64,000 bases of DNA from Anaeramoeba ignava BMAN (lineage: Eukaryota > Protista > Anaeramoebae): NCBI GenBank assembly GCA_028826165.1, contig JAPDFW010000089.1:186001-250000 (forward strand). Reading direction: 5' to 3'. This document shows, piece after piece, positions 1 through 64,000 of the stretch. The stretch's first letter is position 1. Each line of letters starts with the position of its first letter. The notes under the pieces were generated by a model. It saw only the letters and a list, made by a program, of their open reading frames with translations. It was not told the DNA's origin and did no database searches. Made by a program: the position numbers and the translations under genes.

Positions 1-2165
1 CTAAAATTGGTCAACTTTATTATCATTATTAGTACAAAAAAATAATTTTTACTTGAATTATAAAATTATTTAGAAAATTAATTATAAAATTATTTAATTC
101 AGTTTAAGAACAAGTATTCTTAGTTATTTGCATGAAAGTTATGAATTTTATAAAATGATCCGATTTCATGGATATTATAATAATGTATTTGAACCAAAAG
201 AGTAAAAAATCAAAAAAGTCAAAAAAAAGAATAAAAGAATAAAAGAATAAAAGAATAATTAAATTCAAAACTAAACAAAAGTCCCACACTTGTTATTCGC
301 AAGATGAGATATCTTGCAAGATTTATTCTTGTATGTTTACTTACTGAAAATATATCTTCTTTGATTGAAGTGAAATCTGAAATGAAAAAAACAGTAAGAG
401 CATATGAACAAACATTTCAGCTTCCTGATTCACAAGAATGGTGGACAGTTCTTTCAGAATTGGATCAAATTTTGATGGTAGATTTCAATTATGATTTTAC
501 AATCAAGATGAATTAAATTGAAAAAAAAAAAAATTTTGTTGTTTTCTTCTCTTTTCTTTCCTTCATTGGATTAATTAAATTGTGTTTAGGTTAATACAAT
601 GAAATATTCTTCTAAAGTTGAACAAATGATTCAAGTTTCATATCGTTTACATCAAAATTATTTTTCAGTTTACCATCGAATTAATAAGAGTTTATATTCA
701 ATTTTTGATTCAGAACCAAGATATCATTTGAAAGAAGCTATTATTACAGGAAATAAAACACAAATTAAATTCAGTGAAATGTTAGTTGATTTACTTCGTT
801 TTACTGAATTACTTGAGATTATTGAAGATAAAGATCCAACAGTATAAAAATTTTACATCCAATTTTTTTAGAATGAAGAGAGAAAAAAAATAAATACAAA
901 TATAAAATTATTAAAACACAATTTAAATCCAAATAGGAATTAATTCAATCACCAAAATATAAATGCCCACATAAATTACTTCTTTATCGACCAACAATAT
1001 CACAATTTCTTACAACTTTATCTTCAACAACATCAGTATTATCCAAATCAAATAAACAAAAAAAAGTAAAATCAACTTTAATTACCCATGAATCAATAAT
1101 TTTTAGATATTGGAATCTTATGAAGAAAATTCTGCTCTTCTTCTTTACATTTCAGCAGAAGGTTTTTTTTCTCCTTTAGCAAATATTGGAGGTGCTCAAC
1201 TTAATCCAACTTTCCGTGATTTAAATAGCTTTAAATTTGATTCTATTCCACCAAATGTTCTTTCTTCCCATGATTTACTTCCTTTCACAAGAAGTCCTTG
1301 TTTATTAATTGTTGATTCTTCTTCTAGTTTTGTTTTTCAAGTATTTGGATTTTTATCAGAAAAAAACAAAAAAAGAAAAATCAATTTAATTCTGATAAAA
1401 AAAATTTTATTATCATTTGAAATGCTAATAGGAAATCCCACCAATTTACGGGAAATCATTTATTTGTTTATCATCACCACAAAATCAATTTCCAGGAATT
1501 GGTAATTTAAATGTTAAAATGATATTAAAATTATTTATTTTAAATATTTTATTTATTTTATTCAAATTTAAGATCCTATTGAAGGTGGAATTTTCACACT
1601 CTTTTTAACAAATCCAATTTATGCAATTTGTAAGATCACATCTATTCGAATTCCTCAAGAACAATTTGAAACAGCAATTTTATTATTTGAAAATACAATC
1701 CAAAAATTAATTTTCATTAATTTATGCGATTTGCTTCAAAATCTTTATCAAGAATTTAATCAAGATCAATTGATGTTTTCAAGGCTAGGAATTTCTGAAA
1801 ATGATTCAATTGAAAAACAAACAGAAATATCAACAATGAAACTAGAAAATCATGCAAATGATAATTTAGTGATTCAAGAAGAAAATACTGTTTCAAATAA
1901 TCAAAGTGATTGGGAAAAAATTGCACAATTTGAGAATTTAATTGTTTTGGTTCGATTTCTTGATGATCCTTTTTTTCGCACAATTATTCTTAGATTTATA
2001 TTTTTTGAATATATTTGTAAAACTCATCGTGAACTTAGAAGTGATCCTGATTATTGGCCTAAATCCACTTTTAGATTACCAAATGATTTTCTCAATAATC
2101 CAAAATTGAAAGAATCTGTTGAAAAATTATTAAGTTTTCTTGATTGTAGCCATCATTTTATTTGA
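1..2165 (+). CDS. SCAI: SCAI-like protein (DUF3550), multi-exon, 5' end outside window
   Basis: Exon translations ..MRYLARFILVCLL, CPHKLLLYRPTISQFL, LLLYISAEG, DLLPFTRSPCLLIVDS, FTLFLTNP and FLDDPFFRTIILRFIF match the SCAI motif series; GT-AG introns; stop at 2163-2165. Confidence 0.85.
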
Positions 2166-2214
2166 AAAAAAAAAAAATAAAACAAAACAAAAAAAAATAT
2201 TGAAATTACTTGAT

Positions 2215-5200
2215 TTAATCTTGTTTTTCTTGTTGAGAAAAAATATTTGGAGAAATGAAAGAAACGTGTTTTTGAAAATTTTTAAGTAAAATTGTTAAGG
2301 ATTCAATAAATTCTAATGTATTTTTTTTTAATTGAATGTAAAATATTGTTGAATCATTATGAAAATGAATTTGAACTAAATTTTCAATGTTATTTGTTGA
2401 ATCTAAAATTATATTTTTAATAACACCATAAGGGATTTCAACTTCAATTGATAAAGATTTTTGTTTTGCGAAAATGATTGAATCAAAAGTGATGTAAATA
2501 ATTCTTTTTGTTTTATCATCAATTTCAATTTGATTTTCATTTTCATTTTCATTTTGATTTTCATTTTGATTTTCAATTTGATTTTCATTTTGAATTTGAT
2601 TTTGATTTTGATTTTGATTTTCATTTTCATTTTCAATTTGATTTTCATTTTCATTTTGATTTTCATTTTGATTTTGATTTTGATTTTGATTTTGATTTTG
2701 ATTTTGATTTTGATTTTGATTTTGATTTTGATTTTGATTTTCATTTTCATTTTCATTTTGATTTTGATTTTGATTTTGAATTTGAATTTGATTTTGATTT
2801 TGATTTTGATTTTGAATTTTTAATCCATTTGAATAAAATACTGTAACCAATTTTGGAATAAATTCAAATCCTCGAAGAAAAAGTGATTGAATAAAATAAT
2901 CTCGTTCTTTTATTGATCTAAAAATATAACATTGTTTTTCTTGTTGATTTTGTTGTTGATTTTCATTTACTTTTTCTTGATTTTGTTGTTGTTTTTCTTG
3001 ATTTTGTTGATTTTGCTGTTGATTTTGCTGTTGATTTTCATTTGTTTTTTCTTGTTGATTTTCATTTGTTTTATTAAATAATATTAATACTTCTGGTTCT
3101 TTTTCAATTACAAAAATTTTATTAATTTTCTCAATTAAATTCTCTTTTTGAATTTTCCATTTTTTTTGATCAATATCTAATAATGAATTTTGAGTAACTT
3201 TTACTAATCTAAATAAATAAATAAATATGAATAAATAACATAAATTGAAATTTCTTTAATTTAATTGATTTTGTTTTCTTCATTTTTTAAATGGATTACT
3301 GAATGGATTTTGTTTCTTTGGAATCAATTTTTGTTATTGGAAAAACTTCAGGAAAAAAATATTTGGATTCATTTGGAAGTTTAAGATGAAAATTTGGAAA
3401 AAATGGTTCAAAATCAAAAACATTATAAATTTCTGTAATTTTTCTTTTTATAGGAAGAGAAAGAGCTGAAAATAACTTGAACCAATGATCTGTATACCTT
3501 AAGAAGTAACAAGGATATAAAACATATAATCTATCTAAATTATTTTTTTGACTGAATAAATTTACATTTAATTAATTAAATGAATGAATAAAATTGGAAT
3601 TCAAAAAGAAAAAAAATCAAAAATACTTTTGATTAATAAGTGTTGAAAGTAAATGAACTATTTTCTCAATTTGAATTTGCATATTATCTGAAAGAAATGT
3701 AAATGATAAATCAGCAATAACTGAATATTTTGAATTCAAAATATGAGCAACAGATTCAATTGAAAAATTGATTATGGATTCTAAATCATTGAAAAAAAAA
3801 TCAGGAACTCTGTGAAAAATTAAATAAATTATTGTATGACGACTATCTAATTGATCTGTATAAATGAAATTTGCTTGTTGATATGCATTTTTCAAACTAT
3901 GTCTATTAACTGTCACGAAATTGTATTTTGGATAAAACCGAATATTTGGAATTGAAAATGGTGGTATTCCTATTTCGGAAATTATTTTGAATAATTTTGT
4001 TAAACGTTGATTCCATTTTTCACATTTTTTTGGATCTTGAATATGAAGATGAATAGATTCTTTCATTTTTGAATTTGGATCAATAATTTTCTTTATTATT
4101 TCCATATTATCATAAAATGCTTTGTGGATAATTTGGATATCTCTAAATGATAATGAGTATTTTTGAATCAAATCATCAATTTCATTAATATTTTCATTTT
4201 CATTTTCATTTTCATTTTCATTTTCATTTTCATTTTCATTTTCATTTTGATTTTCATTTTCATCAATTTTTGAAACTCGATCCAAAAATTCAATCATTCG
4301 ATCTTTATTAACTTCAATAAAATCATTAAATTCAGAATTAATTGTTGATAAATCACTATAAAATTTTTTAAGATTTGCTAAATTTTGAAGAAGTTGAGTA
4401 ATTAAAATTAAATTTCTTCTTGCTCTTGGAGAAACCGAATATTCTGGAGGAAGAAGTCCAAATGCTTCAGGTGAAACAATTGCAGAATTAAAAAAACTAA
4501 TCAAATATAAATGATAACAAATAAATATTGTGTTTTTTTAAAAAGAAACAAAGAAAATAAATTACCGAAGAAGAATATATCCACCAACTAATTGTTGAAC
4601 TTGATTAGGTGCGAATTTCTTGGCAAATTCAGAAATCATATTTGATATTTTTTTCATTCCAATCGGTAATTCAGTTAAATTTTGTTCTGATACTATTTTT
4701 TCAAATAATAATTGAGCAATTAATCTAAGATCTCTTTTACGTTGAGAAATGATTTGTTTTAATTTGTCTTCATCAAGTTTTAAATCTTGTTCTAAAGTAC
4801 TATTTTAAGAAAAAAAAATTTTTTATTTATTAAAAAAAGTGGAAGAAAAAAAAAATTTTTTTTTTATACTAATGATCTATTTCTAAATCTAATGTTTGAT
4901 CAGTAACTGTTCCTACTATAACATTCCCAATTACTTGAAGAAGGAAATCTGAACCAACATGTTCTAATTTTAAAAATTTTAATTTTAATTTTTATTTTAA
5001 TTTTAATTTTAATTTTAATTTTAATTTTAATTTTAATTTTAATTTTAATTTTAATTTAATTTTAATTTTAATTTTAAAATAAAATTTTACGTGAATAATG
5101 TGAACACATTTTTGTTGTAAAAGAATTTCCTCGAAGAATTGAACCAGAATCTGATTCTGCAACTTTTTGAAATTCTAATTTCATTAAAGAACGAATTATA

Positions 5201-5499
5201 GGGAAAATTGTTTTTGTTTTCACTCCAATTTGAACAACTGAACGAGTTAAAGCATCAATTTCTCTAATATCTGCAACTTTAGATAGAATTTTTAAATAAC
5301 TTTTTTTTTACAAAATGATTGAGGAAATTAATTTTAAAATGAAAAACAACTTTATTAAATTTTTTTTTTTAAACCTTTTTTCACTTAATATAAGTTTAAG
5401 AAATTTATTATAATATTTTGCTTTATGAATAATTTGCTCTTTTGAAATTTCAATTAATGCTTTTTGTTTAGAGTATTTTTCAAAAACTGAAACAGACAT
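2215..5499 (-). CDS. Neurofibromin-like RasGAP (GAP domain + Sec14/CRAL-TRIO-like + PH-like), multi-exon
   Basis: Arg-finger [11 protein letters not shown] (~5105-5140); GGYILLR|[14 protein letters not shown] and [16 protein letters not shown] (NF1-type FLR motif); downstream YSVIADLS...LDRLYVLYP (Sec14-like) and PH-like segments. Confidence 0.8.
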
Positions 5500-5569
5500 T
5501 AACCAAAAAAAAAAAATGAAAAAAAAAGTGAAAAAATTTTTTCATTTTTTTTTTCTCAATTCTTTTATC

Positions 5570-7110
5570 AAAATTATTTACAAATTTATTTATAGAATTA
5601 TTTATAGAATTATTTATAGAATTATTTATAGAATTATTTACAGATTTATTTATAGAATTATTTATAGAATTATTTATAGAATTATTTACAAATTTATTTA
5701 TAAATTTATTTATAACTTTATTTACAAATTTATTTACAAATTTATTTACAGAATTATTTACAAAATTATTTACAGATTTATTTATAAATTTATTTACAAA
5801 TTTATTTATAAATTTATTTACAAATTTATTTACAAATTTATTTACAAATTTATTTACAAATTTATTTACAAATTTATTTACAAATTTATTTATAAATTTA
5901 TTTATAAATTTATTTACAAATTTATTTATAAATTTATTTACAAATTTATTTATAAATTTATTTATAGATTTATTTATAAATTTATTTACAACTTTATTTA
6001 TAACTTTATTTACAAATTTATTTACAAATTTATTTACAAATTTATTTACAAATTTATTTACAAATTTATTTACAAATTTATTTACAAATTTATTTACAAA
6101 TTTATTTACAAATTTATTTATAGATTTATTTACAAATTTATTTACAAATTTATTTACAGATTTATTTACAGATTTATTTACAGATTTATTTACAAATTTA
6201 TTTACAAATTTATCTTAGATTTATTTACAAATTTATTTACAGATTTATTTACAAATTTATTTACAAATTTATTTTGATATTTATTTACAAATTTATTTAC
6301 AGATTTATTTATAAATTTATTTACAGAATTATTTATAGATTTATTTACAAATTTATTTACAAATTTATTTATAAATTTATTTATAAATTTATTTATAGAA
6401 TTATTTACAAATTTATTTATAAATTTATTTATAGAATTATTTATAGAATTATTTATAAATTTATTTACAAATTTATTTACAGATTTATTTATAAATTTAT
6501 TTATAAATTTATCTTAGATTTATTTACAAATTTATTTACAGATTTATTTTACAAATTTATTTACAAATTTATTTTGATATTTATTTACAAATTTATTTAT
6601 AGATTTATTTACAAATTTATTTACAAATTTATTTTACAAATTTATTTACAAATTTATTTTACAAATTTATTTAATAGTTTATTTACAAATTTATTTATAA
6701 ATTTATTTATAAATTTATTTACAACTTTATTTATAAATTTATTTATAAATTTATTTACAAATTTATTTAAAAATTTATTTACAGATTTATTTATAAATTT
6801 ATTTACGAATTTATTTACAAATTTATCTTAGATTTATTTACAAATTTATTTACAAATTTATTTATAAATTTATTTACAAATTTATTTACAAATTTATTTA
6901 CAGATTTATTTACAAATTTATTTACAAATTTATTTACAAATTTATTTACAAATTTATTTATAAATTTATTTACAGAATTATTTATAAATTTATTTACAAA
7001 TTTATTTATAGATTTATTTACAAATTTATTTACAGATTTATTTACAAATTTATTTACAAATTTATTTACAAATTTATTTACAAAATTATTTATAAAATTA
7101 TTTACAACTT
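5570..7110. repeat. Intergenic 12-nt minisatellite (TTTATTTAYARA)n
   Basis: Direct reading; source of the spurious IYKF ORFs. Confidence 0.95.
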
Positions 7111-7134
7111 TATTTTGATATTTATATTTCCATT

Positions 7135-7352
7135 TGAATTTGGAATTTGGGATTGAATTTGGAATTGGATTTATATTTAGATTTATATTTAGATTTAGAT
7201 TTAGATTTATATTTAGATTTAGATTTGGATTTGGATTTAGATTTATATTTAGATTTAGATTTATATTTGGATTTAGATTTAGATTTGGATTTGGATTTAT
7301 TTTTAGATTTATATTTAGATTTATATTTAGATTTAGATTTGGATTTGGATTT
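7135..7352. repeat. 6-nt repeat (TTTAGA/TTTGGA/TTTATA)n
   Basis: Direct reading. Confidence 0.9.
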
Positions 7353-7617
7353 ATGACTTTGGTGTTTATGTTTTTGGTTCGAAATTGTTTTGTTTTGTTT
7401 TATTTTTTAAATTAAATTTATTAGCCATTTTGTTCTTAATTAAAAATAAATAAAAACAAAAAAAGAAAAAAAAAATTTTTTTTTAAAGATCTCCTTTTCT
7501 TTTTTTTTTTCAATTAAAAAATAAAAACAAAATTTCATTTTTTTTTTTCATTTTTTTTTTGTTCATTTCTTTTTCTATATTTTGTGTTGATTTTTATTAC
7601 TTTTTATTATTTTTTTG

Positions 7618-9963
7618 ATGTCTGTTCCTAAATTTAGTGTATGTTTTATTTTAATTATTTTTATTTTATTTTTATTTTAATTTTTTTTTTTGGGGTGTGT
7701 TTGTGTTTCTGTTTTAGTTTTTATTTTATTTTATTAACGTTAAAACTTAAATTAAAAAAAAAATTTTTTTATTTAAACAAAAAAAAAAAGGATGAAGAAG
7801 CCTTATTTGAGGCTGCTGAAGAAGGAAAAGTTTCACAAGTTGCTAAATTATTAAAAAAGGGTGTTCGAGTTGATGCAGAAAATCAAGTATAAATTTAATT
7901 TAATTTAGTTTTATTTCTAAAAAAAATTCTTAATTAACCATTTTAAATTTAAAAACATTTAAAAACAAATTTAAAAACAAATTTAAAAACAAATTTAAAA
8001 ACAAATTTAAAAACAAATTTAAAAACAAATTAAATTTAAAATTAAAATAAAAATTGGAAATTAAATTTAAAACAAATTTAAAACAAATTTAAAAACAAAT
8101 TTAAAAACAAATTTAAAAACATTTAAAAACAAATTTAAAAACAAATTTAAAAACAAATTTAAAACAAATTTAAAATTAAAATGGAAATTAAATTTAAAAT
8201 TAAATTGGAAATTAAATTGGAAATTAAATTTAAAATTAAATTTAAAATTAAATTGGAAATTAAATTTAAAATTAAAATGGAAATTAAATTTAAAAACAAA
8301 TTTAAAACAAATTTAAAATAAAAATTGGAAATTAAATTTAAAAACAAATTTAAAAACAAATTTAAAAACAAATTTAAAACAAATTTAAAATAAAAATTCG
8401 AAACGAATTTAAAATTAAATTGGAAATTAAATTTAAAAACAAATTTAAAATAAAAATTTAAAATTAAAATAAAAATTGGAAATTAAATTTATTTTTATTA
8501 GGATGTAATCGATATTTGCTTTAATAATAAAATTTTTTTTTTCTTTATTTAATAAGCTTTCATTATTATAGAGATGGAATCCACTCCTTGTTGCAACACA
8601 AGAAGGACATGAAGATGTTGTAAGATTGCTTCTTGAAAATCACGCAAATGTGAATCACCAAAACAAAGTAAAAAACAAAACTAAAAAAAATTTCATCATT
8701 TAAATTTAAATTTAAATTTAAATTTAAATTCTTTTTTTTTTATTTAATTTTTTAGAATGTATTTCTTTTTCTTTTTAAATCATAAAGAAGAAAATATATT
8801 AAATAACTTATTTTATATATATCAATTTATTATTCAGGGTGCAACTGCATTATATATTGCAAGTCAAGAAGGACACCAGGAAATTGTGAAAGAATTAATC
8901 AAAAAAAAAGCATCTATTGATCTTACTAATTCTGTTTGAATTATATTAATTAAAAAAAATTTTAATTTTATATTAATTTATTTTATATTAATTTAGAATG
9001 TAATTAATATTATTTTTATTATTGAGAAAATTGATTAAATAATTTAATAATCGATTAATTATTTTTTTTAAGGGAGCAACTCCTTTGTTAATTGCTTGCC
9101 AAGAAGGTCATTTAGAAATTGTTAGAGAACTTCTTAATGCTGGTGCAGATGTTAACCATGCAGATTCTGTAAATAAATAAATAAAAATAATTTTATCATT
9201 TCTTTATTTATTTAATATACTTATTTTTTAAATAATTTTAATTTTAGAAAGTAAATTTTTTTTTGATATTAATTCGTATTTTAATTATTTATTTATAATT
9301 TTTTAGAATGTAATTTAAAATTAAAATTAAATTAAATTAAATATCAATATAATTTAAACTAAGTTCTATTGATTAAATTCAAAAAGGGTGATACTGCTCT
9401 TCAATATGCAGTGAGTAATAGACATTTGGACGTAGTTAAAGAATTGTTAGCAAGAAATGTTCTTGTTGATGTTCAAGATAAAGTAAATCAAAATAAATCA
9501 AAATAAATCAAATGATTTACTAATTTTTAAATATAAAATAGTATGTAAAAAAAAATATTTTAATTGAATTTTGGAATGTAATTAAATAAAAAATTTAATT
9601 AATTATTTGTTTAAAAGGGAGATACTGCTTTAATGCTTGCTTGCGAAATTGGATTAGTTCCTTTTGTTAGAGAACTTATTAAAGCAAATGCTTCTGTTGA
9701 TAAAACAAATTCAGTAAATCAAAATAATTTTAAATTTTTAATTTTTAATTTTTAATTTTTAAAATAAAAAAAGGATGTAAATTAAAATTATTTTAGAAGA
9801 AGTAAAAAAATTTTATTTTTATTATTATTTTTATTATTAGGGAAATACTGCACTTGATTTGGCAGAAGAAGAAGAAATTAAACAATTACTTCAAAGTAAA
9901 ATTAAGAAAAAAACAAGAGGAGCTTTTGCAAAATGTTTTGCTTGCGGACAATCAGACAACTAA
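7618..9963 (+). CDS. Ankyrin-repeat protein (6-7 repeats). Exons 7618-7638, 7791-7886, 8572-8667, 8838-8933, 9073-9168, 9387-9482, 9618-9713, 9841-9963, plus 3-nt microexons
   Basis: Six exons of exactly 96 nt (e.g. GATPLLIACQEGHLEIVRELLNAGADVNHADS), all phase-0 GT-AG; C-terminus ...KCFACGQSDN*. Confidence 0.92.
8502..9776 (+). other. 3-nt microexons: 8502-8504 GAT, 8756-8758 AAT, 8997-8999 AAT, 9248-9250 AAA, 9307-9309 AAT, 9542-9544 TAT, 9774-9776 GAT
   Basis: Each is AG|NNN|GTA in a G-poor intron; 32-aa exon + 1 codon gives the canonical 33-aa ankyrin repeat. Confidence 0.85.
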
Positions 9964-10281
9964 ATGATTTTTGATTTTTGATTTTTGATTTTTTTTTACT
10001 CTTTTTTTTTCTGAATTCTTTTGCTTTTTTTTTTTTCTTCAAAATTATCAAAAAAGTATCAAAGCATTTATTAAATCAAAATGAAAAATAGAATTGGTTA
10101 AATTCTAATATGATAAGTATTCTTTTATCGTAATAATAATAATAAATAAAAAATAAAAATAAAAAAAGAAATTAAATGAAGTTTATGAATGAATTTTATT
10201 TTGGAAAAAGAAAAAAAATGGAATTTAAAATTTGAAATTTAAAAAAGAATTTAAAATTGGAAATCAAATTTAAAATTGAAA

Positions 10282-11717
10282 TCATTTTCTTTTTGAAGAA
10301 AAAAATGAGTATTTGTTTCTCTTTTGAATATTTGATAATTCTTTAATAGTAAGAGTTAAACCCCTCTTTTCTAAAACTGAAGGAATTGGTTTTTCACTGT
10401 TAGGTTTTTTTACAGCAATATCAGCAGACTTTCTTTCATAATCAATAGTCAAAACAGAAATTTCACCGAATTCTTGGAAAATTTCCATCAAATCGTTTCT
10501 TTTTAGTTTTTCAATTATTCCCAAAACTCTGTAATTTTTTTGAGACTGACGATTTTTTTGATAAGATCTATCAGTGTTTCTCCAGTTTGTATCGAAGTTT
10601 TGTTGCTGTCTAGAATCCCAGTTATGGTGCTGTTGGAAATTTGAATGATGGAAATTTTGGTATCTGGAATGATTTTTATAAGGTCTTCTTTGTTGATTTT
10701 GATATTTTTCATTATATAATCCTTGATTTTGTTGAAATTGAGGGTATTGCTGATTGCGATATTGCTGGTGGTAATAGTTCTGGTTGTGATATTGAGGAAT
10801 GCCTCGTTTTTCTTGATGTTCTTGATGTTGGTTCTCATTTTGTATATTTTGCTCATCGTCTTGATCCTCATCTTGATCCTCATTTTGTTCGTCATCTTGT
10901 TCATCATCTTGCTCGTCGGATTGCTCGTTTTCATCTTGGTTGTTTTCGTTGCTTTCGTCTGATTCACTTTCGGATTTTTCCTGCTGAGCAACTGAATTAT
11001 GTTGAGAATAAGTCATTTTTGAAGTGAAATTTTGATTGTTTTTTTCAACTTGTTTTTTTGGTTGAATTTTTTCATTAAATGTTTGATTTTTGAAACTTTT
11101 TTCCAAATCAACAAGATCATAGGCTTCTTGCTGGTGATTTTGCTGAATTTTGTTTGTTTGTTGAGGTTGTATTTGTGGGGATGTTTGTTGAGTCTGTTTT
11201 TGAACGTTATCCAAATATCTTAGAATATCATTTATGATGTAAAATGAGCTTGAAATTTGAAAAAGAACGAAAGTTCGTGCAAATTTATAAGAATTATTGT
11301 TTTTCATAGTTGTATTGCCAATAGCATGAATAAGAATATAATTTCCTTTAATTTCTTGATAAGTCGCATCAATTACATGTGTTTTGCAATCTTTATACTT
11401 TTCTTCATTGAACATTGCTTTTAAATCCTAATTTAATTTAATTTAATTTAATTAGATTTAATTTAATTAGATTTAATTTAGATTTAATTTAATTTAATTT
11501 AATTTATTTTAATTTTATTTAATTTATTTAGATTTAATTTAATTTATACTTCATATGTTTTATTTTTGCTTTTTTTTCCATCTTTTCCGTGTGAAAAACT
11601 GCATTCTTTATCATAAAAATTTATTATTTCTTCAGGATTTGATGATAGTTGAGAATAATAATGATTTAAAAATTCAATACCAATATCTTCTGGTGTAGGT
11701 TTTTGTTGGGGTTGCAT
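10282..11717 (-). CDS. G3BP/Bre5-like NTF2 + acidic/Q-rich + RRM protein
   Basis: N-term IGIEFLNHYYSQLSSNPEEIINFY...FARTFVLFQ...FYIINDILRY (NTF2 fold), acidic tract, C-terminal RRM-like LMEIFQEFGEI. Confidence 0.8.
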
Positions 11718-11887
11718 TTTATTTTTTTTTAATAATAAAAGAAAAATAAATGAAAAAAAAAATGAAAAAAAAAATTTTTGTTTTTTTTGTTTTCATTTTT
11801 TTTCCTTCCATTTTTTCTCATAACTATTTTTAAAAAACAAAACAAAATTTTATTTCGTTTGAATTTTTTTTTCTTTTATTAAAAATA

Positions 11888-14800
11888 ATGGGGAATCAAT
11901 TAGATTCAATAAGTGATTGGAATTACCTTCATGAATTAGAAGGATATACAATAATTGAAACAATGAAAAGTTGTAGATTGTTTAAAACAATGAAAATGGC
12001 GAATGAAAACACAGGAACAGTTTATGTTAAAATTTTCCCCAAATATCCAAAATCACCACCAAGTTATGAAAAATATCGTAATCATTTGGAAATTATTAAG
12101 TCAAGTGTCGAATCTCTTGAAATTTCAAATATTTTACCATTTGATAAGTTTGTTGAAACTAGAAGAGCTGGATATTTAATTAGACCTTATTTATTTTCTA
12201 ATATGCGTGATCGATTAAGGTTAATTTTATAATTAATTTTATAATTAATTTAATTAATAATTTAATAAATAATTTTATAAATAATTTAATAAATAATTTA
12301 ATAATTAATTTAATAAATAATTTTATAATTAATTTTATAAATAATTTTATAAATAATTTTATATTTAATTTAATAAATAATTTAATAAATAATTTAATAA
12401 ATAATTTTATAAATAATTTTATAAATAATTTTATAAATAATTTTATATTTAATTTAATAAATAATTTTATAATTAATTTTATAATTAATTTTATATTTAA
12501 TTTTATAAATAATTTTATAAATAATTTTATAAATAATTTTATAAATAATTTTATAAATAATTTTATAATTAATTTAATAAATAATTTTATAAATAATTTT
12601 ATATATAAATAATTTTATAATTAATTTTATATTTAATTTTATATTTAATTTTTTATAATTTTTTAATTTTTTTATTTTTAATTTTATATTTAATTTTATA
12701 AATAATTTTATAAATAATTTTATATTTAATTTTATAAATAATTTTATAAATAATTTTATAAATAATTTTATAAATAATTTTATAAATAATTTTATAAATA
12801 ATTTTATAAATAATTTAATATTAAATTTTATAAATAATTTTATAAATAATTTTATAAATAATTTAATATTAAATTTTATAAATAATTTTATAAATAATTT
12901 TATAAATAATTTTATATATAATTTTATAAATAATTTTATAAATAATTTTATAAATAATTTTATAAATAATTTTATAATTAATTTTATAAATAATTTTATA
13001 AATAATTTTATAATTAATTTTATAATTAATTTTATATTTAATTTTATATTTAATTTAATATTTATAATTTGGATTTAGTACTCGTCCCTTTTTATCAAAT
13101 CTAGAAAAAAAATGGATTACATATCAACTTCTTAATTCTTTAAAAGATGCTCGATCAATTGATTTAAATCATGGAGATCTTAAACCCGAAAATATATTAA
13201 TAACATCGTTTATGTGGGTTTATATCACAGATTTAGCATCATTCAAACCAACATTTCTTCCACATGTATAAATTATAAATAAATATAAATATAAATATAA
13301 TTATAAATTAAATATAAATATAAATATAAATATAAATTATAAATAAATATAAATATAAATATAAATATAAATATAAATATAAATATAAATATAAATTAAA
13401 TAAATTAGGATAATCCAGCAGATTTCTCATATTTCTTTGATATATCAGGAAGAAGAACTTGCTATATCGCACCAGAACGCTTTTATACCCAAAATGAAAA
13501 TGAAAAACATAAAAATAATATCACAAAAATAGATATAAACCACGATATTTTTTCTCTTGGCTGCATTATCGCAGAACTATTCTTAGATGGAACTCCATTG
13601 TTCCATTTATCAGAACTTCTTAGTTATAAAAAAGGTGAATTTGATCCTTCTCAAAAAATAGAATCAATTACTGATGAGAATGTCCGCAATTTGATTCTTA
13701 GCGCAATATCAATTGATCCAAAAAATCGCAAAAAACCAGAAGAATATTTACAACTTTATAAAGACACTTTATTTCCAAGTTATTTTAAATACATGTATTC
13801 ATTGATGAAAAACCTTCTATTTCTTCTTCCAGATCAAAAAATTGAAAAAATTCATGGGATGTTTGAATCAATTTCGTCGTTTATAATGAATAAAGACAAG
13901 GAGAATAAACGAAAGAAAGAAGATCATTCAGAACAAGTCATCTGGAAAAAAGAAGAAGAAATCAACGAAACAATTTACACAAATATAATTAAGGAAGAAC
14001 AAACATACTTGAATTTCCTTCCAAAAACCTCCAAACAAACAAAAAAACTACTCAAAACAGCGAAATTTTTTTCAGAAAAATCAATGGCAAGAAATGGAGG
14101 AAATTTTGATAGAAAAAATAAAGAAAATGTTGAAATACAAGCAAAAAATACAAAAAATACAAAAAATAAAAATATTAGCTTGCTAGAAAGTTGTCGATGC
14201 CACAAAAAAATGTACGAATCAACACAATTATTAGGAAACAAGCAATCATTACTTTTAGCACTGCAATCAACATATCAAATACACGATCAAAAGAAGAAAA
14301 TCAAGGCGAGCAACAGGAATTATCACGAAGGATTTCTTTTGATTTTGAACATAATTTCGACTTCTATTCGAAATTGTTACAGACCACAAACCAAAATAAT
14401 GGGTCTTGATTTGCTGAAGAAAATCAGTCGAAATGTGAATGATCAAATCAAAACAGATAGAATCATTCCGTATTTATTGAGTATGCTTAATGATATCAAT
14501 GCAAGAGTGCGCGCAACAGCAATCCAAACAATTATAGAAATACTGGAAAGTATGAGTGAAATTTTAAGTTCGGATTACCAACTTTTTCCTGAATATATTA
14601 TCCCTGCTTTGAATAGAATGACACTAGATCCAGATTTGTTTGTCAGAATGACTTATGCAAAAATCATTTCAAGACTTGCTTTGATTGCCAAAAAATTTTT
14701 GGATTTCTCATATAAATTAACTGAAAAACAAAAAGAAAAAAGGTTTTTGAAGTCGAAACAAACAGACAGAAATGCGCAAAATATTCAGCAAGAAAATGAG

Positions 14801-17800
14801 CCAAATATCAAATCAGAAAATCTCAATGAAAACAAACAAGAAAACAACAGCACTAAAAAGCCTATAAAAATGATAGAAGTTGAGCGTTCGTTTTCAATCG
14901 ATCACGAAACATACCAGGAATATGGAGGAACATATACAGAACAATTGGATTTTCTGCGGAGTCAATTCTCAGCGCAATTATTCAAGCTTTTCGATGATGA
15001 AAGCCAAAATGTAAAGCGAGTACTTGTGAAAAACATAACGGAACTCGGTGTTTTTTTCGGGACAGAAATTTCCAACGACACTTTATTGCCGTTGCTTATT
15101 ACATTTCTCAACGACAAAGATTGGCAATTACGCAATGAATTTTTCGATCACATCCTTGATTTGCTTCCCTTTTTAGTAACAAAAACAGTGAAGAATATCA
15201 TTCTTCCTTGTGTGATTGAATTTCTAACAGATCCTGAGGAATTTGTTGTCGAAAAAACCGTTCATTTACTTGCCGTGTTTGTAATATTGGGTTTGCTAAA
15301 CGATTTGGATCTCCAAAAAGTTTCAGACAAAGCAATGCCTCTTCTCGTTCATCCAAACATATGGATCAAAAACTCAGCAGTCACTCTTTGCTCCTCTATT
15401 GCTAAGCATCTTGGATTGCCCAAGTTTCATTTACTTATAACCCCCAAATTGGAACCTTTTTTGGAATTCCCTCTTCTGGATTTTGACGAGACAAGTATTT
15501 TGTCCGTTTTAAAAACACAAGTTTCAAGACAATTATACGAAAGAGTTATTGAGGAAACACACCGAAGCAAAGGCCTCAATCTGCGCCAAATGGAGTTTGA
15601 AGCGTTGATGATTGAGAACAAGCAAGAGGCTGACCAAAAACGTTCAGTCTATTTAAAAAATGCTGAAAATGATGAGTTATTGAAATTACAACTTGAGGAA
15701 GTCCAGGTTTCTGATCAATCACATATTCATCCAAAAGATTCTTTTTTCAGAAATGATTCCATTGAAAATTTACTTTTGCAAAGAGCATATGAAGAACAAA
15801 AGAAAATTTTGAGTTTGAAATCTTTTATTCTGAAAGCTTCACAAAATCCTCAAAGAAGAAGAGAAATTTTTGGAATGATTGGGAATTTAAGAGAATCACA
15901 ACCAATTTTGAATGAGAAAACAAATGACCAAAAAAACAAAAAAAATAAAAATGATAAAAACAATAGAAATGATGATGAAAAAGATGAACACAAATTTAGA
16001 CACATTTTGTATACATTACAATATTTACCAGAAATCAAATTCGATAAAGAGCAAAAAAAGCTGAACAAAAAACAACAAAAATCAAATAATTCAGACACAA
16101 AAGATTCTGGAAATTTAGAAAAAAATCAGTTGAATGAAAACTTGACTCAAGAAAATCAATTTGATATATTTGAAAAATCCAAAAACGAATTGAAATCAAA
16201 AATAGCATCCCTTTTAGATATAAATCCAGAAATTGGACAAAAAACACCTAAAAAAATACAATTTCTTGGAAAAAGAAAACCAAATTTGAACCAGGAATTT
16301 AAAGACAAAATGTTTGAGATTGAAATACCACAAGATGTGCCAAATTATCGAGGATTTAAATATGAGGAAAATTCATTTGATCTGCAATCAGAAAACCACG
16401 AAAAACCAACAAAATCACAAAATGCGCACAAAAAAACATATTCAGGAGAAGAAGTTCAAATAAACGAACTGAAGAGATCCAACACTGCTTTTGCAGGAGT
16501 AACAACAAGTTATGAAAAGGATCGGAAATTTCATGGAAAACAAAAACAAGAAAAATCACGGAAAGAATTGATAGCAAAACGAAAAGCGGGACTTCCAATT
16601 TCATATCCTCAATCACCCATGGATTCACACAGACTAACACTACAACACTCGCCTCCAAAACATAAATCACGGCTTTCGGCTCAACAGGAATATCAAAACG
16701 AACAATATTTACTCTCCCAGTTATCCCTTTTTGGATTTTATTCTGAATCTTCAACTCCTGTCAAAATAACTGAAAATCAAGAACCAATTTTCCAAATCAA
16801 AAATTACACTGAAAATCTAATTGAAAAAATTTACAGTGAAGCAGAAGAAAACAAAAAGGAAAAATCAAAAGAAGAACAAGAACAAAAAACAGAAATGCAA
16901 GAGAACCCAAACAACCAGGAAAAAACACTCGAACTCGAAAAAGAACAAGAGAAAGCAAAAGAGAAAACAAACGAAATGAGTTTTATTGAAAATTCCAATT
17001 TCAAAATTGCCAATGAAATTCGGACAAATTTTGACCCGAACGCTCAATACGAGATTGGCAAACAAGGCGCAAAAATATTCAAGAAAAACATGCCAGTTCC
17101 TTATGAAAAACTGGGCAGAATCCAGCAGAAAACAGGGAAATATCCACCAAATTTTTTCTTAGGCCAAAACATAAACACTTGGGTTCCTAAAGGATTACAA
17201 ATTGCACATTTATCAGAACACACAAAATCAGTCAATAAAATCGCAATATCACCAGATAATCTTTTCTTTGCAACAGCATCTGATGACGAAACTGTGAAAA
17301 TATGGCTCACTGAAAATCTGCAAAAAAATCAACTTACAAAATCAGCAAAAACATATTCATTTCAGAAAGGAAAAATCACTTCACTTACTATTTTGCCAAA
17401 CACACACACAATCATTTCAGGATCAAGTGATGGCACAATCCATTTGTTCAGAGTTGATGAGATTGATTCTTATGACTACAAATCAAGTCGAGACAGAAAG
17501 CGCAAGAAAATGAAAAACATTTCCAAAAACCAAAAAATCAGCGAGAAAAGAAGATCATCAATGCTGACAAGCTCAATATCAGGCTCAATATCAAGCCCTG
17601 TCAAACTGAGTAAACCCTCTTTAACTCTCAACGAACAATCTATGCAAAATATGGCGTATTTCCCCTTTAAGATTATTTCGCCTCACGAAGGATCAATTGT
17701 TGATATTCAAAATTTTGGAGGAGAATTTGGATTTTCTTTCATTTACTTGACACAATCAGGTATCTGTCATGTTCATGACTTAAGATGCGATGAAGAAGTT

Positions 17801-18898
17801 TTGAAATTTGAGATGAACAAAGAATTCGGCGTTGTTACTGCCTTGATGTCAGAACCCAAATCTAATTGGTCCGCAATCGGCACGTTTGGTGGTGTCATTC
17901 AATGCTTTGATCTTCGCTTTTTGATTCCGTTTCAGACTTGGACTCATCCTTCAAGACAACCCATTCTCACTTTGCAAAATTATCCTGGAACTCAGAAAAA
18001 AATGTGGATCATTACTTCCTCTTCTTCTGCAAATGAAATGAGTATTTGGGATGTGAAAAATGCAAAATGTCGCCAAGTTTTTCGAGTTGTTGATTCTGAG
18101 AGTGATACTTCTAAGTCTTTTGGTGAATATTTTAAATCTCCATCCAATTCGAATTTATATAAACAACAAAATATAGATACATTATTACTTTCTAATGAAA
18201 TTAATGATTATTCGATTTTAAATTCTGATATTCCTAGTGTTAAACAAAAGCAAAGTAATTTATTAAAATTAAAATTAAAATTCAAATTCATTTATAAAAT
18301 TAAAATCAAAATCAAAATCCAAATTAATTAAAATTAAAATTAAAATTAAAATTAAAATTCAAATTAATTAAAATTAAAATTAAAATTAAAATTAAAATTA
18401 AAATTAAAATTAAAATTAAAATTAAAATTAAAATTAAAATTAAAATTAAAATTAAAATTAAAATTAAAATTCATTTATAAAATTAAAATTAAAATTAAAA
18501 TTAAAATTAAATTTAAAATTAAAAAAGATAATTCAATTAGAGCGATTTATTGTTCAAATAAACATTCTTTTCTTCTCACTGGCGGTCAAGATTCTCGTCT
18601 TAGATATTGGGATACAAATAAAGCAGAAAACTCATTTATTATTTCTGGACAAGATAGTCCAAAAGATACAAAAATTCAATATACAAAAAAATCAATTGAA
18701 GGAGTTGAAATTTTTTCAGAATATTTAGTTTCAAAACCAGATGTGAGTCCTTTATATTTTATTGGTTCTAATCATTCTCATAGATTAAATAATAGAAGAT
18801 CTCATAAAGGTGCTATTACAGATATTCAAATTCTTGAATATCCTGTTCCAATGATTATTTCTTCAAGTCAAGATGGAGTTGTGAATGTTTGGAGATGA
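11888..18898 (+). CDS. VPS15: Vps15/PIK3R4 (pseudokinase + HEAT + WD40)
   Basis: MGNQL myristoylation start; STRPFLSNLEKKWITYQLL, HGDLKPENIL, TDLASFKP, DNPADFSYFFDISGRRTCYIAPERF; LITFLNDKDWQLR; WD40 ending VVNVWR*. Confidence 0.97.
12220..13078 (+). repeat. VPS15 intron 1 filled with 12-mer (ATAATTTTATAA)n
   Basis: GT at 12220, AG at 13077-13078; splicing restores DRLSTRPF. Confidence 0.9.
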
Positions 18899-19100
18899 GA
18901 TCATATTGAGAAGGTTTTTTCTTTTTCTTTTTCTTTAGTTTTCCTTCTCAATTTAATTTGATTTTTTTTTATGAATGAATTAATTAAGTTTTTGTAAATT
19001 AAATTAAATTAAAATTTCAAAACAAAAATAATAAAGATTTTCTTTTTTTTTCTTTTGATTATTATTGTTTTGTTTGTTGAAGAAATGAAAGAAAAATGAA

Positions 19101-21483
19101 TTAGATATTTTCTGTTTCATCTTTAACTTCATCTTTAACTTCATCTTTTACTTCATCTTTTAATTCATCTTTAACTTCATCTTTTACTTCATCTTTAACT
19201 TCATCTTTAACTTCATCTTTTACTTCATCTTTAACTTCATCTTTTACTTCATCTTTAACTTCATCTTTTACTTCATCTTTAACTTCATCTTTTACTTCAT
19301 CTTTTACTTCATCTTTTACTTCATCTTTAACTTCATCTTTTACTTCATCTTTAACTTCATCTTTTACTTCATCTTTTACTTCATCTTTAACTTCATTTTT
19401 ACTTCATCTTTTATTTTCATCTTTTATTTATCTTTTTATCATTTTCTTTTTTCATCTTTTTACTTCATCTTTTAAGCTAAATCTTTTTTAAAGCTAAATC
19501 TTTTAGCTTCATCTTTTATTTAAATTTTTATTTTCGTCTTTTAGCTTTATTTTTTTTTAAATCTTTAATTTTAAATTTTTTTTTATCTTTTATCTTTATT
19601 TTAATTTTATTTTAATTTTTTTTTAATCTTTTTTCATTTTTATTTCTTTTTTTCTTTTAATCTTTTCTTTCTTTTTATTTTAATCTTTTCATTTTTTTTT
19701 TTTTATTAAATCTTTTTTTTTAAATCTTTATTTTAAATCTTTATTAAATCTTTTTTTTATAAATCTTTAACTTCTTTTTAAATCTTTTTCTTTAAATCTT
19801 TACTTCATCTTTTATTTTATTTTTTAAATTTTTAATCTTATTTTTTTCATCTTTAATCTTCATTTTTTTTTCATCTTTATTTTAAATCTTTTTTTAACTA
19901 AATCTTTTGTTTTTATTTTTTTAATTTTTTTTTAATTTCTTTTTTTTTTTTTTTTTTTATTTATTTCATCTTTTATTTAAATCTTTTAACTTAAATATTT
20001 TATCTTCATCTTTAACTTCATCTTTTAACTTCATCTTTATTTAAATTTTTTTTTATCTTTTACTTCATCTTTAACTTCATCTTTCTTCATCTTTATATTT
20101 TTCTTTTGTTTCATCTTTTTTTATTTTTTTTTCATCTTTTGGTTTTTCTTTTGTTTCATCTTTTGGTTTTTCTTTTGGTTTTTCATCTTTTGGTTTTTCT
20201 TTTGTTTCATCTTTTGGTTTTTCTTTAATTTCATCTTTTGGTTTTTCATCTTTTGGTTTTTCTTTAATTTTTTTTTTTTTTTCATCTTTTGGTTTTTCTT
20301 TTGTTTCATCTTTTGGTTTTTCTTTAACTTCATCTTTTGGTTTTTCTTTTGTTTCATCTTTTGGTTTTTCTTTTGTTTCATCTTTTGGTTTTTCTTTAAC
20401 TTCATCTTTTGGTTTTTCATCTTTTGGTTTTTCTTTTGTTTCATCTTTTGTTGTTTCATCTTTTGGTTTTTCATCTTTTGTTGTTTCATCTTTTGGTTTT
20501 TCATCTTTTGTTGTTTCATCTTTTGGTGCTTCTTGTTTAATTTGTTCCAATACCTTTGTAAAAACTCTTTCAGTTGGATCTTTCTCAAATTCAGCTTTTT
20601 TTTTGATAAAATTGAAAAATTAAAATAAATAAAAGATAAAAATAAAAAAATAAAAACCTTTTAAATAATCTTTTGTAGAAGCAAAACCACCACGAGTAAC
20701 TTCATTTGGAGGATAAACCAAGGGATTATCCTCAAAAGTCATCAATCTCAAATTACTGAGAGTACCAATTTCAATAGGAAGATATTTCAACTTATTATTT
20801 TTTAAATCCAATTTTTTCAATTCAACTAAATTTTTAATTTCAGATGGAATTTCAGTTAATCCAGTATCAGTAAGATCAAGCGAATTCAAAGATTTGCAAG
20901 CAAGAATATCTTTTGGAATTTTTCCCAACGGATTTTTGGATAGAAATATTGTGTGCAAATTGGAAAGTTGTGATAATCCTTCAATTTCAGTGATTTTGTT
21001 ACTAGAAATTCTTAAATCTTCTAAAGATTCAAGTTTTTTAATCTTTTCGGGTATTTTTGTAATTTCATTTGAATCTAATTTCAAAATTTTTAATGTTGTT
21101 AATTCAAATATTTGATCAGGAATTTCTTTTAGTTTGCTATTTGATAAATCAAGTTCATTGCTTTCTTTAGCAATCTTTTTGTATTTTTTCGATTGTTTAA
21201 TTTTTCATTTTATAAAAAAAAAATTTAATGATCAAATTTGGTAATAATTGGACAGGTAAATAATACCAAAAAATTGGGGAGATCCAAAATAAAATCAATT
21301 AATTTAAATTAATTAAAAATTTTATAAAATAAAAAAAAGCAAAAAAAATAATTAGAAATTAAATAAAAAAAAAATTTTTCAATTAAAAATTTAATTAATT
21401 TTTTTAATTGAAAAATTATTTTTTGATAATTGTATTTTTACCTTTAATTTTTTTTTAAGTTCTTTTGATTGACCACCTCCCAT
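19101..21483 (-). CDS. N-myristoylated LRR protein with long KDE(T/V)K repeat tail
   Basis: MGGGQSKELKKKLK|IAKESNELDLSNSKLKEIP...; LRR ORF 20620-21084; repeat ORF 20077-20550; KDEV repeats ending ETENI* at 19101. Frame is broken at ~19400-20070. Confidence 0.75.
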
Positions 21484-21644
21484 AAAAATCAAAATAAAAA
21501 ATGAAAAAAAAAATGAAAAAAAAAAATGAAAAAAAAATAAATTTTTCTCCTTTTAATTAAAAAAAATAAAAAAAATAAAAAAAAATTTTTTCATTTTCTT
21601 CCCTTTTTTTTCTTCTTAAATTTCTTTTTTATTAAACAACTTAA

Positions 21645-24600
21645 ATGAACGATGCTGCAATAGGATATTTATCTTCTTTTATTGCTGCTTTATTTTTTGG
21701 TACAAATTATGTTCCAGTAAATAGAATTCAGGACAAATTAGGAGATGGAATAATTTTCCAATGGTTTATGTGTTCTGGAATTGAATTTGTTGGTATTATT
21801 TCTTTATTTTTATCTTCTAGTTTTACTTTTGTTCCTTCTGGTTTACTTGGTGGTATGTTTTGGACTATTGGTAATTTATGTGTCCCTATTATTTTTGAAC
21901 TTGTTGGTTTAGGTGTTGGTTTTTTATTTTGGAGTGGTGGCAATTTATTAATGGGGTTTGCTTCAATTTTATATTTAATTTTATAAATAATTTTAAAATA
22001 ATTTTATAAATAATTTTATAAATAATTTTATAAACAATTTTATATTTAATTTTATATTTAATTTTATAAATAATTTTATATTAAATTTTATAAATAATTT
22101 TATATTTAATTTTATAAATAATTTTATATTTAATTTTATAAATAATTTTAAAATAATTTTATAAATAATTTTATAAATAATTTTATAAATAATTTTATAA
22201 ATAATTTTATATTTAATTTTATATATAATTTTATAAATAATTTAATAAATAATTTTATATTTAATTTTATAAATAATTTTATAAATAATTTAATAAATAA
22301 TTTTATATTTAATTTTATTAAATAATTTTATAAATAATTTTATAAATAATTTTATATATAATTTTATAAATAATTTTATAATTAATTTTATAAATAATTT
22401 TATAAATAATTTTATAAATAATTTTATATTTAATTTTATAATTAATTTTATAAATAAATTTTATAAATAATTTTATAAACAATTTTATAAATAATTTTAT
22501 AAATAATTTTATAATTAATTTTATATTTAATTTTATAAATAATTTTATAAATAATTTTATAAATAATTTTATATTTAATTTTATAAATAATTTTATAATT
22601 AATTTTATATATAATTTTATAAATAATTTTATAAATAATTTTATAAATAATTTTATAAATAATTTTATAAATAATTTTATAAATAATTTTTATAAATAAT
22701 TTAATAAATAATTTTATAAATAATTTTATAAATAATTTTATAAATAATTTTATAAATAATTTTATAAATAATTTTATATATAATTTTATAAATAATTTTA
22801 TATTTAATTTTATATTAAATTTTATAAATAATTTTATAATTAATTTTATAAATAATTTTATAATTAATTTTATAAATAATTTTATAAATAATTTTATTAA
22901 TAATTTTTTATATTTAATTTTATAAATAATTTTATAAATAATTTTATATTTAATTTTATAAATAATTTAATAAATAATTTTTATAAAATAATTTTATAAT
23001 TAATTTTATAAATAATTTTATAAATAATTTTATATAAATAATTTTTATAAATAATTTAATAAATAATTTAATAAATAATTTAATAAATAATTTAATAAAT
23101 AATTTTATAAATAATTTTATAAATAATTTTGCTATATAATTTTATATATAATTTTATAAATAATTTTATAAATAATTTTATAATTAATTTTATAAATAAT
23201 TTTAAAATAATTTTATAAATAATTTTATAAATAATTTTATAAACAATTTTATAAATTTTATTTTTAAATTTTATAAATAATTTTTATATTAAATTTTATA
23301 AATAATTTTATATTTAATTTTATAAATAATTTTATATTTAATTTTATAAAATAAAATAATTTTATATTTAATTTTATAAATAATTTTATAATTAATTTTA
23401 TAAATAATTTTATAAATAATTTTATAAATAATTTTTATATAATTTTATAAAATAATTTTATATTTAATTTTATAAATAATTTTATAAATTTTATAAATAA
23501 TTTTATAAATAATTTTTAAATAATTTTATAAATAATTTTATATAATTTTATAAATAATTTTTATAAATAATTTTATAAATAATTTTATAAATAATTTTAT
23601 AAATAATTTTATAAATAATTTTATAAATAATTTTATAAATAATTTTATAATTAATTTTATAATTAATTTTATAAATAATTTAATAATTAATTTTTATAAT
23701 AATTTTATAAATAATTTTATAATTTAATTTTATAAATAATTTTATAAATAATTTTTATAAATAATTTTATAAATAATTTTATAAATAATTTTATATAAAT
23801 TTTAATAAATAATTTTATAAATAATTTTATAAATATTTTTTAAAATAATTTTATAAATAATTTTTATAAATTTAATTTTTATAAATAATTTTTTATAATT
23901 TTATAATTTTATATTTAATTTTATATATAATTTTATAAATAATTTTATATTTAATTTTATAAATAATTTTATAAATAATTTTATAAATAATTTTATAATT
24001 ATATTTTATAAATAATTTTATAAATAATTTTATAAATTTTTTATAAATAATTTTATAAATAATTTTATATTTAATTTTATAAATAATTTTATAAATAAAT
24101 TAATTTTATAAATAATTTTATAAATAATTTTTATAAAATAATTTTATATATAATTTTATATTTAAATTTTTATAAATAATTTTATAAATAATTTTATAAA
24201 TAATTTTATAAATAATTTTATAAATAATTTTATATTTAATTTTATAAATAATTTTATAAATAATTTTATAAATAATTTTTATAAATTTTTATTTTTTAAA
24301 TAATTTTATAAATAATTTTATAAATAATTTTTATAAATAATTTTATAAATAATTTTATAAATAATTTTATAAAATAATTTTATATAATTTAATAAATTTT
24401 TATTTAATAATTTTTATAAATAATTTTATAAATAATTTTATAAATAATTTAATAATTAATTTTATAAATAATTTTATAAATAATTTTATAAATAATTTTT
24501 ATAAATAATTTTATAAAATAATTTTATAAATAATTTTTATAAATAATTTTATAAATAATTTTTTAATAAATAATTTTTAAATAATTTAATAAATAATTTT

Positions 24601-26095
24601 ATAAATAATTTATTAATTTTATAAATAATTTAATAAATAATTTTATAAATAATTTTATAAATAATTTTATATTTAATTTTATATATAATTTTATAAATAA
24701 TTTTATAAATAATTTTATAAATAATTTTATAAATAATTTTATAAATAATTTTATAAATAATTTTATATAATTTTATAAATAATTTTATAATTAATTTTAT
24801 AAATAATTTTATAAATAATTTAATAAATAATTTAATAAATAATTTTATATTTAATTTTATATTTAATTTTATATTAAATTTTATAAATAATTTTATAAAT
24901 AATTTTTATAAAATAATTTTATAAATAATTTTATAAATAATTTAAATAATTTTATATTTAATTTAATAAATAATTTTATAAATAATTTAATAAATAATTT
25001 AATAAATAATTTAATAAATAATTTTAATAAATAATTTTATAAATAATTTTATAAAATAATTTTATATTTAATTTAATAAATAATTTTATATATAATTTTA
25101 TAAATAATTTTATAAATAATTTTATAAATAATTTTATATTTAATTTTATATTTAATTTTATATATAATTTTATATATAATTTTATAATTAATTTTATAAT
25201 TAATTTTATAATTAATTTTATAAATAATTTTATAAATAATTTTATAATTAATTTTATAATTAATTTTATATCAAAAAAAAGATATTTTGTTGGAAGATTT
25301 GGCTGGTTTGGTGTTCCAAAAGAATCAATAAAATCACAACCTCTAAGTGCATTTGGAATAATCTTTGGAATTGGAACTTTAATTACATTTTTCTTTATAA
25401 AACCAAATCTCAACAAAAACAAAACTTTCGAAAAAATAGATAAACAAAATAATCAAGAAAACGAAAATCAAGAAAATAAAGAAATAATTATCGAAAATCA
25501 AACAGACTCAGAAAATCAAAACACCGAAAACACAATTAATCCGAGCGAAAGAACACCATTTTTACTTCAAGTAGAAGAAAGAATTCGAAAAAGTAACGAG
25601 AATAGAATTCTTCTTTCAATCCGAAGATTGGACAAAAAAACAAAGCACATTCTTGGAGTAGGACTTGCAACATTCATAGGACTTTTATACGGAGTGAATT
25701 TAGTCCCAATGAAAATTTGGACTAACCAACATCCTTCAGCGGGTCTTTTTGATTTTATATTCTCACAATTCACAGGAATATTTTTCTCAAGTACAATTGT
25801 AATGGTCATTTACTCAATCCTTTCAAAACCAATTTATCCAATGTCCGTTTTCTTCCCAAGCTTCATTTCAGGTATTTTCTGGGCAATTGCTTGCGCATCT
25901 TGGGTCATTTCAACTGCAAAATTGGGATTTGTTGTTGGTTACCCAATTGTTGTTGTTGGCCCTATTTTTATCACTTCAATTTGGAGTATTTTGTACTTCA
26001 AAGAAATTCGTGGAAAACGAAACTTCTTATTTTTATCTGCTTCCTATCTTTTGTTGGTTCTATCAATTACATTCCTTATTTTATCAAGAACTTAA
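21645..26095 (+). CDS. TMEM144: TMEM144-family (DMT-like) membrane transporter, 2 exons (21645-21955, 25282-26095)
   Basis: LFFGTNYVPV, GDGIIFQWFMC, GGMFWTIGN, GLGVGF, GRFGWFG, SGIFWAIA, GYPIVVVGP, WSILYFKEIRG. Confidence 0.9.
21956..25281 (+). repeat. 3.3-kb intron of (ATAATTTTATAA)n, same unit as VPS15 intron 1
   Basis: GG|GTTTG ... AAAAAG|ATAT joins to M-G-Y-F-V-G-R. Confidence 0.9.
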
Positions 26096-26283
26096 TAGAG
26101 TTTTTTTTATCTTCATTTCTTTATTTAAACTCCTTTTCTCTTTCTTTCTTTCTCTTTCTTTCTTTTTCTTTCAAAAATATTCGTTTTCTTGAAAATGGAA
26201 AATAAAATTTTTTTTAATTTTTTCATTTTTCATTTTTCATTTTTCATTTTTATTGAAATATAAAATAGAATTTTAGTTGTTGA

Positions 26284-29200
26284 ATGGAAAAAAAAGATCC
26301 AAAAGAAATTCCACGAAATTTATTTGGAAGAGTTTCCGGAAATTTAAAAATGGGATTAGTAGGTTTAGCGAATGTTGGGAAGTCACTTACATTTAATACA
26401 TTAACGAAGATGCAAGTACCAACAGAAAACTTTCGTAAAAATGAATAAAAAAATTAAATTAAAAATTGAATAAAAAAATTGAATAAAAAAATTAAATTAA
26501 AAATTAAATTAAAAAATTAAATTAAAAAATTTATTTGTTAATAAAATATCAATTATAGCTTATTGTACTATTGATCCAACAACAGCAAGATGTGAAGTAC
26601 CAGATGAACGGTTTGTAGATTTATGCAAGATGTATAAACCCGCAAGAGAAATTCCAGCATATTTAAATATTACAGATATTGCAGGTCTTGTTCGAGGAGC
26701 GCATAAAAATGTTGGATTGGGAAATGCTTTTCTTAGTCATATTCGTGAAGTTGATGGTGTTTTCCAAATTGTTAGAACATTTCGTGATGAAACTGTTTCT
26801 CATGTTGAAGGTACTTTGGATGCTGTTCGTGATATTCAAATTGTTGAGGATGAACTTCGTCTTAAAGATTTAGAAACAATTGAAAAGAAAAAAAATTCTC
26901 TTGGAAGACATGCTGAAAATTCAAATGATAAAAGGATTAAACAAGAATATGTATTTAAATCCAAAATAATATTTAATTTCAAAATAATATTTAATTATAA
27001 AATAATATTTAATTACAAAATAATATTTAATTATAAAATAATATTTAATTACAAAATAATATTTAATTACAAAATAATATTTAATTACAAAATAATATTT
27101 AATTACAAAATAATATTTAAATGCAAAATAATATTTAATTACAAAATAATATTTAAATATAAATTAATATTTAAATATAAAATAATATTTAATTATAAAT
27201 TAATATTTAAATCCAAAATAATATTTAAATACAAAATAATATTTAATTACAAAATAATATTTAATTATAAAATAATATTTAATTACAAAATAATATTTAA
27301 TTACAAAATAATATTTAATTACAAAATAATATTTAAATTACAAAATAATATTTAATTACAAAAATAATATTTAAATTACAAAATAATATTTAATTACAAA
27401 ATAATATTTAATTATAAAATAATATTTAAATACAAAATAATATTTAAATATAAAATAATATTTAATTATAAAATAATATTTAATTATAAATAATATTTAA
27501 ATTATAAAATAATATTTAATTACAAAATAATATTTAATTACAAAATAATATTTAATTACAAAATAATATTTAATTATAAAATAATATTTAATTACAAAAT
27601 AATATTTAAATACAAAATAATATTTAAATATAAAATAATATTTAATTACAAAATAATATTTAAATATAAAATAATATTTAATTACAAAATAATATTTAAT
27701 TATAAAATAATATTTAAATACAAAATAATATTTAATTACAAAATAATATTTATTTACAAAATAATATTTAATTACAAAAATAATATTTAAATTCAAAATA
27801 ATATTTTAAATACAAAAATAATATTTAAATACAAAATAATATTTATTTACAAAATAATATTTAATTACAAAATAATATTTAATTACAAAATAATATTTAA
27901 TTACAAAAATAATATTTAATTACAAAATAATATTTAATTACAAAATAATATTTAATTACAAAATAATATTTAATTACAAAATAATATTTAATTACAAAAT
28001 AATATTTAATTACAAAATAATATTTAATTACAAAATAATATTTAATTACAAAATAATATTTAATTACAAAAATAATATTTAATTACAAAATAATATTTAA
28101 TTACAAAAAATAATATTTAATTACAAAATAATATTTAATTACAAAAATAATATTTAAATACAAAATAATATTTAATTACAAAATAATATTTAATTACAAA
28201 ATAATATTTAATTACAAAATAATATTTAATTACAAAATAATATTTATTTACAAAATAATATTTAATTACAAAATAATATTTAATTACAAAATAATATTTA
28301 ATTACAAAATAATATTTAATTACAAAATAATATTTAATTACAAAATAATATTTAAATACAAAATAATATTTAATTACAAAATAATATTTATTTACAAAAT
28401 AATATTTAATTACAAAATAATATTTATTTACAAAATAATATTTATTTACAAAATAATATTTAAATACAAAATAATATTTAAATACAAAATAATATTTATT
28501 TACAAAATAATATTTATTTACAAAATAATATTTAATTACAAAAATTAGCAAATGCTTTGCACAATTTCAGAATTTTTGGAAGAGAAAAAACAAGCTATTA
28601 GAGTTGGAAAATGGGATGAACATGAATTTGAATATATTAATTCTCTTTTCTTACTTACAGCTAAACCAACAGTTTATTTGATCAATTTGTCTGAGAAAGA
28701 ATATCTTAATAAAAGATCTAAATGGTTAAAACCTGTTAAAGATTATGTTGATTCAAGAACAGCTGAACCTATTATTCCATATTGTGCTAAACTTGAAGCT
28801 GAATATGCAGCTTTGAGTGATGATGAGAAACAGAAAAAAATGCCTAATTTTGTTTCTGCTCTTAAGAAGATTATTAAGGTATTTAACAATATTTAAAATA
28901 AAAATATTCAAATAAAATATTAAAATTAAAATATTCAAAATAAAATATTCAAATCAAATATTTAAATTAAATATTCAAATTAAATATTCAAATCAAATAT
29001 TCAAATTAAATATTCAAATTAAATATTCAAATTAAATATTCAAATTAAATATTCAAATCAAATATCCAAATTAAATATTCAAAATAAAATTAAATATTCA
29101 AATTAAATATTTAAATTAAATATTCAAAATTAAATATTCAAATCAAATATCCAAAATAAAATTAAATATTCAAAATAAAATTAAATATTCAAATATTCAA

Positions 29201-30139
29201 ATTAAATATTCAAAATAAAATATTCAAATCAAATATTCAAATATTCAAATTAAATATTCAAATTAAATATTTAAAATTAAATAAAAATATCCAAATTAAA
29301 AATCAAATTAAATATTCAAATCAAATATTCAAAATAAAATATTCAAAATAAAATATTCAAATTAAATATTCAAATTAAATATTCAAATCAAATATTCAAA
29401 TTAAATATTCAAATTAAATATTCAAATTAAATATTCAAATTAAATATTCAAATCAAATATCCAAATTAAATATTCAAAAATAAAATTAAATATTCAAATT
29501 AAATATTTAAATTAAATATTCAAAATTAAATATTCAAATCAAATATCCAAAATAAAATTAAATATTCAAAATAAAATTAAATATTCAAATATTCAAATTA
29601 AATATTCAAAATAAAATATTCAAATCAAATATTCAAATATTCAAATTAAATATTCAAATTAAATATTTAAAATTAAATAAAATATCCAAATTAAAATCAA
29701 ATTAAATATTCAAATCAAATATTCAAAATTAAATATTTAGATTGGATATTCAACTTTAGATTTAATTCATTTCTTTACTGTTGGAGAAGATGAAGTTAAA
29801 TGTTGGACAATTAGAGTAATTTCCATTTAAATTAATTTACCAGAATTTATATAAATTTTAATTATAATTTTCTTTCTTTTATTTTAAACAATTTTTTTTT
29901 GTTAGAATGGAACAAAAGCACCAAAAGCAGCTGGTACAATTCATACAGATTTTGAAAAAGGATTTGTTGCAGCAGAAGTTATGGCTTATGATGATTTGAA
30001 ACAACATGGATCAGAATTAGAAGTTAAAAATTCTGGTAAAAAGAAAACACAAGGAAAGAATTATGTTGTTTTAGATGGAGATATTATTCATTTTAAAACA
30101 AATGTTCGTTCAGGAGCAAAATCAAAGAAAAAGAAATAA
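26284..30139 (+). CDS. OLA1: Obg-like ATPase OLA1/YchF, 5 exons
   Basis: [94 protein letters not shown]. Confidence 0.97.
26951..28548 (+). repeat. OLA1 intron 2, 18-mer (AATTACAAAATAATATTT)n
   Basis: Direct reading; GT at 26951, AG at 28547-28548. Confidence 0.9.
28879..29740 (+). repeat. OLA1 intron 3, (AAATATTCAAATT)n with an internal ~400-nt duplication
   Basis: Direct reading. Confidence 0.85.
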
Positions 30140-30487
30140 TTCTTTCAAACATTTAAATTCAAAATCAAATTTAAATTCAAATTCAAAATTCAAATTCAAA
30201 ATCAAAATCAAAATCAAAATCAAATTCAAAATTAAATTCAAAATTAAATTCAAATTCAAAATCAAATTCAAAATCAAATTCAAAATTAAATTTAAATTCA
30301 AAATTAAATTCAAAATTCAAAATCAAAATTAAATTCAAATTCAAAATTAAAATCAAATTCAAATTCAAAATCAAATTCAAAATCAAAAATTCATCTTTTT
30401 TTTTTCAACAAGAAAAATTCAAATTAAAAAATATTTTTTGATTCTTTTTTTATTGTTGTTGTTGTTGTTTTTATTGTTGTTTTTCTT

Positions 30488-33400
30488 TTAAATTTGTTTT
30501 TCATTTTTTTGAATTAAGCATAAACCAGAAACTTTATCACCAATAACTCCATCAACATGATATTTGTGTTGAGCTAAAACATTTTCAAGTTTATTATTAT
30601 CTTCACCCCAAGTTAATAACATTAAACCAGCATCATGAATAGTTTTAACTACACTCCAATCTTCTAAAATTTGAGTAGAATTTCCAACAATACCAGTTAA
30701 AGAAAGAGAAGAAGCAAACTGAATAGCTCCACTAAAATAATAAATATTAAATATTAAATAATAAATATTAAATATAAATATTAAATATAAATAATAAATA
30801 ATAAATATTAAATATTAAATATTAAATATTAAATAATAAATAATAAATATTAAATATAAAATAATAAATATTAAATATTAAATAATAAATATTAAATATT
30901 AAATTAAATATTAAATATTAAATATAAATATTAAATATTAAATATTAAATATAAAATATTAAATATTAAATATAAAATATTAAATATAAAAAATATTAAA
31001 TAATAAAATAATAAATATTAAATATTAAATAATAAATATTAAATATTAAATATTAAATAATAAATATTAAAATTAAATATTAAAATTAAATATTAAATAT
31101 TAAAATTAAAATTAAATAAATAAAATATTAAATATTAAATATTAAATATTAAATAATAAATATTAAATATTAAATAATAAATATTAAATAATAAATATTA
31201 TATATTAAATATTATATTAAATATTAAATATTAAATAATAAATATTAAATAATAAATAATAAATAATAAATAATAAATAATAAATATTAAATATTAAATA
31301 TTAAATATTAAATATTAAAATATTAAATATTAAATATTAAATATTAAATATTAAATATTATATATTAAATATTATATTAAATATTAAATATTAAATAATA
31401 AATATTAAATAATAAATAATAAATAATAAATATTAAATAATAAATATTAAATATTAAATATTAAATATTTATTTTAATATTAAAACAAACTTCAAGGATT
31501 CTGTTAATGGATTTGTCCCTTTTTCAACTGAATCACCTGTTAAAAAGAAAACAGGAATAAAAGGTTGTTTTACTGTAAGTAATAAACAAATTTCAGGATC
31601 AAAAGAACTAAAGAAAACTTTGCGAATAGGTAGTTTTTTTTGGATACTTCTTTGAGTTTCTTTAAAAACAACTTTAAGTACTTTATTCACAACTTTATTT
31701 CTTGTTGGATATTTTGCTGGAATATTTGCAAGTTCTTCAGAAGATTGAGGATATTTAACTTCAATATTAAAACCTACACCTGAATCTAATGAACGAAAAA
31801 CTTCACTAAGATTAATATAAGAATCTTTAAGAACTGCATTTTCTTTCTTTTCACGAAAAACCATTTGAGTCATTGTTTTTGATTTTCTTAGAGTTGAGTC
31901 TTGATTTGGTGATTGATTTAGTATTTGATTTAGTGTTTGATTTGGAAAGGCATTTGGAAAGTGACTTATTATTTGATTTGAATTTTGATTTGAATTTTGA
32001 TTTGAATTTTGATTTTCTTCTTTCTTCTTTTTTCGAGTTTTTTTTTGTTTATTTAAACCAACAAATTCATCTTCAGTAAGTTGAGAAATCAAAACATTAA
32101 ACGGAGAGCAATGCTTCATTAAAACAGGAATATAAAAGTCATGGGCAACTACAATCTTGCCATCTCTTGTAATTTGGACATCAAATTCAATGAACTTAAT
32201 GCCTTTCTTTGCAGCAACTTGGAATGAAAGAAGGGTATTTTCTTGTATTCGAGATTGGGATTTATTTGATCCAAATCCACGATGTCCGATAAGTGGCTGG
32301 TCTTTTGTTTCCGAAAGCTTCCAAACATTTCTGCCAACTTGAGAAAGATCATGTTTTGGAATTTTGACAGGATCAATCAACATAAAACAAAAAGAAATTT
32401 CACCAACTGGAACTAATGTTGCTGGATCGATCAAACATTGTGTTAGATAACCTGATTTGTGGTCGAATAACTGGCCCAAAGTGATAGTAGCTGTGCCTAT
32501 TAAGCCTTTTGTTTTATGGATGACTGAAAAATAAAAGTGGAATGATTGATCCAAATCAATTTCGGTTGAAAATAAAAAAATTCCGGCTATTTTTTTTGAT
32601 TCCAAATCAACATCTTGGAATTTTTCGTTTTTGAAATAGCATTTAATCTCATATTCTTCATCTTGGGTTATATCAAATGATTTTGGCAGATGAAATAGTG
32701 TTATTGGTTGTGAATAACCAAAGCCTTCTTTTTTTTGTAATCGAATCCATATTAAATTTTTGTCTTGAAGCCAAGTTTCCATTACAAATTGTTTTTCTGT
32801 TGGAATATCAAGAAGTTTTCCAAAAGTTCCATCGTTTATTGTTTCTTTTGCTTTTGTTGGTAGGATTTTTCTGTTTTCTGGGAGTGATTCCCATTTGAGG
32901 AGTTTTTCGTTTGATTTGATAATGTATTTGTATTCTATGAGAGTATTTCTGTTTAAAAGTATTTTTGTTTTCCATTTTGGGAAGCTTTGAAGAGATAAGT
33001 TTAAAATTTAAAATAAATTTAATAAATAAATTTAAAATAAATTTAAGATAAATTTAAGATAAATTTATAAATAAAATTTTAAATAAGATAAATAAATAAA
33101 TTTAAAAAAAGATAAAAAAAATTTAAAATAAATTTATAAATAAATTTATAAATTTATAAAAATTTATAAATAAATTTGTAAATAATTTTTAAATAAATTT
33201 AAAATAAATTTATAAATAAATAATTTTAAATAAAAAATAAATTTGTAAATAAATTTGTAAATAAATTTTTAATAAATTTATAAATAAATTTATAAATAAA
33301 TTTAAAATATAAATTTAAATTTAAATAAATTTTTAAAATAAATAAAATAAATTTAATAAATTTATAAAATTTTGTAAATAAATTTAAATAAATTTATAAA

Positions 33401-34004
33401 TAAATTTGTAAATAATTTTTATAGATAAATTTAAGATAAATTTAAATAAATAAATTTAATAAATAAATTTTATAAATAAATTTGTGCAAATAAATTTAAA
33501 TAAATTTAAGATAAATTTATAAATAATTTTTAAAATAAAATAAATTTTGTAAAAATAAATAAATAAATTTAAAATAAATTTTAAAATAAATTTTTATAAA
33601 TAAATTTAAATAAATTTAAAATAAATTTAAATAATTTAAAATAAATTTGTAAATAAATAAATTTTAAAATAAATAAATAAATTTAAATAAATAAATTTAT
33701 AAATAAATAAATTTTAAATAAATAAATAAATAAAATAAATAAATTAAATAAATAAATAATTTTTGTAAATAATTTTATAAATAAATTTGTAAAAATTTGT
33801 AAATAAATTTGTAAATAAATTTTGTAAATAATTTTTATAAATAAATTTAAGTTACTCTTCTGTTGCTGTTGTTAATAATACTGCTTTGTTTGGATCCCAT
33901 TCTCCAAGTTCAGGTGCATCTCCAACAATACAAATAACTTCTCCAAGTTTTGTATCCTTCTTTTCAATTATAAATTCAACTTTACTTTTTTCAATTTCAT
34001 CCAT
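30488..34004 (-). CDS. GPCPD1: Glycerophosphodiester phosphodiesterase with N-terminal CBM20 (GPCPD1/GDE5-like)
   Basis: CBM20 (GEVICIVGDAPELGEWDP...FPKW...EYKY); IGHRGFG, IQENTLLSF, IEFDVQITRDG..VAHD, NIEVKYP, FSSFDP, LTWGEDNN, VDGVIGD. Confidence 0.88.
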
Positions 34005-34068
34005 TTTTATTAATTAAAAAAAAATGAAAAAAAAAAATGAGAAAAATTTTATTTTTTTAAATTGATTT

Positions 34069-37000
34069 TTATTGATGAAATTTTGCTTTATAAAATAAAA
34101 GTTTTGAATTCTTATTAAGTTGAAAAAAATCTTGAAAAAAATTCAAATCAAATTCTTCCAAAAACTTTTGATTTGCTTTTCTATTTTTGCTAATCAAAAA
34201 ATCATTGCTGGTAATTTCATCAAAATAAAGAAACTTAATCAATAAATTAATAGCATTAAATGATTTTTCTGTAAAATCTTTTGATCTGTTTGAATCATCT
34301 TGAACTAAAATGAACATTTCCCGAAATAATTGACTTCGTGCTTCAAGAATAAACTTATGAACCCTCACCTCCTTTTCACAAACTTCAATCACAAAATCTT
34401 TTCCATCTTGATCATAATATAGTTGCTTAATATCTTCTTTGAAGGATCTTTTATTTTGTTGATCAATCCCAAATTCATCAAAAATTGGTTTTAATAAAAT
34501 TTGATCTTCTTTTTTCATTATTCCGTTATAAACCCATAAAAGAAATTTCTTGATGTTTTCTCGCGAATATTTCTTGAGAATGTGGTCTGCAATTTCTGCC
34601 TTTTTTCCTGTTCTATATTCAATTAAAAATCGATGAACTAAATATTTTGAAATTTGAAAATCTGTCAATTCTTTTCTTTTGAAAATTCCTTTAAAATCAT
34701 CATAAAAAGATGATCCTGTTTGAAAGGCTAATTTTAATAGTGGATTTCGTGTATAATCACTTGGCATTTTGTTGTTCAAATCATATACATTTGGATCTAT
34801 TCCTTTTCCAATTAAAAAATCCACTATTTTTTCCATTTCATCAATTTTCTCACAAGAATTCATTGCTAAAAAATGAAAAACACTTCTTTTCTGAGAATTT
34901 CATTCAAATCATTTTTGTTTGTATTCCATTTATTAGCCCAAAAATACTCATTACATTTCTATTCAAATAAAAACCGTACTTGATTCTAATTGATAATTTT
35001 TGTTAAATAAAATTCTTTTTTCTTTTATATTTATTTTTTTTACATCTTCTTCAATTGGAAATTCATTTTCAAATGCATATTTAATCATTTCATATGTAAT
35101 TCCTCGGTTTTGACAAATAAAATGAAATGCGTTTTGCTTTAATTTTCAAGGAATTTAATTTTTAATTTAATTTGAATTTTAATAAAATACTTTTTGTTTT
35201 TACTTTCTAAAAATTCTTTTTGAATGAATAATTGCAAAAGAAAAAGATATAAATATTTTATTTATTATTTACAAACTTATAAAAAAATTATTTAAATTTT
35301 TCACTTTAATTCTCCAAAAACCAGAAAAAAACTTTACTAACTAAAAAAGAAAAAAAATCAATTTAATCAATTTAATCAATTTAATCAATTTAATCAATTT
35401 AATCAATTTAATCAATTTAATCAATTTAATCAATTTAATCAATTTAATCAATTTAATCAATTTAATCAATATTTACTCTCTAATTTAAAAAAGAGAATTA
35501 AGTTTAAAATTTAACTAAAAGGAAAATAAACTTTTTTTTTATTAATACTGTTTTAAAATGAATTCCTGCTTTATTTTGGATACAAAATTTCAAAATATCT
35601 TCATTTAAAAATATATTTTGACATAAATACATAAATGGTGTACACTAAAATTAAAATTAAAATTAAAATCAAAATCAAAATCAAAATCAAAATCAAAATC
35701 AAAATTAAAATCAAAATTAAAATCAAGAACAATTTAAAAATTTATATTTAAAAATCTATTGAATTTACATCCTTTATCCAAAATCAAAATATAAATCAAA
35801 ATCAAAATCTATAAAAAAATATAGAAAATACATGCTTTTTTATATAAATTTTTTATATAAATTTAATTTCGGATATTTTTTTTGAATTGTTTTTTTTTAC
35901 ATCCTAATAATAATAATAATAATGAAAATCAAAATGAAAATCAAAATATTTGTTTTAAATTCTTAATTATTCAATAATTTTTGTTTGATTTATTATTTAT
36001 TTATTTTTTACATCAAGAACATTAATATTTGCTTTGATTTTCAAAACAAATTTGAATCATTTCTTTATTTATTGATTGATTTTTACATAATACATGAAAT
36101 GGAGTCATCTATTAATAAACAAAAAATAGAATGAGTTTTTTTTTTTAAGAAGAAAAGTTTGTTTTGTTATTAAAAAATTACTCTCTAAAAATAAAAGATG
36201 TTATAAAATTGATTTCAATCTCCTTTTCCTTTGTTGTTGAAAATGAATAATTTTAATATTATATTTACTTTCTTTTTTAAATTTAAAATACAAAATTAAA
36301 TTTAAAATTCAAAATTAAATTTAAAATACAAAATTTAAAATTAAATTACATACTAAGAAAATGAAGTTTTTTGTTATATTTTTGTTATATTTTTAACACA
36401 AAAAAAAGAGTAATTAATTTTTTTACAAATTGTAAATTAATATCTGCTTCATTTTTCAAACAAAATGAAAGTATTTCAGGAGTAATTGAATAATTTTGGC
36501 ATAAAAAATGAAAAGGAGTTGGTAAATCTTGAGAAGTCTAAATTTAAATTTAAATTTAAATTTAAAATCAAATAAATTTTTTTGATTTTTTTGATTCAAT
36601 TACATCTTTATCATTTAAATGTTTTCCTAATTCAAGAAAAAATTGAATTAATTCTATTGAGATTATTTTTTGTTGAACAAGAAAAATGAAAGGATCTGGC
36701 TAATTATAAAGTAATTTAATTGAATGAAATTTAATAATTTGGGATTTAAATCATAATAAAAAGATATTTACATACTTTTAAAAAAATTTAAAATTAAAAT
36801 TTAAATTTAAAAAAATAATAATAATAATAATAATCAAACTTGTTTAAAATTAACATTTTTTTCCTTTAAATATTTTAAATTTTCAACTGATAAATGTGGA
36901 TTTCTACAATAAAAATGAATTAAATTTAACTATAATAATAAAATTAATAAATAAATAATTTTTGAATTTTGAAATTAAGTTTTACTCGCTAAATTTTCAA

Positions 37001-37220
37001 AAACAAAATTTGTTTGTGTTTGATTTTGATTTTTAAACTAAAAAAAAATACATTTTCTTTCTTTTAAAATTTTTTAAAATTAATAAATATAAAAAATATA
37101 AAAAATTTGTATTTTTTTTACATGAAAACAATTAATTCCTTTTTTTTTAATAATATTTTTAATAATTTCAAAATTATTTGTTTTTTGTATTTGTAAAGTT
37201 TCTTTAGTTGAAAGTGTCAT
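34069..37220 (-). CDS. Ankyrin-repeat + tandem BTB protein. Main exons 37122-37220, 36840-36929, 36604-36699, 36427-36537, 36012-36108, 35549-35644, 35044-35136, 34069-34890, plus microexons
   Basis: Phase-0 exons such as PTPFHFLCQNYSITPEILSFCLKNEADIN, CTPFMYLCQN..., QNAFHFICQN...; last exon has BTB motifs (TDFQI..VHRFLIEYR; DFVIEVCEKEVRVHKFILEARSQLFREMF). One exon carries a +1 base. Confidence 0.85.
34980..37060 (-). other. Microexon arrays, in transcript order: 37052-37060 (9 nt KEN, tentative), 36986-36988 CGA; 36772-36774 TAT; 36350-36352 TAT, 36269-36271 AAA, 36182-36184 AGA; 35901-35903 GAT, 35832-35834 CAT, 35769-35771 GAT; 35477-35479 AGA, 35338-35340 TTA, 35273-35275 TTT, 35204-35206 AAA; 34980-34985 AATCAA
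   Basis: Each reads AG|exon|GTA on the minus strand (TAC..CT on plus), mostly separated by 60-90 nt introns; none encodes a stop. Confidence 0.8.
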
Positions 37221-37503
37221 AAAAAAATGAAAATGAAAATGAAAATGAAAAAAATGAAAAAAATTATTTTTGAGATAAATTCATTCTTTTTTAAAAAAAA
37301 AAAGAAAATATTTTGTTTTGAATGAAACTTATAAAAAAAAAAAAAGATTTGTTTTGAAAAAAAAGAAGAAGAGAAATTTGAAAGGATTTTTTTTTACACA
37401 AACCAAATAAAATTAATTAATTTTTTTTTTGATGAGAATTTTTTCTTTTTTGATGAGAATTTTTTCTTTTTTCTTTTTTCTTTTTGGTTTGTTTTTGATA
37501 AAA

Positions 37504-40283
37504 TTAAACTTGTTTTATTTGTTGTTTTGCAACTTCTTTTTGGAAATCTGTTGTCATTTTAGCAACAGATTCAGTTGCTTCTTGTTTTGCTTTTTCAGCA
37601 CTACCACCTGATGATCTGTAAAATCTATGAACTAATCTAAAAATAAAAACATCTGCAATTAATTGAACAAACCAAATTAGCATATTGACAACCATTAAAA
37701 TTCCAACAGTTTGTGCTTTTAGATCAAATGCTTTAACTAGATTGATTACTCCTCTAAAAAAGTTTTAAATTTAATTTTTATTTTAATTTTTTTTATTTTA
37801 ATTATTTTTATATTTATATTTTAATTTACCCACAACCAGTTCCAGATACACCAATAATAAAAACAGCAGAAAAAAGCATCCAAAAAAAGAAAGTACAAAA
37901 GAAAGTAAAGAACTTCAATGATTTATTCTTTCTATTAAATTTAAAATTAAAATTAAAATTAAAATTAAAATTAAAATTAAAATTAAAATTAAAATTAAAA
38001 TTAAAATTAAAATTAATATTCATTTATAAAATTAAAATTAAAATTAAAATTTATAATTAAAATTAAAATTAAAATTAAAATTAAAATTAAAATTAAAATT
38101 AAATTTAAATTTAAAATTAAAATACCTTGTTGCTTTATAAAGTAATCTATACCAAAATATCCAAGATAAAGGAGGTGAAAATAAGAAATAAGCTAATCCT
38201 AATCCAACATCATTTCCCTTATTAGGTGCACCATCAACACTTAATTTTGCAAAAACACAAATTAAATTCCAAGAAGTTCCAATAACACCCCCTTATTAAA
38301 TTATTAAATTATTAAATTATTAAATTATTAAATTATTAAATTATTAAATTATTATTTATTCAATTATTATTTATTCATTTATTAATTATTAAATAATTAT
38401 TTATTCAATTATTATTTATTAAATTATTATTTATTAAATTATTAAATTATTAAATTATTAAATTATTAAATTATTAAATTATTAAATTATTAAATTATTA
38501 AATTATTAAATTATTAAATTATTAAATTATTATTTATTCAATTATTATTTATTAAATTATTAAATTATTAAATTATTAAATTATTAAATTATTAAATTAT
38601 TAAATTATTAAATTATTAAATTATTTATTCAATTATTATTTATTAAATTATTAAATTATTAAATTATTAAATTATTCAATTATTAAATTATTCAATTATT
38701 ATTTATTCAATTATTATTTATTCATTTTTCAATTAAAAATTGTTTTTACAAATCCAAGCTAAATATGCTAAACGTATCATTCCTCGATTTTCTTTTGGAA
38801 TATCTGTAGCAATATTATGATGTAATATTGGATAACATTTTGGCCAATTATGAGGACGATGAAGATCTTCACCTTTTATTTCAAATTTTAATTTTGAATT
38901 TAATTTTGAATTTAATTTTAAATTTAATTTGAATTTTGTATTTGAATTTAATATTGAATTTAATTTCAAATTTTGTATTTGAATTTTGTATTTGAATTTA
39001 ATATTGAATTTAATTTCAAATTTTGTATTTGAATTTTGAATTTAATTTTAATTTTGAATTTTGAATTTAATTTTGAATTTAATTTTAAATTTAATTTGAA
39101 TTTAATATTGAATTTAATTTCAAATTTTGTATTTGAATTTTGAATTTAATATTGTATTTGAATTTAATTTTGAATTTAATTTTGAATTTAATTTTGAATT
39201 TAATATTTAAATTTAATTTTAAATTTAATATTGAATTTAATTTTAAATTTAATATTAAATTTAATTTTAAATTTAATTTGAATTTTGTATTTGAATTTAA
39301 TTTTAGAATTTAATTTTAGAATTTAATTTTTAATTTTGAATTTAATTTTGAATTTAATTTTGAATTTAATTTTGAATTTAATATTGAATTTAATATTGAA
39401 TTTAATATTGAATTTAATTTTAATTTTAAATTTAATTTTGAATTTAATTTTGAATTTAATTTTAATTTTGAATTTAATTTTGAATTTAATTTTGAATTTA
39501 ATATTGAATTTAATTTTAGAATTTAATTTTGAATTTAATATTGAATTTAATTTTGAATTTAATTTTGAATTTAATATTTAAATTTAATTTCAAATTTTGT
39601 ATTTGAATTTAATTTTACCTAAATATTTTTCTCTCTTTTCAATTTCTCTTTCTTTTTCATCAAGTTCAAGATTTCTTTTTTCAAGATAAAATCTTTTTTC
39701 TTCACCAGTTAATGGTTTGTCACCCATTTGTTCATCACCTTTTTTTGCTAATTAAATCATAAATTTTAACATTCCAAAAGTTTTAATTTTAATTTAATAA
39801 TAAGATGATTAATATAATTAATATAAATTTTGAAAAAATTTAATTGAAAATAATTATCAAAAAATTTTTTCATTCTTTTTTTTTTCATTTTGAAGTTATA
39901 AATGGGTTTTTAGTAATAAAGAAACAAACCAAAAGGATTATCAATTCCTTCTTTAGGAGGAGTATACTTTCTATCATATTCAAAATCATTGTCTTCATTC
40001 TTATTTTATTGAAGAAGAAATTTTTTAAAATTGAAATTTTTTAAATTTTTTAAATTTTAATCTTTAATTTTTATACCTGATTTTGTTGAAAAGGATTGAA
40101 ATTTGATAAGCCATCTTTATTATTTTGTTCATCTCGATCACTTCTTTCTGATTGTTCCTTTTTAATATTGAATTAAATTTTGAATTTTGAAATATAAATT
40201 AATTTTTTAATTTTTTAATTTTTTAATTTTTTTTTTTCAAAATAAATTACTTGAAAAGGATTAACTTGATCTGAATCAGACAT
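37504..40283 (-). CDS. SCAMP: Secretory carrier membrane protein (SCAMP)
   Basis: Three N-terminal NPF motifs, coiled coil, HNWPKCYPILHHNIATDIP, WYRLLYKA, four TM segments, HRFYRSSGGSAEKAKQE. Confidence 0.93.
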
Positions 40284-40465
40284 TTTTTTTTAAAAAATAA
40301 AAACAAAAACAATTAAAAATTAAAAATTTAAAAAATTGAAAATAAAAAATGGAAAAAAAATGAAAATGAAAAAAGCAAAAAAAAAAAATAAAAAAATTTA
40401 AAATTATTAAATTAAAATAAAAATTAGTAATTAAATTAAAAAAATTAAAATTAAAATTAAAATTT

Positions 40466-40502
40466 TTTTTTCATTTTTTTTCATTTTTTAAAAAACATTA
40501 AA
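40466..40502 (+). promoter_or_regulatory. Example of the T-rich TCAT initiator-like motif (T)nCA(T)n upstream of ATG
   Basis: Same motif lies on the coding strand shortly upstream of nearly every gene start in the window. Confidence 0.7.
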
Positions 40503-43500
40503 ATGCATCAAAATATTGAAATTTTTGAAACACCTGATATTGAAAAACCTATTCCAACAGTTAGAGTTATTCAAAAAGAAACAGATTTAAAAACTAATGA
40601 AAATGAAAATGAAAAACAAATTAAAGAAAAAGAAAAAGAAAAACAAACTGAATTTGAAATTATTTCTGAAAAACAAAAAAAATTTGAATCACCTTTACAA
40701 AGATATCAAAGACTTCAATTTGAAGTTTCTGAATTTCTTTCTGAATTAGAAGAAATAAAGGTAGAAAACTGAAGGAAAAAAAAGCATGAAAAATAATGAA
40801 TTTTTAATTATAATTATGAATATAAATATAAATATAAATATAAATATAAATATAAATATAAATATAAATATAAATATAAATATAAATATAAAAATAAATA
40901 TAAATATAAACATAAATATAAATACAAATGTAAATATAAATATAAATATAAATATAAATATAAATATAAATCTAAATATAAATATAAATCTAAATATAAA
41001 TATAAATATAATTATAAATATAAATATAAATATAAATATAAATATAAATATAAATATAAATATAAATATAAATTATAAATATAAATATAAATATAAATAT
41101 AAATATAAATATAAATATAATTATAATTATAAATATAAAATATAAATATAAATATAAATATAAATTATAAATAAAATATAAAATATAACATAAATATAAA
41201 TATAAATATAAAATATAAATATAAATATAAATATAAATATAAATATAAATATAAATATAAATATAAATATAAACATAAAATAAATATAAATATAAATATA
41301 AATATAAATATAAATATAAATATAAATATAAATATAAATATAAATATAAATATAAATATAAATATAAATATAAATATAAATAAATATAAATATAAATATA
41401 AATATAAATATAAAATATAAATATAAATATAAATATAAATATATAAATATAAATATAAATATAAATATAAATATAAATATAAATATAAATATAAATATAA
41501 ATATAAATATAAATATAAATATAAATATAAATATAAATATAAATATAAATATAAATATAAACATAAATATAAATATAAAATATAAATATAAAATAAAAAA
41601 TATAAATATAAAATATAAATATAAATATAAATATAAATATAAATATAAATATAAAAATAAAATATAAAATATAAATATAAATATAAATATAAATATAAAT
41701 ATAAATATAAATATAAATATAAATATAAATATAAATATAAATATAAATATAAATATAAATATAAATATAAATATAAATATAAATATAAATATAAATATAA
41801 ATATAACAAATATAAATATAAATATAAATATAAATATAAATATAAATATAAAATATAAATATAAATATAAATATAAATATAAATATAAATATAAATATAA
41901 ATATAAATATAAATATAAATATAAATATAAATATAAAATATAAATATAAATATAAATATAAATATAAATATAAATATAAATATAAATATAAATATAAATA
42001 TAAATATAAATATAAATATAAATATAAATATAAAAAAAATATAAATATAAAATATAAATATAAATAAATATAAATATAAATATAAATATAAATATAAAAT
42101 ATAAAACATAAAATACAAATATATAAATATAAATATAAATATAAATATAAATATAAATATAAATATAAATATAAATATAAATATAAATATAAATATAAAT
42201 ATAAATATAAATATAAATATAAATATAAATATAAATATAAATATAAATATAAATATAAATATAAATATAAATATAAATATAAATATAAATTATAAATATA
42301 AATATAAATATAATTATAAATATAAATATAAATATAAATATAAATATAAATATAAATATAAATATAAATATAAATATAAATATAAATATAAATATAAATA
42401 TAAATATAAATATAAATATAAATATAAATATAAATATAAATATAAATATAAATATAAATATAAATATAAATATAAATATAAATATAAATATTAATATAAA
42501 TATAAATATAAATATAATTATAATAATAAATATAAATATAAATATCAATATAAATATAAATATAAATACAATTTAAATTTTTATTGAATTTTTATTGAAT
42601 TTTTAAAAATAAATAGAAAATTAATGAAAACAAACAAAATATATCCACAGTTGAATTATCAAGTTTATTACAAAATTTCCAAAAGCAATTTAATCATTAT
42701 AATGTGGAGACATTTTCATCACCAATAAATTCAGTCTCACATTTAAAAAGTGAAATTGAACAATTCAAAGAAGAAAAAACAAAAAAACAACCAGAAAAAA
42801 CAATTTCTTATGAATTAAAAGCACCAAATTTTTCAAAAAGTAACAAAAATTCTGAAAAATTTGTTGAATTTGAAAAAAGAATTGCTCAACTTGAAAATGA
42901 AGTTGGAATCAATAAAGTTAAATTGAATGTTAAACAGGAATCTTTAGTTTCAACTGTTTTGAGAATGAAAGATTTGATTAAGATTGGAAAAACTCAAAAT
43001 ATTATTGAAATTGAAAAACGTATTGAAAGTTTAAATGAAAGACTTGATTTGTTTGAAAAACATCAAGTTTCTCAAAAACAAGAAATTCATAATTCAAATG
43101 TATATTTTTTAATTAAAAATTAAAATTAAAATTAAAATTAAAATTAAAATTGAATTAAATTAAAAATTAAAATTAAAATTAAAATTAATATAAAATTAAA
43201 ATTAAAATTAAAATTAAAATTAAAATTAAAATTAAAATTAAAATTAAAATTAAAATTAAAATTAAAATTAAAATTAAAATTAAAATTAAAATTAAAATTA
43301 AAATTAAAATTAAAATTTATTAGATTTCTGAAATGGAAGAAATGTGTGAAAGATGGGAAATTATTATAAATCAACTTCCTTTAATAATTTTACGTCTTAA
43401 AGCTTTAAAGATTTGTGAAGAAGAAAGAATTTCATTAAAAAACAGATTAGAAGAATTAAAAGAAAAACAATCACAAATTGAAAATTTACTTTCAAAACAT

Positions 43501-43691
43501 AACATTCAATTAAAAGAGGTTTGTTTTTTAATTTTTAATTTTTAATTTTTAATTTAATTTTTAATTTAATTTTTAATTTTTAATTTTATAAAAAAAAGTT
43601 CACTCAAAAATTTACTCAAAATATCAAAATTATTGAAGAAAATATTCGAAAATTAGACTCTTCAATTGCTTCTTTAACAAGAAAAAAATGA
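40503..43691 (+). CDS. DCTN2: Dynactin subunit 2 (dynamitin/p50)
   Basis: [39 protein letters not shown]...[12 protein letters not shown]. Confidence 0.8.
40761..42616 (+). repeat. Dynamitin intron 1, (ATAAAT)n microsatellite, ~1.8 kb
   Basis: Direct reading. Confidence 0.95.
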
Positions 43692-43958
43692 AACTAAAAA
43701 ATTAAAAAAAAAGAAAAAAGAAGAAAAAAAAATTTTTTTACTTTCCAATTCCACTTTTTTTTTTATTCTTCTTCAATAACTTTTTCAACATTTAATTAAT
43801 TTGGAAGAATTTCCTTTTTTAAAAAGAAAAAAAAAATAATTAATTTTCGAACTTTTTATTTTTAAAAGAATAATTTTGATTCAATTCAATTCAATTTTAA
43901 AATGAAAAATTTAAAAATGAAAAAATTTAAAAATGAAAAATTTAAAAATGAAAAAAAT

Positions 43959-46900
43959 TTAAAAGAAAGAACCAAGAATTGCTTTGCAAATCAAATCACT
44001 TTCTGATTGAATAACGACATGAATAGAAACACCATCATTTTTAGAATATTTCATACCCAATTTAGCTAAAACCAAAGAATCACCAAGAAAAGTACCACTT
44101 AAAAGAAGAATATGAGAATTTTGAGATTTAACGACATCAGTTCCATCACAAGGAGCCAAACCCAAGAAATCACAAATAGTACCAACAGCATCTTGTAAAT
44201 TCTTCATTGAACTAAATTGGATAACTTGAGTTACTTTTGGAATTTTTGATTCTTTCATAATTTTCCAATTATGATTAAAATTTGGAATTTCTGTTTTTAA
44301 AATGTAATCTGATATTGTAATTGTTAAGTCTTCAAGTTGATATTCATCTTGTATTGATTCCCCAATTATTTCTCCTGTTGTTGGATCGCATTCTTTACTT
44401 TCAAATAATAATGTATTTGTGAAACTTCCTGATGGAAAGCTTTTACTTGGAAATTCATAACAAATAAATGCTGATTTTGTTTTGTTGAATTTTAGTTTCG
44501 GAATTGGAATTGTTTTTTTTGCAATAAATTCATTTTCTTCTCTTTTTTCCATTCTAATTTGAACATTTTCCAAAACAACATCCTTTAGAGTATTTGTGCA
44601 TTCAAACTAAATTAAATATATTTTTGAATTAAATATTTTTAAATTAAATATATTTAAATTAAATATATTTAAATTAAATATATTTAAATTAAATATATTT
44701 AAATTAAATATATTTTTGAATTAAATATTTTTAAATTAAATATATTTAAATTAAATATTTTTTTGAATTAAATATATTAAATATATTTTTGAATTAAATA
44801 TATTAAATATTTCTAAATTAAATATATTTTTGAATTAAATATATTTTAAATTAAATATTTTTTTAAATTAAATATTTTTAAATTTCATTCCTCATACACG
44901 AAATATAATGTGATTGGGAAAAAGATATTTAACACATTTGACTATATATTCTGTTTCTTTTTCAGTTAATGGTTGAATATCTGATATTTTATATAATCTT
45001 CCTAAATCTTTGAAATGTTTATCCAATTCATTAATATTAAAAGATTTGCTTTCTTGTTGTTGAAGGATGATTCTTTTTTGCATTTCATCTAAAAAAAATT
45101 TTTTGAATAAATATTGTTTTCATGTTTTAAAATCTTTTCAAATGTTTTCATGTTTTAAAATATTTTTTATCTTTTAAAATATTTTTTATCTTTTAAAATA
45201 TTTTTTATCTTTTAAAATATTTATCTTTTAAAATATTTATCTTTTCAAATATTTTTTATCTTTTCAAATATTTTTTATCTTTTCAAATATTTTTTATCTT
45301 TTCAAATGTTTTCATGTTTTAAAATATTTTTTATCTTTTCAAATATTTTTCATCTTTTCAAATATTTATTTATCTTTTCAAATATTTTCATGTTTTAAAA
45401 TATTTTTTATCTTTTCAAATATTTTTGAATAAATATTGTTTTTATCTTTTCAAATATTTTCTATCTTTTCAAATATTTATTTTTGTTTTAAAATATTTTT
45501 TATCTTTTAAAATATTTTTCATCTTTTAAAATATTTATTATCTTTTAAAATATTTATCTTTGTTTTTATTTTTTTTTATTGTCAAATTTAAATACCAATC
45601 TCAGCTCCACGCTTAAATAAGGCTTTAATATCTAAAGGAGAATCAACAAGACTGTTTTTATATTCAAGAAGAGTCGACTCCAAAGAATCCAAAGAACATT
45701 CAACTTTTTGGAAATAAAACAAACTATTTTGATCCAAATGATTTGATTTAAAAAAATCGTTGAAAAAAGAAGAATAAAAAGTAGCTCGATCACGAACTTC
45801 ATCATCAGAATCATTAAGAGCTTGAGAGATGATAAAAAGAATCTTCTTTGAAATAAGGGGATCTGAAGGATTATTAATAACAAACTTAGAAAGAGCATTA
45901 ACAGCAACAGAACGAACAAAACCTTTATCAAGAACTAAACGGTTATAGATAAATTTAATAAATCTTTCAGGATTAGGAAGTTTTGAGCCTTCTTCACCAA
46001 GAAAACTAATAAGAATAACAATCAATTGATCGTATTCAAAATCCTCGATAATTTCGCAGATATTTTTCATGCCTAGTTCCTTTGAATCAGGAATCATTTT
46101 AATAACGTAAATTAAGGCGTTCATAACGGTTTTTTTGTATTCAAATTTGCCGCGTTTTCTGAGACACTGGGAGAAGAAATTAATATAAAGAGGATATTCA
46201 GCGGGTATTTGGACGCATAAATCTCTGAGAGCTTCTATGATTGTGATCTTGAGATTGTCGTCCATTGTAAAGGTGATGTTGATCAATTCAGGAACAAGAC
46301 TGCGGATCTGAGAAATCGACCCTGATTTCATGAGTGTTGTGATTGCCAAAGTGGAAATTGTCTTGTGTTTGTCTTTCGCAAGAACTTCGAGATTCTCATT
46401 GCATGATGAGATGAGTGTTGGGTCTTTTTTTCCGAGATCCGCAATGATTTTCATCGAGGCAAATCGCAGAATTGCTCGTTGAGAATTAAGAAATAATTGC
46501 AATACAGAGACTGCAAGGGCTATTGTTGCCTTGGGCGTGTTTGGGATTGAGCAGATCGTCTTGGCAGCCTCCAGAATAACCATCTCATTCTTGTATTTCA
46601 AGCAAGAATAGCAATAGTCAAAAAAGAGTTCTTTAATTTTGGGATTGGTTTCTGGAGTGATGATCTGCTTTCCAAATCGCATTATTAAACAGTGCGAATA
46701 TGGAGAGAGTATTTTCTCTTTTCTTCGCGTCATTACAGAAACAAACTTTGTTAATGCAAGTTTATCTTCGCTTTTGATCCTGATGATCAATCCAAGTGAT
46801 AAATACTGGACAATTGATGATGTTGAATTTAATGATCCAGCTGATAATAGCTCATTCACCCATTTCTTGATGAGGCTGGGCGACATTTTGTAGAAGTGAT

Positions 46901-48266
46901 GTCCCGCAATCAATGCTGAACTTGCAACGTACGGGTTTTTGTCAACAATTGCTTGTTTTATGTAGCGCTCAAGATGGGGTATCATTGTTTGATCAATTAT
47001 TCTTGGTAATGTTCGCAATCCGTTAGCTCGAAATACTGCGCTTGTTGAGTTCATATCTTTTGATAAACTTTGTGTTACAATGATTACGTCTTCGCTTAAT
47101 TTGGCTAGTTCGGATATTAAAAGGTAGACAAATCTCCGAAGGACAACCTTTTGGGAATTATTTTAATTTTAATTTAAATTTTATAAATGAATTTTAATTT
47201 TATAAATGAATTTTAATTTTAATTTAATAAATGAATTTTAATTTTAATTTTAATTTTAATTTTAATTTTATAAAAGAATTTTAATTTTAATATTATAAAT
47301 AAATTTTAATTTTAATTTTATAAATGAATTTTAATTTTAATATTAATTATAATTTTATAAATGAATTTTAATTTTAATTTTAATTTTGATTTTAATTTTA
47401 ATTTTATAAATTAATTTTAATTTTAATTTTAATTTAAATTTTAATTTAAATTTTAATTTTATAAATGAATTTTGATTTTAATTTTATAAATGAATTTTAA
47501 TTTTAATTTTATAAATGAATTTTATATTAATTTTAATTTTAATTTTAATTTTAATTTTAATTTTAATTTTTAAATTTAATTTTAAATTTAATTTTAATTT
47601 TAATTTTATAAAAGAATTTTTAATTTTAATATTAATTTTAATTTTTAATATTAATTTTAATTTTAATTTTAATTTTAATTTTAATTTTAATTTTAATTTT
47701 ATAAATGAATTTTAATTTTAATTTTAATTTTAATTTTAATTTTAATTTTAATTTTAATATTAATTTTAATTTTAATTTTAATTTTAATATTAATTTTAAT
47801 TTTAATATTAATTTAAATTTTAAATTTATAAATGAATTTTAATTATAATTTTATAAATGAATTTTAATTTTAATTTTAATTTTGATTTTAATTTTAATTT
47901 TATAAATTAATTTTAATTTTAATTTTAATTTAAATTTTAATTATATAAATGAATTTTATTTTATAAATGAATTTTAATTTTATTTTTAATTTTAATTTTA
48001 TTTTTATTTTTATAAATGAATTTTAATTTTCAACGCACATCATTCGATTCAAAAAGTTTTGTTACTGCAAAAAATAATCTTGTTGCTTCTTTTTTGGTTA
48101 TTTTTGTTGAATATCCTTGAGAAAGAATATAAAGTATTTTTGTCACTTGTGATAAACATTTTTTAGTTTGAATAGGATATTCTTGAAAAATTTCTGCATC
48201 TTGAATAACTTTTGAAGGATCTAAATGCAAAAAAGGTTTTGTTTTTTTTATTTGATTTTGTTGCAT
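43959..48266 (-). CDS. COPG: Coatomer gamma subunit
   Basis: EATRLFFAVTKLF, VIIVTQSLSKDM, ERYIKQAIVDKNPYVASSALI, IEDFEY, DSDDEVRDRATFY, LTEKETEYIVKCVKY, ECDPTTGE..DEYQLED, HILLLSG. Confidence 0.96.
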
Positions 48267-48586
48267 TTTATTTTTTTTAAATGAAAAAAAAATGAAAAAA
48301 AAATGAAAAAAAAAAATTGAAAAATTGAAAATTTTTTTTTGTTTTGGAATCTAGTTTTTATTTTTGTGAATCAAAATCTTCTGAAAAAAAAAAATGAAAA
48401 GTAAAAAAGTAAAAAAGTAAAAAAGTAAAGAAAAAGTAATTAAAGGAAAAATGATTAAATTTGTTGTTTTTTTTTAAATGAAGTTGAAGAATTAATCTCA
48501 TTCAAATTATTTTAAATCAATCAATGTCAATCCAATTTTAAATGTAAATTTTTAAATGTAAATGTAAATGTAAATGTAATTTTGAT

Positions 48587-49760
48587 TTATTTTTGTTGAT
48601 TGTCAATTTGAACATCCATTGTTTCTTTTGCTTGTTCTATGTTTTTAGTTTGTTGTGCTTTTTTTCCTTTTCTTGTAAGTCTCTTTTTAGGAACAAATTT
48701 AGTTTTTTTGAGTTTTTCTAATTTTGGTAAATGTTTTTGAAGAATAGCTGAATCCTTATCTTTTTGAACTAATTCTTCAAGAGCTTGTTTAATAATTTTG
48801 TTTTTCTAAATGATAATTAAAATTTAATAATCAAAATTAAAATTTAAAATAAAATTAAAATTATAATTAAATTAAAATTAAAATTAAAATAAAAATAAAA
48901 TCAAATTAAAATTAAATTAAAATAAAAATAAAAATAAAATCATAATTAAATTAAAATTAAATTAAAATAAAATCATAATTAAATTAAAATTAAATTAAAA
49001 TAAAAATTCATTTATAAAATTAAAATTCAATATTAAAATTAAAATAAAATTAAAATTAAAATCAAAATTAAAATCAAATTAAAATTAAAATGTTTAAAAT
49101 TTAAATGTTTAAAAACTAACCTCTTGTTTCTTAATATTGATTTTAAAACGTCCAAAATCACTTAAAGAAGCTCTTTTTTGACGAATCAATAATTTTTTTC
49201 CCCAAGCACTATTTTTCCACTTATTAGCAATATCAGCTTTTTCATAAGCTTTCATAAGAGTTTTAAGTTTAGCTCCATGTGGAATTTTAACTTTTAAATT
49301 TGTAAGTGTAATTCTTTTTATTGAAATAGCATGTCGAGGAACATGATTAACTTTTGAAGGTCCATCAACAAGAACCTAATTAATTATAAAATTAATATTA
49401 ATTTTAATTTTAATTTTGATTTAATTTTATATTTAAATTTTAATTTATATTGAATTATAATTTTATATTTAAATTTAATTTTAATTTTAATTTTAATTTT
49501 AATTTTATTTTTAATTTTAATTATAATTATAATTTTAATTATAATTTTATATTGAATTTTAATTTTAATTTTAATTTTAATTTTAATTTTAATTATAATT
49601 TTATATTGAATTTTAATTTTATATTTAATTTGAATTTTAATTATAATTTTACTTTGTTTTGATCTATAACATCAATAATAACACAAGTTCTATTTGTGAA
49701 AGGTCCATATGTAATTAAAGCAACTCTTCCAATTTCAATATATTTTTCTCGAAATGCCAT
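48587..49760 (-). CDS. RPL14: 60S ribosomal protein eL14. Exons 49653-49760, 49121-49375, 48587-48805
   Basis: [20 protein letters not shown]...IIDVIDQNK|VLVDGP...[18 protein letters not shown]. Confidence 0.95.
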
Positions 49761-50153
49761 CTATTAATTATTTAAATTTAATTGTTAATTTTAATTTTAA
49801 TTTTAAATTTAAATTTATAAAAAAAATTTTTTTTTCTTTTGTTTTCTTTTGTTTGTTTGTTTTTTTATGCTTTTATGCTTTTCTTTATTAAATATAATAT
49901 TAACCTAAAATATCCAATTTCTTTTTTTTCTTTTTTTTTTGTAAATGAAAAAAAAATGAAAAAAAAAAAATTAAAAAAAAAATTTTTTTTTGTTTTTTTT
50001 TTGTTTTAATAAATAAAATAACCTCATATTAAAATAATGCTATAGGTTTGTTTATAAAGCATATTCAAACTTAGGTCTAGGAATTAACACCAAGAAAGAA
50101 AAAAAAAAAGAAAAAAAAAAAAAAAAAAAAACAAAAACAATTTGAAAAAAGAA

Positions 50154-51448
50154 TTAAAGAATAATGCAACAACCAGATGAAGATTCATTTTTATTATTAA
50201 TTGGTTGTTGAATTTGTTGTGTAATTTCTTGCTTTTTTTTTCGTAAAGATCTAACAAGTGATTCAAAACAATTTTCTGTATTTTGTCCTGTTTTTGCTGA
50301 ACTATTTTTATTTTAAATTAATTTAAATTAATAAATAAAAATTAATTCCAAAAAAAAAAAGTGGAACGTTTATTTTCCATTTTTTTTTTTTTTGCTTTTT
50401 TTTTACACTTCAAAATAACTAGTTGCAAACTTTTTTGCAAGTTGTTCTCCTTCTGCAACTGTTACAACTCTTTCTTTTTCAAAATCTAATTTTAATTATG
50501 AATATAAATCAAAATATAAATATAAATATAAATCTAAATCTAAATCTAAATCTAAATCTAAATCTAAATCTAAATCTAAATCTAAATCTAAATCTAAATC
50601 TAAATCTAAATCTAAATCTAAATCTAAATCTAAATCTAAATCTAAATCTAAATCTAAATCTAAATCTAAATATTTTTTTCATATTGAAAAAAAAAGTACC
50701 AATTTTATTTGCAACAGTAATAACAGGAACATCACTTTTATGCTCTTTTTTAATTTGAAGAAGAAGAGTTTTAGCTTCATCAAAACTAGAACGAGCAATA
50801 ATACTGTAAACAACAACAAAACCTTCACCAGAAGCAATGTACTAAATTCAAATAAAAAAATTCAAAAAAAAATTCAAATAAAAATTTAAATAAAAATTCA
50901 AATAAAAAATTCAAATAAAAAATTCACCTTATTTCTAACATCTTTATAATCATCTTGACCTGCAGTATCAATAATATGTAAATTAGTTGGGATATTATCA
51001 ATCAAAACTAATTTCTTGAAAGTTTGTTCTGTTAAAAAAATTAAATAAAAAGCAAAATTTTAATTATTTTAATTATTTTAATTATTTTAATTATTTTAAT
51101 TATTTCAATTATTTTAATTATTTTAGTTATTTTAATTATTTTAATTATTTTAATTATTTTAATTATTTTAGTTATTTTAGTTATTTTAATTATTTTAATT
51201 ATTTTAGTTATTTTAGTTATTTTAATTTCTTTAATTTCTTCAAATTCAACAAACCAATTGTTGGATCATAATCAGGTAAAAATTTTCCATTTAAATAACG
51301 AACTGCTAAACAAGTTTTCCCAACTATTTTCATTAAAATAAAAACAATAAAAATAATTTGTTTTTCAATTTTAATTTTAATTTTAATTTTTATTTTAATT
51401 ACCAGAACCACCACCAACAAGAACAATTTGATAAGTTTCTTGCGCCAT
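50154..51448 (-). CDS. Ras-family small GTPase, 6 exons, CaaX GCCIIL
   Basis: GGGSVGKT, YDPTIE, DTAGQDDY, NKID, SAK, C-terminal SGCCIIL*. Confidence 0.93.
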
Positions 51449-51764
51449 TTTAAAAAAGAAAAGTTGAAAAAAAATTTTTTTAAAAAAGAAAATTTGAAAA
51501 AGAAAAAAAAATGAATTTGAAAATTTTGAGTTTTAATTTTTTTTTTTTTAATTTTTTTTGAAAGTTTTTTTCATTTTTGCTTTCATAATTTCTCAATTTG
51601 ATCAAATAAAAAATTTTTTTTTTTTTTCAATTTTTTATTTTGTTTTTATTTTGTTAATTTAAAATTGAAAAAAAAAGAAATGAATTTGAAATCAAAAAGA
51701 AAAAATCAAAAAGAAAACATTTTTCCGATTTTAATTTCGAATTTCTCATTGAATTTGGAATTGA

Positions 51765-52320
51765 AATTGATATTTAAATTAATATTTAAATTGATATTTA
51801 AATTGATATTTAAATTGATATTTAAATTGATATTTAAATTTATATTGAAATTGATATTGAAATTGATATTGAAATTAATATTTAAATTAATATTTAAATT
51901 AATATTGAAATTGATATTGAAATTTATATTTAAATTGATATTTAAATTGATATTTAAATTGATATTTAAATTGATATTTAAATTGATATTTAAATTGATA
52001 TTTAAATTGATATTTAAATTGATATTTAAATTGATATTTAAATTGATATTTAAATTGATATTTAAATTGATATTTAAATTGATATTGAAATTGATATTTA
52101 AATTGATTTTTAAATTGATATTAAAATTTATTTTTAAATTGATATTTAAATTGATTTTTAAATTGATTTTTAAATTGATTTTTAAATTGATATTTAAATT
52201 GATATTTTGAAATCGATTTTGAAATTGATATTTAAATTGATATTTTGAAATCGATTTTGAAATTGATATTTAAATTGATATTTTGAAATTGATTTTGAAA
52301 TTGATTTGAAATTGAAATTA
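51765..52320. repeat. Intergenic 12-mer (TTGATATTTAAA)n
   Basis: Direct reading. Confidence 0.9.
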
Positions 52321-52391
52321 AAATTGATTTCCATTTCATTTGCTTGTAAATCTTGAAAAAAAAAAGAAAGAAAGAAAGAAAGAAAGAAACA

Positions 52392-55300
52392 TTAAACATC
52401 AAGAATTGGCAAAAGTAACTGTTGAATAGAAGGATCATTTTGGAAAGTATAAGGTCTTAGTTGAAAAGATAAAATTTCTTTTGCAGAAAGAATAAGAGCA
52501 TTTATTTTATTAATATTTGGATTTTCATTTGAATCAAAATAAGGTTCTGGATCACTAAAAGAAATATCAGTCAAATGAATAATAAGACAAGGAATTCCTG
52601 GAGTTGATTCCTTTTGAATTTGCTTAAGCAAAGTTCGATATGATTTATATCCATCTTTTTCATTAATAAATTCCGTTATTTGTTGATATTTATCTTTGAT
52701 TGATGGAGATAAATTTTCTTGTGTTTTTTCAATTTGATCAAATTTTGAATCTTGAATTCCTTGAAAAATATCATAAAGTGATGAAAAATTTTTCATTTCA
52801 AACAGAAAAATTGCTAATTGAATAAAATAAGAAAAAGCATTAATTCGAAGTTCAAAAGAATCTTGTTTCAAAATTGTTTCTTTAACATAATTTCGCATTT
52901 TTTCGGATCTTTTAAGTTTTAATTGAATATTTTCACTTAATGATATTTTCTTTGATATTTTTAATCCTCGTTCCCAAAATTCAGAGAACATAATCTTCTG
53001 AAAAATTTTAAAATTAATTAATGTTAGTTGTTTGGCAACTTCTTGGCAATCAACAAATAAAATGCTTTGGTTTAATATTTTGAAATTTGGTACAGATTTT
53101 TTTTTTCTTGGACTTTTTAAAGATTTTGCATATTTTTTATCAATAATTTCAGACTAAAAATAAAAAGAAAAGAAAAATTATAATTTTCAATTAATTTTCA
53201 ATTAATATTTATATTATTTACATTATTTACATTATTTATAATATTTATATTATTTATAATATTTATAATATTTATAATATTTATAATATTTATAATATTT
53301 ACATTATTTATATTATTTATAATATTTACATTATTTATATTATTTATATTATTTATAATATTTATAATATTTATAATATTTATAATATTTATAATATTTA
53401 TAATATTTATAATATTTATAATATTTATATTATTTATATTATTTATAATATTTATATTATTTATAATATTTACAGGAACTATTTCAACAACAGAACTTAA
53501 AACTTTGAAGTATTTTCCTTCTATTAATCCTTTTACTTTTTTCCGATGAATTGATTGAATTACTAAAATATCTCCTTTTGTTACTTTTCTATATCCTCTT
53601 TGTGGATTTTCTGAATCTTGAACAATTACTCCAATTTTTGTTTGATTGTTTGAAATTTTATTGAATCTCAAATATATTTTCCCAATATTGGCAATAATTT
53701 GCATACGAAATAATTTTAATTCAGTTAATTTTGATGTTGATTCTTCAATTTTTTGTTGAGCAACAGCTAATCTTTCTTTATTTTTCTTGTAAAGCTTAGC
53801 CATTCCTTTTAAACTTTCAGTGTTTTTTTCTTCTTCAGTAATATCATTATCAATTTTATCAAGAGTATAAAGAAGAGTTTTTTTGAGATGATCTTGAATT
53901 GTTTCTTCAGTCATTTCTTGAAGTTTATTTTGATTTTGATTTTCAATTTGATTTTCAATTTCATTTTCAATTTGATTTTGATTTTGATTTTCATTTTGAT
54001 TTTCATTTTGATTTTCATTTTCAATTTCAATTTCAATTTCATTTTGATTTTCAATTTCATTTTCATTTTCATTTTCAATTTCGATTGTAAGTTGTTTTTT
54101 GTTTTTATTTTGATTTTGATTTTGATTTTGATTTTGATTTTCAATTTCATTTTGATTTTGATTTTCATTTTCAATTTCATTTTGATTTTCAATTTCATTT
54201 TCAATTTCGATTGTAAGTTGATTATTTTCATTTTGATTTTTATTTTGATTTTGATTTTCAATTTGATTTTGATTTTCAATTTGATTTTCATTTTCAATTT
54301 CATTTTCAATTTGGTTTTCAAATTTAATTTCATTCACAAATTGATCTCGATCCTCTTTATTTAATATTGATTTTGTACTTTGAATTGATAATGATCTTTT
54401 TGGTCTTATTGGTATTTGTGATTCATCTTTATTATCATTTTTATTAAATTCTGGATCAATTAATTTTTTAATTGCATTTGTTGGATCTTGTTGATTATCA
54501 AAAGATCGGTGAGATTTATTTGAAATACTACTATTTCGTTTTATTGGTGTATTTTCAAATGATTTATGTTTCTTTTCTTTTATCGTTGAAAGAATTTCAA
54601 CTTTAGTATTAATAGGTTGATTTTCTTGCTTTTTTTTTTGTTCTTTAATTTTTCGAATTTGTTCCAATATTTTCTGTTTTTTGTCAAATTCTTCACTTTT
54701 TAATTCATATATTGTTTCCTTTGGATTTTCTTGTTGATTATTATTCTTTAAACTTTCGCGAATTTTTTTAAGAAGTTTGTTTTTTTCTAATTCTTTTTGT
54801 TTTTCAATATCACTTTCACTTTCATTTTGATTTTTATTTCCTTTTTTTTTAAATCGATCTCTTATTGATTGAAGAAGTTTTTGTTTCTCAAATTCTTTTT
54901 CATCTTGTTTTTTTTGTTCTAATTCTTTTTGTTCCAATTCTTTTTGTTCTAATTCTTTTTGTTCTAATTCTTGAATTTTTTGCATTTCCCTTATTTTTTC
55001 TAATTCTTTTTCTTGTTCCTCTTTTTGTCTTTCTAATTCTTTTATTTTTTCCATTTCTTTTTGTATTTCCAATTCTTTTTGTCTTTCTAATTCTTTTATT
55101 TTTTCCATTTCTCTTTGTTTTTCTAATTCTTTTTGTTTGATTAAATTTTCGGTTTCAATTTCTTTTTGTTTGACTTTATCTCTTATTGATTGAAGAAGTT
55201 TTTGTCTTTGCAATTCTTTTTGCTTTTGCAATTCTAATTCTTTTTGTTTTTGCAATTCAAATTCTTTTTGTTTGTCAATTTCTTTTTGTTTAACTCGATC

Positions 55301-56496
55301 TCTTATTGATTGAAGAAGTTTTTCTTTTTGTAATTCTTTTTGTTTTTTCGATTCCAATTCTTTTTCCAATTCTAATTGTTTTTGTTTTTCCAATTCAAAT
55401 TCTAATTGTTTTTGTCTTTCCAATTCTATTTGTTTTTGTTTTTGTTTTTCAAATTCTAATTGTTTTTGTTTTTGTCTTTCAAATTCTATTTGTTTTTGTT
55501 TTTCAAATTCTAATTGTTTTTGTTTTTTTTTCAAATTCTAATTGTTTTTGTTTTTGTTTTTCAAATTCTAATTGTTTTTGTTTTTGTCTTTCAAATTCTA
55601 ATTGTTTTTGTTTTTCAAATTCTAATTCTAATTGTTTTTGTCTTTCAAATTCTAATTGTTTTTGTTTTTCAAATTCTAATTGTTTTTGTTTTTGTTTTTC
55701 AAATTCTAATTGTTTTTGTTTTTGTTTTTCAAATTCTAATTGTTTTTGTTTTTGTTTTTCAAATTCTAATTGTTTTTGTTTTCAAATTCTAATTGTTTTT
55801 GTTTTTCAAATTCTAATTGTTTTTCTTCAATTCCCAAATTTAAATTAACAGGATTTTTCCATAAAAAAATTTCAGCAATAAATTGAATAGTTTTTTCTTC
55901 ATTTCCCTTTTAAAAACAAAATAAATTTAAAAAAAGCAAAATAAATTTAAAAGAATTTTATAAAGAAAAAATTCTAAAAAGAAAATAACTTACATTTACA
56001 ATATCTTTTGCTTCTGGAAATTTTCCTTTAAAACCATTATTTGAAAGTATTTCAATTAAACATTTTGCTCTTTCTAAATCATCGAAATGCAAGTAAATAT
56101 TCATTAAATCAATATCAGGAAAAAGTGAAGAAATCAAATCTACAAAAAGAGTTGAATTCTAATTGATATTTATTAAAAAAAAAGAAGAAAATTTTAAATG
56201 AAAAAAATCATAAAAAAATTTTTTTTTTTTTTTGAATTTAAAAAGAGGAAAAATTCAAATCAAAAAATTCTCAATAAATAAATTTTAGAAAATTATTTCC
56301 AAACCTTAAAATCTTCATTAAAATTTTCAAAATTTGAACCTAAACCTGAAACTTCTATTGTTTTATTGATCCAAATTCTAAGAAGATCTAGATCACTTTT
56401 TTTACTTGTTTCATTTTTTTGAATATTTTTTATTATTGAATGTTGTGCTATTTTTTGAAGTATTGATTTTGTTTCAAATGAAAAAGAATTTGCCAT
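52392..56496 (-). CDS. RasGEF (CDC25) with N-terminal CH domain, KQLE coiled-coil repeats, HR1-like and degenerate SH3-like segments
   Basis: LLRIWIN...NFNEDFK|NSTLFVDLISSLFPD...DIVN|GNEE (CH); EVAKQLTLINFKIFQKI, KNFSSLYDIFQGI, GYKSYR, PGIPCLIIHLTDISF (CDC25). Frameshifts inside the repeat tract. Confidence 0.82.
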
Positions 56497-56594
56497 TTTT
56501 CAAATTTAAAAAAAAAAATAAATTCAAAACAAAAAAAATGAAAAAAAATGAAAAATAAAAATGAAAAATTTAATTTATTTTTTTTTTTTTGCTT

Positions 56595-58019
56595 TTATTT
56601 TTTTGAATTTAAAAATTGAATTACTTTTCTTTTTGTAAATCCATTTTCAATATTTGATAAAATTAAATCAAAATCAGAAAAAAGTTGTTTATGATTTTGC
56701 ATTAATTTAACAACTTGAAAAATCAAACGAATAAAATTTGGTGAATTTCTTGAAATTTTATTTTCCGTTTGAAGCTTTAAAGCAATAACAACTGATCTGC
56801 TTTGATCAAAATTATCAAACCAAGAAGAATTGCCTTTTCTTAAAAGATCTAAAACAATAGAATAAATATTTTCAGACCAAAAAGATTGATTAAGTGATCT
56901 TGTTTTCCGAATTATCCCCCAAAAAAATTCCAATCTTTTTGGATCATCCAAAATTTCTTCTAAAATTCTATTTAGCAATCCAAAAACAAATTCATTGAGA
57001 GAAACATTTGGATCTATTAAAGGAATAAGCAATCCATCAAGTAGTGTTTTTGGATCAGACTCAAAAATCATTTTAATTGTCTCAATAATCCAACTTGAGG
57101 CTGGTTGATTTAATCCCAATATTTTCTTCAGAAAAATCTCTTGAACAATTTTTACAGAACGTAAATATCCAATGTTGTTTGAGAGATAATTTTGTGTGAA
57201 ATGAAACCAAAAAATATCGTGAAATTCTTCCATTTTTTGTTTTTGCATTGTTTCTAATATTTTTGATAATGAAAGTGATTTATTTTGTAATATTTCCAAA
57301 ATATTTTGGAAATCTACATTTTGAATTGAGAAATTAAGATCTTGATTCTGAAAAATTTGGTATAAATTAATCAAAGATATTTCCAATTTGTTTGCAAAAA
57401 TATTTTCATTTTCATCAATTTGATTTTGATTTTGATTTTGATTTTGATTTTGATTTTCTATTTCAATTTCATTTTCTATTTGAATTTGAATTTGAATTTG
57501 ATTTTGATTTTGATTTTCTATTTCTATTTCAATTTCATTTTCTATTTGATTTTCATTTTGATTTTCATTTTCAATTTCATTTTCATTTTCATTTTCATTT
57601 TCATTTTGATTTTGATTTTGATTTTGATTTTCAGAATCCCAATCAGAAATACAAAAAAACCAAAGATTATCAATTAATTCTAAAACCCATTTTTTATGAA
57701 GATCATCCATTTCATTTGAATTATCAAAAGATCCAAAATTTGATTTATAAATGAAAATTAAATCAAAAAGAAGTTTTTTATCAATTTCATCAATAAATAG
57801 ATTTAATAAAGAAAGAAATTTTTGTTGAATTTGAAAAGGAAAAGAAAGTATTCTAATGGAAATTGATAATAAATTTTCATTTGGAATTTGAATTTTTTCA
57901 ATTAAGAATTTAATTATTTCATTAATTGAAATTTTTGATAATTTAAATTGTTGATAAATTTCAAAAAAACTAAGATTTCTTTCTAAAAAGAGAATAATAA
58001 AATTTTGACAAGAATTCAT
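56595..58019 (-). CDS. FANCE: FANCE-like protein (Fanconi anaemia core complex), intronless
   Basis: FLKKILGLNQPASSWIIETI...PKTLLDGLLIPLI...WSE resembles the FANCE C-terminal domain; recognised from memory, not from a search. Confidence 0.65.
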   Translation of the reverse strand: MNSCQNFIILFLERNLSFFEIYQQFKLSKISINEIIKFLIEKIQIPNENLLSISIRILSFPFQIQQKFLSLLNLFIDEIDKKLLFDLIFIYKSNFGSFDNSNEMDDLHKKWVLELIDNLWFFCISDWDSENQNQNQNQNENENENENEIENENQNENQIENEIEIEIENQNQNQIQIQIQIENEIEIENQNQNQNQNQNQIDENENIFANKLEISLINLYQIFQNQDLNFSIQNVDFQNILEILQNKSLSLSKILETMQKQKMEEFHDIFWFHFTQNYLSNNIGYLRSVKIVQEIFLKKILGLNQPASSWIIETIKMIFESDPKTLLDGLLIPLIDPNVSLNEFVFGLLNRILEEILDDPKRLEFFWGIIRKTRSLNQSFWSENIYSIVLDLLRKGNSSWFDNFDQSRSVVIALKLQTENKISRNSPNFIRLIFQVVKLMQNHKQLFSDFDLILSNIENGFTKRKVIQFLNSKK

Positions 58020-58132
58020 TTTAAAAATGAAAAATGAAAAAAATGAAAAAAAATGAAAAAAAATTTTTCACAATAAAAAAAAATAAATTTCCGATTTTCT
58101 TTTCTTTTCTTTTGAAATCAAATTATTGGAAA

Positions 58133-60346
58133 TTAATAAATTTTTGAGTCAATAAACTCCAAATTTTCAAAATTTTCAATCCAAGAAAAATTTGTATCAA
58201 TTTGTAAAGGAAGAAATTTAGATGTTGAATCAACAATATCTTTCAATTTTAATTTTTCAAAAATTTCTTTTCGATTTTCCAATTTTAGTTTTTTCCATTC
58301 TTTTAATTTTTGGATTAATATTGAATCAAATTGAATAACATCACTTCTAAATGAATTTTTTTGTTGAATTAATTTAGAAATATAATATTTTAATGCAGTT
58401 TGTTTTCTGACAAAATTTTTAGAGAAAAATTCTTCCATTTCTTGAATTTGAGTTTGAAGTATTTTTTGAGTTTTAGAATCAGTTTTTATTGTTATTATTT
58501 TCTTTAAATTTTTAATTGATAGAAAAACTTTATCCAATAATTCAAAAGTATAAATATCCAAAAAAGGCAAGAATTCAAAATTAGGTTTTGGTTTTTGTTT
58601 CAATTTTTTTGTTTAATGGTTTTTTAAACTGTGGATTTTGGATTTTAATAGTTTCAAAAAGGTTAATTTGACCATTTTGTTTTGGTTCTTTTTTTTTTAG
58701 AATTTTAAAATATTTAGATTTAATTTTAATTTTAATTTTAATTTTAAATTTACTTTTAATTTACTTGAAATAGTTTGTTGTTGTATATTTTTGTTGAATT
58801 TTTGAATTTGTGTATTTTTATTTGGAATAAAAAATTCAGGTTGAATTATTGATGTTTTATCAATTTCAAAAGAAAGTTCTTCTAAAGAAGAAAAATCTCC
58901 ACTTTCTGTTATAACACTTGAAGAAGTTGAGAAAGTAAGACTATTTGGATGAAAAGGTTTTTTGGTCATTTTATGAGTAGTTGGAGTAATCGAAAACATA
59001 ATATAATATTGTTTCTTGACTATAAAAACTGAACCCTTTATATTTATAATTATAATTAGATTTATATTTATATTTATATTTATATTTATATTTATATTTA
59101 TATTTATATTTATATTTATTTAGATTTAGATTTAGATTTATATTTATATTTATATTTATATTTATATTTATATTTATATTTATATTTATATTTAGATTTA
59201 GATTTAGATTTATATTTTATTTATATTTTATATTTATATTTATATTTTAGATTTAGATTTATATTTTATATTTATATTTATATTTATATTTATATTTATA
59301 TTTATATTTATATTTATATTTATATTTATATTTTATATTTATAATTTATATTTATAATTTATATTTATATTTATTATATTTATATTTATATTTTAGATTT
59401 GTTTATTTTATATTTATATTTATATTTATATTTATATTTATATTTATATTTATATTTATATTTATATTGATATTTATATTTATATTTATATTTATATTTA
59501 TATTTTATATTTTATATTTATATTTATATTTATATTTATATTTATATTTATATTTATATTTATATTTATATTTATATTTATTTATATTTATATTTATATT
59601 TATATTTATATTTAGATTTATATTTATATTTATATTTATATTTATATTTATATTTATATTTATATTTATATTTAGATTTATATTTATATTTAGATTTAGA
59701 TTTATATTTATATTTAGATTTATATTTAGATTTATATTTATATTTATATTTATATTTATATTTAGATTTAGATTTATATTTATATTTATATTTAGATTTA
59801 TATTTATTTTTATTTTTATATTTATATTTATATTTAGATTTAGATTTATATTTATTTTTATTTTTATATTTATATTTATATTTATATTTATATTTAGATT
59901 TAGATTTATTTAAATATTTATTTACACAAATTTCCACAGAAACAACTTCATTATGAGAATCTTTTAATTGGAAAGGAAATCTTGAAAATAACACATTTTG
60001 AGATTTTTGAGAATTTCTAATTAAAAAAAAATAAAAAAAATATTTAATTAAAAAAAAAATTGGAATTTAAAATTTATTACTCAATTAAAGATCCAATTAA
60101 TAAAGCAATTGCATGAGGTGAAAGAACACCCATTCGTTCTTGAAATAATGGGCAGAAGTCAATTAAACTATGTTCTAATAATTCATTTGGTTGAGTAAAT
60201 CCAAGAATATTAAGAATTGAACGATTAAATTCTATTAAAGATCCTTTTTGATTCAAAATTAGAATTGGTTCTGCTGTATTTTGAATTGCTTTCCGATAAA
60301 AATCTTCCATTTTTCTGGAAATAAATTTTGAAGAAGGAACTCCCAT
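58133..60346 (-). CDS. PAS-domain protein, multi-exon
   Basis: [48 protein letters not shown] is a PAS signature; exons join in frame. Confidence 0.75.
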
Positions 60347-60384
60347 TTTACAAACAATAAACAAAAAATAAAAATGAAAAAAAT

Positions 60385-60990
60385 GAAAATGAAAAAAAAT
60401 AATTTTTTTTTTGATTGTTTTTTTTTTCTCAAAATAAATCCAAAAAATAAATAAACATTTACAAAACATTTATAAATAAAAAATTTATAAAAAAATAATC
60501 AAAAAAATAAATTAAGATTTAAAAAAATGAAAAAGAAAAAAAAAATTTTTTTTGATTGTTTTTTTTTTCTCAAAATAAATCCAAAAAACAAATAAATATT
60601 TACAAAACATTTACAAATAAACATTTACAAATAAACATTTACAAAAAAATAATCAAAAAAATAATCAAAAATATAAATAAAGATTTAAAAAAATGAAAAA
60701 GAAAAAAAATTTTTTTTTTGATTGTTTTTTTTTTCTCAAAATAAATCCAAAAAACAAATAAATATTTATAAAACATTTACAAATAAACATTTACAAATAA
60801 ACATTTACAAAAAAATAATCAAAAAAATAATCAAAAATATAAATTAAGATTTAAAAAAATAAAAAAGAAAAAAAATTTTTTTTTTGATTGTTTTTTTTTT
60901 CTCAAAATAAATCCAAAAAATAAATAAACATTTACAAAACATTTACAAAACATTTATAAAACATTTATAAAACATTTATAAATAAATAAT
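60385..60990. repeat. About four copies of a ~140-170 nt unit in the PAS/NAR1 divergent promoter
   Basis: TTGATTGTTTTTTTTTTCTCAAAATAAATCCAAAAAA recurs at ~60411, ~60552, ~60718 and ~60884. Confidence 0.88.
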
Positions 60991-61028
60991 CAAAAAAATT
61001 TTTTCATTTTTTTTTCATTTTTTTTTAG

Positions 61029-63642
61029 ATGACTCAACCAAAATTTTCTAGTGGTTTAATAATTACAGATTTAAATGATTTCATTGCTCCAACTCAAGAA
61101 TGTGTAAAACCAATAGTAGAAGTTGAAGAAAATACAAAAGACAATAAATCAGCAAAAATATCTTTAAGTTTAGAAAAAGAAAATGAAAATGAAAAAGAAA
61201 ATGAAAATGAAATTGAAATTGAAAAAAAACCAACAATAACAAAATATAAAAGAGTTCAAGTTTCATTAAAAGATTGTTTAGCTTGTAGTGGATGTATAAC
61301 TTCTGCAGAAACAATATTAATTTCACAACAAGGATTTCAAGAATTTATTTCTCATTTTCAACAAAATGATCAAGAAATTATTGGTTGGTTTTATAATTAA
61401 ATTTATCAACAATTTCAATTCAAAATTTATAATTAAATTTATAAACAAATTTATAATTATATTTATAATATTTATAATTATATTTATAATTATATTTATA
61501 ATTAAATTTATAATTAAATTTATAAACAAATTTATAATTAAATTTATAATAAAATTTATAATTAAATTTATAATTATATTTATAATTAAATTTATAATTA
61601 AATTTATAATTAAATTTATAATTATATTTATAATTATATTTATAATTATATTTATAATTATATTTATAATTAAATTTATAATTAAATTTTATAATTAAAT
61701 TTATAATTAAATTTATAATTATATTTATAACAAAATTTATAATTATATTTATAATTAAATTTATAATTAAATTTATAATTAAATTTATAATTAAATTTAT
61801 AATTAAATTTATAATTAAATTTATAATTAAATTTATAATTAAATTTATAATTAAATTTATAAATAAATTTATAATTAAATTTATAATTAAATTTATAATT
61901 AAATTTATAATTAAATTTATAATTAAATTTATAAACAAATTTATAATTAAATTTATAATTAAATTTATAATTAAATTTATAAACAAATTTATAATTAAAT
62001 TTATAATTAAATTTATAATTAAATTTATAATTAAATTTATAATTAAATTTATAATTACCAGTTTTATTATCTCCTCAATCAAGAGCTTCTCTTGCTTCAA
62101 TTTATGATATTGATTCTTCTAAAGTACATAATTTAATTTATTGGATTTTTAATAAATATGGAAAAGCTTATGTTTATGATACTTATTTTGGATGGGAAAT
62201 TTATTTAATGGAAATTATAAATGAATTTATATCAAAATTTAGAAAAGAAAACAAAAGGAAACCTTTATTAGTTTCAACTTGTCCTGGTAATAATTAGTTT
62301 ATTTTTTTCTTTATGAAGACAAAAAAAAGAAAACTAAACTTTTTTTCCTTTTTTGATATTTAGGTTGGGTTTGTTATGCTGAAAAAACTTATCCTGATCT
62401 TTTAATTCCTTTAATGAGTACAGTAAAATCTCCTCATATGTTAATGGGGTTTTTATTTAAACAATATATTTCTAAAATTCAAAAGAAAGAACCAAAAGAT
62501 TATTATGTTGTTTCTATTATGCCTTGGTATTTATTGATATAAAAGAATACTTATACTTATTACAAAATCAAAATCAAAATCAAAATCAAAATCAAAATTA
62601 AATTCAAAATCAAATTCAAAATTAAATTCAAAATTAAAATCAAAATTAAAATCAAAATTAAATTCAAAATTAAATTCAAAAATTAAATTAAAATCAAAAT
62701 CAAAATCAAAATTAAATTCAAAATTAAATTCAAAATCAAATTCAAAATTAAAATCAATATCAATATTTAAATTCAAAATCAAATTCAAAATTAAATTCAA
62801 AATCAAATTCAAAATCAAATTCAAAATTAAATTCAAAATTAAAATTAATATTAAAATCAATATTTAAATCAATATTAAAAATAAGTTATGACAAGAAATT
62901 AGAAGTTAGTAGAGAAGATTTTTATGATTCAAAAACTAATATCAAAGATGTTGATTCTGTTTTAACAACATCAGAAGTTCAAGATTTTCTAACAGAATAT
63001 CAAGAAGAAATAACAAACCTAAAATTTTTAGAAGAAAAATCAATGGAAAATCTAAAAGAATTTAATACTATTAATGAAGAAAACAAAAAAATATATGGAA
63101 GAAAAGATAAGGGATCAGGAGGAATAACTGAATATTTATTCCGTAAATTAGCAGAGAAAATATTCAATTATCCAAAAGAAAAAATTCCTGAAATTTCATT
63201 TAAAAATTTAAGAAATTCTGATTTTAGAATTGCAACTCTTCAAGATTTTAAAAACCCAGAAAATAAAATCCAATTTGCTCAAGTTTATGGATTTCAAAAC
63301 ATTCAAAATTTGGTTCGCAAAATAAAAATGAACCAATGCAATTATGATATTGTTGAAATTATGGCTTGTCCTTTTGGTTGTTTAAATGGTGGCGGACAAG
63401 CAAAAGTATCAGAAAAATATTTGGAATTGAATCAAATTTCCAAAATGAAATTTTTTGAAAAAATCCAAAAAAATTATTTCAATGATTTCCAGTTTGTAGA
63501 AAGAGATCCTGAAGATAATAAAGAAGCTTTGAAAATTTATCATGATTTTTTTCTTCCATTAAAAGAAAAGAGATTAAATACAGAGTATCATAATAGAAAA
63601 GAAAATACAACAGAAAATGCAGGTTTAACAACTAATTGGTGA
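61029..63642 (+). CDS. NAR1: Cytosolic Fe-S assembly factor NAR1/IOP1 (CIAO3), [FeFe]-hydrogenase-like
   Basis: DLNDFIAPTQECVKP, VSLKDCLACSGCITSAET, STCPG|WVCYAEK, SIMPC|YDKKLE, YGFQNIQNLV, EIMACPFGCLNGGGQ, terminal Trp. Confidence 0.96.
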
Positions 63643-63777
63643 AAAAAAAAAGAAATGAATAAAAAATTTAAATCAAAAAAAAAAAAACAATAAAGTAATA
63701 AAAAAGAAAAAGTGGAATAAAAAAATTTTTTTCAATCAAAATTCTTTTTTCATTTTTTTCTTTCATTTTTTTTTAAA

Positions 63778-64000
63778 ATGAATTTAAGATATAAAAAACT
63801 TGAAGTGATTGGACAAGGAGCATTTGGAGTTGTTCATAAAGCAAAAGATACTGAAACAAATGAAATTGTTGCATTGAAAAAAATAAGAATAGGTAATGCA
63901 GAAGATGGGGTAAATATTTCAGCAATTAGGGAAATTAAATTTTTAAAAGAATTAAATCATCCAAATGTTGTTAAGTTACTTAATGTTTTTCATCATTCTC
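63778..64000 (+). CDS. CDK7: Cyclin-dependent kinase, CDK7-like (runs off window)
   Basis: [39 protein letters not shown]. Confidence 0.75.

Follow-up and report, generated by a model that had tools for sequence, protein, structure and literature searches.

Single-codon exons at the repeat loops of an ankyrin-BTB gene in Anaeramoeba ignava

Layout of the ankyrin-BTB gene

The window, by which we mean the whole 64,000-nucleotide stretch of Anaeramoeba ignava DNA that was analysed, carries on its minus strand, from 37220 down to 34069, a gene that combines ankyrin-type repeats with a BTB/POZ domain. We count 22 exons in it. Besides the start exon and an 822-nt last exon there are six ankyrin-type exons, 12 exons of a single codon, one of 9 nt and one of 6 nt, and the introns measure 56-136 nt. 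Exon 1 (37122-37220, 99 nt, phase 0) would begin at the ATG at 37220, and its translation is, by eye, not hydrophobic. A 9-nt microexon, KEN (37052-37060), which is absent from the first-pass annotation of this DNA, is predicted from sequence and reading frame, as are the single-codon exons R (36986-36988) and Y (36772-36774) on either side of a 90-nt ankyrin-like exon (36840-36929). An ankyrin-like exon of 96 nt (36604-36699) and an ankyrin exon of 111 nt (36427-36537) come next; the latter holds its own loop residues, and the junction upstream of it (36603-36538) carries no cassette, the term we use for an AG-NNN-GT site. Three arrays of single-codon exons then alternate with the remaining ankyrin exons. 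The array Y/K/R (36350-36352, 36269-36271 and 36182-36184) precedes an exon that is 97 nt long in the assembly (36012-36108), and D/H/D (35901-35903, 35832-35834 and 35769-35771) precedes one of 96 nt (35549-35644), the codons of both arrays again being placed by sequence and frame. The third array, R/L/F/K (35477-35479, 35338-35340, 35273-35275 and 35204-35206), leads into an ankyrin-like exon of 93 nt (35044-35136). A 6-nt microexon, NQ (34980-34985), likewise missing from the first-pass annotation, and an 89-nt intron (34891-34979) are followed by the last exon (34069-34890), which encodes a final ankyrin-like repeat and the BTB/POZ domain and ends with the stop codon at 34069-34071.

For the domain searches, the last exon and the single exons served as queries rather than the joined protein. 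The BTB/POZ domain is present in the last exon (PF00651, E 1.3e-08, 35.4 bits with a cut-off of 20.5). Singly, the exons of the tandem ankyrin repeats fall below the Pfam cut-off (Ank_3 E 0.045 for the 111-nt exon and 0.04 for the exon at 35549-35644; no Pfam ankyrin match for the 90-nt exon), yet they match a local ankyrin-exon HMM, seeded from exons of the window gene and extended with paralog exons (26 bits for the 90-nt exon; the 96-nt exon at 36604-36699 and the 111-nt exon are likewise matched). Both here and in the paralogs there is one phase-compatible exon per ankyrin repeat. The six lengths of 90, 96, 111, 97, 96 and 93 nt do not bear out the uniform 96-nt exons described earlier, and the 97-nt exon is frameshifted in the assembly.

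This frameshift, at base 36033, is probably an assembly error. In one run, X1, a DNA contig at a depth of 58.5 lacks the base, leaving an exon of 96 nt without a stop; a low-depth second run, X5, is not listed with the deletion, and the extra base may be an allele rather than an error. That the 97-nt exon marks a pseudogene is unlikely, given the X1 contig without base 36033 and the fact that the gene is transcribed. The insertion may also explain why the public model, P0001, is confined to the last exon, in which all of its 264 aa lie. Separately, two bases of the last exon, 34448 and 34727, are not the same in the assembly and in run X4, which comes from another sample and another study; the cause would be an allele or another isolate.

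Between 37400 and 34900, the minus strand contains exactly 12 AG-NNN-GT sites, all with GTA donors and none with a stop codon. The first-pass annotation had reported the same 12 sense-codon cassettes at the same positions, its numbers being the low ends, and its minimal introns of 60-84 nt plus one of 136 nt agree with the 78, 84, 66, 60, 136, 62 and 66 nt that we measured between cassettes. In 2000 dinucleotide shuffles of the inter-exon DNA the mean number of cassettes was 0.26 and the maximum 3, against the 12 observed. The donors and acceptors of the microexons are similar to those of the long exons. Thus the sites have the make-up of spliceosomal microexons (internal exons of 3-27 nt between an AG acceptor and a GT donor), and the coding constraint is there as well, with no stops and the frame kept. 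Window cassettes with intron-like flanks number 24, of which 19 lie in the two ankyrin genes (18 passing a GC filter plus the filtered-out cassette at 35340, taken from the unfiltered site list) and the remaining five equal the background of other spacings. Elsewhere in the genome there are also long arrays whose cassettes have no ankyrin exon between them.

Public gene models contain the cassette codons at 0 of 27 junctions, and on that ground it could be argued that the motifs arise by chance or mark recursive-splicing points, their three bases never reaching the mRNA. We rejected those models as proof of skipping, because the codons are wholly absent from them and the models sometimes hold intron-derived filler at cassette junctions. 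Against the argument stand the shuffle test, the missing stops, the repeat spacing that is regained with the cassettes and 12 extra bases in RNA, the last two described below. The first three of these rule out a chance motif, and we regard the argument as a whole as exceedingly improbable.

Microexons in RNA-derived contigs

The sequencing runs are labelled 'DNA?' or '?' and none is recorded as RNA; the contigs of X3 and X4, however, are joined precisely at splice sites, and on this basis we treat both runs as RNA. Record 12 of X3 is 207 nt long (96+12+93+6). It has the 93-nt exon at record positions 7-99, and at 100-200 it matches 35537-35637 without gaps and with 4 mismatches, so that 12 letters must lie between the exons flanking the R/L/F/K array. 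Compared with the start of the intron, the joined R, L, F and K codons show exactly four differences, which is the mismatch count seen. Five 12-nt exon chains are possible; the other four would give 6-9 mismatches, two of them with stops, which excludes a single 12-nt exon, or any other chain, as the insert. Contig coordinates, length and mismatch count, rather than printed letters, thus indicate that all four codons are spliced in. Since the insert and both flanks fit one 31-letter word, the four codons co-occur in reads, and the contig, which also contains the exon at 35549-35644, runs through the array unbranched. A direct, cassette-free joining of the long exons is not what it shows.

The NQ microexon is also included in RNA. 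In record 17 of X4, from a separate study, 35044 and 34890 are separated by six letters, which show the single mismatch predicted for NQ, and the match of X3 record 11 begins at 34985; the 93-nt exon is complete in both X3 record 12 and X4 record 17. RNA support for full inclusion therefore covers one of the three arrays and one other microexon, the remaining cassettes having no listed contig piece across them. For R/L/F/K and NQ, the contigs already contradict the chance and recursive-splicing argument, and together with the shuffle test and the absence of stops they support the earlier proposal that the cassettes are microexons.

The variation that is visible in the RNA contigs is intron retention, not skipping. 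The intron at 34979-34891 is retained in X3 record 11 at a depth of 26, compared with 72 for the last exon (about one third), and brings in a stop at 34961, upstream of the BTB domain; the intron at 35203-35137 is retained in an X4 contig. Such retention would be expected if the layout were a means of expression control, in which 21 introns slow splicing and some are retained to give truncated or degraded transcripts. Partly spliced pre-mRNA accounts for it equally well, however, and the best-supported retained intron adjoins the 6-nt exon rather than a single-codon array. We consider control of this kind improbable.

The headline of the first-pass annotation was receptor diversification by splicing, with alternative or mutually exclusive cassettes furnishing each gene with a library of binding loops (36 paths, or as many as 2^12 forms). 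All exons are in phase 0, so every subset is in frame; the cassettes encode residues that designed ankyrin libraries randomise (PMC4308713), and schistosome micro-exon genes build isoforms in this way (PMC10526429). Among the contigs, however, R/L/F/K is seen only in its all-four form and no skipped form is found, with the proviso that contigs drop rare variants and would render minor skipped forms invisible. Neither the 36 paths nor the 2^12 forms are supported, although some rare skipping may occur below what contigs retain.

Loop spacing and the spread of the layout

Within the genome (a 42.8-Mb assembly of 147 contigs) relatives of the last exon number at least 144, and the paralogs carry Ank_2 and BTB matches. 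Public proteins identical to the paralog loci (100%) are annotated as A. ignava, and the A+T content and short introns agree with the published genome (PMC11550330). Cassette arrays between ankyrin exons were found at 17 of 20 paralog loci; of the other three, one has its loop residues inside exons and in two no ankyrin exons were seen. Sites between ankyrin exons comprise 216 of 3 nt, against 0-12 for each other length. With the window gene counted, none of 215 inter-exon 3-nt codons is a stop, compared with 9.4% of intronic triplets (P about 6e-10). One paralog locus, L031, has 24 AG-NNN-GT sites on its antisense strand, which probably belong to a neighbouring ankyrin gene of the same layout.

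When all cassettes are included, the canonical spacing (four residues of D-x-x-G-x-T) is obtained at 40 of 50 junctions, and at 45 once GTG donors are allowed, in keeping with the claimed position of the cassettes at the ankyrin beta-turn. A single cassette per array would leave 1-3 loop residues instead of the canonical four and restores the spacing at 0 of 50 junctions; one exon per array does not suffice for a normal protein. Moreover, the number of cassettes complements the start of the following exon, being two where that exon starts two residues before the T, at the G position (32 cases), and three where it starts one residue before the T (8 cases). The window arrays Y/K/R and D/H/D are of the three-cassette type, as the earlier suggestion that D-[D-H-D]-C-T-P and F-[Y-K-R]-M-T-P repair the spacing would have it.

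Taken with the four-codon insert seen in RNA, the 45 of 50 junctions favour the more conservative reading that the first-pass annotation had also offered. We consider very probable the joint statement that the gene is spliced in the ordinary spliceosomal GT-AG manner and has a product of about 517 aa, with one phase-0 exon for every repeat body and with single-codon exons for the beta-turn residues, normally all included in series. A surplus of residues speaks against full inclusion and for a choice among cassettes at some junctions, where there are more codons than the consensus requires: with all four codons, R/L/F/K gives five loop residues, one above consensus, and a K/N pair elsewhere in the window is one codon above need. 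Nevertheless, the all-four contig and the 0 of 50 junctions rule out mutually exclusive choice as the main mode. The contig is all-in and unbranched, cassette number in the paralogs equals the residues that the fold needs, and the loop codons show no extra variability (entropies are given below), all of which make combinatorial splicing very unlikely.

The pair just mentioned lies in a second ankyrin gene of the window (7791-9963, plus strand), whose 96-nt exons are each followed by one 3-nt exon (8502, 8756, 8997, 9542 and 9774) to give 33-residue repeats. At 9248-9250 and 9307-9309 (plus strand) it has a K and an N cassette where one would suffice for the consensus. To judge by its sequence, this pair is the best local candidate for alternative choice or for a one-residue loop insertion.

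A genome-wide scan for a strict tandem pattern gave 1,100 pairs with 3 nt and 71 with 4 nt; reversed-pattern controls gave 515 and 750, which is no clean null in an AT-rich genome. The first codon of the tandem pattern is TAA or TAG in 0 cases and TAT or TAC in 51. At G000:C87:271578-274279 (minus strand), 16 or more single-codon cassettes follow each other at intervals of about 88 nt, and their spacers are nearly identical; the series reads R V I L L I A L A L L L I G I V, with more cassettes upstream, and resembles a membrane helix in which every codon would have an exon to itself. Other long tandem runs with cloned spacers are at G000:C1:409310-413131, C1:942331-942794 and C1:1058078-1073175 (all minus strand), the codons being polar in the first and mostly I, M, F, L and G in the other two. 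An Ank_2 scan of the genome scored intronless genes only, and is uninformative on long arrays; many ankyrin genes of A. ignava are intronless. As some paralogs are intronless or cassette-free, ankyrin proteins can do without the layout.

The same arrays are found in five ankyrin-BTB genes of A. flamelloides (L051, L055, L056, L057 and L058), with introns of about 100-130 nt; strict cassette counts on the sense and antisense strands are 18 and 1 for L051, and 18 and 0 for L058. Average protein identity between the two species is only 37% (PMC11550330). Two A. flamelloides strains (96.8% identical) keep the AG and GT at 20 of 20 listed cassettes with one of the 20 codons changed, which at this identity is a weak test. 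In L051, a long ankyrin loop at 15439-17054 apparently derives from at least 10 single-codon exons and adjoins an unannotated ankyrin exon (17292-17384).

Origin, comparisons and meaning

Splicing probably proceeds by intron definition, a mode associated with short introns. Each AT-rich intron of 55-140 nt would then be recognised alone and exon size would hardly matter. We favour it because the introns flanking cassettes track the mode of each species: a median of 71 nt against a modal length of 76 nt in A. ignava (PMC11550330 supplement), and about 100-130 nt against 113-124 nt in A. flamelloides. The layout presumably predates the split between the two species and would have spread by duplication of repeats and of genes. 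A loop would gain or lose a residue by genomic duplication or loss of one intron-plus-codon unit; the near-identical spacers of long arrays point to such tandem duplication. Ankyrin-BTB proteins are BTB/Cullin-3 adaptors, and the domains of the present protein suggest a substrate-binding adaptor of this type, whose diversity would come from hundreds of paralogs rather than from isoforms.

Another way to view the layout is as a device for genomic codon shuffling under selection, whereby mRNAs include all codons, similar introns speed the swapping, duplication or conversion of loop codons between repeats and paralogs, and this effect maintains the layout. In a duplicated repeat pair of paralog L034, all three loop codons differ (6 of 9 nt) at an exon divergence of 12%, in a second pair, whose introns are 99% identical, the loop differs by one non-synonymous change, and long arrays elsewhere combine near-identical spacers with differing codons. 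The two informative pairs hint at fast loop change and are too few for a conclusion. Moreover, entropy at the microexon-coded positions 2 and 3 (3.0 and 3.5 bits) is about that at the exon-coded positions 5 and 13 (3.3 and 3.2 bits); exon-coded positions being equally variable, variability alone needs no special mechanism. The single codon changed among 20 between the A. flamelloides strains, and the many intronless ankyrin genes in the same genome as the arrays, also count against shuffling. It is compatible with serial inclusion, as an addition to it, and we think it rather unlikely. Much the same doubt applies to the broader idea that single-codon exons are kept to diversify loops residue by residue, through low-level regulated skipping, recombination between similar introns or both, yielding a natural library of ankyrin binders with counterparts in non-ankyrin proteins; we entertain this tentatively, as an outside prospect.

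Exons of 1-3 nt are known from plants (the 1-nt exons of APC11 and VPS55; PMC8831610) and animals (a 3-bp exon of Drosophila homothorax, PMC7392893; a three-base exon of MAP4K5, PMC8632122), with further tiny exons in RPS24 (PMC11162997). Like those described here, such isolated microexons are spliceosomal, have at most three bases between an AG and a GT, and are frequently overlooked by annotation. They are mostly a matter of one exon in one gene, however, whereas in Anaeramoeba three to four single-codon exons succeed one another at a fixed structural position of the repeat, and each genome has hundreds to thousands of copies. The micro-exon genes (MEGs) of Schistosoma also string together very short exons, with lengths that are mostly divisible by three, but their exons are mostly of 15 nt, with introns of 0.1-5 kb, secreted products and documented isoforms (PMC10526429). 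The A. ignava gene instead has 3-nt exons, introns of about 70 nt, a folded ankyrin-BTB product with no evident signal peptide, and no skipping seen in contigs. Nor is most of its coding sequence in microexons between long introns, as in MEGs: these account for 51 of 1554 bases, and its introns are short throughout. The ROCO-LRR and NB-ARC-TPR genes of Ectocarpus resemble it in having one exon per repeat within an expanded family of candidate recognition proteins, but there whole repeat exons are shuffled, and the abstract does not mention single-codon loop exons (PMC3341825).

With other ankyrin-BTB proteins the gene shares its combination of repeats and BTB domain, and with designed ankyrin libraries its variable binding-surface positions 2 and 3, the positions of DxxGxTP that those libraries randomise (PMC4308713). 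In the subfamily described here position 4 is microexon-coded too, and the variable positions 5, 10 and 13 are in the long exon. Neither the literature searched nor the genome paper with its supplements (PMC11550330) mentions microexons in Anaeramoeba. As far as the comparison with plant and animal microexons, MEGs and the abstract on Ectocarpus goes, there is no match for a gene family in which one-codon exons are strung together at a constant loop position. The RNA-contig evidence, the spacing test and the comparison with A. flamelloides are new here.

Thus, we conclude that the ankyrin-BTB layout is real, extreme and missed by public annotation, and that it is probably not a mix-and-match receptor system. 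Because public models skip the codons, published Anaeramoeba ankyrin proteins lack binding-loop residues and intron counts are too low. Four one-codon exons joined in order would push the spliceosome to an extreme and offer a direct means of testing intron definition, posing the question of how both of two splice sites separated by three bases can be used, and which is used first. The layout spans a large gene family in two species. It also makes it testable whether gene structure can be selected for the evolvability of a binding surface.
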